Below are positions 1 to 39,879 of a stretch of DNA of 39,879 bases, piece by piece (the first letter of the stretch is position 1; each line of letters starts with the position of its first letter). The stretch is taken from positions 775 to 40,653 of the forward strand of contig DFCM01000125.1 in NCBI GenBank assembly GCA_002366995.1, given 5' to 3'. A program made the translations under genes and the position numbers. Below the pieces are notes generated by a model that saw nothing but the letters and a program-made list of their open reading frames with translations, made no database searches and had not been told where the DNA came from. This DNA comes from a bacterium UBP3_UBA3054 (GTDB lineage: Bacteria; Auribacterota; UBA3054).

Positions 1-812
1 ATGGAGGCGTGGCCAAGCATGGTCTGGACGCTTCTTAAGTCGGCTCCGTTGTCGAGAAGGTGCGTGGCGAAGCTGTGGCGGAAGACGTGGGGCGTCACGT
101 GCTTGTCGATGCCGGCCATTGCAGCGTAGTTGGCGATGAGGCGCTCAATGGTGCGCGGAGAGAGTTTTCCCTTCGGGCCCGGGAAGCAGGGGCTGTTGTG
201 TCCCCTGGAAGGATATTCGGGGTTGTTGAAGTAGTTGTTGAGGGCGCGCATCGCAAGTTCGCCAAGCAGGACGTATCTCGTCTTGTTGCCTTTGCCGACG
301 ACTCTCGCGGCGTGTTCGTCCATATCGAGCATGCCGTGGGTAAGATTCACAAGCTCGGAAAGACGAAGACCGGTGGAATAGAAGAGCTCCATGATAGCTT
401 CGTCTCTCAAGCCTTCAAGAGTTTCCTGATTCGGCATGGAGAGTATTTCCTCGACTTCCTTCAAGGTAAGCACGGTGGGAAGCGGTTTGCCGCGCTTAGG
501 CGTTGTGAGGCTGGTGGCGGGAGAGGCTTTGATATTCCTTCTTCTGAAATGGAAGCCAAAGAAGGAACGGATGGCGGAGGCCTGTCTCGCTACGGTCTTG
601 GGATCGTGGTCTTTTTCCGCGACGGAGTCGGAAAGAAAAGCGCGCAGATCTTCCCTTTGAATGTCTTCAAGGCTGGGAAGCTTGCCGCATTCGTTGAGGA
701 ACGCGACGAAGCCGTCGAGATCCCTTTTGTAGCTCACTATGGTCCTGGGACTGTAACGCCGCTCGCTCTTGAGGTACTCTAAGAATTGTTCTATAGCGGC
801 AGAAAGTTCCAT
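1..812 (-). CDS. Tyrosine site-specific recombinase, XerC/XerD-like (partial; the C-terminus runs off the left edge)
   Basis: Absent from the ORF track because it has no stop in the window. My reverse-strand translation from the ATG at 812..810 stays open to nt 1. It reads MELSAAIEQFLEYLKSERRYSPRTIVSYKRDLDGF...ELFYSTGLRLSEL...VVGKGNKTRYV...HVFRHSFATHLLDNGADLRSVQTMLGHAS. This shows the Xer-type N-terminal domain plus the catalytic R, K, HxxR and LGH motifs; the catalytic Tyr lies beyond the edge. The listed 60..782 + ORF is its antisense shadow. Confidence 0.85.
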   Translation of the reverse strand, partial: MELSAAIEQFLEYLKSERRYSPRTIVSYKRDLDGFVAFLNECGKLPSLEDIQREDLRAFLSDSVAEKDHDPKTVARQASAIRSFFGFHFRRRNIKASPATSLTTPKRGKPLPTVLTLKEVEEILSMPNQETLEGLRDEAIMELFYSTGLRLSELVNLTHGMLDMDEHAARVVGKGNKTRYVLLGELAMRALNNYFNNPEYPSRGHNSPCFPGPKGKLSPRTIERLIANYAAMAGIDKHVTPHVFRHSFATHLLDNGADLRSVQTMLGHAS

Positions 813-819
813 GATCTTT

Positions 820-1374
820 TTAGTAAGTGAAGTTGCAGTCGATGTTCTCTAAGAACGGCGCCTTCTCGTCTTTGGGAGACGTGATCTTCGGGAGATCAGG
901 CAGAGGCCATTCAACGTTGACGGTCGGATCGTCGTAGCGAAGACCGCCTTCCGCTTCGGGATGATAGAACTCGGTGCATTTGTAATGGAAGACCGCTTCG
1001 TCGCTGACGACGCAGAAACCGTGGGCGAAACCTTGCGGTACATAGAGGGATTTCTTATTCTCTTCGCTGAGAAGGTCGCCTACCCATTTGCCAAAATAGG
1101 GAGAGCCTTTCCTAAGGTCGACGGCGACGTCGAAGACTTCGCCTCTGACAACTCTTACGAGCTTGCCCTGGGAATAAGGGTTCTTCTGGAAGTGCAGGCC
1201 TCTCAAAACGCCCTTGCGGCTTGAGCTCATGTTGTCCTGCACAAAATTGGTGGGTATGCCGGCTTCCTTGAAAAGATCGGCGCGGTAGGTCTCCATGAAG
1301 AAGCCCCTGTTGTCGCCGAACACATCCGGCTCGATCAGTTTGACGTCCGGAATAGCAAGAGAAATTATCTTCAT
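820..1374 (-). CDS. rfbC: dTDP-4-dehydrorhamnose 3,5-epimerase
   Basis: 184 aa. FGDNRGFFMETY, GVLRGLHFQ and QGKLVRVVRGEVFDVAVDLR are the RmlC cupin signatures. The length is typical. Confidence 0.9.
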   Translation of the reverse strand: MKIISLAIPDVKLIEPDVFGDNRGFFMETYRADLFKEAGIPTNFVQDNMSSSRKGVLRGLHFQKNPYSQGKLVRVVRGEVFDVAVDLRKGSPYFGKWVGDLLSEENKKSLYVPQGFAHGFCVVSDEAVFHYKCTEFYHPEAEGGLRYDDPTVNVEWPLPDLPKITSPKDEKAPFLENIDCNFTY

Positions 1375-1383
1375 TTTAATTTT

Positions 1384-1608
1384 TTAGTCGCGATAACGAT
1401 AAGTGATACGGCCCTTCGTCATGTCATAGGGAGACATTTCCAGTTTGACGCGGTCGCCGGCGACGATCTTGATGAAGAAGTGACGCATCCTGCCGGAAAT
1501 GTGGGCAAGCACTTCCATGCCGTTGTCGTCGAGTTTGACACGGTAGAGCGTGCTGGGCAGAACTTTGGTCACGACGCCCTCAACTTCGATTACATCATCT
1601 TTAGCCAT
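1384..1608 (-). CDS. infA: Translation initiation factor IF-1
   Basis: 74 aa. [13 protein letters not shown]...[21 protein letters not shown]...[28 protein letters not shown] is the canonical IF-1 S1-fold sequence. Confidence 0.95.
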
Positions 1609-1637
1609 AAATAAAGATAGTTGGTTAAATTGCGAAT

Positions 1638-1646
1638 ATAATAGCA
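1638..1646 (-). promoter_or_regulatory. Candidate extended -10 promoter element (TGCTATTAT) for infA
   Basis: The reverse complement of 1638..1646 reads TGCTATTAT. It sits in the 48-nt spacer between the NFACT gene stop (1657) and the infA ATG (1608), oriented toward infA. It belongs to a recurring TGnTAnnAT pattern in this window. Confidence 0.35.
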
Positions 1647-1656
1647 GAAGAAGGGT

Positions 1657-3003
1657 TTAATTGCAAGAAAAATCATCGCTGAAATGAGATTCCCGCCAGG
1701 CCTTGTTGGCGGCAACGTCTTTTTTGACCACGATGTTTTTGCCGCCGGCGACCAGAACCGAGCCGGCTTTGGCGTTCCTGGGTTTGGAAACGAACTTTTT
1801 ATAAGTGTAGATGACGTCCACTTTCGCAAGGTCAGGAGCTTTGGAAAGGGCGGCGCAGAGCTCGGCCGCTTCCTTCCAGGCGGTGGGCGTGATCTCTCTT
1901 CCCTTCTCCGCTCTTATGATAGCGTGGCTTCCGGGATAGTCCCTGACGTGCAGCCAGCCGTCGTTGCCGTTGGCGAGGCGGATGGTGACGTAATCGTTGT
2001 CGCTCGCGCTGCGGCCGATGATTATTTTAAAGCCGTCGCTTGAAGTGCAGCGGTAAACTTTGTATGGGCCGTCTGGATTAGCTTTCTTTTGGGGCTTCTC
2101 TTTCTTTGCCGGCTTGTCTTCATCCGGGCTGTTCAGAGTTTTAAGTTCGGCCAAAGAGCAAACTGAAACTTTTTCGAGCTTTTCTTTCAGTACGGCGAGT
2201 TCCGTTTCCGTCGCGTCATGGCGCTTTTGGAGAGTTTCGAAACCTCGTTCGGCTTTTTGGGCAAGCTGGTAATAGTGTGTGACGTTGTCTTTGGGTGATT
2301 TGCCCTCCAAGAGTTTTATTTCTATGGTTGGGGCGTCCGGTTCGAAAACGTCCTGGAGCTCGATGCTCGTTTGCCTTGGGGAGATCTGGTTGTAGTTTAT
2401 CTTAAGAAGGTCGCCCAATCTGCGGTAATGGTCGGCGTTCTGAGCTTTTTGGAGATCTTCCTCAATCTTCTGAAGCTTCTTTTCCGTCTTGGAAAATTCT
2501 TTCTGCAGCTTCCTCGTGAGAGCGTCCCTGATGAGAGAAGTCTCGATCTCTTCCGCTTTTTGCTTAAGCTCCTCCAAGGTGATCGTTCCCCATTCGTAGC
2601 CGGTGGTCCTGTCGGGAGGAGGCGTGTAGGCTTCCTTGGCTTTCAGCTTTTTGCAGCTGGTGGCTTCCACTACGCCGCATTCGTCTAAGAGCGTGGCGTG
2701 GGCGCCCGCGAAATGGAGATGGAGTATCCTTCTGTCTGAGAAGTAGAGACTCACTATGGAAGTCTCGGGATGAAAAACGAGCTTCTTAAGGTCGACGTCT
2801 TTTAAGGTGAGCGCCAGGGTACCAAGCTGGTCGGTCGCCTCGGGATACTCTTCCTTGGGAGAAGAGTCGCAAAGAAGCACGGCGTTAATGGGATTGGGAG
2901 CGAGGTAGAGATAATGAGTTTTGCTGCCTTCGAGACGCAAGACCCAGACCAGACCGTGCCAAAGGCCCAGCTTCCGTAAACTGAGAGGCAGAGGAAGGTC
3001 CAT
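1657..3003 (-). CDS. NFACT-R (DUF814) domain protein, short RqcH/FbpA-like
   Basis: 448 aa. The C-terminal YKVYRCTSSDGFKIIIGRSASDNDYVTIRLANGNDGWLHVRDYPGSHAII is an NFACT-R/DUF814 signature. It is preceded by a long K/E-rich coiled-coil. The N-terminal ~130 aa are not recognisable by eye. Confidence 0.6.
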   Translation of the reverse strand: MDLPLPLSLRKLGLWHGLVWVLRLEGSKTHYLYLAPNPINAVLLCDSSPKEEYPEATDQLGTLALTLKDVDLKKLVFHPETSIVSLYFSDRRILHLHFAGAHATLLDECGVVEATSCKKLKAKEAYTPPPDRTTGYEWGTITLEELKQKAEEIETSLIRDALTRKLQKEFSKTEKKLQKIEEDLQKAQNADHYRRLGDLLKINYNQISPRQTSIELQDVFEPDAPTIEIKLLEGKSPKDNVTHYYQLAQKAERGFETLQKRHDATETELAVLKEKLEKVSVCSLAELKTLNSPDEDKPAKKEKPQKKANPDGPYKVYRCTSSDGFKIIIGRSASDNDYVTIRLANGNDGWLHVRDYPGSHAIIRAEKGREITPTAWKEAAELCAALSKAPDLAKVDVIYTYKKFVSKPRNAKAGSVLVAGGKNIVVKKDVAANKAWRESHFSDDFSCN

Positions 3004-3005
3004 AC

Positions 3006-4226
3006 CTACACTCCCAGAGCGTCGTAGAGAGCGAAGACTTTCCTGGCGTTGGTCTCCGCGTCGAAACTCCTCTTGGCGAACTCAGCGGCTTCCTTGCCGC
3101 AATTGATTCTCAGCTCGTTATCCTCGATGAGGCGCTGCAGTGCGTCGGCAAGCGCTTTGTGATCGAAAGGCTTGACGGTAAGGCCGGTCTCTCCGGGAAT
3201 GATCTCTTCGCCCGGGCCGTCGATATCGAAAGCGACGGCGGGTTTGCCGGCCGAGCTTGCCTCGGCGATCAATCTTGAGAAGTGCGGTTCCAGGAAAGGC
3301 ACGGCGAGCACGTCGCAGGCCGAGACGAGAGGATCGACGTGCGTGGAAGGCCCGCAGTACGTGACCTTGTCCCAGATGGCGAGCCTGTCGGTCAGAGCCC
3401 TCAATTTGTCGGACCAGGAGAGCATGTTGGTTATGCGGCGCCAGAGAGGATATTCCTTGGGAAGCTCTATGGGGCCGACCAGCGCAAGATGGAAATTGAC
3501 GCCGCGGGCTTTCAGGAGCGCGGCGGCCTTGAGAAGCTTGTGCACGCCTTTGGCTCTAGTGAAGCGTCCGAAGTAGCCGATCAGCTTCTTGTCGGGATCA
3601 TCCCCTACCAGGGTGTTCCTGAAATTCGCGTCAGGCTCGACATTCTGGTAGGCCTTGACGTCGATGAAGTCGAAGACGTCGGTCGTGGGAACGTCTTTTC
3701 TTATGCGCCAGCGGCGGTGTTCGCTGGGAAGCATGAAGACGAAGGCGTTGCCCCAGCGCTTCGTATAGTGGCGCATCAGCATCCTTCTGAAGCCGACGTA
3801 TCCGTGGGAAAGGACTTCCAGGACATTTACGACGACCGGCTTGCCGGTGGCGTGCGCCGCTTTGAGGATGCCGGGGACCACGATGGTGTTGATGTGGATG
3901 AGGTCGGGGTTCACTTCCTTGAAGATGCGCTTGGCAGTGCGGTAGGAAGTGAACTGCCCTTTCGTCATACGGTAGATCAGATGCGGCTTCTTGATGCCGT
4001 AGAAACCGTCCGAGATATGCAGGAAGGGAATGGCCCTCTGGTCGATGATGACCTTGTATCCGTTCTTTTCGAAAAGATCGGACGCCGAGCTTTTCCTGAT
4101 GCACCAGATGACGGGGTCGTATTTCTCCTTGTCGAGATGCCTCAAGAGTTCCAGCAGAAGCTGCGGGGCGCCGCCCATGCCGGAGCCGTGGTGCACGAAA
4201 AGAATCTTTTTCCTTGCGTCAGCCAT
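3006..4226 (-). CDS. Glycosyltransferase, GT4 family (GT-B fold)
   Basis: 406 aa. The N-terminal KILFVHHGSGMGGAPQ and the C-terminal GVNFHLALVG..., DVLAVPFLEPHFSRLIAEASSAGKPAVAFDIDGPGEEI...GETGL fit the glycos_transf_1 E-x7-E type region. Confidence 0.8.
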   Translation of the reverse strand: MADARKKILFVHHGSGMGGAPQLLLELLRHLDKEKYDPVIWCIRKSSASDLFEKNGYKVIIDQRAIPFLHISDGFYGIKKPHLIYRMTKGQFTSYRTAKRIFKEVNPDLIHINTIVVPGILKAAHATGKPVVVNVLEVLSHGYVGFRRMLMRHYTKRWGNAFVFMLPSEHRRWRIRKDVPTTDVFDFIDVKAYQNVEPDANFRNTLVGDDPDKKLIGYFGRFTRAKGVHKLLKAAALLKARGVNFHLALVGPIELPKEYPLWRRITNMLSWSDKLRALTDRLAIWDKVTYCGPSTHVDPLVSACDVLAVPFLEPHFSRLIAEASSAGKPAVAFDIDGPGEEIIPGETGLTVKPFDHKALADALQRLIEDNELRINCGKEAAEFAKRSFDAETNARKVFALYDALGV

Positions 4227-4235
4227 ACTAATGGC

Positions 4236-5171
4236 TTATTTCGTCCTGAAGGCTTTTATCTCTTGGGCTATCATCTTCACCAGTTCGACCCTCGACTCGT
4301 AGCTCGCCCAGGAGATGTGGGGCGTAAGGATCATCTTGTCGGGATCGTTAAGCTGGAAATAAGGATGATTGAAAGGCAGCGGTTCCTGGGTGTAAGTGTC
4401 GCTGGCCGCGCCGGAAATGGTATAGTCGTTCAGACACTGCACAAGGTCCTCTTCGTTTATGATCCCCGCGCCGCCGAAGTTCATTACGCAGGCCGTAGGC
4501 CTCATGAGCTTCATCATCTTGTTGGTGATGAGGTTTATCGTCTGGGAGTTGGCCGGGGCGTGCACGGAAAGGACGTCGCTGCGCCTCATAAGATCCTCTA
4601 TTGAGACAGCCTCGTACTTGCCGGTCGGCTCCTCGTCCCTCAGAGGATAATAGATTATCTTCATTCCCAGCGTCGTAGCCATCTCGGCCACTTTGTTGCC
4701 TATCTTTCCCATGCCGATGATGCCCCAGGTCTTGCCGACGATGTCGAAGAAGTTTTGAGAGCTGTCGGTGAAGGAATGGCTCCTGGAATAGGCGCCGGAT
4801 TTGACAGACTTGTCGAAGTAATGGAATTTGCAGACAAGGTTCAGCATCGCGGCGACCGTGCACTGCGCTATGGAATTGACGGCGAACCCCGTGATCCCGA
4901 CGACCTTGATGCCGTTCTGTTTGGCGTACTCCAGATCGATGTTGGGAATGTTGGAGTCGATCGTAACGATCAGCTTAAGATTGCGGGCGCGCTCCATGTT
5001 GATGGCGCGGATCGGAACGTGGCTGGCCACGACGCATTCGCAGTTTTTGATACGTTCAGTAAGATCGAGAGCGCCTGAGCTGGCGTAGACCATGAGAGCC
5101 CCCTGCTCTGCGATGGGCGAGAGATCAAGCATGCCGAGCGAGTCGGCGTCCAGGAATACTATGTTGAACAT
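4236..5171 (-). CDS. D-isomer-specific 2-hydroxyacid dehydrogenase family protein (divergent active site)
   Basis: 311 aa. It has the NAD-binding GIIGMGKIG, plus GAASDTYTQEP and LTPHISWASYES (catalytic His/Glu region). The usual N-x-x-R-G substrate-binding Arg position reads NFGGAG. Confidence 0.75.
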   Translation of the reverse strand: MFNIVFLDADSLGMLDLSPIAEQGALMVYASSGALDLTERIKNCECVVASHVPIRAINMERARNLKLIVTIDSNIPNIDLEYAKQNGIKVVGITGFAVNSIAQCTVAAMLNLVCKFHYFDKSVKSGAYSRSHSFTDSSQNFFDIVGKTWGIIGMGKIGNKVAEMATTLGMKIIYYPLRDEEPTGKYEAVSIEDLMRRSDVLSVHAPANSQTINLITNKMMKLMRPTACVMNFGGAGIINEEDLVQCLNDYTISGAASDTYTQEPLPFNHPYFQLNDPDKMILTPHISWASYESRVELVKMIAQEIKAFRTK

Positions 5172-5225
5172 AAATTAAAATTGGTTGGTTGATTATACGG
5201 TTGGATATCTCTACTAATCGGTCAA

Positions 5226-5234
5226 ATTATAACA
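5226..5234 (-). promoter_or_regulatory. Candidate extended -10 promoter element (TGTTATAAT) for the 2-hydroxyacid dehydrogenase/GT4/NFACT unit
   Basis: The reverse complement of 5226..5234 is TGTTATAAT, in the 95-nt AT-rich spacer upstream of the ATG at 5171. A second plain TATAAT (reverse complement of 5192..5197) lies 20 nt from the ATG. Confidence 0.4.
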
Positions 5235-5266
5235 GAATTCAACTTAAAATGGAAGGATAATCTATC

Positions 5267-7828
5267 CTAATTTTTCTTTTTTAAAAGCATGAAGGCCGCA
5301 AGCACAAAAATGATCGGGAACGAAGGTTCCGGAAGGTCTGGGGCGCAAACAGTTAAGTTGTCGATATAAAAGCCCGCTTCTCCTTCCACGTTTATGTCGA
5401 ACATGTCTATCTCTTTTTCAAAGTAACGTTCTTCCAGCGGCAGCTCTCCCTCGTCGAATTCTATGGTGTCCGCATTGAGGCTGATCGACTTGACGCAGTA
5501 AACCGCCTGGGCGGTGTCCACGACGACGGAGAGGTCGTTCCATTCGCCCAGGGGGGCTTCCATCAGCGTTGTCATCTCCCCTCCCATCACGCAGGAGAGA
5601 ACGCTTGTCCCGCTGTACTGGTCCGAGGTTATGTAAAGCGGGAAATTGCCCTTCAAGTTTTTGTCCATGTCTCTTAACGCCGCGTTGTCGCCGCTTATCC
5701 TTACTTTCGCTTCGCCCTCGGAATCATCCATGAGATAGTGGAACTTAATTTTGTATTCGGAGTTTACTGGTATCTTGAGGGAGGTTCTGGCGTAGCCCTG
5801 TCCTCCCATGTAAAGGGAGAGATCCTTTACCTGTTGGTCTCCCTTGGCTTTCCAGGTGTCCTGGCCGTCCACGGGACCCTCATGGAAGAAAGGCTCCTCG
5901 AAGTCAGCGGTGTAGTACCAGTCACCCTTTGAGAAAGTGTAAAGGGAAGTGAGCGAACCGCTCATGGTCCTTTCCAGGTCGGCGTAGTCCATGACGACTC
6001 TGGAACGATAGAAAGCGTCCGCGAGATAATTCTTGTAAAGCACGAAGCGTACAGTTGAGGAACGCGAGACCGTACCGCTCACGGAGTAAGGCAGGAAGCA
6101 GTCGGGATGGTCGAGCACGGATAGCGCGTAGTCAAAATCCAGATTGCCGTAGTTGTTGACCGTCGTGGCGACAAGGTTGGTGATGCCTTCGCCGCCCAAA
6201 TTCGTGACAGTCCCCCAGCTGGGGATGGGCGCGTTCTTTCTGGGCAGGATCTCCACCGTGAAATCGTCCAAGTAGAGCATCGCGTCAACGACTTCTGAAC
6301 CGGCGCCGCTGATGGCGAACTTGTCAAAATAAGTCGTGGGGTTTGTGAAGTCGTTGGGCATGTTGCGCAGCGGAACGCCATCCACATAGTTGGTGGTCAA
6401 GTCACCGAAGGTCAGGCTCGTCAGCACGTACCGGCTGTAATCCAGCGTGAAGGAGAAGGGAAACCACTCGTCGGTGCTGGTGCCAAATTCACCTATAAGG
6501 GGATACTCTTCCTCGCGGCTGCAGAAATGGTAGATGAAGAGCTGGCCGTCGCGGACTCTGAACTCGAAATCGGCGGCGTTGTTCCAGTAGTTCTGACGGA
6601 GTGAGAAGCTATTGTTGTCGCTCTCGGAATTCTTGAAGAGCATCATGCTGACTCTTACGATGGCATTCTCGGGAGTATGAACCGCGCAGGTGTAGCCGTC
6701 CCAGCCGGAGCCCCTGACGTAGTGTGCGCAGGCGCCGCTATATCCGAAGTCCACGTTGGTCACGATCATCTCATTGAAGAGCTTGCCGTAGCCGTCGTCC
6801 TTCTTGCCGTCCCAGCGGAACTGCCCCGTTATTTCGCCTTCCGTCATATAGGGAGCTTCGAAATTCTCACGGAAAAAGACGCGGCCGGACCCCGCCCTCA
6901 AAGTCACTGTCTTCTGGCCGTAAGAACCAAAGTCCACGAGAAGCGTAGTCTTGTAGTAGCCGTTCGTCATGGCGCCGCTGTCAAGGGCAAGCTCTATCTC
7001 ACAGGCCGCGGCGCAGACGCCGTTGGTCTCATCAAAAAGCAGCCATTCCGGATGCTCCGTTGCCGTGACGGAATAGTTGAAGTAGCCGCCGCCGTTGTTG
7101 GAGATGAGGAGCGTCTTCGTGCTCTCCTCCGGCGTGTACTCAATGTTCTCTGAGCTGAGATTGGGGATCGGCTCGTAGAGGCTCTCGTAGGCCGCCTCGA
7201 TGTCGTCTATGGGCGAGCACTTGGGAGGGCCTCCGCCGAAAACGCCCACACCGAAATAAGTGACGTCGTATTCGTCCAGCACGAAATTTTCCGGAGTGTT
7301 GGTCACGCTGTTGACGATGACATTCATGAGCCTGCGCCCAGGGTAAGAGATGTTCAGCTCCACGGACGTGAAGTTCTGGTCGCCTATCCCGCCGACGCCA
7401 TAGTCCTCGGAGCCGCCCTTGAAATAAAAGGTGCCGCCGTTGCGGAAGCAGTAGAGCGCTCTCCCCTCCTCGCCGTCACCCAGCATGATGCCGGCCATGT
7501 TGTATGAGGATTTGATCTTGAAACGGATACTCAGGACGCCGGAATCGGTGAAGACCGAAGGCTGCGTGCCCAAAGGGATCCAGACGCCGGAGTCGTCGTA
7601 ATAGTCGCCTGTCATTTTCCTAACGCCCAGACACTTGGTCGTAACGTTGGTTACGTCGTAATAATAATGCTCCTTCATGTCTTCCCGATAGTACTTCAGA
7701 TCGTCGCGCTGCGAGAAGAAATCGCCCTCTGAGTAGCTCTCGAAGTCCTCGCTGAAGAAGACCGTCGGTTCAGCTTTTAAATTGGACGATATAACAAGCA
7801 AAACGAAAAACAGCAAAAGTTTTTTCAT
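5267..7828 (-). CDS. Secreted multi-domain protein with signal peptide and PEP-CTERM-like C-terminal sorting tail
   Basis: 853 aa. The N-terminal MKKLLLFFVLLVISSNLKA looks like a signal peptide. The C-terminus, APDLPEPSFPIIFVLAAFMLLKKKN, is PEP followed by a hydrophobic helix and a basic cluster. Three internally similar modules each open with an F-x-E-x-F-E motif. Confidence 0.65.
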   Translation of the reverse strand: MKKLLLFFVLLVISSNLKAEPTVFFSEDFESYSEGDFFSQRDDLKYYREDMKEHYYYDVTNVTTKCLGVRKMTGDYYDDSGVWIPLGTQPSVFTDSGVLSIRFKIKSSYNMAGIMLGDGEEGRALYCFRNGGTFYFKGGSEDYGVGGIGDQNFTSVELNISYPGRRLMNVIVNSVTNTPENFVLDEYDVTYFGVGVFGGGPPKCSPIDDIEAAYESLYEPIPNLSSENIEYTPEESTKTLLISNNGGGYFNYSVTATEHPEWLLFDETNGVCAAACEIELALDSGAMTNGYYKTTLLVDFGSYGQKTVTLRAGSGRVFFRENFEAPYMTEGEITGQFRWDGKKDDGYGKLFNEMIVTNVDFGYSGACAHYVRGSGWDGYTCAVHTPENAIVRVSMMLFKNSESDNNSFSLRQNYWNNAADFEFRVRDGQLFIYHFCSREEEYPLIGEFGTSTDEWFPFSFTLDYSRYVLTSLTFGDLTTNYVDGVPLRNMPNDFTNPTTYFDKFAISGAGSEVVDAMLYLDDFTVEILPRKNAPIPSWGTVTNLGGEGITNLVATTVNNYGNLDFDYALSVLDHPDCFLPYSVSGTVSRSSTVRFVLYKNYLADAFYRSRVVMDYADLERTMSGSLTSLYTFSKGDWYYTADFEEPFFHEGPVDGQDTWKAKGDQQVKDLSLYMGGQGYARTSLKIPVNSEYKIKFHYLMDDSEGEAKVRISGDNAALRDMDKNLKGNFPLYITSDQYSGTSVLSCVMGGEMTTLMEAPLGEWNDLSVVVDTAQAVYCVKSISLNADTIEFDEGELPLEERYFEKEIDMFDINVEGEAGFYIDNLTVCAPDLPEPSFPIIFVLAAFMLLKKKN

Positions 7829-7925
7829 GACAAAGCGAATGGGTTATTTATCATCTAATATTCTAATATTTTTCAACCGTGAGACAATGTTTTTTTAAGA
7901 CATGCCCCGCTTCAAAATTAGAACA

Positions 7926-8792
7926 TCAGATCAGGCTTTTCAGTTTTGCCAATATCAGATCGATATCTGATTGCGGAGTGGAAGCGCCGGCCGTGACGCC
8001 TATCCTGCGGTAAGGTGTGAGCTCTTTCGGCTCCCAGTTCGCGGGATCTGTAACGAAGAAAGTCGCTTTGCCGCTGCCTCTGCAGATCTCGGCGAGACGG
8101 TTGCTGTTCGCGCTGCCAATACCTCCTATGACGACCATGGCGTCGCAAGTCTCGCAAAGGGAAAGCGCTTCCTTCTGGCGCTTTTCGGTCGCCTGGCAGC
8201 GCGTGTTGCGGATCTTGGCGGAGGGGAATTTATTAAGGATCGCCTTCGTGACCGCTTCGAAAGTGGAACTGTCGAGCGTCGATTGGCAGACGACCGTGAA
8301 AGGCTTCGTAAAATTCAAAGAGGCGACTTCCGCTACGGTGCTGACGACCGTCCCTTCTTTGGCGAAACTCATGAGTCCCGTCACTTCCGCATGCCCCTTG
8401 TCGCCCAATATAACGACAGGCTCCCCTTCTTTAGCGGCGCGCTCTATGATCTTCCTTATGGCGATGACGTGAGGGCATGTGCCGTCGAGAATGTCGAGAG
8501 CGTGATCGTTCAAAAGGTCGTACTGCTCTTTGGGGACGCCGTGGGCCCTGACAAGAAGCTTCGCGTTTTTTGGAAGCTTCGCTATCTCTTCCTCGCCGAG
8601 CGAGGAACTGAGGACGCTCATGCCCTTTTTTCCCAGGGCTTCTATGACGGAAGGATTGTGGATCAAGGGGCCGAGCGAGCAGAGCGCTTTATTAGGCTCC
8701 TTTTCCAAAGAGTCGTTGGCAAGCTGCACCGCGCGTTTGACTCCCGCGCAGAAACCGGCTTCCTTGGCGACAATGATCTCGCGTTCCATCAT
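7926..8792 (-). CDS. ispH: 4-hydroxy-3-methylbut-2-enyl diphosphate reductase
   Basis: 288 aa. IIVAKEAGFCAGVKRAV, LGPLIHNPSV, TCPHV and VVIGGIGSANSNRL are the LytB/IspH signatures with the three Fe-S Cys contexts. Confidence 0.9.
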   Translation of the reverse strand: MMEREIIVAKEAGFCAGVKRAVQLANDSLEKEPNKALCSLGPLIHNPSVIEALGKKGMSVLSSSLGEEEIAKLPKNAKLLVRAHGVPKEQYDLLNDHALDILDGTCPHVIAIRKIIERAAKEGEPVVILGDKGHAEVTGLMSFAKEGTVVSTVAEVASLNFTKPFTVVCQSTLDSSTFEAVTKAILNKFPSAKIRNTRCQATEKRQKEALSLCETCDAMVVIGGIGSANSNRLAEICRGSGKATFFVTDPANWEPKELTPYRRIGVTAGASTPQSDIDLILAKLKSLI

Positions 8793-9448
8793 TCCTCCTC
8801 AACCTTTACCTGGATACGTTCGTAACGTCTCAAGGAAGACGTGATCTTCTCGACGTAAGTGGCGTATTCCTCTTCGCTGACGTTGCCGAGGCAGGGCGCG
8901 CAGCAACGCTCTATCTGGTAATAGAGGCAGGGCTTGCCCTTTTTCAGCTGATTGACTGTGCAACGCCTTAATTTGAAGCGGTCGCGGTAGCGCCGCAAAA
9001 GTTCGTCGGCGGAAACGCCCACTATGAAAGGGCCGAAGTAGCGGCTGCCTTTTTTCAAATGACGATGCGCCGGAATAAGCCTGGGGAAAGGCTCGAGGAC
9101 CGTCAGTTCCAGGGAAGGATAGCTCTTGTCGTCGCGCCCCATAACGTTGTAGCGCGGCAGATATTTCTTGATGAGTTCATCCTCAAGCAGAAAAGCCTTC
9201 GCTTCGTTTCCGGTGATCCTGAACTCGATCTTCCTCACCTTCTCGACAAGGAAAGGCACGCTCCTTCTTCCGTCCCCGCCGGGACGGAAATACTGCTGCA
9301 TCCTCAGCTTCAGGTTCACGGCCTTGCCGACGTAGATGACGGTCCCCTCCTCGTCGTACATGAGATAGACTCCGGTCGCTTTGGGAGCGTCTTTGTAACC
9401 CGGAGCGGTCTCCATTACGCTGATAGGCTCATCAGAGGAAACGGCCAT
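8789..9448 (-). CDS. UvrC N-terminal-half homolog (GIY-YIG nuclease plus Cys-rich region only; Cho-like mini-UvrC)
   Basis: 219 aa. GVYLMYDEEGTVIYVGKAVNLKLRMQQYF is the GIY-YIG motif, followed by LEDELIKKYLPRYN, YFGPF and RRCT...KPCLYYQIERCCAPCLGNVSEEEY (UvrC Cys cluster). The ORF ends about 24 aa later. A UVR domain, the C-terminal endonuclease domain and the HhH2 are absent. Its start abuts the ugd stop (9448/9449), and its stop overlaps the ispH start (ATGA at 8789..8792). Confidence 0.7.
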   Translation of the reverse strand: MAVSSDEPISVMETAPGYKDAPKATGVYLMYDEEGTVIYVGKAVNLKLRMQQYFRPGGDGRRSVPFLVEKVRKIEFRITGNEAKAFLLEDELIKKYLPRYNVMGRDDKSYPSLELTVLEPFPRLIPAHRHLKKGSRYFGPFIVGVSADELLRRYRDRFKLRRCTVNQLKKGKPCLYYQIERCCAPCLGNVSEEEYATYVEKITSSLRRYERIQVKVEEE

Positions 9449-10759
9449 TTACTTGACGGCGGGACGACCTATGCTGTAATAAGTGAAGCCCAGTTCCTTC
9501 ATTTCGGAGGGCGAATACTGGTTGCGGCCGTCGAAGATGACGGGCTGCTTCAGGAGCTCTTTGATGCGCGGGAAATCCGGAACTCTGAATTCGTTCCATT
9601 CGGTCAGGAGCATCAGGGCGTCGCAGTCTTTGAGCGTTTCGTACGCTTCCTCGCAATAAGTGATCGTGTCGCCGAAGACAGCCTTGGCGGTCTCTTTCGC
9701 CACCGGGTCGTAGCCCTTGACCTTCGCTCCGGCTTCCAGGAGCAGTTTTACGATGACCTGCGAAGGAGCGTCGCGCATATCGTCGGTCTGAGGTTTGAAA
9801 GCCAGCCCCCAGAGGCCGAAAGTCTTGCCCTTCAGGTCGCCCTGGAAATGTTCCTTGGCCAATTCGAAGAGCAGTTCTTTCTGCTTGGCGTTGACCTTTT
9901 CGATGGCGTCGATCATGATCGGCTCATAATCGTTCTCCCTGGCCGTGGCGGCCAGAGCCTTCACGTCTTTGGGGAAGCAGGAGCCGCCGTAGCCGATGCC
10001 GGAATAGAGGAAGCGGCGTCCGATGCGGGAGTCGAGGCCCATCGCGATCCTGACCTTCGTAACGTCCGCTCCGACTTTCGAGCAGATGTTTGCGATCTCG
10101 TTCATAAAGGAGATCCTGGCGGCCAGCATGCAGTTCGAGGCGTATTTGCACATCTCGGCGGACTTGTTGTCCATGACAAGGATGTCGGCGCCGGATTTGG
10201 TGAAGGGATCGTAGAGGATGCGCATAATTTCGGCGGCCTTCTCGCTGGTCGTTCCGATGACCACGCGCTCAGGTTTAAGAAAATCATCCAAAGCCGCGCC
10301 TTCTTTCAGGAACTCAGGGTTCGAGACAACGTCGAAAGGCTGCGTGGTGCCCTGGGAGAGCACTTCCTTGACCTTCGCGGCCGTGCCGACGGGGACCGTG
10401 CTCTTGTTGACGACGATCTTGTAGCCGTTGAAGTAGGGCGCGATCTCTTTCATGACCGCCCAGACGGCGGAAAGATCCGCTTTGCCGTCCTTCCCGGTCG
10501 GGGTTCCCACCGCGGAGAAGATCACGTCGGAATTCTCGATGGCATAGCGCATGTCGATCGTGGGAATGAGACGCTTGGCGGCCAGGTTGCGCTTGACCAT
10601 CTCCTCCAGGCCCGGCTCGAAAATGGGTATCTCGCCCCCTAGAAGTTTTTTGATCTTCGCCTCGATCTTGTCGACGGTAATGACAGTGTTGCCGCTGTCA
10701 GCGAAACAGGTGGCGGCCACAAGGCCGACGTATCCGGTACCAATCACTGCAACTTTCAT
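9449..10759 (-). CDS. ugd: UDP-glucose 6-dehydrogenase
   Basis: 436 aa. MKVAVIGTGYVGLV is the Rossmann motif and GGSCFPKDV holds the catalytic Cys. The overall UDPGDH layout and length fit. Confidence 0.9.
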   Translation of the reverse strand: MKVAVIGTGYVGLVAATCFADSGNTVITVDKIEAKIKKLLGGEIPIFEPGLEEMVKRNLAAKRLIPTIDMRYAIENSDVIFSAVGTPTGKDGKADLSAVWAVMKEIAPYFNGYKIVVNKSTVPVGTAAKVKEVLSQGTTQPFDVVSNPEFLKEGAALDDFLKPERVVIGTTSEKAAEIMRILYDPFTKSGADILVMDNKSAEMCKYASNCMLAARISFMNEIANICSKVGADVTKVRIAMGLDSRIGRRFLYSGIGYGGSCFPKDVKALAATARENDYEPIMIDAIEKVNAKQKELLFELAKEHFQGDLKGKTFGLWGLAFKPQTDDMRDAPSQVIVKLLLEAGAKVKGYDPVAKETAKAVFGDTITYCEEAYETLKDCDALMLLTEWNEFRVPDFPRIKELLKQPVIFDGRNQYSPSEMKELGFTYYSIGRPAVK

Positions 10760-10774
10760 TTTACGCTCCAGTAT

Positions 10775-11977
10775 TTATCGAATGACTTTCAAAAATTTTC
10801 TCTTGCCGACTTTCAGGATGAAGCTGTCGGCTTTCGGCATGGTAAGGTTGAAGCCCGTGACTTTCTCGCCGTCGCAGGTCACGCCGCCCTGCTGGATGAC
10901 TCTCCTGGCTTCGCTCTTCGTGGCGGCCAGTTTGTTCTCGACGAGAAGCTCGAGCAGATCAAGCTCGGGGACTCCGCCCTCTTTGAGTTTGTATTCCGGA
11001 ATGTCGTCCGGGATCTCTTTGTTGCTGAAAACATTTTCAAAATTGGCGATGGCCGCGTCCGCGGCTTCCTTGCCGTCGTAGATCTCGGTGATGGCGTGCG
11101 CCATGGCTTTTTTCACCGTCATCGGGTGGACGGTGCCGTCCTTGACGCCCTTTTTCCATTCCGCGATCTGCTCCATGGGGACGTCGGTCAGAAGCTCGAG
11201 GTACTTGAACATCAGTTCGTCGTTGACGGACATCAGTTTGCCGACTTTCTCGTTGGGAGGATCGGCGATGGCGACGTAGTTGCCGTAGGATTTCGACATC
11301 TTCCTTACGCCGTCAAGGCCTTCCAGCAAGGGCATGGTGAGGCAGACCTGAGGTTCCTGGCCCGCTTCCCTCTGCAGGTCGCGGCCGACCATAAGGTTGA
11401 AGGTCTGGTCATTGCCGCCCAGCTCCACGTCGGCTTTCAGGACGACCGAGTCATAGCCCTGCATGAGAGGATAGACAAATTCGTGCATGTGGATGGGAAG
11501 ATTGGCCTGGAAACGCTTCTGGAAATCGTCGCGCTCCAGAGTTCTCGCCAAAGTCGCCTGCGCCAAAAGCGCGATCACTTCCTTGAAAGTCATCTTCGAG
11601 AACCATTCCCCGTTGTAGCGGACGATAAGCTTGTCTCTGTCGAGGATGCGGGAAGCCTGCTCAAGGTAGTGCTCGGCGTTTTTAAGGACCTGCTCCTCCG
11701 TGATCTGCGGGCGCGTTTTGTCGCGGCCGGTCGGGTCTCCTACCTGCGCCGTGAACGAGCCGATCAGAAGCACGGCCTGGTGGCCGAGATCCTGGAACTG
11801 CCTGAGTTTTCTAAGGACCACGGTAAAGCCCAAGTGAAGGTCGGCGGCCGTCGGGTCGACGCCCAGCTTGACGATCAAGGGTTTTCCCTTGGCAAGTTTC
11901 GTTTTAAGTTCTTCCCTTTCCGTAATGGTCATGGCGCCTCTTTCCAGGACCGCCATCTGTTCCTCAACTGGTCTCAT
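10775..11977 (-). CDS. tyrS: Tyrosine--tRNA ligase
   Basis: 400 aa. It has a class I HIGH-region variant (DLHLGF), the KMSKS motif (RKMSKSYGN), and a C-terminal S4-like domain (ATKSEARRVIQQGGV). Confidence 0.9.
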   Translation of the reverse strand: MRPVEEQMAVLERGAMTITEREELKTKLAKGKPLIVKLGVDPTAADLHLGFTVVLRKLRQFQDLGHQAVLLIGSFTAQVGDPTGRDKTRPQITEEQVLKNAEHYLEQASRILDRDKLIVRYNGEWFSKMTFKEVIALLAQATLARTLERDDFQKRFQANLPIHMHEFVYPLMQGYDSVVLKADVELGGNDQTFNLMVGRDLQREAGQEPQVCLTMPLLEGLDGVRKMSKSYGNYVAIADPPNEKVGKLMSVNDELMFKYLELLTDVPMEQIAEWKKGVKDGTVHPMTVKKAMAHAITEIYDGKEAADAAIANFENVFSNKEIPDDIPEYKLKEGGVPELDLLELLVENKLAATKSEARRVIQQGGVTCDGEKVTGFNLTMPKADSFILKVGKRKFLKVIR

Positions 11978-12003
11978 GTTTATCCTCTATTTATTTTTAC
12001 GTG

Positions 12004-12012
12004 ATTTTATCA
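12004..12012 (-). promoter_or_regulatory. Candidate extended -10 promoter element (TGATAAAAT) for the tyrS-ugd-uvrC'-ispH unit
   Basis: The reverse complement of 12004..12012 is TGATAAAAT, 26 nt upstream of the tyrS ATG, with an AGAGGA Shine-Dalgarno in between. A second candidate, TGCCATAAT, is the reverse complement of 12023..12031. Confidence 0.4.
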
Positions 12013-12033
12013 GAAGCTTTGAATTATGGCAAT

Positions 12034-13668
12034 TTACTGGCCGTCCCTCACTCCGTGCAGAAGCATCTTCATCTGCGCCATCTTCTCCTCGCTGGCGGCC
12101 ATGATGAGAAGCTCGTCGCCTTCCTGGATGACCGTGGAGCCGTTCGGCGTGATGAAGTCGCTGCCTCTCTTTATGCCCATGACAAGGCAGGATTTGGGGA
12201 AGGACATGGAGAGAAGCGAACGGTTGATGCACTGGTCTCCCGGACATACGGTGAAACTGTCAAGGTTCGACTGGAAGGAATCGGAGACTTCCAATCCGAA
12301 ATCGCTGGTCTTGCTCTTGTCCTCGGGGATGGTGACGTCCAGAAGCTTTCCGGCCCAGACTAAGCTCGAGCCCTGGAAAAGCACCGAGGAGAAGGAAATG
12401 CAGCAGACCATGAAGAAGATCGCCCGCGCCATCGGGTCGTGAACGCCGAAAGCGACAAGAGGATACGTCGCGAAGACGATCGGCACGGCGCCCCTCAAGC
12501 CCACCCAGGAAACGAAGAGCTTGTCCTTTATGGGCATCTTGAAAAAGTGCAGGCACAGGAAAACGGAGATGGGGCGAGCCACGAACATCAGAAGCGCCGA
12601 GACCGCGAGTCCGAAGCCGATGTAAGGCTTGAAACGCTCGAAGGGCGCCGCCAGAAGTCCCAGCATAATGAACATCGTGATCTGCATGAGCCAGGCGAAG
12701 CCGTCGAAGAAACGCGACATGCTTCGCTTGTGAATGATGTTCGCGTTGCCCAGGACCATAGCGGAGATATAGACTGCCAGGAAGCAGTTGCCGCCAAGGT
12801 GCTCCGCCGCGGAGTAAACGATCAAGGTCATGCTGATGACCAAAACGGAATAGAGACCGTCCGCCTCCAGCCTGATGCGGCGCATGATGAAACTCATGCC
12901 GTGTCCCAGCGTATAGCCTACGAAGGCGCCGACGATCATGCCTTTCGCAAGCGTAATGAGCATATTGCCCGGCGCGCACTGCCCCATGCACAGGTCGATG
13001 CAGGTTACGGTCAAAAAGTATGCCATCGGATCGTTAGAGCCGCTCTCAAGCTCCAAGAGAGGCCTGAGGTCGTTCTTGAAGTCGAGGTTCTTGGTCCTGA
13101 AGATGCCGAAGACGCTCGCCGCGTCGGTAGAGGAAACGATGGATCCGAGAAGAAGAGCGTAAGGCCAGGTGAAGTTCTTCCAATGGAAAAGATAGGCCAG
13201 AAGCATTGTCAGCGAGCCCAGTATCCCCGCCGTGACGAGAACGCCGATCGTGGACAGAATGACCCCCTTGTAGAGGATCGGTTTTATCTTGTAGAACTTC
13301 GTCTCCAGGCCGCCGTAGAAGAGGATGAAGATAAGAGCGAAGTCGCCCAGGCCTCTCGCCACCGCGATGCTCGAGAAATCGAGTCCGTACTCCCCTGCCA
13401 GGAATCCCACAAAAAGGAAAAGCGCGAGGATCGGGATGCCGGTGCGGCTGATCGTTCGGCTGAAGATGATCGACAGGAAGAAAAGGATCGCGCCGATAAG
13501 AAGGAAGTTTTCCGTCGACAGCTTGATGAAGCCTTTGGCGGTCTCCGCGACAACGTTTGTGCTGCAAGGAATGGAAACGGAAACGGCAGCGTAAAGGTCG
13601 GTCAGAGACGGGATCGTCTCGGAGACCAGACTCTCAAAGCTTTGAGTTAACACCTGTTCCACTGCCAT
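12034..13668 (-). CDS. nhaP2: K+/H+ (monovalent cation:proton) antiporter, CPA1 NhaP2-type with C-terminal TrkA-C/RCK domain
   Basis: 544 aa. The polytopic N-terminal ~400 aa carry the Na_H_exchanger-like LESGSNDP motif. The soluble C-terminal domain (FTVCPGDQCINRSL...VMGIKRGSDFITPNGSTVIQEGDELLI) is typical of TrkA-C. Confidence 0.75.
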   Translation of the reverse strand: MAVEQVLTQSFESLVSETIPSLTDLYAAVSVSIPCSTNVVAETAKGFIKLSTENFLLIGAILFFLSIIFSRTISRTGIPILALFLFVGFLAGEYGLDFSSIAVARGLGDFALIFILFYGGLETKFYKIKPILYKGVILSTIGVLVTAGILGSLTMLLAYLFHWKNFTWPYALLLGSIVSSTDAASVFGIFRTKNLDFKNDLRPLLELESGSNDPMAYFLTVTCIDLCMGQCAPGNMLITLAKGMIVGAFVGYTLGHGMSFIMRRIRLEADGLYSVLVISMTLIVYSAAEHLGGNCFLAVYISAMVLGNANIIHKRSMSRFFDGFAWLMQITMFIMLGLLAAPFERFKPYIGFGLAVSALLMFVARPISVFLCLHFFKMPIKDKLFVSWVGLRGAVPIVFATYPLVAFGVHDPMARAIFFMVCCISFSSVLFQGSSLVWAGKLLDVTIPEDKSKTSDFGLEVSDSFQSNLDSFTVCPGDQCINRSLLSMSFPKSCLVMGIKRGSDFITPNGSTVIQEGDELLIMAASEEKMAQMKMLLHGVRDGQ

Positions 13669-13674
13669 AGAAGA

Positions 13675-14290
13675 TCAGAGCTTGTTCTTGGGCAGGACCG
13701 CCCTTAAGTGAAGATAGATGGCGTCCGCGGGAAGTTCTTCGCCGTTATCCAATTTTTCCATGGCCAGCGCCAAAAGAAATTTCGCGTCGAAATCCGTTTT
13801 TATGGGAACAAAATGTTTACCAGGGAAATCTGTTTCGCCGCACTCGCCGTAATAGCGCTCGCAGTCGGGGAACTTGAGCGAAAGCTCGTCTTTCTTGCAG
13901 AAGCCGGCTTCCTTTTTTCCGTCCGTACGGTACTCGTAATAAAAACCGCCGCCGGCCTTGGCGTCGAGAAGCAGCAGTTCGTTCCCGCTTTCCTTATGCC
14001 GCGGGAAGCAGTCGAAACGCGAAAGCCCGACAAGCTTCGAGCCCCAGCCGAGCGCGAGCCCCTGGGCCGCCGCGAGGCCGGTCCTGATGCCCGTAAAGGA
14101 GCCCGGCCCGCGATCCACCACGATAATCTCTGGAACGCGGCCGCGAATCATTTTCTCTATCGCGGGCATGATCTGGCTGGAAAGATCCCTGCCCATCGGA
14201 AAGATCTCCTGGAAAAACCCGACGTACTCGTCGAAGAACGACACCGAGGCTTCCTCATAAGAAGCGGTCTCAAGAGCGAGCATACTCACG

Positions 14291-14316
<26 letters not shown>
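13675..14316 (-). CDS. tsaB: tRNA t6A37 biosynthesis protein TsaB
   Basis: VVDRGPGSFTGIRTGLAAAQGLALG is the TsaB/YeaZ signature. The longest ORF overlaps the upstream gene by 26 nt. The internal Met at 14283 (MLALETAS..., the usual TsaB N-terminus) removes the overlap and is the more likely start. Confidence 0.8.
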
Positions 14317-16872
<2,556 letters not shown>

Positions 16873-16876
<4 letters not shown>

Positions 16877-17559
16877 TTGATGTCCGTAAATTTCCTAACG
16901 TTGGTGTCGGTGCCCACGACGACAAGAATGTCGTTCTCCTCCAGAGGCGAGTGCGGGTCGGGCGAGAGCATAAGGAAGCGCTCCTTCTCCTCGCGGTTGA
17001 CCGGAAGGCGTTTGATGCCTATGACGTTGACGCCGTAGCGGTCGCGGAGCCTCAGGTCGATCATGCTTTTTCCCACGAAGCTCTTCGGAAGGTCCACTTC
17101 CGCAATGCTAGCTCCCGAGGCGAAGGGAATCACTTCCCTAAGGTTCGGGGCGTAGATCATTCTGGCGACGCGGAGGCCCATTTCCTTTTCCGGATTGACC
17201 GCCTCGGTCGCGCCGACCTTCTTCAATATGTTGGCGTGCAGTTCGGAACTGGCTCTAGCCACGATGCGCTTCACGCCCAGCTGCTTCAGGAGCGCCGTCA
17301 CCATGATGCTGTTCTCGACGTGATGGTCGCCTATCGCGACGACCACGACTTCCATAGAGGTGATGTCGGCTTCCAGAAGCGCTGATTCATCCGTGCAGTC
17401 CATGCAGAGGGCGCCCGTGACGTTTTCTTCGTCCGCCACTTTCTGGACCACGTCCTTGTCGGAATCGATCGCCAGGACCGGAATGTTATGCGATTCCAGC
17501 CAGCGTACGACTTCCGTACCGAAACGGCCGAGGCCGATCACTGCGCATCTTTTGATCAT
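16873..17559 (-). CDS. ktrA: K+ uptake system peripheral subunit KtrA/TrkA (RCK N plus C domains)
   Basis: 228 aa. CAVIGLGRFGTEV is the Rossmann motif. The TrkA-N then TrkA-C organisation (SIAEVDLPKSFVGKSMIDLRLRDRYGVNVIGIKR) fits. Confidence 0.85.
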
Positions 17560-17571
17560 AAGTTTTCCTCC

Positions 17572-19644
17572 TTAACCCACCATCAAAGGTGTCTTGGGAT
17601 ATTCTATAGCCGAGCGTTTCCTGGTCGGCAGTAAAAGCAAAAGCGTAAGCGGCCCGATCCTTCCGATGAACATCATGGCGGTGATGATGAGCTTGCCCAT
17701 GACGGAAAGTTTTTCGGTTATGCCCATGGAGAGACCGGTCGTTCCGACGGCGGAGACGGTCTCGAAAAGGATCTCCTCGTAGCCTCCGTTCTCGAAGGTC
17801 AGAAGCAGAATGAAGCCAGTTAAAAACGAGACGTTGTAAAGCATGAAGACCGTGACGGCGCGCCAGACGGTGTTGGCGTTGAAGGAGTGGCGGCCTAACG
17901 TCACGTCGTCGCGGCCCCTAAGCACCGCGAAAAGCAGCGCCAAAAAGATCACCAAAGTCGTCAGCTTGACGCCGCCGGCCGTAGATCCCGGCGCGCCGCC
18001 TACGAACATGAGGATCATGGTCAAAAAGCGGCCGGCGCGGCTCATGTCATTAAGGTCGAAAGTCGAGAAGCCCGCCGTCCTTGCCGTGACGGAGCAGAAG
18101 AGCGCGTTGCAGATCTTCTCCGGCCAGTCGAAATTGGAAAGTCCGCGGGAATGATCCCAAATAAGGAATCCGATCATGCCGCCGAAGACCAGAATGAGCG
18201 TGCCAACTATGACGACGCTGACGTAGAAGTTGGAATGCGGCTTTTTGAAGCGCACGAAATCGCTGATCCAGGAGAGCACGCCGAAGCCCAGGCCGCCGGC
18301 CACGATGAGCGCCGTGAAGGTCAGAAGGATCCAGGGATGATGCTGGAACATCATAAGGCTGTCGGTCTGCAAAGAGAGTCCGCCGTTGCAGAAAGCCGAG
18401 ACAGCGTGGAAGACGCTCTTCCAGAGCGCCACTCTCCATTCCAGACCCATGTGCAGCATCTGCGGGAAAAGGAAAGCAATGCCCACCGCCTCTATGATGA
18501 AGGTCGCTGAGCAGATGAAGATCGTCAGAGGCAGAACGTTCGACTGGCGCTTTTCGCCCAGCATATCCCTGACGAAATATTCCTGCCTCAAGCCTATCGC
18601 CCTGCCAAGTACGAGCGCGCTGAAAGTTGACAAAGTCATGATGCCCAAGCCGCCGACCTGGATAAGGCCCAGGATGACGACCTGACCGCTGAAAGAGAAG
18701 ACCTTCGAGATGTCGACCGTCGCGAGGCCCGTGACGCAGGTGGCGGAAGCCGACATGAAGAGCGCGTCCACCAATCCGATGTCGCAGCCCTTGTTAAGGA
18801 CCCAGGGCAGGGCGAGGAGATACGTTCCCGTAAGGATGACGCCAAGGAAGCTCACGACCAGAAGGAGCGCCGGGTGCTGGAAGAAATAATTGCTGAAGCG
18901 GTCGAAAGCGGCGGAGCGGGCGAAGTAATGGATGAGGACAAGGATCAAAACCGCCATCACGCCAAGAAGGCCCAGCGACCATTCGCCGAAACAGAAAGCC
19001 GCGATCGTAAGAACAAAAGCCGTCAGGATGAAGAAGCAGAATTTCCCCTTGCTGCGCTTGTAAAGGTAAATTTCGCTGCGGAAGCTGCCGTACAAAGCCC
19101 AGAGCCCCAAAATGGAGCTTGTGACAAAAGCCGCGCATCCCATGACGTCCGAGCGGTAAAGCAGCAGGGCGAGCGTAAAGAGCGCCAGCCAGTTCAAGGG
19201 CATGAAGAGCATCGTCCTGGGTCCGAAGACGGGCTTCAGCCAGCGCTTCTCGTTCAAGACGGCCGCTTCCGCGTCAACGTTGGCGCGGTAGAAGTTGAAA
19301 GCCACCCTGAAGGCCAAAAATCCGCAATAGATGGCGGGCGCCAGGCCCAGGAGCCAGCTGCGCCAGTCATTTGTCCAGCAGAAGAAGAGCGGGCTGAAAG
19401 CGAAAGCCAGCAGCCCTCCCAAAAGCAGGGCGCTAAGCGGCCTTTTCCCGGAAAGGAAGAAGGCGCCGGCCAAAAGCAGGACGTTCCCCGCCAATATGGA
19501 AAGGAACAAGGGATCTGTCAGCCTGTTCGTTCCGAAAGCGAAGGATACGAGGAAGACGTTGGCAAAAATCTCCGCCAAAAGCAAAAGCAGGGCGTTCCTG
19601 GTCTCCCTCTGTACCAAGACTTCTTTTACACGGAATATTAGCAT
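17572..19644 (-). CDS. ktrB: K+ transporter KtrB/TrkH family with ~255-aa N-terminal polytopic extension
   Basis: 690 aa. All four selectivity-filter P-loops are present in order: SATCVTGLATVD, AFCNGGLSLQ, TARTAGFSTFD and AVGTTGLSMG. The canonical KtrB core starts near HPALLLVVSFLGVILTG (~residue 257). The preceding region is about 7 predicted hydrophobic helices. Confidence 0.8.
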   Translation of the reverse strand: MLIFRVKEVLVQRETRNALLLLLAEIFANVFLVSFAFGTNRLTDPLFLSILAGNVLLLAGAFFLSGKRPLSALLLGGLLAFAFSPLFFCWTNDWRSWLLGLAPAIYCGFLAFRVAFNFYRANVDAEAAVLNEKRWLKPVFGPRTMLFMPLNWLALFTLALLLYRSDVMGCAAFVTSSILGLWALYGSFRSEIYLYKRSKGKFCFFILTAFVLTIAAFCFGEWSLGLLGVMAVLILVLIHYFARSAAFDRFSNYFFQHPALLLVVSFLGVILTGTYLLALPWVLNKGCDIGLVDALFMSASATCVTGLATVDISKVFSFSGQVVILGLIQVGGLGIMTLSTFSALVLGRAIGLRQEYFVRDMLGEKRQSNVLPLTIFICSATFIIEAVGIAFLFPQMLHMGLEWRVALWKSVFHAVSAFCNGGLSLQTDSLMMFQHHPWILLTFTALIVAGGLGFGVLSWISDFVRFKKPHSNFYVSVVIVGTLILVFGGMIGFLIWDHSRGLSNFDWPEKICNALFCSVTARTAGFSTFDLNDMSRAGRFLTMILMFVGGAPGSTAGGVKLTTLVIFLALLFAVLRGRDDVTLGRHSFNANTVWRAVTVFMLYNVSFLTGFILLLTFENGGYEEILFETVSAVGTTGLSMGITEKLSVMGKLIITAMMFIGRIGPLTLLLLLPTRKRSAIEYPKTPLMVG

Positions 19645-19652
19645 ATTTATAT

Positions 19653-19661
19653 ATTATACCA
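19653..19661 (-). promoter_or_regulatory. Candidate extended -10 promoter (TGGTATAAT) placed 8 nt from the ktrB ATG, predicting a leaderless mRNA
   Basis: The reverse complement of 19653..19661 is TGGTATAAT. Only ATATAAAT separates it from the ATG at 19644, and there is no Shine-Dalgarno. Confidence 0.45.
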
Positions 19662-19680
19662 TTCCAGCCCTTTTTTGGGG

Positions 19681-19717
19681 CAAAAAAGAAAAGCGGGAGA
19701 AACCTCTCCCGCTTTTT
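19681..19717 (-). terminator. Rho-independent terminator (bidirectional-looking) after the esterase gene
   Basis: A 9-bp GC-rich stem, AGCGGGAGA (19692..19700) pairing with TCTCCCGCT (19705..19713), closes a 4-nt loop. U-tracts flank it on both strands (TTTTCTTTTTTG on the minus strand). It lies 26 nt past the stop at 19740. Confidence 0.6.
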
Positions 19718-19739
19718 GGACCCTTGACTATTGTGGTTA

Positions 19740-21563
19740 TCAGAACCAGGGCGCGGTGCTCTTGAATTTGCCCTGGCTGTCCAGGAAGATATTGGTCGAG
19801 GCCTCGTAATCCCCAATTTTGACCTTGAAGGGCACGGAAGAGTTGAAGGGAATATTCTGCAATCCCTCGCAGTAGGCGCTGCTGGTGGTCAGAGTCTTCA
19901 GGTTGCACTGGAAGAAGTCCTTGTTCGGCTTGGAGTGGATCTTGCCGGCGACCTTGTCGTCGCTCGTTTTCTTCTTGTAGTTCGAGACGAAGGTGTTGGC
20001 TTTCGTCCAGCCTCCCTGCTCCAAGGGGAAGGTCAGCGGACCTATGGTCACGCTTCCCTCTCCGTTGGGCGCCACCCACACCAGGTTCGTCTGGGTGATG
20101 TTGGAGATGTAGAAGTTGAGGCCGGTGCGCTTCTTGTTCACGATGACTTTCTTGATCCTGAAATCCTTGCTGCCCCGGAAGACCGTAATGGCGACGTTGT
20201 TGGTCAGATGGTGGCCGCTGACGGCGTAGACGCGCAGGGCGTTGTTGCCCTTGTAAAGTTTGGCCGTGAAGGACCAGTTCACGCAGTTGGTCGAAACGTA
20301 GGTGTCCCCTTCCCCCCTCTGGCTCTTGACGGAAAGATAGACGTTGCTGACGCCGCTGTCGGCGTAGGCCGTGCCGTAGATGTCCACGGTCTCTTCGTAG
20401 GTGAAGTATTTCTCGCCGGCCTTGTGGGAGAGGATCTCGATCTCAGGCTTGGCTTCCTTCGGCACTCTCAGGTTGACGAAAGCCCAGTTGGTGTAGCCGT
20501 TGTTGGCGATGGCGAAGGCCTTGATCTTATTGGCGCCTTCCTCGAGGTTCAGCTCGCACTGCCAGTTCGTCGTGCCTTCCGCCACAAGATCTTTGGTCCC
20601 GCTGGCGGAGACTTGTTTCACGGTCACTTTCTTGATGCCGTCCTTGAATTCCGCCGTGCCGGTAAGAGTGTATTTGCCCTGGACCGCCGGTACCTCGTCC
20701 TCATCCTCATACTTGCCGTCAAGGAGGATCTTGATGTCCGGGAAGAGCGCCAGCTGCTTGGAGAAGTGGTCGAGATGCTCGGGGATCCTGGAACGCCAGT
20801 ATTTCCAGTCGTGGTCGCCCGCGGGACGGGTGAAGACCAGGTCCACGTTTTTCCGGCGTCCCATGGACATCAGGCAGTTGGCCATGTCCATGTTGATCTC
20901 CGCCAGATTGTAAGATCCCAGCCAAATATCCTGATCGCCGCAGTCGAAGAAAAGCTTTATGAACTTCTTCGGAGCGATAGCCGTGGCCAACTCGTTGGTC
21001 TCGAGGGTGCTGATGTTGTCGAGAGCCTTGCTGATCTTGGGTCCGACGAAAGCGCCGCTCAAGGAAGTGGCCGCGCAGTAGCGGCAGTTGTAGTAGGCGT
21101 CGCAGCAGCCGGCGATCCTGAAAGCGCCGTAACCGCCCATAGAGATGCCGCTGATGCCGCGGATGTTCTTCACGCGGTATTTCTGCGCGATATGCTTCGG
21201 CAGGTCGCGGCACATGGCGCCCATATAGCCGTTTTTATACTCATACCAGGAGTTTTCATACACGGCGCCTTTCCAGCGGCTGCCCTGAGGGAAGATCATG
21301 ATGAACTCGTTAGTGTGGTCCGTACCCATGAAGGTCGAGTAAGCTTCCTCATACCAGGTCTGGTCGCTCTCGTCGCGGCCGTGCAGGAAATAGATGACCG
21401 GATAGTACTTGTTGGTCTGCCAGTTGTAGCCGGAAGGCAGCAGGACGCCGTACCTAAGGTCTCTGCCGACGCTGTCGGAATGGTAGACCTTGTTGGTCTC
21501 CCAGACCATGGCCTGGGTGGCGAACGAGACTGTTAAAAGGAAAAAGAACAACAGTTTCTTCAT
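19740..21563 (-). CDS. Secreted esterase (esterase D / putative esterase family alpha/beta hydrolase) with ~330-aa C-terminal beta-rich extension
   Basis: 607 aa. It has the signal peptide MKKLLFFFLLTVSFATQA. YPVIYFLHGRDES, the nucleophile elbow GISGISMGGYGAF and AGDHDWKYW (His region) mark the esterase domain. The C-terminal half has repetitive Ig-like/beta-sandwich character. Confidence 0.7.
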   Translation of the reverse strand: MKKLLFFFLLTVSFATQAMVWETNKVYHSDSVGRDLRYGVLLPSGYNWQTNKYYPVIYFLHGRDESDQTWYEEAYSTFMGTDHTNEFIMIFPQGSRWKGAVYENSWYEYKNGYMGAMCRDLPKHIAQKYRVKNIRGISGISMGGYGAFRIAGCCDAYYNCRYCAATSLSGAFVGPKISKALDNISTLETNELATAIAPKKFIKLFFDCGDQDIWLGSYNLAEINMDMANCLMSMGRRKNVDLVFTRPAGDHDWKYWRSRIPEHLDHFSKQLALFPDIKILLDGKYEDEDEVPAVQGKYTLTGTAEFKDGIKKVTVKQVSASGTKDLVAEGTTNWQCELNLEEGANKIKAFAIANNGYTNWAFVNLRVPKEAKPEIEILSHKAGEKYFTYEETVDIYGTAYADSGVSNVYLSVKSQRGEGDTYVSTNCVNWSFTAKLYKGNNALRVYAVSGHHLTNNVAITVFRGSKDFRIKKVIVNKKRTGLNFYISNITQTNLVWVAPNGEGSVTIGPLTFPLEQGGWTKANTFVSNYKKKTSDDKVAGKIHSKPNKDFFQCNLKTLTTSSAYCEGLQNIPFNSSVPFKVKIGDYEASTNIFLDSQGKFKSTAPWF

Positions 21564-21573
21564 AAGAGTTGCC

Positions 21574-22944
21574 TCACTTGAGATTTTTTATGATCGACAG
21601 GTAGCGCTTTCTTGCGTTGTTCGCCCACTCTGTCTGTAGTTTTGCTTTCTTTTCCGGATCCGTGTATTCCTTTACGCCCAGCCCAAGGAAATCCTCGTTA
21701 CTCGTAACGGGATGCTCGAAGAACAGCTTTTTCCACGGGTCGTCATCTTTGAGATCCTTCACCAATTTCCAAGCTTTAGTGCATTCAGTTATCTCGTCGA
21801 CGAAAAGGATCCCGATGTAATCCCTGAAGATGTTCATTCTAGCCGAGGCTTCATCTATATTATAGCGAAATTTCGACTCCATTTTAAAGGGAGAATTTTT
21901 CAGCATCGCGCCGTTTGGGTACTTATCGTACATGTAGGGGCAGACCGACATCTTCAGCAGCGCGTATTCTTTCGGCGCGTCCGGGTCCGTTCCCGGGAAC
22001 AGCGACCAGAGTTTCTGGCCTTTTTCGGACAGGTTGAAAAGAATGAATTCGCGCGCGAGCTCAGGTTCGGGCGCGCCCTTTAAGAGCGCTATGGCGTCCG
22101 GCGTTATGACCGTTTCCCCGGGAGGCAGAAGGAACCCCAGCCGCTCTTCGCCCGCGTCCATAATGGCGTTCAGAGCGTAAACGTCGATGCAGAGCCCGAA
22201 GGCCGCCTCCCCCAGCGCCACGTCCTTGGGAATGCTTCCGGCGTTCCCGGAGAACGACCGGCAGTTGCCGCTCATGGCGCTTATGATCCTCATCCCCTCA
22301 GTCCATCCGAAACGCTGCGCGATGATCTCGTACATCATGAAGACGGAGCCCGACTTCCTCGGATCGGCGGAGGCGATCCAGGAAAAAGCCTCGGGCTTCG
22401 CCAGATCGCTCCAGCTCTTCGGCTCGTCTATGCCGAGCTTTTTCAGCAAGACTTTATTGTAGATTATCCCGAAGCCTGACAGCCCCACGCCGTACCAATA
22501 ACCTTCATTGTCAAAGGTAGGCACTCCCGCGCAGTCTTTGCCGATCGTGGACAAGATCTCCTCAGGCAGTTCGCAGGCAGCCAAAAGCCCGTCTTTCTTC
22601 AAGGCCAAATACGGATCGGTGCCGCCTCCGTAAAGCAGATCGACGCCGATGCCGGCCGGCTTGTTCTGGAAAGAGGAGCGGATATAGCGGATGATGTCGG
22701 AAGTGCCGCCCACGTCGAGCCAGTCGAATTTTACAGGCGCCTCTCCCCTATTCACTCTGTTGCTGTTGAAAGCTCTCTCGACTTCGTTCCTGACGCCCTC
22801 CCAGTGCGGGGAAAGGATCGTCAGCGTTCCGGCGTAAGAAATGGAGCCGCCTCCCTTGCCCGCCTCCCGGAGGCTTTTTCGCAGGAAAAAGCCTCCTATG
22901 GCAACGGACAAAGCTAAAAGAAGAATGAGAGAGCTTAAGCGCAT
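21574..22944 (-). CDS. ABC-transporter-type periplasmic solute-binding protein (Fe3+/polyamine-like class), membrane-anchored, orphan
   Basis: 456 aa. After an N-terminal hydrophobic anchor (LILLLALSVAIGGFFL), the sequence follows an SBP-like pattern (LTILSPHWEG..., DLLYGGGTDPY, GFGIIYNK, SWSDLAKPE). No permease or ATPase gene is adjacent. Confidence 0.65.
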   Translation of the reverse strand: MRLSSLILLLALSVAIGGFFLRKSLREAGKGGGSISYAGTLTILSPHWEGVRNEVERAFNSNRVNRGEAPVKFDWLDVGGTSDIIRYIRSSFQNKPAGIGVDLLYGGGTDPYLALKKDGLLAACELPEEILSTIGKDCAGVPTFDNEGYWYGVGLSGFGIIYNKVLLKKLGIDEPKSWSDLAKPEAFSWIASADPRKSGSVFMMYEIIAQRFGWTEGMRIISAMSGNCRSFSGNAGSIPKDVALGEAAFGLCIDVYALNAIMDAGEERLGFLLPPGETVITPDAIALLKGAPEPELAREFILFNLSEKGQKLWSLFPGTDPDAPKEYALLKMSVCPYMYDKYPNGAMLKNSPFKMESKFRYNIDEASARMNIFRDYIGILFVDEITECTKAWKLVKDLKDDDPWKKLFFEHPVTSNEDFLGLGVKEYTDPEKKAKLQTEWANNARKRYLSIIKNLK

Positions 22945-22947
22945 GAA

Positions 22948-23943
22948 TTATTCAGTGACAGCGGTAATGGCCGCGACCGTCACGATATCCTCGGGCTTGC
23001 AGCCGCGGGACAGATCGTTGACGGAGCGGGCGCAGCCCTGGAGCAGCGGGCCGAAGGCTTCCGCTTTCGCGAGCCTTTCGGTCAGCTTGTAGGCGATGTT
23101 GCCGGCGTTCAGATCCGGGAAGATCAGAACGTTGGCCTTGCCGGTGACGGGGCTGCCCGGGGCTTTCTTGGAGCCGATGGCTTCGATCAAAGCGGCGTCG
23201 GCCTGCAATTCGCCGTCCACTTTCAGTTCCGGAGCGCGCTCTTTCACGATATTGGTCGCTTCGATGACCTTGTCGACGATGGCGTCCTTGGCGCTGCCCT
23301 TCGTGGAGAAGGAAAGCATCGCGACGTAAGGTTCGACCTGAAGGATGTTGCGGCAGGATTCGGAAGCCGCGATGGCGATGTCAGCCAGCTGTTCGGCGGT
23401 CGGGTTCGGCACCACGCCGCAGTCGGAATAGACGAAAGCGCCGTCCGCGCCGTAGGGGCAGTTCGGCACGACCATGAGGAAGTAGCTGGACAAAGTCTTG
23501 ATGCCCGGTTTCGTCTTCAGAACGTGCAAAGCGGAACGAAGCATGTTGGCCGTGGAGTTGAAAGCGCCGCCGACGTAACCGTAAGCGAGGTTCTCTTTGG
23601 TCATCATGGCTGCGATGTATAGATGGTTCTTCATCATCTCAGCCGCCTGATCCATAGAGAGACCTTTGGCCTTGCGCATTTCGTAGAACTTCTCGACGAA
23701 GCCGTTTTCAGCGACCACCTTGTCGGGGTCATAGAGCGTCACGCCGTCAAGGCTGGCGCCGTTTTCCTTGGCCAGCTTGTAGACCTCGTCGGTCTTGCCG
23801 ATCATGGCCACTTTGCAGAAGCCTTCCTTCACGGTCTTGTCGGCCGCTATTACCATCCTGGGGTCCCAGGATTCTGACAGAATGATAGTGCGCTGCAGTT
23901 TGGCCGCGCGTTCCTTAAGTTCGGAAATAATGTTGCGACTCAT
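22948..23943 (-). CDS. pta: Phosphate acetyltransferase (short form)
   Basis: 331 aa. [58 protein letters not shown] and [17 protein letters not shown] are PTA_PTB signatures. A perfect AAGGAG Shine-Dalgarno lies 8 nt upstream. Confidence 0.9.
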
Positions 23944-24003
23944 ATTGATACTCCTTGTATTTTTGTTTCTAAATATTCTACTAAATTCTCACATATTTTG
24001 CCT

Positions 24004-24034
24004 TTGAACCATGAAGGGGCGCTTATGCTATAAT
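24004..24034 (+). promoter_or_regulatory. Sigma70-type promoter for the aminotransferase gene (TTGAAC, 19-nt spacer, extended -10 TGCTATAAT)
   Basis: TTGAAC is at 24004..24009 and TGCTATAAT at 24026..24034. An AGAGAGG Shine-Dalgarno follows, then the ATG at 24061. It sits in the 117-nt divergent spacer shared with pta. Confidence 0.5.
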
Positions 24035-24060
24035 TAGCCAAACAGTAGAGAGGTTATAAA

Positions 24061-25248
24061 ATGATTTCAAGACGCATGCAGAAGATGGTCGCCGCCAATT
24101 CCGTCATCAGGGCAATGTTCGAGGAAGGCCTCAAGCTCGCCAGGGAATACGGCAAGGAAAACGTTTACGATTTCAGCCTGGGCAACCCCAACGTTCCCGC
24201 TCCGGAAGCTTTGAAAAAAGCCGCCCTGAAGATCCTTTCCGAAGACGATCCAGTCAAGGTCCACGGATACATGCCGAACGCCGGCTTCCCTACCGTCAGG
24301 GAAAAGATCGCCCTCTCCCTGAACAAGCGTTTCGGGACCGGATTCACCTCCGCTAACATCCTTATGACCGTCGGCGCGGCCGGCGGCCTCAACGTCGCCC
24401 TCAAGGCGCTTCTCAACCCCGGCGACGAAGTCATCACCTTCGCGCCCTTCTTCGGCGAATACAGAAACTACGTCGCGAACTTCGAGGGCGAACTGGTCGT
24501 CGTCCCTCCCAACACCGAAACTTTCCAGCCCGACCTCAAGTCTTTCAAGGAACTCATCCATCCCCAGACCAAGGCCGTCATAGTAAATTCCCCCAACAAC
24601 CCGACCGGCGTCGTGTACAGCGAGGAGACCGTCAAGCGCCTCGCCGCCATACTTGAGGAGAAGCAGAAGGAATTCGGCACCTCCATCTATCTCATCTCCG
24701 ACGAACCGTACCGCGAGCTCGTCTACGAGGGCGCCCTTGTCCCCTACCTGACCAAATACTACCGCAACACCCTGGTCGGCTACTCTTACAGCAAATCGCT
24801 CTCCATTCCCGGCGAGCGTCTGGGCTACGTGGTCGTCCCCAGTGAAGTCGACGACTTCGAGGATCTCTTCGCCGCCATGACCGTCGCCAACCGCATCCTG
24901 GGCTTCGTCAACGCCCCCAGCCTTATGCAGCTTGCTGTCGCGGAATGCCTGGAGGAAAAGACCGACATCGCCTATTACGCCCGCAACAGGGAAACGCTCT
25001 ACAACGGCCTAACCAAGCTAGGCTTCAAGTGCGTCAAGCCGGAAGGCGCCTTCTATCTCTTCATGAAGACGCCCGTGGAAGACGATTCCGCCTTCGCCCA
25101 GGCCGCCAAGAAATTCAACATCCTTTTGGTCCCGGGAAGCGCTTTCGCATGCCCGGGCTTCGTCAGGATCGCCTACTGCGTTTCCTACGAAACGATCGTG
25201 AATTCGCTTCCCAAGTTCGCGGAACTGGCCAAGCAGTACGGCCTTTAA
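24061..25248 (+). CDS. PLP-dependent aminotransferase, class I (aspartate/alanine aminotransferase-like)
   Basis: 395 aa. FSLGNPNVP, Y..NAGF, NSPNNPTG, and YSYSKSLSIPGERLGY (the PLP Lys in SKS) then R near the C-terminus (VRIAY) fit a class I aminotransferase. Confidence 0.85.
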   Translation: MISRRMQKMVAANSVIRAMFEEGLKLAREYGKENVYDFSLGNPNVPAPEALKKAALKILSEDDPVKVHGYMPNAGFPTVREKIALSLNKRFGTGFTSANILMTVGAAGGLNVALKALLNPGDEVITFAPFFGEYRNYVANFEGELVVVPPNTETFQPDLKSFKELIHPQTKAVIVNSPNNPTGVVYSEETVKRLAAILEEKQKEFGTSIYLISDEPYRELVYEGALVPYLTKYYRNTLVGYSYSKSLSIPGERLGYVVVPSEVDDFEDLFAAMTVANRILGFVNAPSLMQLAVAECLEEKTDIAYYARNRETLYNGLTKLGFKCVKPEGAFYLFMKTPVEDDSAFAQAAKKFNILLVPGSAFACPGFVRIAYCVSYETIVNSLPKFAELAKQYGL

Positions 25249-25898
25249 CGATCGCACCAAGTAATTGGCAACTTGCCGATTGAAACTAGGAATTCGTTGG
25301 CGAGTTTGAAATGACCGCAACCGAAAAATTTTCTGGCGGAAAGCGGCGATGGATGAGCGGATTCCAGGATAAGGTTGCCCTCGGCTTTTATAACATCTTT
25401 CAATTTTCTAGCGTTGTTGCCCCAGAGGAAGAAAACCAACCCTCCCCTTCCGCTCAGTTTGCGCAGTACGCCGGAAGTGAATATTTCCCAGCCTTTGCCG
25501 GCATGGGAATTGGCCTCCCCTTCCCTGACGGTCAAGACCGTGTTCAAAAGCAGGACTCCCTGAGCGGCCCAGTTTCTCAATTCTAGTTTCGGTATTTCCC
25601 GCTCATATTCCATTGAAAGTTCCCGCCGGATATTCCGCAATGAGGGCGGCTCCCGGACACCCTCCGGCACGCTGAAAGCCAAGCCCTCAGCCTGGCCTTC
25701 CTCATGGTAGGGATCTTGTCCTAAAATGACCGCCTTGGTCTCTGTAGGAGAGAAAAAAGAAAAGGCGCGGTACACCTTTTCCTCGGGAGGAAAAACAGCG
25801 TACCGCGCCCGTTCCGCAGCGAGAAACTCTTCCAGTCGAGCGAAGCTTTCGGCCTTCGTCTCCTCAAGAAGAAATTCTCGCCACTTGTCAGGAAGCAT
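25245..25898 (-). CDS. ung: Uracil-DNA glycosylase (family 1)
   Basis: 217 aa. VILGQDPYH (water-activating loop), GVLLLNTVLTV and SAHPSPLSA (Leu-intercalation loop) are the family 1 UDG motifs. Confidence 0.9.
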   Translation of the reverse strand: MLPDKWREFLLEETKAESFARLEEFLAAERARYAVFPPEEKVYRAFSFFSPTETKAVILGQDPYHEEGQAEGLAFSVPEGVREPPSLRNIRRELSMEYEREIPKLELRNWAAQGVLLLNTVLTVREGEANSHAGKGWEIFTSGVLRKLSGRGGLVFFLWGNNARKLKDVIKAEGNLILESAHPSPLSARKFFGCGHFKLANEFLVSIGKLPITWCDR

Positions 25899-26695
25899 TA
25901 CTTCTCTTCGATTATGGCCTTCATGTCCGGATCATTTTCCATGACCCAGCGATAGTGCGCTTGGCGCGTCAGCTTGGCCGCGGCCGCCTCGTCGGCGATG
26001 ATCGTGGCATGCTGATGGAACTGCAGGGCGGAAGAGCTGATAAGGGAGGTCACGGGGCCTTCCACGGCCTTGGCCAGGATCTCAGCCTTGCTGGAGCCAG
26101 TGGCGAGCAAGAGGCAGGCCTTGGCGTCCAGAACGGTGCCGACACCCATCGTCAGGGCGTGAGTCGGAACGTTCTTGGGGTCGCCGCCGAACATTTCGCA
26201 GTTCTGCTCAAGCGTTTCCGCGGAAAGCACGACTTTTCTGGTGCGGGATGAAAGCGGAGACAAAGGCTCGTTGAAGCCGATGTGGCCGTCCACGCCGATG
26301 CCGAGGAGCTGGAGGTCGACGCCGCCCGCTTCCTTCATGGCTTTCTCATAATTGGCGCATTCCTCGACCGCGCATTTGGCCGTGCCGCAGGGAACGTGCG
26401 TGTTGGCCTTGTCGATGTCGATGTGGTCGAAGAGATGGTAGTTCATGTAGTAGCGGTAGGAGTTTTTGTCCGTGCCGGGCAGTCCCCAGTATTCGTCGAG
26501 GTTGAAGGACTTGCAGCCTTTGAAGCTTATGCCTTTTTCCTTGGCGCGCTGGGCTAAGCAGGCGTAGACTCTTTCCATGGTGCGGCCGGTCGCGAGACCA
26601 AGGACCGCGTACGGTTTGCTTTTAACGAGATCGGCGATGATCTTGGCCGTCAGCTGACAGGCGTCTTCCGTCGTTTTGCAAATGATAACTTCCAT
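25898..26695 (-). CDS. nagB: Glucosamine-6-phosphate deaminase
   Basis: 265 aa. LGLATGRTM, FNLDEYWGL, LQLLGIGVDGHIGFNEP and TMGVGTVL are the NagB signatures. Confidence 0.9.
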   Translation of the reverse strand: MEVIICKTTEDACQLTAKIIADLVKSKPYAVLGLATGRTMERVYACLAQRAKEKGISFKGCKSFNLDEYWGLPGTDKNSYRYYMNYHLFDHIDIDKANTHVPCGTAKCAVEECANYEKAMKEAGGVDLQLLGIGVDGHIGFNEPLSPLSSRTRKVVLSAETLEQNCEMFGGDPKNVPTHALTMGVGTVLDAKACLLLATGSSKAEILAKAVEGPVTSLISSSALQFHQHATIIADEAAAAKLTRQAHYRWVMENDPDMKAIIEEK

Positions 26696-26713
26696 AATAT
26701 TTCCTTAATATTT

Positions 26714-27565
26714 TTACTTTAAGAGCAGATCCTTGAGGGATTCCTCACTGGAGAGCATTTTGCCTTTTTCGTAGAAGGGCTTGAATTCGCCGTTCTCAAA
26801 CTTCGTGGCGTAGTAGATGGCCGCGAAGGTGAAATCGGGCACCGCGCCGCCCTGGCCGCCGACTATTTCGCCGCCGCGCCTGACATTGTCGATCATCCAG
26901 CCCGGAAGGGAGAGATGATAGGGGTTCCTGCTCACTTCGCCGATATGGAAGGAGATGCCGGTCATCAAGGCCGCCACGTCCTCGGGCTGCAGTTCGCACA
27001 TAAGGTTCGGCTTGTCCATGGCGCCCCAGAATTCCGTTTCCACGAAGGTGCACTTGTAGTTGAGCTGACGGACGGCGTCCTCGACGACGTAGTGCGTGCC
27101 GATATGCGTGCCGTTCCAGTCGCCGGCGTGCGGAACGCCTATTATGGCGGGCTGGTATTTCTCGATGATGCCTTTGATGACATCGACTTTCTTCTGCCAC
27201 TCAGCGGGATTGGCTTCCCTTTCCTTCTTGGTGACGTGCTCGAGCCCGACTCCGGGAACGGAAACTTCCAGGCCGAAATTCATGTATTCGCAAGCGGTCT
27301 TCAGTTCCGCTTCGCGGCCCAACTGGCGGGCTTTGTTGCTGCCTAAAGTAACGGCCACGTCGATGACGTTGCAGCCTTCTTTTCTCAAGCGGAGAGCCCA
27401 GCCGCCGGAGATGCATTCATCGTCCGGGTGCGGAGCGAACCAAAGGACGGTCGGACCGTCGGCGGGAGGCATAGGGAGTTTCTCGAAACCGCCGCAGGGG
27501 AAAGTTCTGCCTTCGGCGAACAGCTTGGCGTACTTCTGCGCCAGGGTAACATACGGGTTTTCCAT
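26714..27565 (-). CDS. PIG-L/LmbE family N-acetylglucosaminyl deacetylase
   Basis: 283 aa. VLWFAPHPDDECISGG is the family metal-binding motif, and there is a second His cluster (PHAGDWNGTHIGTH). Confidence 0.75.
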   Translation of the reverse strand: MENPYVTLAQKYAKLFAEGRTFPCGGFEKLPMPPADGPTVLWFAPHPDDECISGGWALRLRKEGCNVIDVAVTLGSNKARQLGREAELKTACEYMNFGLEVSVPGVGLEHVTKKEREANPAEWQKKVDVIKGIIEKYQPAIIGVPHAGDWNGTHIGTHYVVEDAVRQLNYKCTFVETEFWGAMDKPNLMCELQPEDVAALMTGISFHIGEVSRNPYHLSLPGWMIDNVRRGGEIVGGQGGAVPDFTFAAIYYATKFENGEFKPFYEKGKMLSSEESLKDLLLK

Positions 27566-27595
27566 GTTTAAAGCCTTATATTGTTTGATTAAATT

Positions 27596-29014
27596 TTATT
27601 CCTGTCCGGGAACGACAGCCAAAGAGGCGGCGGCGATAGCCTGGCCGTGGCGTTTGTCGCGTTCGCTGGGGGTGTGGAAAGCGATCTTCTCGGCGAGTTC
27701 GGGGAACTCGGCCTTCAAGGTTTCCTGCGCCTTCTCAAGGATGATGGCGCCGCCTTCGCCGCTCGTCACGCGGCCGAGGCTCAGGATGTGGCGGATATCG
27801 TAGAAGCTGGCGTAATGCGCCACGCCGTAGCCCATGAAGACGCCGATGGTGTTGTAGATCTTCCTGGCGCGGGCGTCGCCTTCCGCCATCAGCTGCTGCA
27901 CGTATTTCAGTTTTTCAGGCAGCTTCAAGCTTTCGTCGCATTCGATGCCGGCGGGCTTCAGAAGACGACCGACGCACTGCTGGGAGAAATACTGCACGCC
28001 GCAGCCGGCGTCGCCGGACCATTCGTCCTTGGGAGCGCCTTCTCTCACATCCACAGGCGCGAAAGCGAGCTCGTTGAGCCAGGTCGTGATGTTGCCCTGG
28101 GAAGTGCAGTAGCCGACGGCTTCGCTGGAACCAAGCGCGATGCCTAAGACCGCGCCGTCGTTAAGGGAGATGGAGCCGGCAAGCGCCGTCACTTCGCCGT
28201 CGTTCACGACTTCGAAGGGGACCTTCCACTCGTCTCTCAAGCGCAGGAAAACGTCTTTGGCGGCCGCGACCTTGACGGGATCTTTCACCGGAGCGTCCAG
28301 AACGCCGCGGAACAAAGAAGCGACCTTGACGCGGTTGTCAACATAAACGCCGGCCGCGCTGCCGCCGATGGCGTCCACTCTCGGAAGTTTCGCCTTGGCG
28401 GAATTCAGCATGGCCATGAATTCAGAATGGTGCCATTCGGGATCGCTCTGCTTGACAGGATCCCAGACCACTTCCTCGCTGAAGACCACTTCGCCGTCGA
28501 TGACGGCCGCGACTTTGCGGTCGCTGGCGCCGAGGTCGAAACCGATGCGGCAGCCCTTGAAGTGGCGGCCCAGAGGAGCGGTGCTCTCTTTGGGAGCGGG
28601 AAGCTTAGAAGCGTCAGAAACATTCACGACCTCGAAGGGTTTCTCGTAAATGCGGCCGCCCATGATCTCAGCGTCGAAACGGCCAACTTCGGTCTCGGTG
28701 TAATGCTTTCTAAGATAATCGGCCAGGTACGCCGGGCCGGCCACGGTGATGCGGTAGCCGCCGCGGGACCAAAGCAGGAACTTCACCAGCCTTTCGATGA
28801 AGGCCGGATTGTACTTCGCGTAAGCGCTGGTTTCCGGGAAGACTACGGTCTCAAAATGGAAGACCGAGCCGTTGGCCTGTTCCAGGGCGATCGTAACGGG
28901 CACTCCGCCCTCGGCCTTGGCGGCCTGGGTGAAGTTGCGGACAAAGATTGAGGAGGGGGAAAACTCCGGATCAAGTTCCGGGACGATCCTGCCGCCGAAT
29001 AAAGAAGTATTCAT
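27596..29014 (-). CDS. ROK/ASKHA-superfamily sugar kinase-like protein with ~150-aa N-terminal extra domain
   Basis: 472 aa. RIGFDLGASDRKVAAV fits the phosphate-1 motif, and VVNDGEVTALAGS, LGIALGSSEAVGY and CGVQYFSQQC are ROK-like. No clean CxCGxxGC zinc motif is visible. The first ~150 aa are unassigned. Confidence 0.6.
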   Translation of the reverse strand: MNTSLFGGRIVPELDPEFSPSSIFVRNFTQAAKAEGGVPVTIALEQANGSVFHFETVVFPETSAYAKYNPAFIERLVKFLLWSRGGYRITVAGPAYLADYLRKHYTETEVGRFDAEIMGGRIYEKPFEVVNVSDASKLPAPKESTAPLGRHFKGCRIGFDLGASDRKVAAVIDGEVVFSEEVVWDPVKQSDPEWHHSEFMAMLNSAKAKLPRVDAIGGSAAGVYVDNRVKVASLFRGVLDAPVKDPVKVAAAKDVFLRLRDEWKVPFEVVNDGEVTALAGSISLNDGAVLGIALGSSEAVGYCTSQGNITTWLNELAFAPVDVREGAPKDEWSGDAGCGVQYFSQQCVGRLLKPAGIECDESLKLPEKLKYVQQLMAEGDARARKIYNTIGVFMGYGVAHYASFYDIRHILSLGRVTSGEGGAIILEKAQETLKAEFPELAEKIAFHTPSERDKRHGQAIAAASLAVVPGQE

Positions 29015-29045
29015 TTGTCTATCCTTAATGTTATGTTTTTAAATT

Positions 29046-29075
29046 ATTCTAGCATATTTATAGGGGTATATGCAA
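29046..29075 (-). promoter_or_regulatory. Sigma70-type promoter for the ROK/PIG-L/nagB/ung operon (TTGCAT, 18-nt spacer, extended -10 TGCTAGAAT)
   Basis: The reverse complement of 29070..29075 is TTGCAT, and the reverse complement of 29046..29054 is TGCTAGAAT. An AAGGA Shine-Dalgarno lies 8 nt before the ATG at 29014. Confidence 0.5.
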
Positions 29076-29078
29076 CAT

Positions 29079-30188
29079 TTAATCCAAAATCTCAACATTT
29101 GCCCTGGGTACTGTTATTATCTTTCCATCCCCCATATCGACACTTAGGACGCGCACCTTGGATCCCGTGCCGATCTCTATAGGCTTCTCTATCAGTTCGT
29201 GCACTCTGCCGATCTGCCCGAAATGCGGGCGGCGGATGAGGCGCACCCTTACTCCGGGCTTCAGCTCGGAATTGTTGACGTGCAGGTCCTCCTTGGTCTC
29301 GTAGCCCGGGACTATGAGTTCCGGCCTGATGACGCCGGCCCTGATCTGGGTGGCGCCGTTGATGGCCGCAATATGACCGTCCAGCGCGCGCAGAAGATGC
29401 GCGGTCCTTTCCGGCATGACAAGGTCGCCGAAGCCTTCCGTCAGGACAAGCGTGAAGGGAATGTCCTCTTCGCCCGTCACGGCCACGCCGATGTCGAAGC
29501 CCAAGAATCCCATCAGTTCGGAATCGACGATGCCGGCGCCCACGATGCCAATAATGCCTTTCTTCTCCGCGGCGTAGAGCACCGAGCCGTCGATCTTCCC
29601 GGGGAACATTATGATCTTTCCCTCAAGATCCTCAGGCAGCATGTCGGCGGTAAGGATCGAGCGTCCGTTGTCGAACCACAGAAGCTTTCCGTGCCTCTCC
29701 CCTCCTACGCCGAAGATGCCCTGCACCAGCGCGCCGTAGGTCTCGATGACCACGCCTTCCTCTTCCATGATCTCGACCACTTCGCCGGAAATGTAGGCGT
29801 GGCAGAAGATCGGTTTCGGCACGCCGCGGACGCCGATGTTGCCGGAGAGTTTGGAAATGTATTCCAAGGACCCGTCTATGGGCGACGTGACGTTGTTGGT
29901 TATGAGGTTGAAGAAGACCGTCCTGCTAGCCAGCAGTTCCTCTTTCTTAACGGGATCGCCGGCCTTTTTCAGGACGAATTTTTCCAACTGGTCTGGTCCG
30001 CAGCCCAAGATGTTCGCGGCTTTCACGACCGCCAGCGTTCCCGGCAGATCGACCTTCGCGACGACCGTCTCGGGCTCGACCTTGTCGCCCAGCTTTACCA
30101 CCACCTCGCCCTTCACAGGCAGGCGGCGCGTTTTTCTTATCTTAACGTGCGGGCTTATCGTAAGCCCCGGAGTAAATGCGTTTCCCAT
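29079..30188 (-). CDS. Conserved-looking hypothetical protein: N-terminal barrel-sandwich-hybrid-like region plus C-terminal KOW/SH3-like barrel
   Basis: 369 aa, translationally packed 3 nt after the upstream ATPase gene. PVKGEVVVKLGDKVEPETVVAKV ... VTSPIDGSLEYIS resembles the two half-motifs of lipoyl/NqrA-RnfC-type hybrid barrels. The C-terminal LKPGVRVRLIRRPHFGQIGRVHEL...KVRVLSVDMGDGKIITVPRANVEIL looks KOW-like. I cannot name a family. Confidence 0.6.
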   Translation of the reverse strand: MGNAFTPGLTISPHVKIRKTRRLPVKGEVVVKLGDKVEPETVVAKVDLPGTLAVVKAANILGCGPDQLEKFVLKKAGDPVKKEELLASRTVFFNLITNNVTSPIDGSLEYISKLSGNIGVRGVPKPIFCHAYISGEVVEIMEEEGVVIETYGALVQGIFGVGGERHGKLLWFDNGRSILTADMLPEDLEGKIIMFPGKIDGSVLYAAEKKGIIGIVGAGIVDSELMGFLGFDIGVAVTGEEDIPFTLVLTEGFGDLVMPERTAHLLRALDGHIAAINGATQIRAGVIRPELIVPGYETKEDLHVNNSELKPGVRVRLIRRPHFGQIGRVHELIEKPIEIGTGSKVRVLSVDMGDGKIITVPRANVEILD

Positions 30189-30191
30189 AAT

Positions 30192-31994
30192 TTATTCCAG
30201 CGGCAGCGAAAGCGCCTTGTAATCTTTAAGCCGGCGGGCGGCGTTCATGGTTTGGTCGTTGTCAAAAACGAGAGGACGGCAGCGGCCGTCCAGCAGTATG
30301 CCGGCCACGCCGCCTATCACTTCGGTCTCCATCGGCTTGCCATAGCCTTTGCCGACGTTGAAGCGCCTGGTCGGGAAGATCTGCACTCTGGCTTTCTTGC
30401 CGGTCGGCAGCGGCACTCTCAGAAGGTCCCCGCTCTTTATGGTTATCTTCTCTTCGCGGTCGTCGATCTTCACCAGCACGTCCATGACCTTCGCGCCTTC
30501 CTTGGCCGTTCCGACCGGCGCGATGGCCGTTCCAAGAACGATCATGCAGTCCTTGGCGAAGACTTCCTTGGCGGCTTCAGGATTCAATTGCGACATGACG
30601 CCCAATTGCGGCATCATGAAAATGGAGTCGACAGCCAGCTGCGTCACGCCTTCCAGCTGGAAAGCGTCCAGCATCATGAGAGCCGACTGCGTTCTGTCGG
30701 GCGCGTGCGAAAGCACGCCGCCGGAACCAATGCAGAGGTCGAGCTTCATGAGGTCGACCAGCACGGACTGGTTATTGTCGAGGGCGGAACCGATGTCGCT
30801 GTCGGCGTCCTTTTGGTTGGCCGCCACGTCGACCGCCAGGGAGCGGTGGTGAATAAGCGAAAGACGCAGGGCTTCTCTGGCCGCGGCCTGCTCGATGTAA
30901 AGCTCTTCTTTCGTTTCCGGGATGGTCGTGGGACGGATCATCTTGTTGCGCAGAATGTCGCGCAGAACTTTCACGTCGAACTTGAAGGGCAGCCAGCGCA
31001 GAATATTGTCCACGCCGCTTTCCGCCATCACGTTGCAGAGGCTGTAGCTCATGCCGTAGTTCGCGGAGACCGTGCGGTGGAAGTGTCCGCCGAAAACCGA
31101 GAAGACGTCCGTCGTGGCGCCGCCGATGTCGACGGCCAGGACGTTCTGGTGCCTTTCCCTGGCGACTTCCTGGATGATGATGCCGACCGCCGTGGGCGTC
31201 GGCATGATGTCCGCGGAAGTGATCTCCATCAGCTTCGGATATCCCGGCGCCTGCTGCATGACGTGCTCCAAAAAGAGGTCGTGGATGGCCTGGCGCGCTT
31301 CCGCCACGTCTTCCCTGTTGAGGTCCGGCCTGACATTGTTGACGTTCCTTATTGAGCACACTCCGCCCAGCATGTCTTCGACCACGTCGCGGGCTTCCAC
31401 GTTGCCGCTGAAGATGACCGGGAGGTTGAAGCCCTGCCCGAACCTTGGCTGGGGCTTGGCGGCCCTTATTATTTCCGAGATCATCTCCACATGCCGGCGG
31501 GATCCGCCGTTGGTGCCGCCCGCCATCAATATCATGTCGGGGCGGATGTGGCGGAGACGTTCTATTCTTTCGTAATTCTCCCTCGGGTCGTCGAGGGAAA
31601 TGGTGTCGATGACGATGGCGCCCGCACCCAGGGCCGCTCTTTCCGCGCTGGCGCCCGAAATAGAGCCTACGATGCCCGTGCAGGCCATTTGCAGACCTCC
31701 CCCGGCTGAAGATGTGGAGAAATAGGCATCCACCCCGTCTTCGCCCTTCCTGGGGCAAATCAGGTTCCTGTTTTCATCCAGAAGCCGGCGGCCGGTGATA
31801 TCCTCCAGCTCCTCGACCGCGTTCTTGACGCCCACCGTCACGTCGTCGAAGGGCGCCTCGACCGTCGTGGGCGCTTCGCCGCGCCCCGCCAGACGGTAGC
31901 CCTCCTCGGTCTTGACGACCAGAATAGCCTTGGTGGTCGTGCTGCCGCAGTCGGTCGCCAACATCACTTCCAGTTTCTCAGTGTCTTTACTCAT
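30192..31994 (-). CDS. GlmL/MutL-family (glutamate-mutase-accessory-like) actin-fold ATPase with C-terminal extension
   Basis: 600 aa. LATDCGSTTTKAILV fits phosphate-1, STSSAGGGLQM and ILMAGGTNGG follow, VLAVDIGGATTDVFSV fits phosphate-2, and IGSGGVLSHAP is also present. This order and spacing match what I recall for the MutL (PF13941) / hydantoinase-like ASKHA branch. About 130 extra C-terminal residues are beta-rich. Confidence 0.6.
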   Translation of the reverse strand: MSKDTEKLEVMLATDCGSTTTKAILVVKTEEGYRLAGRGEAPTTVEAPFDDVTVGVKNAVEELEDITGRRLLDENRNLICPRKGEDGVDAYFSTSSAGGGLQMACTGIVGSISGASAERAALGAGAIVIDTISLDDPRENYERIERLRHIRPDMILMAGGTNGGSRRHVEMISEIIRAAKPQPRFGQGFNLPVIFSGNVEARDVVEDMLGGVCSIRNVNNVRPDLNREDVAEARQAIHDLFLEHVMQQAPGYPKLMEITSADIMPTPTAVGIIIQEVARERHQNVLAVDIGGATTDVFSVFGGHFHRTVSANYGMSYSLCNVMAESGVDNILRWLPFKFDVKVLRDILRNKMIRPTTIPETKEELYIEQAAAREALRLSLIHHRSLAVDVAANQKDADSDIGSALDNNQSVLVDLMKLDLCIGSGGVLSHAPDRTQSALMMLDAFQLEGVTQLAVDSIFMMPQLGVMSQLNPEAAKEVFAKDCMIVLGTAIAPVGTAKEGAKVMDVLVKIDDREEKITIKSGDLLRVPLPTGKKARVQIFPTRRFNVGKGYGKPMETEVIGGVAGILLDGRCRPLVFDNDQTMNAARRLKDYKALSLPLE

Positions 31995-31996
31995 AC

Positions 31997-32266
31997 CTAA
32001 TTGGCCAACTCCTTAATTCTCTCCTCAAGCCTCAGCGTATTGGAATCATCCAGCAAAAAAAGACCAAGGTCCCGCATGTCGAGCGGCATCACCGTGTTCA
32101 GTATCCCCCCGAACCCAATGAGAATGTGGGCGGTGATGGGCGCGATGGGACGGTTGATCTCGAAAAGGAAAGTCGTCGCCGCTGGCAAGTCGTATTTCTT
32201 GCTCCAGTGAGCGATCTTTTCGACGATCTCTTCCGTCTCCTCAACTGTCAAACTGGTCTTTATCAT
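31997..32266 (-). CDS. Small hypothetical protein (89 aa), first gene of the three-gene operon
   Basis: The ORF ends 2 nt before the ATPase ATG. It has an acidic N-terminus (TVEETEEIVEKIAHW) and a central hydrophobic stretch (PIAPITAHILIGFGGILNTVMP). I recognise no family. Confidence 0.55.
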   Translation of the reverse strand: MIKTSLTVEETEEIVEKIAHWSKKYDLPAATTFLFEINRPIAPITAHILIGFGGILNTVMPLDMRDLGLFLLDDSNTLRLEERIKELAN

Positions 32267-32274
32267 ATGAAGAA

Positions 32275-32283
32275 ATTATAGCA
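32275..32283 (-). promoter_or_regulatory. Candidate extended -10 promoter (TGCTATAAT) 8 nt from the ATG of the 89-aa gene, predicting a leaderless mRNA
   Basis: The reverse complement of 32275..32283 is TGCTATAAT, the same 9-mer as at 24026..24034. Only TTCTTCAT separates it from the ATG at 32266, and there is no Shine-Dalgarno. Confidence 0.45.
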
Positions 32284-32309
32284 AAAGGAGAATCGCACTC
32301 GGCGCGTTT

Positions 32310-32462
32310 TTATTCCGCGTCGGGATAGACCACGCTCTGCTGGTCGGGATCCCTGAAGATGTGGTTGTTGGGGGCGTCGGCGTCGAGGGAATCCTGCATG
32401 GCGCAGCCGGCTAAGCTTAAAACGAAGAGGATGAGAAGAGAAAGGAAAAGCAGTTTTTTCAT
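32310..32462 (-). CDS. Small lipoprotein (50 aa), below the ORF-track length cut-off
   Basis: My translation of the minus strand gives MKKLLFLSLLILFVLSLAGCAMQDSLDADAPNNHIFRDPDQQSVVYPDAE*. It has a basic n-region, a hydrophobic core and a canonical lipobox L-A-G-C. The ATG lies 10 nt after the YfhO-like stop and is preceded by GAGGAAAAAACC. Confidence 0.6.
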   Translation of the reverse strand: MKKLLFLSLLILFVLSLAGCAMQDSLDADAPNNHIFRDPDQQSVVYPDAE

Positions 32463-32472
32463 GGTTTTTTCC

Positions 32473-34818
32473 TCAGGATTTGTTTATGAAAAGAAGTGAT
32501 GTTCTGTAGACCGCGGCCGCAAGGAAAAGCGCGAGCCCCATTGCGTAGCAAATTATGAGCGCGCTCTGGTGAGTGATCTTGGCTTGCAGCGTTATCGTGT
32601 GTTCGCCCGCGTCGACGAGCACCGCCCTCAATGCGGCGTCGGCGCGCAGTATTGGTGTCGGCTTATCGTCGAGCGCGGCTGTCCAGCCGGGATAATAGAG
32701 TTCGCTGAAGACAACGTAGCCGGGAACTTCGGCGTTCACCTTCGCTTTGATCTCCTGCGGAGCGTAATCGGTCAGAGTCACCTTGCCGAAGGGCCCCTCC
32801 TCCCCCGCTTCGCCTGAGAGCTGCTCAGGAATGGAAGCGCCGCTTATGACGACCTTGCGGGAGGGCTCGAAGTCATTCGACATGACGATAGAAGCGGGAT
32901 CATCGTCTTCCCTGACAGCCGTGGGAACGAACCAGGCTCTCGGCATGGCGAAGATATTATCCTTGACGAAAATGCCGTACTTGGTGAAGCCTCTGGCCCA
33001 CTTCGGGATCTTTTCAACGGGAAGCCTCGTTTGATTGTTGAGGTCGTAGCGAATGTTGAAGATCTCGTCGAAACGCCTTTTGGACGCCTCGCCCTGCTTC
33101 CTGGCGTTCCATAATGGCTGCTCCCAGCTAGTCCTCGTCATGATGTAGCCGTTGACGGAATCAAGGCCCCAGATGACGGTCTTCTGCGTGGCCTGCACGG
33201 CGTCCCAGCGGTAGCGGCAGCGACCCTGAGGCCCCTTGGAGATCTGGTCGCCTTTCAGCGCCATGGAAACGGGATTGTGGGCGTTGGATTCCGCGGCGGA
33301 CTGGGGGCAGGCGTTGATCTCCCCGCCGAAAGAGGCCAGGTCGAAAACTATGAGGGCGGCGAAGGCCCACTTGGTGATCGTCTGCTCCTTTTTGCAGGCG
33401 ATGAGGTAGAGTGCGATGCCGATCAGGAAGATGACGTACTGCCTCAGGACCGCGAAGTTGAAAACGGCTTTCGTAACGGCATTGTCGGGAACCTTATTGA
33501 GTCCGATGATGACGGCAATTCCGATGATAAAAAGACTCGCGAAGACGAAAAGCCAGAAACCCTTTTTTATTTCGGTCTTTTCAGTGGGCCAGAATTGGTC
33601 GAACATGAAGGCGAAAAGCAGGCTAATGGGAAGCGAGATGAAGTAAGCGTACCTTACCGGGATCCTCAGGTTTCTCAGCGGCTTGACAAGGTAAGCGAGG
33701 AAATACTGGAAGGGATTTTCGATTCCGTAAATGTAGAGCACCGCGATAAGGGCGATCAGGAAAAAGACCAGAGCCCTGACGGAGAAATGTTTTTTCAGAT
33801 AGGCCGGTACCAAAAGGAGCGCCAGGAAAGGCCAGAGTCCGGTGTAAGCCACGCGGCACCAGTACTGCCAGAATTGTCCGATGTGCCAGCTGTCCCCTCC
33901 CCAGAAGATGTTCCAGTCGCTGCCGGAATTCGGCGCTTTCACGCGGCCGAAAAGATCGGGAATGATGTTGGTCAGGAAGAAGTACCAGCTCGCCTGGTCG
34001 GAAACGTTCTTGTAGATGTCCTGTTCGGGACGTCCGCTGTTGCCGTAATACTCCAGACCGGGAACGACAAGGATAGCGGAGATCAAAAGCCCGACGGCCA
34101 GGAAGAGCGCGCCCTGAAGGAGGAACCTTATGAGCGCCTGCTTTTCCTTCCTTAGCTCAACCAGTTCGTAAAGGAAGAAAGCGAAAAGGAAAGCCGCCAT
34201 GTACGGCATCCTCTGAATGACGCCAACCAGGAAGCAGAAACCGAGAGCGCCGCCGCCGATGACGGAAAGGGAAAGCGTTTTCAGGCTGAGCTTGTTTTCC
34301 GCTTCCGCTTTCATATGCTCCATTGCGAGCATGATCCAGGGAATGAAGCCGTAGCCCGCGCCGTTGTTGGCGCTCGTCATCGTGATGACGACGGAGGCGC
34401 AGTAGCCGGCGGCCGCGGCGGCAGCCGTGGCGGCGGGACGCGATACCTTCCAGAATCTCAGAAGGAAATAAACGCCCAGCGCGCCGAAGAAGACCTGGAA
34501 AACGTAGATGAATGAGACCGCTTTTTCAAAGGCGGCCAGGTCTTTCGCAAGAGGAACGCAGAGCAGGTACAGCGGGTAGAAGACTGAGTGCCAGGCCATC
34601 TGCCCGAAGGGACGGCCAAGGTCGTGGTAAGGGCACCAGGCCGGGAAGCGGCCCTGCAAGATCTCGCCGGCGTTGAAAAAAAGCTTGGGAAGATCCTGGT
34701 TGGCGAAATCGCCGAAGAAGAAGCCCGTGCCTAAAAGCACGGCGCGGAAGAGCCAAAAAAGACCGAGGGCAAGCAGAGCTGCCCCGAACCATTTCAGCTC
34801 TTTCCTCTCGTTACCCAT
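32473..34818 (-). CDS. YfhO-family / GT-C-fold polytopic membrane glycosyltransferase-like protein
   Basis: 781 aa with more than 12 hydrophobic helices. A large C-terminal extracytoplasmic domain ends in SELYYPGWTAALDDKPTPILRADAALRAVLVDAGEHTITL plus a final TM helix. This is the pattern I associate with YfhO. Confidence 0.55.
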   Translation of the reverse strand: MGNERKELKWFGAALLALGLFWLFRAVLLGTGFFFGDFANQDLPKLFFNAGEILQGRFPAWCPYHDLGRPFGQMAWHSVFYPLYLLCVPLAKDLAAFEKAVSFIYVFQVFFGALGVYFLLRFWKVSRPAATAAAAAAGYCASVVITMTSANNGAGYGFIPWIMLAMEHMKAEAENKLSLKTLSLSVIGGGALGFCFLVGVIQRMPYMAAFLFAFFLYELVELRKEKQALIRFLLQGALFLAVGLLISAILVVPGLEYYGNSGRPEQDIYKNVSDQASWYFFLTNIIPDLFGRVKAPNSGSDWNIFWGGDSWHIGQFWQYWCRVAYTGLWPFLALLLVPAYLKKHFSVRALVFFLIALIAVLYIYGIENPFQYFLAYLVKPLRNLRIPVRYAYFISLPISLLFAFMFDQFWPTEKTEIKKGFWLFVFASLFIIGIAVIIGLNKVPDNAVTKAVFNFAVLRQYVIFLIGIALYLIACKKEQTITKWAFAALIVFDLASFGGEINACPQSAAESNAHNPVSMALKGDQISKGPQGRCRYRWDAVQATQKTVIWGLDSVNGYIMTRTSWEQPLWNARKQGEASKRRFDEIFNIRYDLNNQTRLPVEKIPKWARGFTKYGIFVKDNIFAMPRAWFVPTAVREDDDPASIVMSNDFEPSRKVVISGASIPEQLSGEAGEEGPFGKVTLTDYAPQEIKAKVNAEVPGYVVFSELYYPGWTAALDDKPTPILRADAALRAVLVDAGEHTITLQAKITHQSALIICYAMGLALFLAAAVYRTSLLFINKS

Positions 34819-34819
34819 C

Positions 34820-36742
34820 TTAAAGCGCGGCTTCTATGGCCTTGATTATGCCAGGAGCGTCCAGGGAATATTCGGCGTAGAGTTCTTTCGGCGTGGCGGA
34901 GCCCGCGAAAGACGTGACGCCCAGTTTCACGAGCTTGCAGTTCAAGCCGAGCTCCTGAAGTTTCTCGGCCACGCTCATGCCAAGCCCGCTGACGACGAGG
35001 TGATCCTCGACGGTCACGATGAGGCCGGTCGCGGCCGCGGCTTTCAAAGCTTCCGTATCTATGGCCAAAGGCGAAGCGATATTGTAAACGGAGACTTCCG
35101 TCCCCTGCTTCGCAAGTTCGTCGGAAGCGGCGACGGCGTTCGCGGAAGGCGTGCCGCAGACAAAGACCGCGGCCTTGGGATCAGATTTGGTGCGCAGCTC
35201 GTCGGCTTTGCCGTAAGCGTACTTATAGTCCGTGCCGAAGAAAGGCGTTCCGTCTTCCTTGGCGACGATCGCGACTTTCGAGCGGCCCATAACCAGAAGC
35301 GTCGGCTTTTTGGTAAGGGCGAGATATCTGACAGCTCTGTCGGTCTGGTTCGGGTCGGCCGGGACGATGACCTCGAAGCCGAGGAGGTTCCTGTAGAGGC
35401 CGAGGTAGTCGACGCACTGGTGCGTCCTGCCGTCTTCGCCCACGTCCAGGCCGCAGTGCGTGCAGACGACCTTCGGGAAGGCTCCGTTCATGACGGACAT
35501 GCGGTGCTGGTTGTAAGTCTCGTCCACGCCGAAAGCGCCGAAGTCGGCCCAGAAAGACTGGACGCCCCTAATGCTCATGGCGCCGGCGATGACCGCCGCG
35601 TTGTGTTCCTGGATGCCGATCTGGAAGAAATTCTCGGGCCAGACTTTCTCGAAGTCCGCGACTTTCACGCTGCCCTTGAGGTCGCAGTCGAGGGCGGCCA
35701 TCGGGCTGGCGCCGGCTTTATCCTTATTGGTCTTAGCGATGTCGGCAAGCGCTTTGCCCCAGGCGCTCCTGTTGTCGGTGCTCTCCGTGTAAAGGGCGGG
35801 CGTTCCGGGATCGAGCGTAATGTCGGGAGTTTTGGGACGGACGGGATGCCTGGGCTCTTTTTCTTTGCGTTCCGCCATCAGTTCGTCAAGGTCGTCGGGA
35901 AGATCGAGTTCTTTGAGCGCCTCACGGCAAAGGTCCATGTTGAGCGCTGAGCCGTGGTATTTCGCCTGGTTCTCCATGAAAGAGATGCCGTGCCCCATGA
36001 TCGTTTTGGCGAGGATCATGACGGGCTTTTCGGAAAGATAAGCTTTCCTAAGCGCGCCGTAGAGAGCTTGGAGGTCGTGGCCGTTCACCTCGACGACGTC
36101 CCAGCCGTCGGCTTCCCATTCGGCCTTCAAGGGCTGGTACATCACTTCGTGGATGTCGCCGCAGATCTGCAGTTCGTTGTAGTCGATCACGGCGACCAAG
36201 GGCAGAGCGTATTTGACGGCCGTTCTTCTCGCTTCCGCGATCTGGCCTTTCTGCTGTTCGCCGTCCCCCATCACACAGAAGACTTTCGCCTTGACGCCTG
36301 TCATGCGGTCGGCAAGCGCGAAGCCTACGCAGGCGGAGAGACCCTGGCCCAGGTTGCCGGTGTCCCATTCGACGCCTGGCACGCACTGCTCGATGTGTCC
36401 AGGGAAAGAACTGCCGTTCTGACGGAAGGTCACGACCGCTTCCCTAAGATCTATGAAGCCCGCGCCCGCCAAAGCCGCGTAAACGCCCGGCGAAGTGTGG
36501 CCGTGGCTGACGACTATGGTGTCCCGGCCGAATTTTCTCGGCTCTTTGGGATCGACGTTCGCGCACTGCCAAAGCAGGGTGTAAGTTTCAAGGGAGGAAA
36601 GCGAACCGCCGGGGTGACCGCAGCCGGCCAGTGTCGTCATTTTGACGATGGCGCCGCGGCTGACTTTCAGCTGCTCGTTTAAGGCGGAAATCTCTTCCCC
36701 GCTCAGTTTTTCTTCAAAAAAACCGCGTTTTAAAATGCTCAT
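34820..36742 (-). CDS. tkt: Transketolase (single polypeptide resembling a fusion of the split N- and C-terminal-section type)
   Basis: 640 aa. GHPGGSLS, VSHGHTSPGVYA and GNLGQGLS...MGDGEQQKG are the ThDP/Mg motifs. A Pro/Lys-rich linker follows, then FQIGIQEHNAAVIAGAMS and the C-terminal domain. Confidence 0.85.
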   Translation of the reverse strand: MSILKRGFFEEKLSGEEISALNEQLKVSRGAIVKMTTLAGCGHPGGSLSSLETYTLLWQCANVDPKEPRKFGRDTIVVSHGHTSPGVYAALAGAGFIDLREAVVTFRQNGSSFPGHIEQCVPGVEWDTGNLGQGLSACVGFALADRMTGVKAKVFCVMGDGEQQKGQIAEARRTAVKYALPLVAVIDYNELQICGDIHEVMYQPLKAEWEADGWDVVEVNGHDLQALYGALRKAYLSEKPVMILAKTIMGHGISFMENQAKYHGSALNMDLCREALKELDLPDDLDELMAERKEKEPRHPVRPKTPDITLDPGTPALYTESTDNRSAWGKALADIAKTNKDKAGASPMAALDCDLKGSVKVADFEKVWPENFFQIGIQEHNAAVIAGAMSIRGVQSFWADFGAFGVDETYNQHRMSVMNGAFPKVVCTHCGLDVGEDGRTHQCVDYLGLYRNLLGFEVIVPADPNQTDRAVRYLALTKKPTLLVMGRSKVAIVAKEDGTPFFGTDYKYAYGKADELRTKSDPKAAVFVCGTPSANAVAASDELAKQGTEVSVYNIASPLAIDTEALKAAAATGLIVTVEDHLVVSGLGMSVAEKLQELGLNCKLVKLGVTSFAGSATPKELYAEYSLDAPGIIKAIEAAL

Positions 36743-36790
36743 AGATAGACCTGGGCCTTGTTTTTAGATACACACACAATTGATAGAGAG

Positions 36791-36799
36791 ATTTTAGCA
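36791..36799 (-). promoter_or_regulatory. Candidate extended -10 promoter element (TGCTAAAAT) for tkt/yfhO-like/lipoprotein unit
   Basis: The reverse complement of 36791..36799 is TGCTAAAAT, in the 90-nt spacer between the flippase stop and the tkt ATG (36742). Confidence 0.4.
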
Positions 36800-36832
36800 A
36801 AGAGGGCGGTGTTCTGTAAAGCCCGAAAGGAA

Positions 36833-38299
36833 TCAGAAACGGCGGTAGTCGGAAAGCCTCACGACCTTAAGGGCGAAAGCCAATATCATGAAGACAATAC
36901 CGTAAACGAGCCAGGTCAGATAGACCGGAACATATGGCTTTATGAAGAAAACGACCGGCAGGGTGATGAGCGCCAGGATAGCCGGCCTGGCAAGCGCCAG
37001 AAGGCTCTCTTTGGCGCGGCCGAATTCGGCAAAACTGATCACATACCCGATGAACATGATGGAAAGCGAAACGACCATGGAAAGCGCGGAAGCTATGGGC
37101 GCCAAGGTCGGATCGTTGTCCCTCTTCAGGCAGAGAAAGTAGATCAGGATAACGTTGGAAAGGATGTTGCCTATCAGACTGGCAAGGTTGATGAAGAAGA
37201 CCTTGCGCTCCTTCTCCTTGACGTAAAGGACATGCCCGAAGAAGGGGCAGAAAAGGTCAAGCCCCTGGCCCCAGATCAGGATCTGGAGCGCCAGGGCGCC
37301 TTCCACAAATTCTTTGCCGTAGACGAGGTCAAGGATCCTTGAGGCTTCCAGCGTCGCCCAGAAAAGGAACGGGAACCCAAGGCAGCCGATCCACCTCAAG
37401 CTTATCATGACTCTCTGCCAGAAGTCCTCCTCCCCCGCTTCTTTGCTGCTGGCTAAAGCGGGATACATGGACTCCGTGAAAGAGTTCGTCAAAAAGAGCG
37501 GTATAAGCACCAAATTGTACGCGGCGCCGTAAACGCCCAGCTGCGCCTTGAAGCCGAACCACCACAAAAGCACGTGGTCGAATTTAAGGTGCAGCGTAGA
37601 GGTGAACATGATCGTGAAGAACTGCCAGCCCTGGGTCAGCATCTCCATTATCACTTTCAAGCTCGGTTTGGGAAGTCCCAGCTTGTAGCGCAGTCTAAGG
37701 GCGATCGTTCCGAGAACCAGAGGAACGAAGGCGCCGAGGGCGAAGTAAACGGCCATCAGCCTCGTCTTGACGTCCAAGCCGCATTTCGCGAAGCAGAGCG
37801 TTCCGAAGCCGAGGGCGACGTAGAGCACTTTGCCGATCAGGAAAAGCGCCGCCTCAAGGTGATTGTCCTGATGGCCTCTTAGGATGGCCGCCATCGACAT
37901 GTACCAGGCGTTGGCGAAAAGGAAGAGGCAGAAGAGCGCGATGAGCGTCAGATCTTCGCCGCCCGCCCCGAAACCGAGGAGATCCCTGAGAACGAGCGCG
38001 CCAAGCGCCAAGGCGACGGCCAAAATGGAGCAGAAGGTCTTAAGGATTACGGAATTCCAGAAAAGCTCGTCGCTTCTTTCCGGCTCCCTGGCCACGATCC
38101 TCGTCATGAGCGTGCCAAGTCCGTATTCCGCGACGATGGAGAACATTACGATCCAGGAGAGGGCGCCGGTAAAATCGCCGTAGAATTCCTTGCCAAGGGC
38201 CCGTGTCAGATAGATATTGAAAATTGCCGTCAGAGCATGGGAGGCGGCTTTGCCGGTAAAGAGGGAAAAAGTGTTTCTCAGGACACGGTTGATCTGCAT
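36833..38299 (-). CDS. Polysaccharide/oligosaccharide flippase, MOP superfamily (Wzx-like)
   Basis: 488 aa with about 12-14 TM helices. The N-terminal VLRNTFSLFTGKAASHALTAIFNIYLTRALGKEFYGDF is typical of Polysacc_synt family proteins. Confidence 0.8.
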   Translation of the reverse strand: MQINRVLRNTFSLFTGKAASHALTAIFNIYLTRALGKEFYGDFTGALSWIVMFSIVAEYGLGTLMTRIVAREPERSDELFWNSVILKTFCSILAVALALGALVLRDLLGFGAGGEDLTLIALFCLFLFANAWYMSMAAILRGHQDNHLEAALFLIGKVLYVALGFGTLCFAKCGLDVKTRLMAVYFALGAFVPLVLGTIALRLRYKLGLPKPSLKVIMEMLTQGWQFFTIMFTSTLHLKFDHVLLWWFGFKAQLGVYGAAYNLVLIPLFLTNSFTESMYPALASSKEAGEEDFWQRVMISLRWIGCLGFPFLFWATLEASRILDLVYGKEFVEGALALQILIWGQGLDLFCPFFGHVLYVKEKERKVFFINLASLIGNILSNVILIYFLCLKRDNDPTLAPIASALSMVVSLSIMFIGYVISFAEFGRAKESLLALARPAILALITLPVVFFIKPYVPVYLTWLVYGIVFMILAFALKVVRLSDYRRF

Positions 38300-38317
38300 A
38301 CGCCGGTAATAAAAAAA

Positions 38318-38394
38318 TGGTCGGAGCGACTGGATTTGAACCAGCGACCACTTGACCCCCAGTCAAGTGCGCTACCAGGCTGCGCTACGCTCCG
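38318..38394 (-). tRNA. tRNA-Pro (anticodon GGG), CCA encoded
   Basis: The hand-folded 77-nt cloverleaf is CGGAGCG-TA-GCGC-AGCCTGGTA-GCGC-A-CTTGA-CTGGGGG-TCAAG-TGGTC-GCTGG-TTCAAAT-CCAGT-CGCTCCG-A-CCA. The 7-bp acceptor stem is perfect, and the D, anticodon and T stems all pair. GGG is centred in the 7-nt anticodon loop, with G37. Confidence 0.95.
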
Positions 38395-38467
38395 ACACAT
38401 TTCTCCTTATGCTACCACAACGAGGGTTAAAATACAAGTGGCGGGCCGTTGGCGAAGGTGCTTTTTA

Positions 38468-38496
38468 TTGCATAAAAACCACCTTTAAGATAAAAT
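38468..38496 (+). promoter_or_regulatory. Candidate sigma70-type promoter for tolB (TTGCAT, 17-nt spacer, TAAAAT)
   Basis: TTGCAT is at 38468..38473 and TAAAAT at 38491..38496 with an exact 17-nt spacer, about 38 nt upstream of the ATG at 38535. Confidence 0.4.
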
Positions 38497-38534
38497 AAAC
38501 AAATAAAGGTTAAAACTAACATAGGGATACAGCC

Positions 38535-39791
38535 ATGAAAAAATCGCTTCTTTGTCTTCTCACGATCCTAGTAGTGTCTTCCGCTTTCGCGGAGGACGTC
38601 ATCAACCCCGGAACGGTGCGCGGAACGGCGCAGCGCCAGGGCATCCCTATTTATGTCTGCGACTTCAGGGGCGGCGCGGTCTCCATTGCCGACGTCGTCA
38701 GGAAGGACCTCAACCTCCACGGCGGTTTTTCCCTGGCGCGCATCTCCTCTAGCGACGCGACGACTCTCAACAACGCCGACTACAGCCAGGGCGCCATCCA
38801 CTTCCAGAACTGGCGCAACTTAGGCTGCGCGCTGATCGGCAAAGGCGAAGTCTCCGGCTCGACCCTGACCTTCAAGCTCTACAACACCGCCAACGGCTCC
38901 GCCGTGATGGGCAAGACTTACAACATGGGTTCCGTCTCCCCGCGCAGGGTGGCCCATGCCATCGCCAACGACATCGTCCAGGACGTCCTGAAGGAGAAAG
39001 GCTTCTTCCAGTCCAGGATGCTCTATGCCTCGGGCTACGGCCGCTCGAAGAACATCGTGATGTGCGACATTCTGGGCGGCGACAAGAAGAACCTTACGAG
39101 CGGCAGCGACCTCAACACTTTCCCGGACTGGTATCCCGATCACAAGAACATCCTCTATACGAGCTACCGCGCCAACCACGCCGTCATCTACAAGCTTGAT
39201 CTGACGAGCGGCAAGACGCAGAAGCTTCTGGCCATGCCCGGCATGAACACCTCCGGCTGCGTTTCCCCCGACGGCAGGCAGCTGGCCGCCATCCTTGACA
39301 AGGACGGCTTCCCGGAACTCTACACCTACGCCCTGAACGGCGGCTCGCACAAGCGCCTGACCAGAGGCCGCGACAACGAGTCCTCCCCCTCCTGGTCCCC
39401 TGACAGCAGCAAGATCGTCTTCTCCTGCGACGAGGGCAAGAGCCCCCAGATCTACATCATGAACGCCAGTGGCGGCGGCCGCACCCGCATCTGCCGCAAC
39501 GTCTCCCGTTACTGCACGAGCCCGGCCTGGTCGCCTGACGGCAAGAAGATTGCCTTCGTCGCCCAGATCGGCGGCAACTACGAAGTCTGTGTCTGCGATC
39601 TTTCCAGCGGCAACTCGAAGAACGTCACGAACAATCCCTCTAACGACGAGTTCCCCTGCTGGGCCGCGGACTCCCGCCACATCGTCTTCGCCCGCGCCGG
39701 CTCTTCCATCGTGATAGTGGACAGCGAGACCGGAAAGGAAACGACGCTAGTTTCCGGCGGCAGCAACACCTCGCCCGCGCTTGAACCATGA
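38535..39791 (+). CDS. tolB: TolB-like periplasmic beta-propeller protein
   Basis: 418 aa. It has the signal peptide MKKSLLCLLTILVVSSAFA and a TolB-N-like region (VVRKDLNLHGGFSL). Repeated PD40/WD40-like units follow (PDWYPDHKNILYTS, CVSPDGRQLA, PSWSPDSSKIVF, PAWSPDGKKIAF, PCWAADSRHIVF). Confidence 0.8.
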   Translation: MKKSLLCLLTILVVSSAFAEDVINPGTVRGTAQRQGIPIYVCDFRGGAVSIADVVRKDLNLHGGFSLARISSSDATTLNNADYSQGAIHFQNWRNLGCALIGKGEVSGSTLTFKLYNTANGSAVMGKTYNMGSVSPRRVAHAIANDIVQDVLKEKGFFQSRMLYASGYGRSKNIVMCDILGGDKKNLTSGSDLNTFPDWYPDHKNILYTSYRANHAVIYKLDLTSGKTQKLLAMPGMNTSGCVSPDGRQLAAILDKDGFPELYTYALNGGSHKRLTRGRDNESSPSWSPDSSKIVFSCDEGKSPQIYIMNASGGGRTRICRNVSRYCTSPAWSPDGKKIAFVAQIGGNYEVCVCDLSSGNSKNVTNNPSNDEFPCWAADSRHIVFARAGSSIVIVDSETGKETTLVSGGSNTSPALEP

Positions 39792-39879
39792 GCATCATCC
39801 CCGATATAACGGCCGTGGGCTCCATGGCCCTCGACACCGTCACGACGCACTACGGGACGCATGAGAACTGCCTGGGCGG
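39788..39879 (+). CDS. PfkB/ribokinase-family carbohydrate kinase (N-terminal fragment; runs off the right edge)
   Basis: My translation gives MSIIPDITAVGSMALDTVTTHYGTHENCLGG. The GS.ALD...T...G......GG pattern is the usual PfkB N-terminal strand/lid motif. The ATG overlaps the tolB stop (ATGA at 39788..39791). Only 30 codons are visible. Confidence 0.45.
   Translation, partial: MSIIPDITAVGSMALDTVTTHYGTHENCLG

Follow-up and report, generated by a model that had tools for sequence, protein, structure and literature searches.

The closest described relatives of the large protein encoded at the locus studied here (p600) are GlmL from clostridial glutamate mutase operons and Or-4 from ornithine degradation, with which it has Pfam family PF13941, the ASKHA (actin-fold) core and the order of the ATP motifs in common. 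GlmL and Or-4 are single-domain proteins of about 450 to 460 amino acids, of a type that sits by mutase subunits, whereas p600 has 600 amino acids, including an extra conserved β-rich domain of about 117 amino acids, and no B12 mutase gene nearby in the genomes sampled. Unlike GlmL and Or-4, p600 is also paired with a second protein (p369), to which it is fused in 2 lineages, and is linked to a small protein (p89) and to 4 membrane proteins. The NCBIfam profiles NF040745, NF040744, and TIGR01319 were used for this comparison.

The solved structures closest to p600, with low TM-scores of 0.14 to 0.32, are those of the hydantoinase/oxoprolinase enzymes and the acetone and acetophenone carboxylases (HyuA/HyuB). 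These enzymes are soluble and unlinked to a membrane module, and they resemble the trio in that a large ASKHA subunit is joined by a second conserved subunit and a small one. The trio was not identified as HyuA and HyuB: the Hydantoinase_A match in p600 scored 20.1 bits against a cut-off of 22.9, and neither p369 nor p89 matched Hydantoinase_B. The genes for the ASKHA proteins of the PilM-PilN-PilO, FtsA-FtsN, and MreB-MreC-MreD systems, which bind to the cytoplasmic tails of membrane proteins, are likewise located beside genes for two-helix and small polytopic membrane proteins, but p600 has no sequence-family kinship with PilM, FtsA, or MreB, its catalytic site is fully conserved and its partners are p369 and p89.

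A large ASKHA ATPase with 1 or more smaller partners is also found in the DdrA/DdrB and EutA reactivases. No client B12 enzyme was encoded at the locus or among the listed neighbours and no homology to DdrB was detected in p369 or p89. The loose analogy to DdrA/DdrB drawn in the initial annotation gained no support. RnfC and NqrA resemble p369 in the N-terminal barrel-sandwich hybrid predicted for p369 and matched by profile in its homologues, and in being soluble proteins with small membrane subunits, but p369 lacks a NuoF-like FMN/NADH domain, Fe-S motifs, and any invariant cysteine. Furthermore, there were no Pfam matches to the remaining RnfC/NqrA domains in p369, no Rnf or Nqr chains among the best 50 Foldseek matches of p369, and no matches of the membrane neighbours to any Rnf/Nqr family.

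Organization of the gene trio and its surroundings

The genes for p89, p600, and p369 are tightly packed on the minus strand, with gaps of 2 nt and 3 nt, in the 39.9-kb stretch of DNA that was analysed, here called the window (Table 1). The coordinates agree with the 3 ORFs of 89, 600, and 369 amino acids described in the initial annotation.

Table 1. Features of the trio locus, with positions in the window
Feature	Position	Strand	Description
p89	31997..32266	-	small acidic protein; unannotated family (C6) of roughly 90-170 aa
p600	30192..31994	-	ASKHA (actin-fold) ATPase, Pfam MutL (family C1)
p600 nucleotide-binding core, residues 12-483	30546..31961	-	MutL/ASKHA; Pfam envelope
p600 C-terminal β-rich domain and terminal helix, residues 484-600	30195..30545	-	AlphaFold2 model; past the span of the GlmL, Or-4, and TIGR01319 profiles
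p369	29079..30188	-	partner protein; unannotated family (C0)
p369 barrel-sandwich hybrid, residues ~11-122	29823..30158	-	lipoyl/RnfC_N/NqrA_N-like; AlphaFold2 strands
p369 β-barrel, then Rossmann-like α/β domain, residues ~125-294	29307..29816	-	AlphaFold2 model, block pLDDT mostly 86-95
p369 KOW/SH3-like C-terminal barrel, residues ~314-368	29085..29249	-	local Foldseek matches
Extended -10 element TGCTATAAT	32275..32283	-	read from the sequence; leaderless or near-leaderless geometry

None of the families listed for the approximately 35 larger ORFs scanned in the window was a B12-binding, mutase, or radical-SAM family (one of the listings gave the first 25 of 31 families), in line with the earlier statement that a B12 or radical partner is missing from the window. 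Likewise, no B12-binding, mutase E, MM_CoA_mutase, or diol-dehydratase family was listed among the 149 immediate neighbours of the ATPase and p369 genes in 47 related genomes, and the initial annotation's test for a mutase next to the locus in relatives thus revealed none that recurs. The only family recurring across lineages among these neighbours was DUF6754. Genes for amidohydrolases, creatininase-family proteins, TldD/PmbA, peptidase S58, and DAO adjoined the pair in several lineages; these metabolic neighbours were lineage-specific (3 to 4 of the 149 each) and defined no single pathway. Envelope genes, namely those for YfhO, a Wzx-like protein, Wzz, CdsA, ExbB/ExbD, and TolB, were found sporadically near some loci.

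An actin-fold ATPase with its own C-terminal domain

The match of p600 to the Pfam family MutL covered residues 12 to 483, with an E-value of 2.5e-112 and a score of 376.4 bits (cut-off 27). Scores against the NCBIfam profiles were 199.4 bits for GlmL (cut-off 475), 180 bits for Or-4 (cut-off 600), and 156.2 bits for TIGR01319 (cut-off 204), all below the curated values, and p600 was not assigned to GlmL, Or-4, or glmL_fam (TIGR01319). The 3 profiles, of 448 to 459 positions, aligned over their full length, but only to residues 11 to 481 of p600. The remaining 117-residue tail beyond the MutL domain, earlier described as a β-rich extension of about 130 amino acids, was confidently modelled by AlphaFold2 as β-rich, with strands in residues 484 to 569, a helix in residues 581 to 594, and pLDDT values of 87 to 97 over residues 491 to 600. 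The domain is retained in the family, as nearly all full-length tblastn matches, both bacterial and archaeal, extended to residue ~575 to 600. We conclude that p600 belongs to a distinct MutL subfamily with its own C-terminal domain, and that the name "glutamate mutase L", which its homologues bear in the source databases, has been carried over by homology only.

The phosphate-1 (D15-K22), phosphate-2 (D289-D296), and adenosine (G423-G426) motifs were invariant in 24 homologues, and all of the motifs listed in the initial annotation (DCGSTTTK, SSAGGGLQM, LMAGGTNGG, VDIGGATTD, and GSGGVLSH) were found in p600. Judged by these motifs, p600 is shown to be an ASKHA ATPase with an intact catalytic site. 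The AlphaFold2 model of the whole protein had a mean pLDDT of 81 and yielded 345 Foldseek matches in the PDB at E ≤ 1e-3; the best 50 of the 345 were all ASKHA proteins, and the best matches were N-methylhydantoinase, acetophenone and acetone carboxylase, Hsp70, PilM, and FtsA. The ASKHA fold was thus confirmed by Foldseek.

The partner proteins p369 and p89

No family was identified for p369 in Pfam or NCBIfam, and the PADLOC and PDB sequence searches were empty; p89 was also without matches in the Pfam, NCBIfam, and PDB sequence searches. The initial annotation could place neither protein, and the profile searches still assign neither of them to a characterised pathway. The p369 family is nevertheless large, comprising at least 7,983 clusters at 90% identity and 3,446 representatives at 50% identity, with relatives of about 45% to 50% identity in Armatimonadota, Bacillota, Zixibacteria, WOR-3, Ignavibacteria, and TACK archaea. 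In an alignment of 21 sequences, the mean column identity was 66% and the motifs QGIFGVGGE, IGVA.TG.E, TEGFG, NG.TQIRAGVIRPE, and PR.N.EI were invariant, most of them located in the barrel and Rossmann-like part (residues ~125 to 294). The same alignment contained no invariant histidine or cysteine.

According to the AlphaFold2 model, p369 would consist of a barrel-sandwich hybrid, an α/β domain and a KOW-like barrel. No global PDB match was obtained for the model, and none of the Foldseek matches listed covered residues ~125 to 294. The hybrid barrel had been guessed in the initial annotation from GEVVVKLGDKVEPETVVAKV and VTSPIDGSLEYI, both of which are present in p369. This guess agrees with matches in p369 homologues to RnfC_N (30.2 bits, cut-off 25.6), NQRA_N (26.4 bits, cut-off 25), and Biotin_lipoyl, whereas p369 of the window itself matched only Biotin_lipoyl, with 15.7 bits, under the cut-off of 22.1. 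The conserved modifiable lysine of lipoyl and biotinyl carriers was not recognized, there being no invariant or nearly invariant lysine in residues 25 to 120 of the 21 aligned sequences, where position K45 varies between K, R, and Q. The guess of a KOW-like C-terminal barrel was similarly borne out by local Foldseek matches to the KOW domains of Spt5 and NusG and to the ribosomal proteins eS4 and eL26. The N-terminal peptide of p369 is invariant at M1, A4, and T6-P7-G8-L9, and is flexible in the model, with pLDDT values below 50.

In agreement with the acidic protein with a hydrophobic core noted earlier, 14 residues of p89 are acidic, 9 are basic, and its centre is hydrophobic. Members of its family share the core ...PA..FLE..KP...IG.Q...FF.P... 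and, after it, a helix at the C-terminus. Small ORFs located 5' of the ATPase gene in other phyla were used to build an HMM that matched p89 with an E-value of 1.8e-9, and iteration of the HMM identified the family at 24 of 80 loci, 7 of them archaeal, where its gene adjoins the ATPase gene or the membrane genes. In Edwardsbacteria and Eisenbacteria, it is located directly 5' of the MutL-type gene. A profile search collected 643 clusters, all of them without a Pfam domain or an informative name. These results identify p89 as a small, family-specific protein that accompanies p600 and p369.

Linkage, gene fusions, and membrane genes

Of 80 species-level loci, 47 had the gene for the ATPase within 7 kb of the gene for p369, in most cases immediately 5' of it and on the same strand; all 12 archaeal loci were among the 47. 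The synteny of the 2 genes is far beyond chance, and the trio, whose conservation elsewhere the initial annotation had put forward as a test, is syntenic over many phyla and in archaea. The genes are single and unlinked in Armatimonadota. Furthermore, p600 and p369 were fused into single polypeptides of 995 and 1,003 amino acids in 2 lineages (P0270 and P0352), and 1 of the fusion genes was followed by DUF6754 and then by more membrane genes. Both fusions are from metagenome assemblies and 1 retains the internal methionine of p369, and it is therefore possible that a sequencing error or the loss of a stop codon is involved. Adjacent and translationally coupled genes, fused in 2 lineages, show that p369 is a dedicated partner of p600.

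The p369 tree follows the phyla, with the archaea as a monophyletic group. No phage or plasmid copies were found in IMG/VR or PLSDB, and no defence-protein model was matched in PADLOC, from which we conclude that the trio is ancient, chromosomal, and not mobile. No literature match was found for the gene system.

The trio is the soluble part of an undescribed system of about 7 genes in many bacterial phyla and archaea. The 3-gene unit of the initial annotation is upheld for the trio itself, but not in its extent, because many genomes of other bacteria and of TACK archaea add 4 membrane proteins to the operon, DUF6754 and 3 unannotated ones, the genes for which are absent from the 39.9-kb window. 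The usual operon order is small protein, ATPase, p369, DUF6754, polytopic protein, second two-helix membrane protein, and second polytopic protein. The 4-gene membrane module was complete and adjacent at 17 loci, and at a further 4 it was cut at the locus end. The full 7-gene operon was found at L002, from the nearest relative that belongs to another species, and at L022, L055, L085, and L086, while p369 adjoined the membrane module without the ATPase at L014 and L015. Based on the positive-inside rule (K+R counts), the soluble domain of DUF6754 is predicted to be cytoplasmic and that of the other two-helix protein to be outside the cell.

Possible functions

With p369 and p89 lacking a characterised pathway, no mutase nearby, and a syntenic trio, the locus retains its earlier designation as an uncharacterised module. 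We tentatively suggest, with a confidence just short of even, that the trio forms the cytoplasmic ATPase core of a multi-protein machine, widespread and as yet undescribed, which is associated with the membrane and runs through an ATP-driven conformational cycle. A complex of p600, p369, and p89 would dock on the cytoplasmic face of the membrane module, where ATP binding and hydrolysis by p600 would drive the cycle. The cycle may serve transport or assembly, either across the membrane or within it, for instance of an envelope component, and p600 would have no role as a B12 mutase accessory protein. The window contains the soluble trio only; the membrane genes of the host would reside elsewhere in the genome or may have been lost. 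A shared gene neighbourhood is a functional link, not physical docking, and ASKHA ATPases are not known to power any membrane transporter or assembly machine. The fuller version, a 7-component membrane machine of many phyla and TACK archaea in which the ASKHA ATPase powers transport or assembly together with p369 and a small adaptor, is possible but doubtful. If true, it would represent a new type of membrane system, energised by an ASKHA instead of a P-loop or P-type ATPase and built almost wholly from unannotated protein families.

Alternatively, the trio could form a soluble enzyme, with the membrane genes simply supplying a transporter for its substrate. It would then be a multi-subunit, ATP-dependent enzyme of the kind of hydantoinase/oxoprolinase or acetone/acetophenone carboxylase, in which the ASKHA subunit phosphorylates and so activates a small substrate and the partner completes the reaction, an explanation that we regard as rather unlikely. 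This would account for the structures closest to p600 being those of soluble enzymes, a point that argues against a machine: the best Foldseek matches were N-methylhydantoinase (9h03), acetophenone carboxylase (5l9w), and acetone carboxylase (5m45, 5svc). The large, medium, and small subunits recall the generally known α/β/γ layout of acetone carboxylase, the invariant Gly, Glu, Asp, and Arg motifs of p369 are placed in loops of the modelled α/β domain, as in an enzyme, and amidohydrolase and the other metabolic genes adjoin the pair. However, the weak Hydantoinase_A match is sub-threshold, p369 is not Hydantoinase_B-like and contains no detected catalytic family, the metabolic neighbours are lineage-specific, and a transporter of 4 unrelated, unannotated membrane proteins would be unusual in itself.

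A membrane-tethered, actin-like scaffold after the pattern of PilM/PilN/PilO, FtsA/FtsN, or MreB/MreC/MreD that organizes membrane proteins, for example in envelope growth, with ATP controlling assembly and not driving work on a substrate, seems improbable. PilM and FtsA were among the Foldseek matches with the top target-normalised TM-scores (0.43 to 0.46), and the two-helix proteins with soluble domains and the small polytopic proteins of the system have a counterpart in MreC/MreD and PilN/PilO, which are a comparable cast of membrane proteins. The flexible N-terminal peptide of p369 could dock in the way that the N-terminus of PilN docks on PilM, and envelope genes are found near some loci. 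Yet these are sporadic, and the sequence of p600 belongs to the MutL/hydantoinase branch and not to the actin, MreB, FtsA, or PilM families. It is likewise improbable that p600 is a chaperone or reactivase of the GlmL/EutA/DdrA type that spends ATP on repairing or loading the cofactor of an enzyme encoded elsewhere, with p369 and p89 as adaptors. Such a role would fit the Pfam family shared with GlmL and Or-4, the end-to-end alignment to their profiles, the database name of the homologues, and the Hsp70-type nucleotide-binding domains among the Foldseek matches, but p600 scores far under both equivalog cut-offs, no B12, mutase, or dehydratase family was listed among the 149 neighbours or found in the window, the constant partners are p369 and membrane proteins, and p369 offers no invariant His or Cys to bind a cofactor.

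Promoter of the trio

It was also noted that TGCTATAAT, a perfect match to TGnTATAAT, is located 8 nt 5' of the p89 start codon. No Shine-Dalgarno sequence precedes the ATG, and no -35 match was reported in a sigma-70 scan. A perfect extended -10 element with leaderless geometry had been described in the initial annotation. The window contains 4 perfect TGnTATAAT sites, compared to 0.12 expected by chance, and each of the 4 precedes a gene and is correctly oriented towards it. The site that precedes a TrkH-like gene at position 19644 again has a spacing of 8 nt. Because of this excess, the placement of all sites upstream of genes and the repeated spacing, the leaderless geometry appears to be a genuine promoter type of the host organism.

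Operon Layout and Promoter

The operon for the proteins p89, p600, and p369, named after their lengths in amino acids, encodes the soluble core of an ancient, undescribed system that extends beyond these 3 genes. The initial annotation had read the 3 genes as an uncharacterized module, a reading that is supported here and also extended, since the trio is part of a system of 7 genes. The coordinates of the ORFs bore out the proposed layout, with intergenic gaps of 2 and 3 nt, and all of the motifs quoted in that annotation were found in the ORFs. A 64-nt AT-rich spacer separates the gene for p369 from the next gene downstream, and the trio looks like a transcription unit of its own.

The perfect extended -10 element with leaderless geometry that had been described for the operon was likewise confirmed, and no Shine-Dalgarno sequence was present upstream of the p89 start codon. 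The window contained 4 perfect TGnTATAAT sites versus 0.12 expected by chance, all of which were located upstream of a correctly oriented gene, and a spacing of 8 nt to the ATG was observed at 2 of them, in front of a TrkH-like gene (19644) and the gene for p89 (32266). The excess of sites, their orientation, and the repeated spacing suggest that frequent leaderless mRNAs are a real habit of this organism. It was also noted that a 50-aa ORF with a lipoprotein-type signal peptide and a lipobox, followed by a weak terminator-like hairpin, was placed between a YfhO-like gene and the promoter of the trio.

Coordinates of features in the window and in related genome loci
Feature	Sequence	Coordinates	Strand	Remark
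p89 ORF	window	32266..31997	-	
p600 ORF	window	31994..30192	-	
p369 ORF	window	30188..29079	-	
Extended -10 element TGCTATAAT	window	32283..32275	-	Perfect match; ends 8 nt before p89 ATG
TGnTATAAT site	window	5226-5234	-	
TGnTATAAT site	window	19653-19661	-	
TGnTATAAT site	window	24026-24034	+	
TGnTATAAT site	window	32275-32283	-	
50-aa ORF	window	32310-32462	-	MKKLLFLSLLILFVLSLAGCAMQ...
Terminator-like hairpin	window	32306-32294		Weak
472-aa ORF	window	27596-29014	-	
PIG-L deacetylase gene	window	26714-27565		
Glucosamine_iso (NagB-like) gene	window	25898-26695	-	
Uracil-DNA glycosylase family gene	window	25245-25898	-	
tRNA gene	window	38321-38394	-	RF00005, 64 bits
Glucosamine_iso gene	L004	6122-6934		
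Glucosamine_iso gene	L015	6187-6984		
Uracil-DNA glycosylase gene	L007	9251-9985		
Duplicate membrane block	L066	8504-15122		
Duplicate membrane block	L073	8506-15122		
GcvT, GcvH, and GcvP genes	L086	4103-8586		
GcvP subunit and lipoate-protein ligase genes	L085	6072-7547, 18159-18399		
Lipoate-protein ligase gene	L024	2966-3193		

The ATPase and Its Partners

Residues 12 to 483 of p600 matched the Pfam family MutL (PF13941) with an E-value of 2.5e-112, and the protein is a member of both this family and the ASKHA superfamily. It is, however, unlike GlmL and Or-4 in curated score, mutase neighborhood, and size and architecture. All of the curated NCBIfam cut-offs were missed, with 199 bits versus 475 for GlmL, 180 versus 600 for Or-4, and 156 versus 204 for TIGR01319. 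In the AlphaFold2 model (mean pLDDT of 81), residues 484 to 600 were very confidently modeled as a β-rich domain with a terminal helix, which falls beyond the span covered by the GlmL-type profiles. Since the phosphate-1, phosphate-2, and adenosine motifs were invariant in 24 homologs, p600 should bind and hydrolyze ATP. Sequence and profile searches of the PDB with p600 gave no meaningful match. The homologs in public sources are labeled "glutamate mutase L", "methylaspartate mutase", or "TIGR01319 family", names that derive from homology alone. The first 2, which are the only functional labels in public databases, appear to be wrong for the p600 subfamily and are spreading. A putative Fe-S cluster at the invariant residues C16 and C483 was set aside, since 2 cysteines, one of which lies within the phosphate-1 motif, are insufficient evidence.

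The p369 protein belonged to no Pfam or NCBIfam family and had no relative in the PDB in sequence or profile searches. Its model (mean pLDDT of 86) contained 3 parts: an N-terminal barrel-sandwich hybrid, a β-barrel with a Rossmann-like α/β domain, and a C-terminal KOW/SH3-like barrel. The combination of a hybrid barrel with a KOW-like barrel had been guessed from the sequence, and is consistent both with the model and with the local Foldseek matches, which were to the KOW domains of Spt5, NusG, eS4, and eL26 and to proteins of the hybrid-barrel type. There was no global match to the whole model among the matches listed, with TM-scores of at most 0.16. Some of the homologs passed the thresholds for RnfC_N, NQRA_N, and Biotin_lipoyl, and any likeness to RnfC and NqrA is confined to the first domain. 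The family is conserved very strongly: an alignment of 21 diverse members showed a mean column identity of 66%, no conserved modifiable lysine, and the invariant motifs QGIFGVGGE, IGVA.TG.E, TEGFG, NG.TQIRAGVIRPE, and PR.N.EI; an N-terminal peptide was also invariant in the alignment and flexible in the model.

The p89 protein gave no library match, but an HMM of the small ORFs that precede the ATPase gene in other phyla matched it at an E-value of 1.8e-9. A profile search with this family retrieved 643 clusters, all of which lacked both a Pfam domain and an informative name.

In 2 representative proteins, P0270 (995 aa) and P0352 (1003 aa), the ATPase and p369 are naturally fused. The linker in P0270 is mature, and its gene is followed by the gene for DUF6754 and 2 further membrane protein genes. 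The gene for P0352 is preceded by genes for proteins of 219 and 87 aa; since the internal methionine of p369 has been kept, this fusion could reflect the recent loss of a stop codon or a fault in the assembly.

Phylogenetic Distribution

At 90% identity, the relatives of p369 fell into at least 7,983 clusters; a threshold of 50% identity left 3,446 representatives, 1,077 of them with scores at E<=1e-30. More than 586 carriers were found in a scan of species-representative genomes, and the best 80 of these were selected for study. The bacteria among them included Armatimonadota, Bacillota, Zixibacteria, Ignavibacteria, WOR-3, Hydrothermae, Poribacteria, Abditibacteria, and Myxococcota, while 12 of the 80 genomes were archaeal (Bathyarchaeia, Korarchaeia, Culexarchaeia, Methanomethylicia, and others). 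The window was 98% identical at the protein level to a metagenome-assembled genome from yak rumen, "Bacterium isolate RGIG10100" (L001). A neighbor-joining tree of p369 tracked the phyla, with the archaea in a single clade, which indicates that the inheritance has been old and mostly vertical. Searches of viral contigs and plasmids yielded no relatives, and the PADLOC defense models gave no match.

Some Bacillota contained a second, paralogous pair of ATPase and p369 genes, in which p369 was longer, about 450 aa, and split off as a deep lineage of its own in the p369 tree. Two adjacent pairs were observed in L007, L019, L021, L031, L033, L034, and L065 (Bacillota) and in L076 (Bathyarchaeota).

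Linkage of the Trio to a Membrane Block

The 80 loci were mapped with HMMs of the component families. The ATPase gene was located within 7 kb of the gene for p369 in 47 of the loci. In most of these it directly preceded p369, and the 2 ORFs often touched or overlapped. Iterated HMM searches identified the p89 family in 24 loci, 7 of them archaeal. The trio is syntenic across many phyla, archaea included. In the Armatimonadota, the ATPase and p369 were encoded by single unlinked genes.

A membrane block was complete in 17 of the 80 loci and interrupted by the end of the locus in 4 more. Its order was constant: DUF6754, a polytopic protein of about 215 aa, a protein of about 280 aa with 2 membrane helices, and a second polytopic protein of about 215 aa. 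All 7 genes were located in one operon in L002 from Lac Pavin, the closest relative outside the species, as well as in L022, L055, and 2 loci found via the p89 family, L085 (Edwardsbacteria) and L086 (Eisenbacteria). The block adjoined p369 in L014 and L015, where the ATPase was absent. No match to any of the 4 membrane families was obtained when the window was scanned with their HMMs, and an Rfam search of 10 full-operon loci identified no riboswitch or other RNA element.

The counts of lysine and arginine around the membrane helices were evaluated according to the positive-inside rule. For DUF6754, there were 53 such residues after helix 1 versus 23 before it, which places the conserved domain of about 200 aa in the cytoplasm. 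The 2 tails of the other two-helix protein contained 42 and 60, compared with 15 and 28 toward its soluble domain, which is therefore placed outside the cell, so that conserved domains would be present on both faces of the membrane. The PDB searches, by sequence and profile, gave no meaningful match for the 4 membrane families. The 2 two-helix proteins were not detectable as paralogs with hhalign, nor were the 2 polytopic proteins.

A further small membrane family, C7 (about 150 to 230 aa, with 2 membrane helices and a C-terminal soluble domain), may be an eighth component. Its gene often directly preceded the p89-family gene, or lay upstream of the first ATPase gene at loci with a duplicated pair (L007, L019, L030, L031, L034, L040, L052, L066, L067, and L073). 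Neither this family, which lacks a Pfam assignment, nor the 3 membrane families other than DUF6754 gave a consistent Pfam match, even at an E-value of 0.1. Zixibacteria L066 and L073 contained a tandem duplicate of the membrane block with one ATPase/p369 pair upstream.

Proposed Role

The evidence shows an ASKHA ATPase with intact ATP motifs that has its own partner and is accompanied by a small family-specific protein, together with membrane proteins that recur in the same operons. We tentatively favor, at somewhat less than an even chance, a model in which a complex of the ATPase, p369, and p89 would dock on the cytoplasmic domain of DUF6754, and ATP would power cyclic conformational changes of the membrane module, resulting in the transport or assembly of a substrate. 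The model is based on comparative genomics and on structures predicted from shallow alignments of 21 to 24 sequences. Foldseek placed the core of p600 among ASKHA proteins, with N-methylhydantoinase, acetophenone carboxylase, and acetone carboxylase on top, followed by Hsp70s, PilM, FtsA, and acetate or butyrate kinases, all at low TM-scores. A soluble multi-subunit enzyme of the hydantoinase or acetone carboxylase type with its own transporter is a rather unlikely explanation, and a scaffold resembling PilM, FtsA, or MreB an improbable one.

That p600 is a reactivase acting on a B12 or radical enzyme encoded elsewhere in the genome is slightly more improbable still. Among the 149 immediate neighbors of the ATPase/p369 pair in 47 related genomes, DUF6754 was the sole family that recurred across lineages, and the families listed included neither a B12-binding domain nor a mutase E subunit nor a methylmalonyl-CoA mutase. 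The other window ORFs scanned were housekeeping, polysaccharide-synthesis, and amino-sugar genes; the claim that the ATPase has no B12 mutase partner held among these ORFs and among the families listed for the neighbors. That the module is conserved and unconnected to B12 mutases is a much firmer claim than the docking model, and one that we make with high confidence.

At least 6 protein families, of which p369 alone comprises thousands of sequence clusters, make up this conserved, largely vertically inherited gene system of bacteria and archaea. Only 2 of them, MutL and DUF6754, are in Pfam. No function has been described for any of them, no solved structure could be detected for them by sequence, and the literature searched contained no paper on them. 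We found no described system of the same composition and no mention of its families; nothing relevant was retrieved on DUF6754, PF13941, TIGR01319, "glutamate mutase L", or GlmL-like proteins. The "new actin-like family" of PMC12645912 is a ParM-like protein and unrelated. From comparative genomics and predicted structures, we rate the system as outside the known kinds. If the ATPase works on the membrane module, it would represent a new way to couple ATP to a membrane process; a soluble enzyme served by a transporter of its own would point instead to an unrecognized and widespread metabolic step. The parts list, the natural fusions, and the conserved motifs make the system directly testable under either reading.

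Other Neighboring Genes

Creatininase-family, amidohydrolase, and DAO neighbors had suggested a role in creatinine or hydantoin catabolism, which was rejected as unsupported because each of these families accounted for only 3 to 4 of the 149 neighbors, in related genomes only. A link to glycine cleavage or lipoate ligase was seen at 3 loci only and was also dismissed. In L086, genes for GcvT, GcvH, and GcvP immediately precede the operon; in L085, a GcvP subunit gene is close upstream and a lipoate-protein ligase gene close to the system; and in L024, a lipoate-protein ligase gene is near the system. The association is a curious one, since the first domain of p369 is lipoyl-like.

An extra gene of about 260 aa was inserted between the genes for the ATPase and p369 in L039, L051, L053, L057, L061, and L075 (Ignavibacteria/FCB group). 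The protein, which belongs to no Pfam family, has a signal-peptide-like N-terminus and a membrane helix at its C-terminus, and ExbB/ExbD-type genes followed p369 in most of these loci.

The 472-aa protein encoded just downstream of the trio in the window had no match in Pfam, NCBIfam, or PDB sequence searches, and contained sugar-kinase/ROK-like ASKHA motifs (GFDLGASD..., VVNDGEVTALAG, and GIALGSS). Its gene precedes those for a PIG-L deacetylase and a glucosamine-6-phosphate isomerase-like protein, and the 3 look like an amino-sugar catabolic set. A Glucosamine_iso gene was also located immediately upstream of the p369 homolog in Armatimonadota L004 and L015, although the proximity, seen in 3 of 80 loci, may be due to chance. 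A uracil-DNA glycosylase family gene was located a few genes downstream of p369 in the window and likewise in several Bacillota loci, L007 among them. The search of the window against Rfam matched only a tRNA gene.
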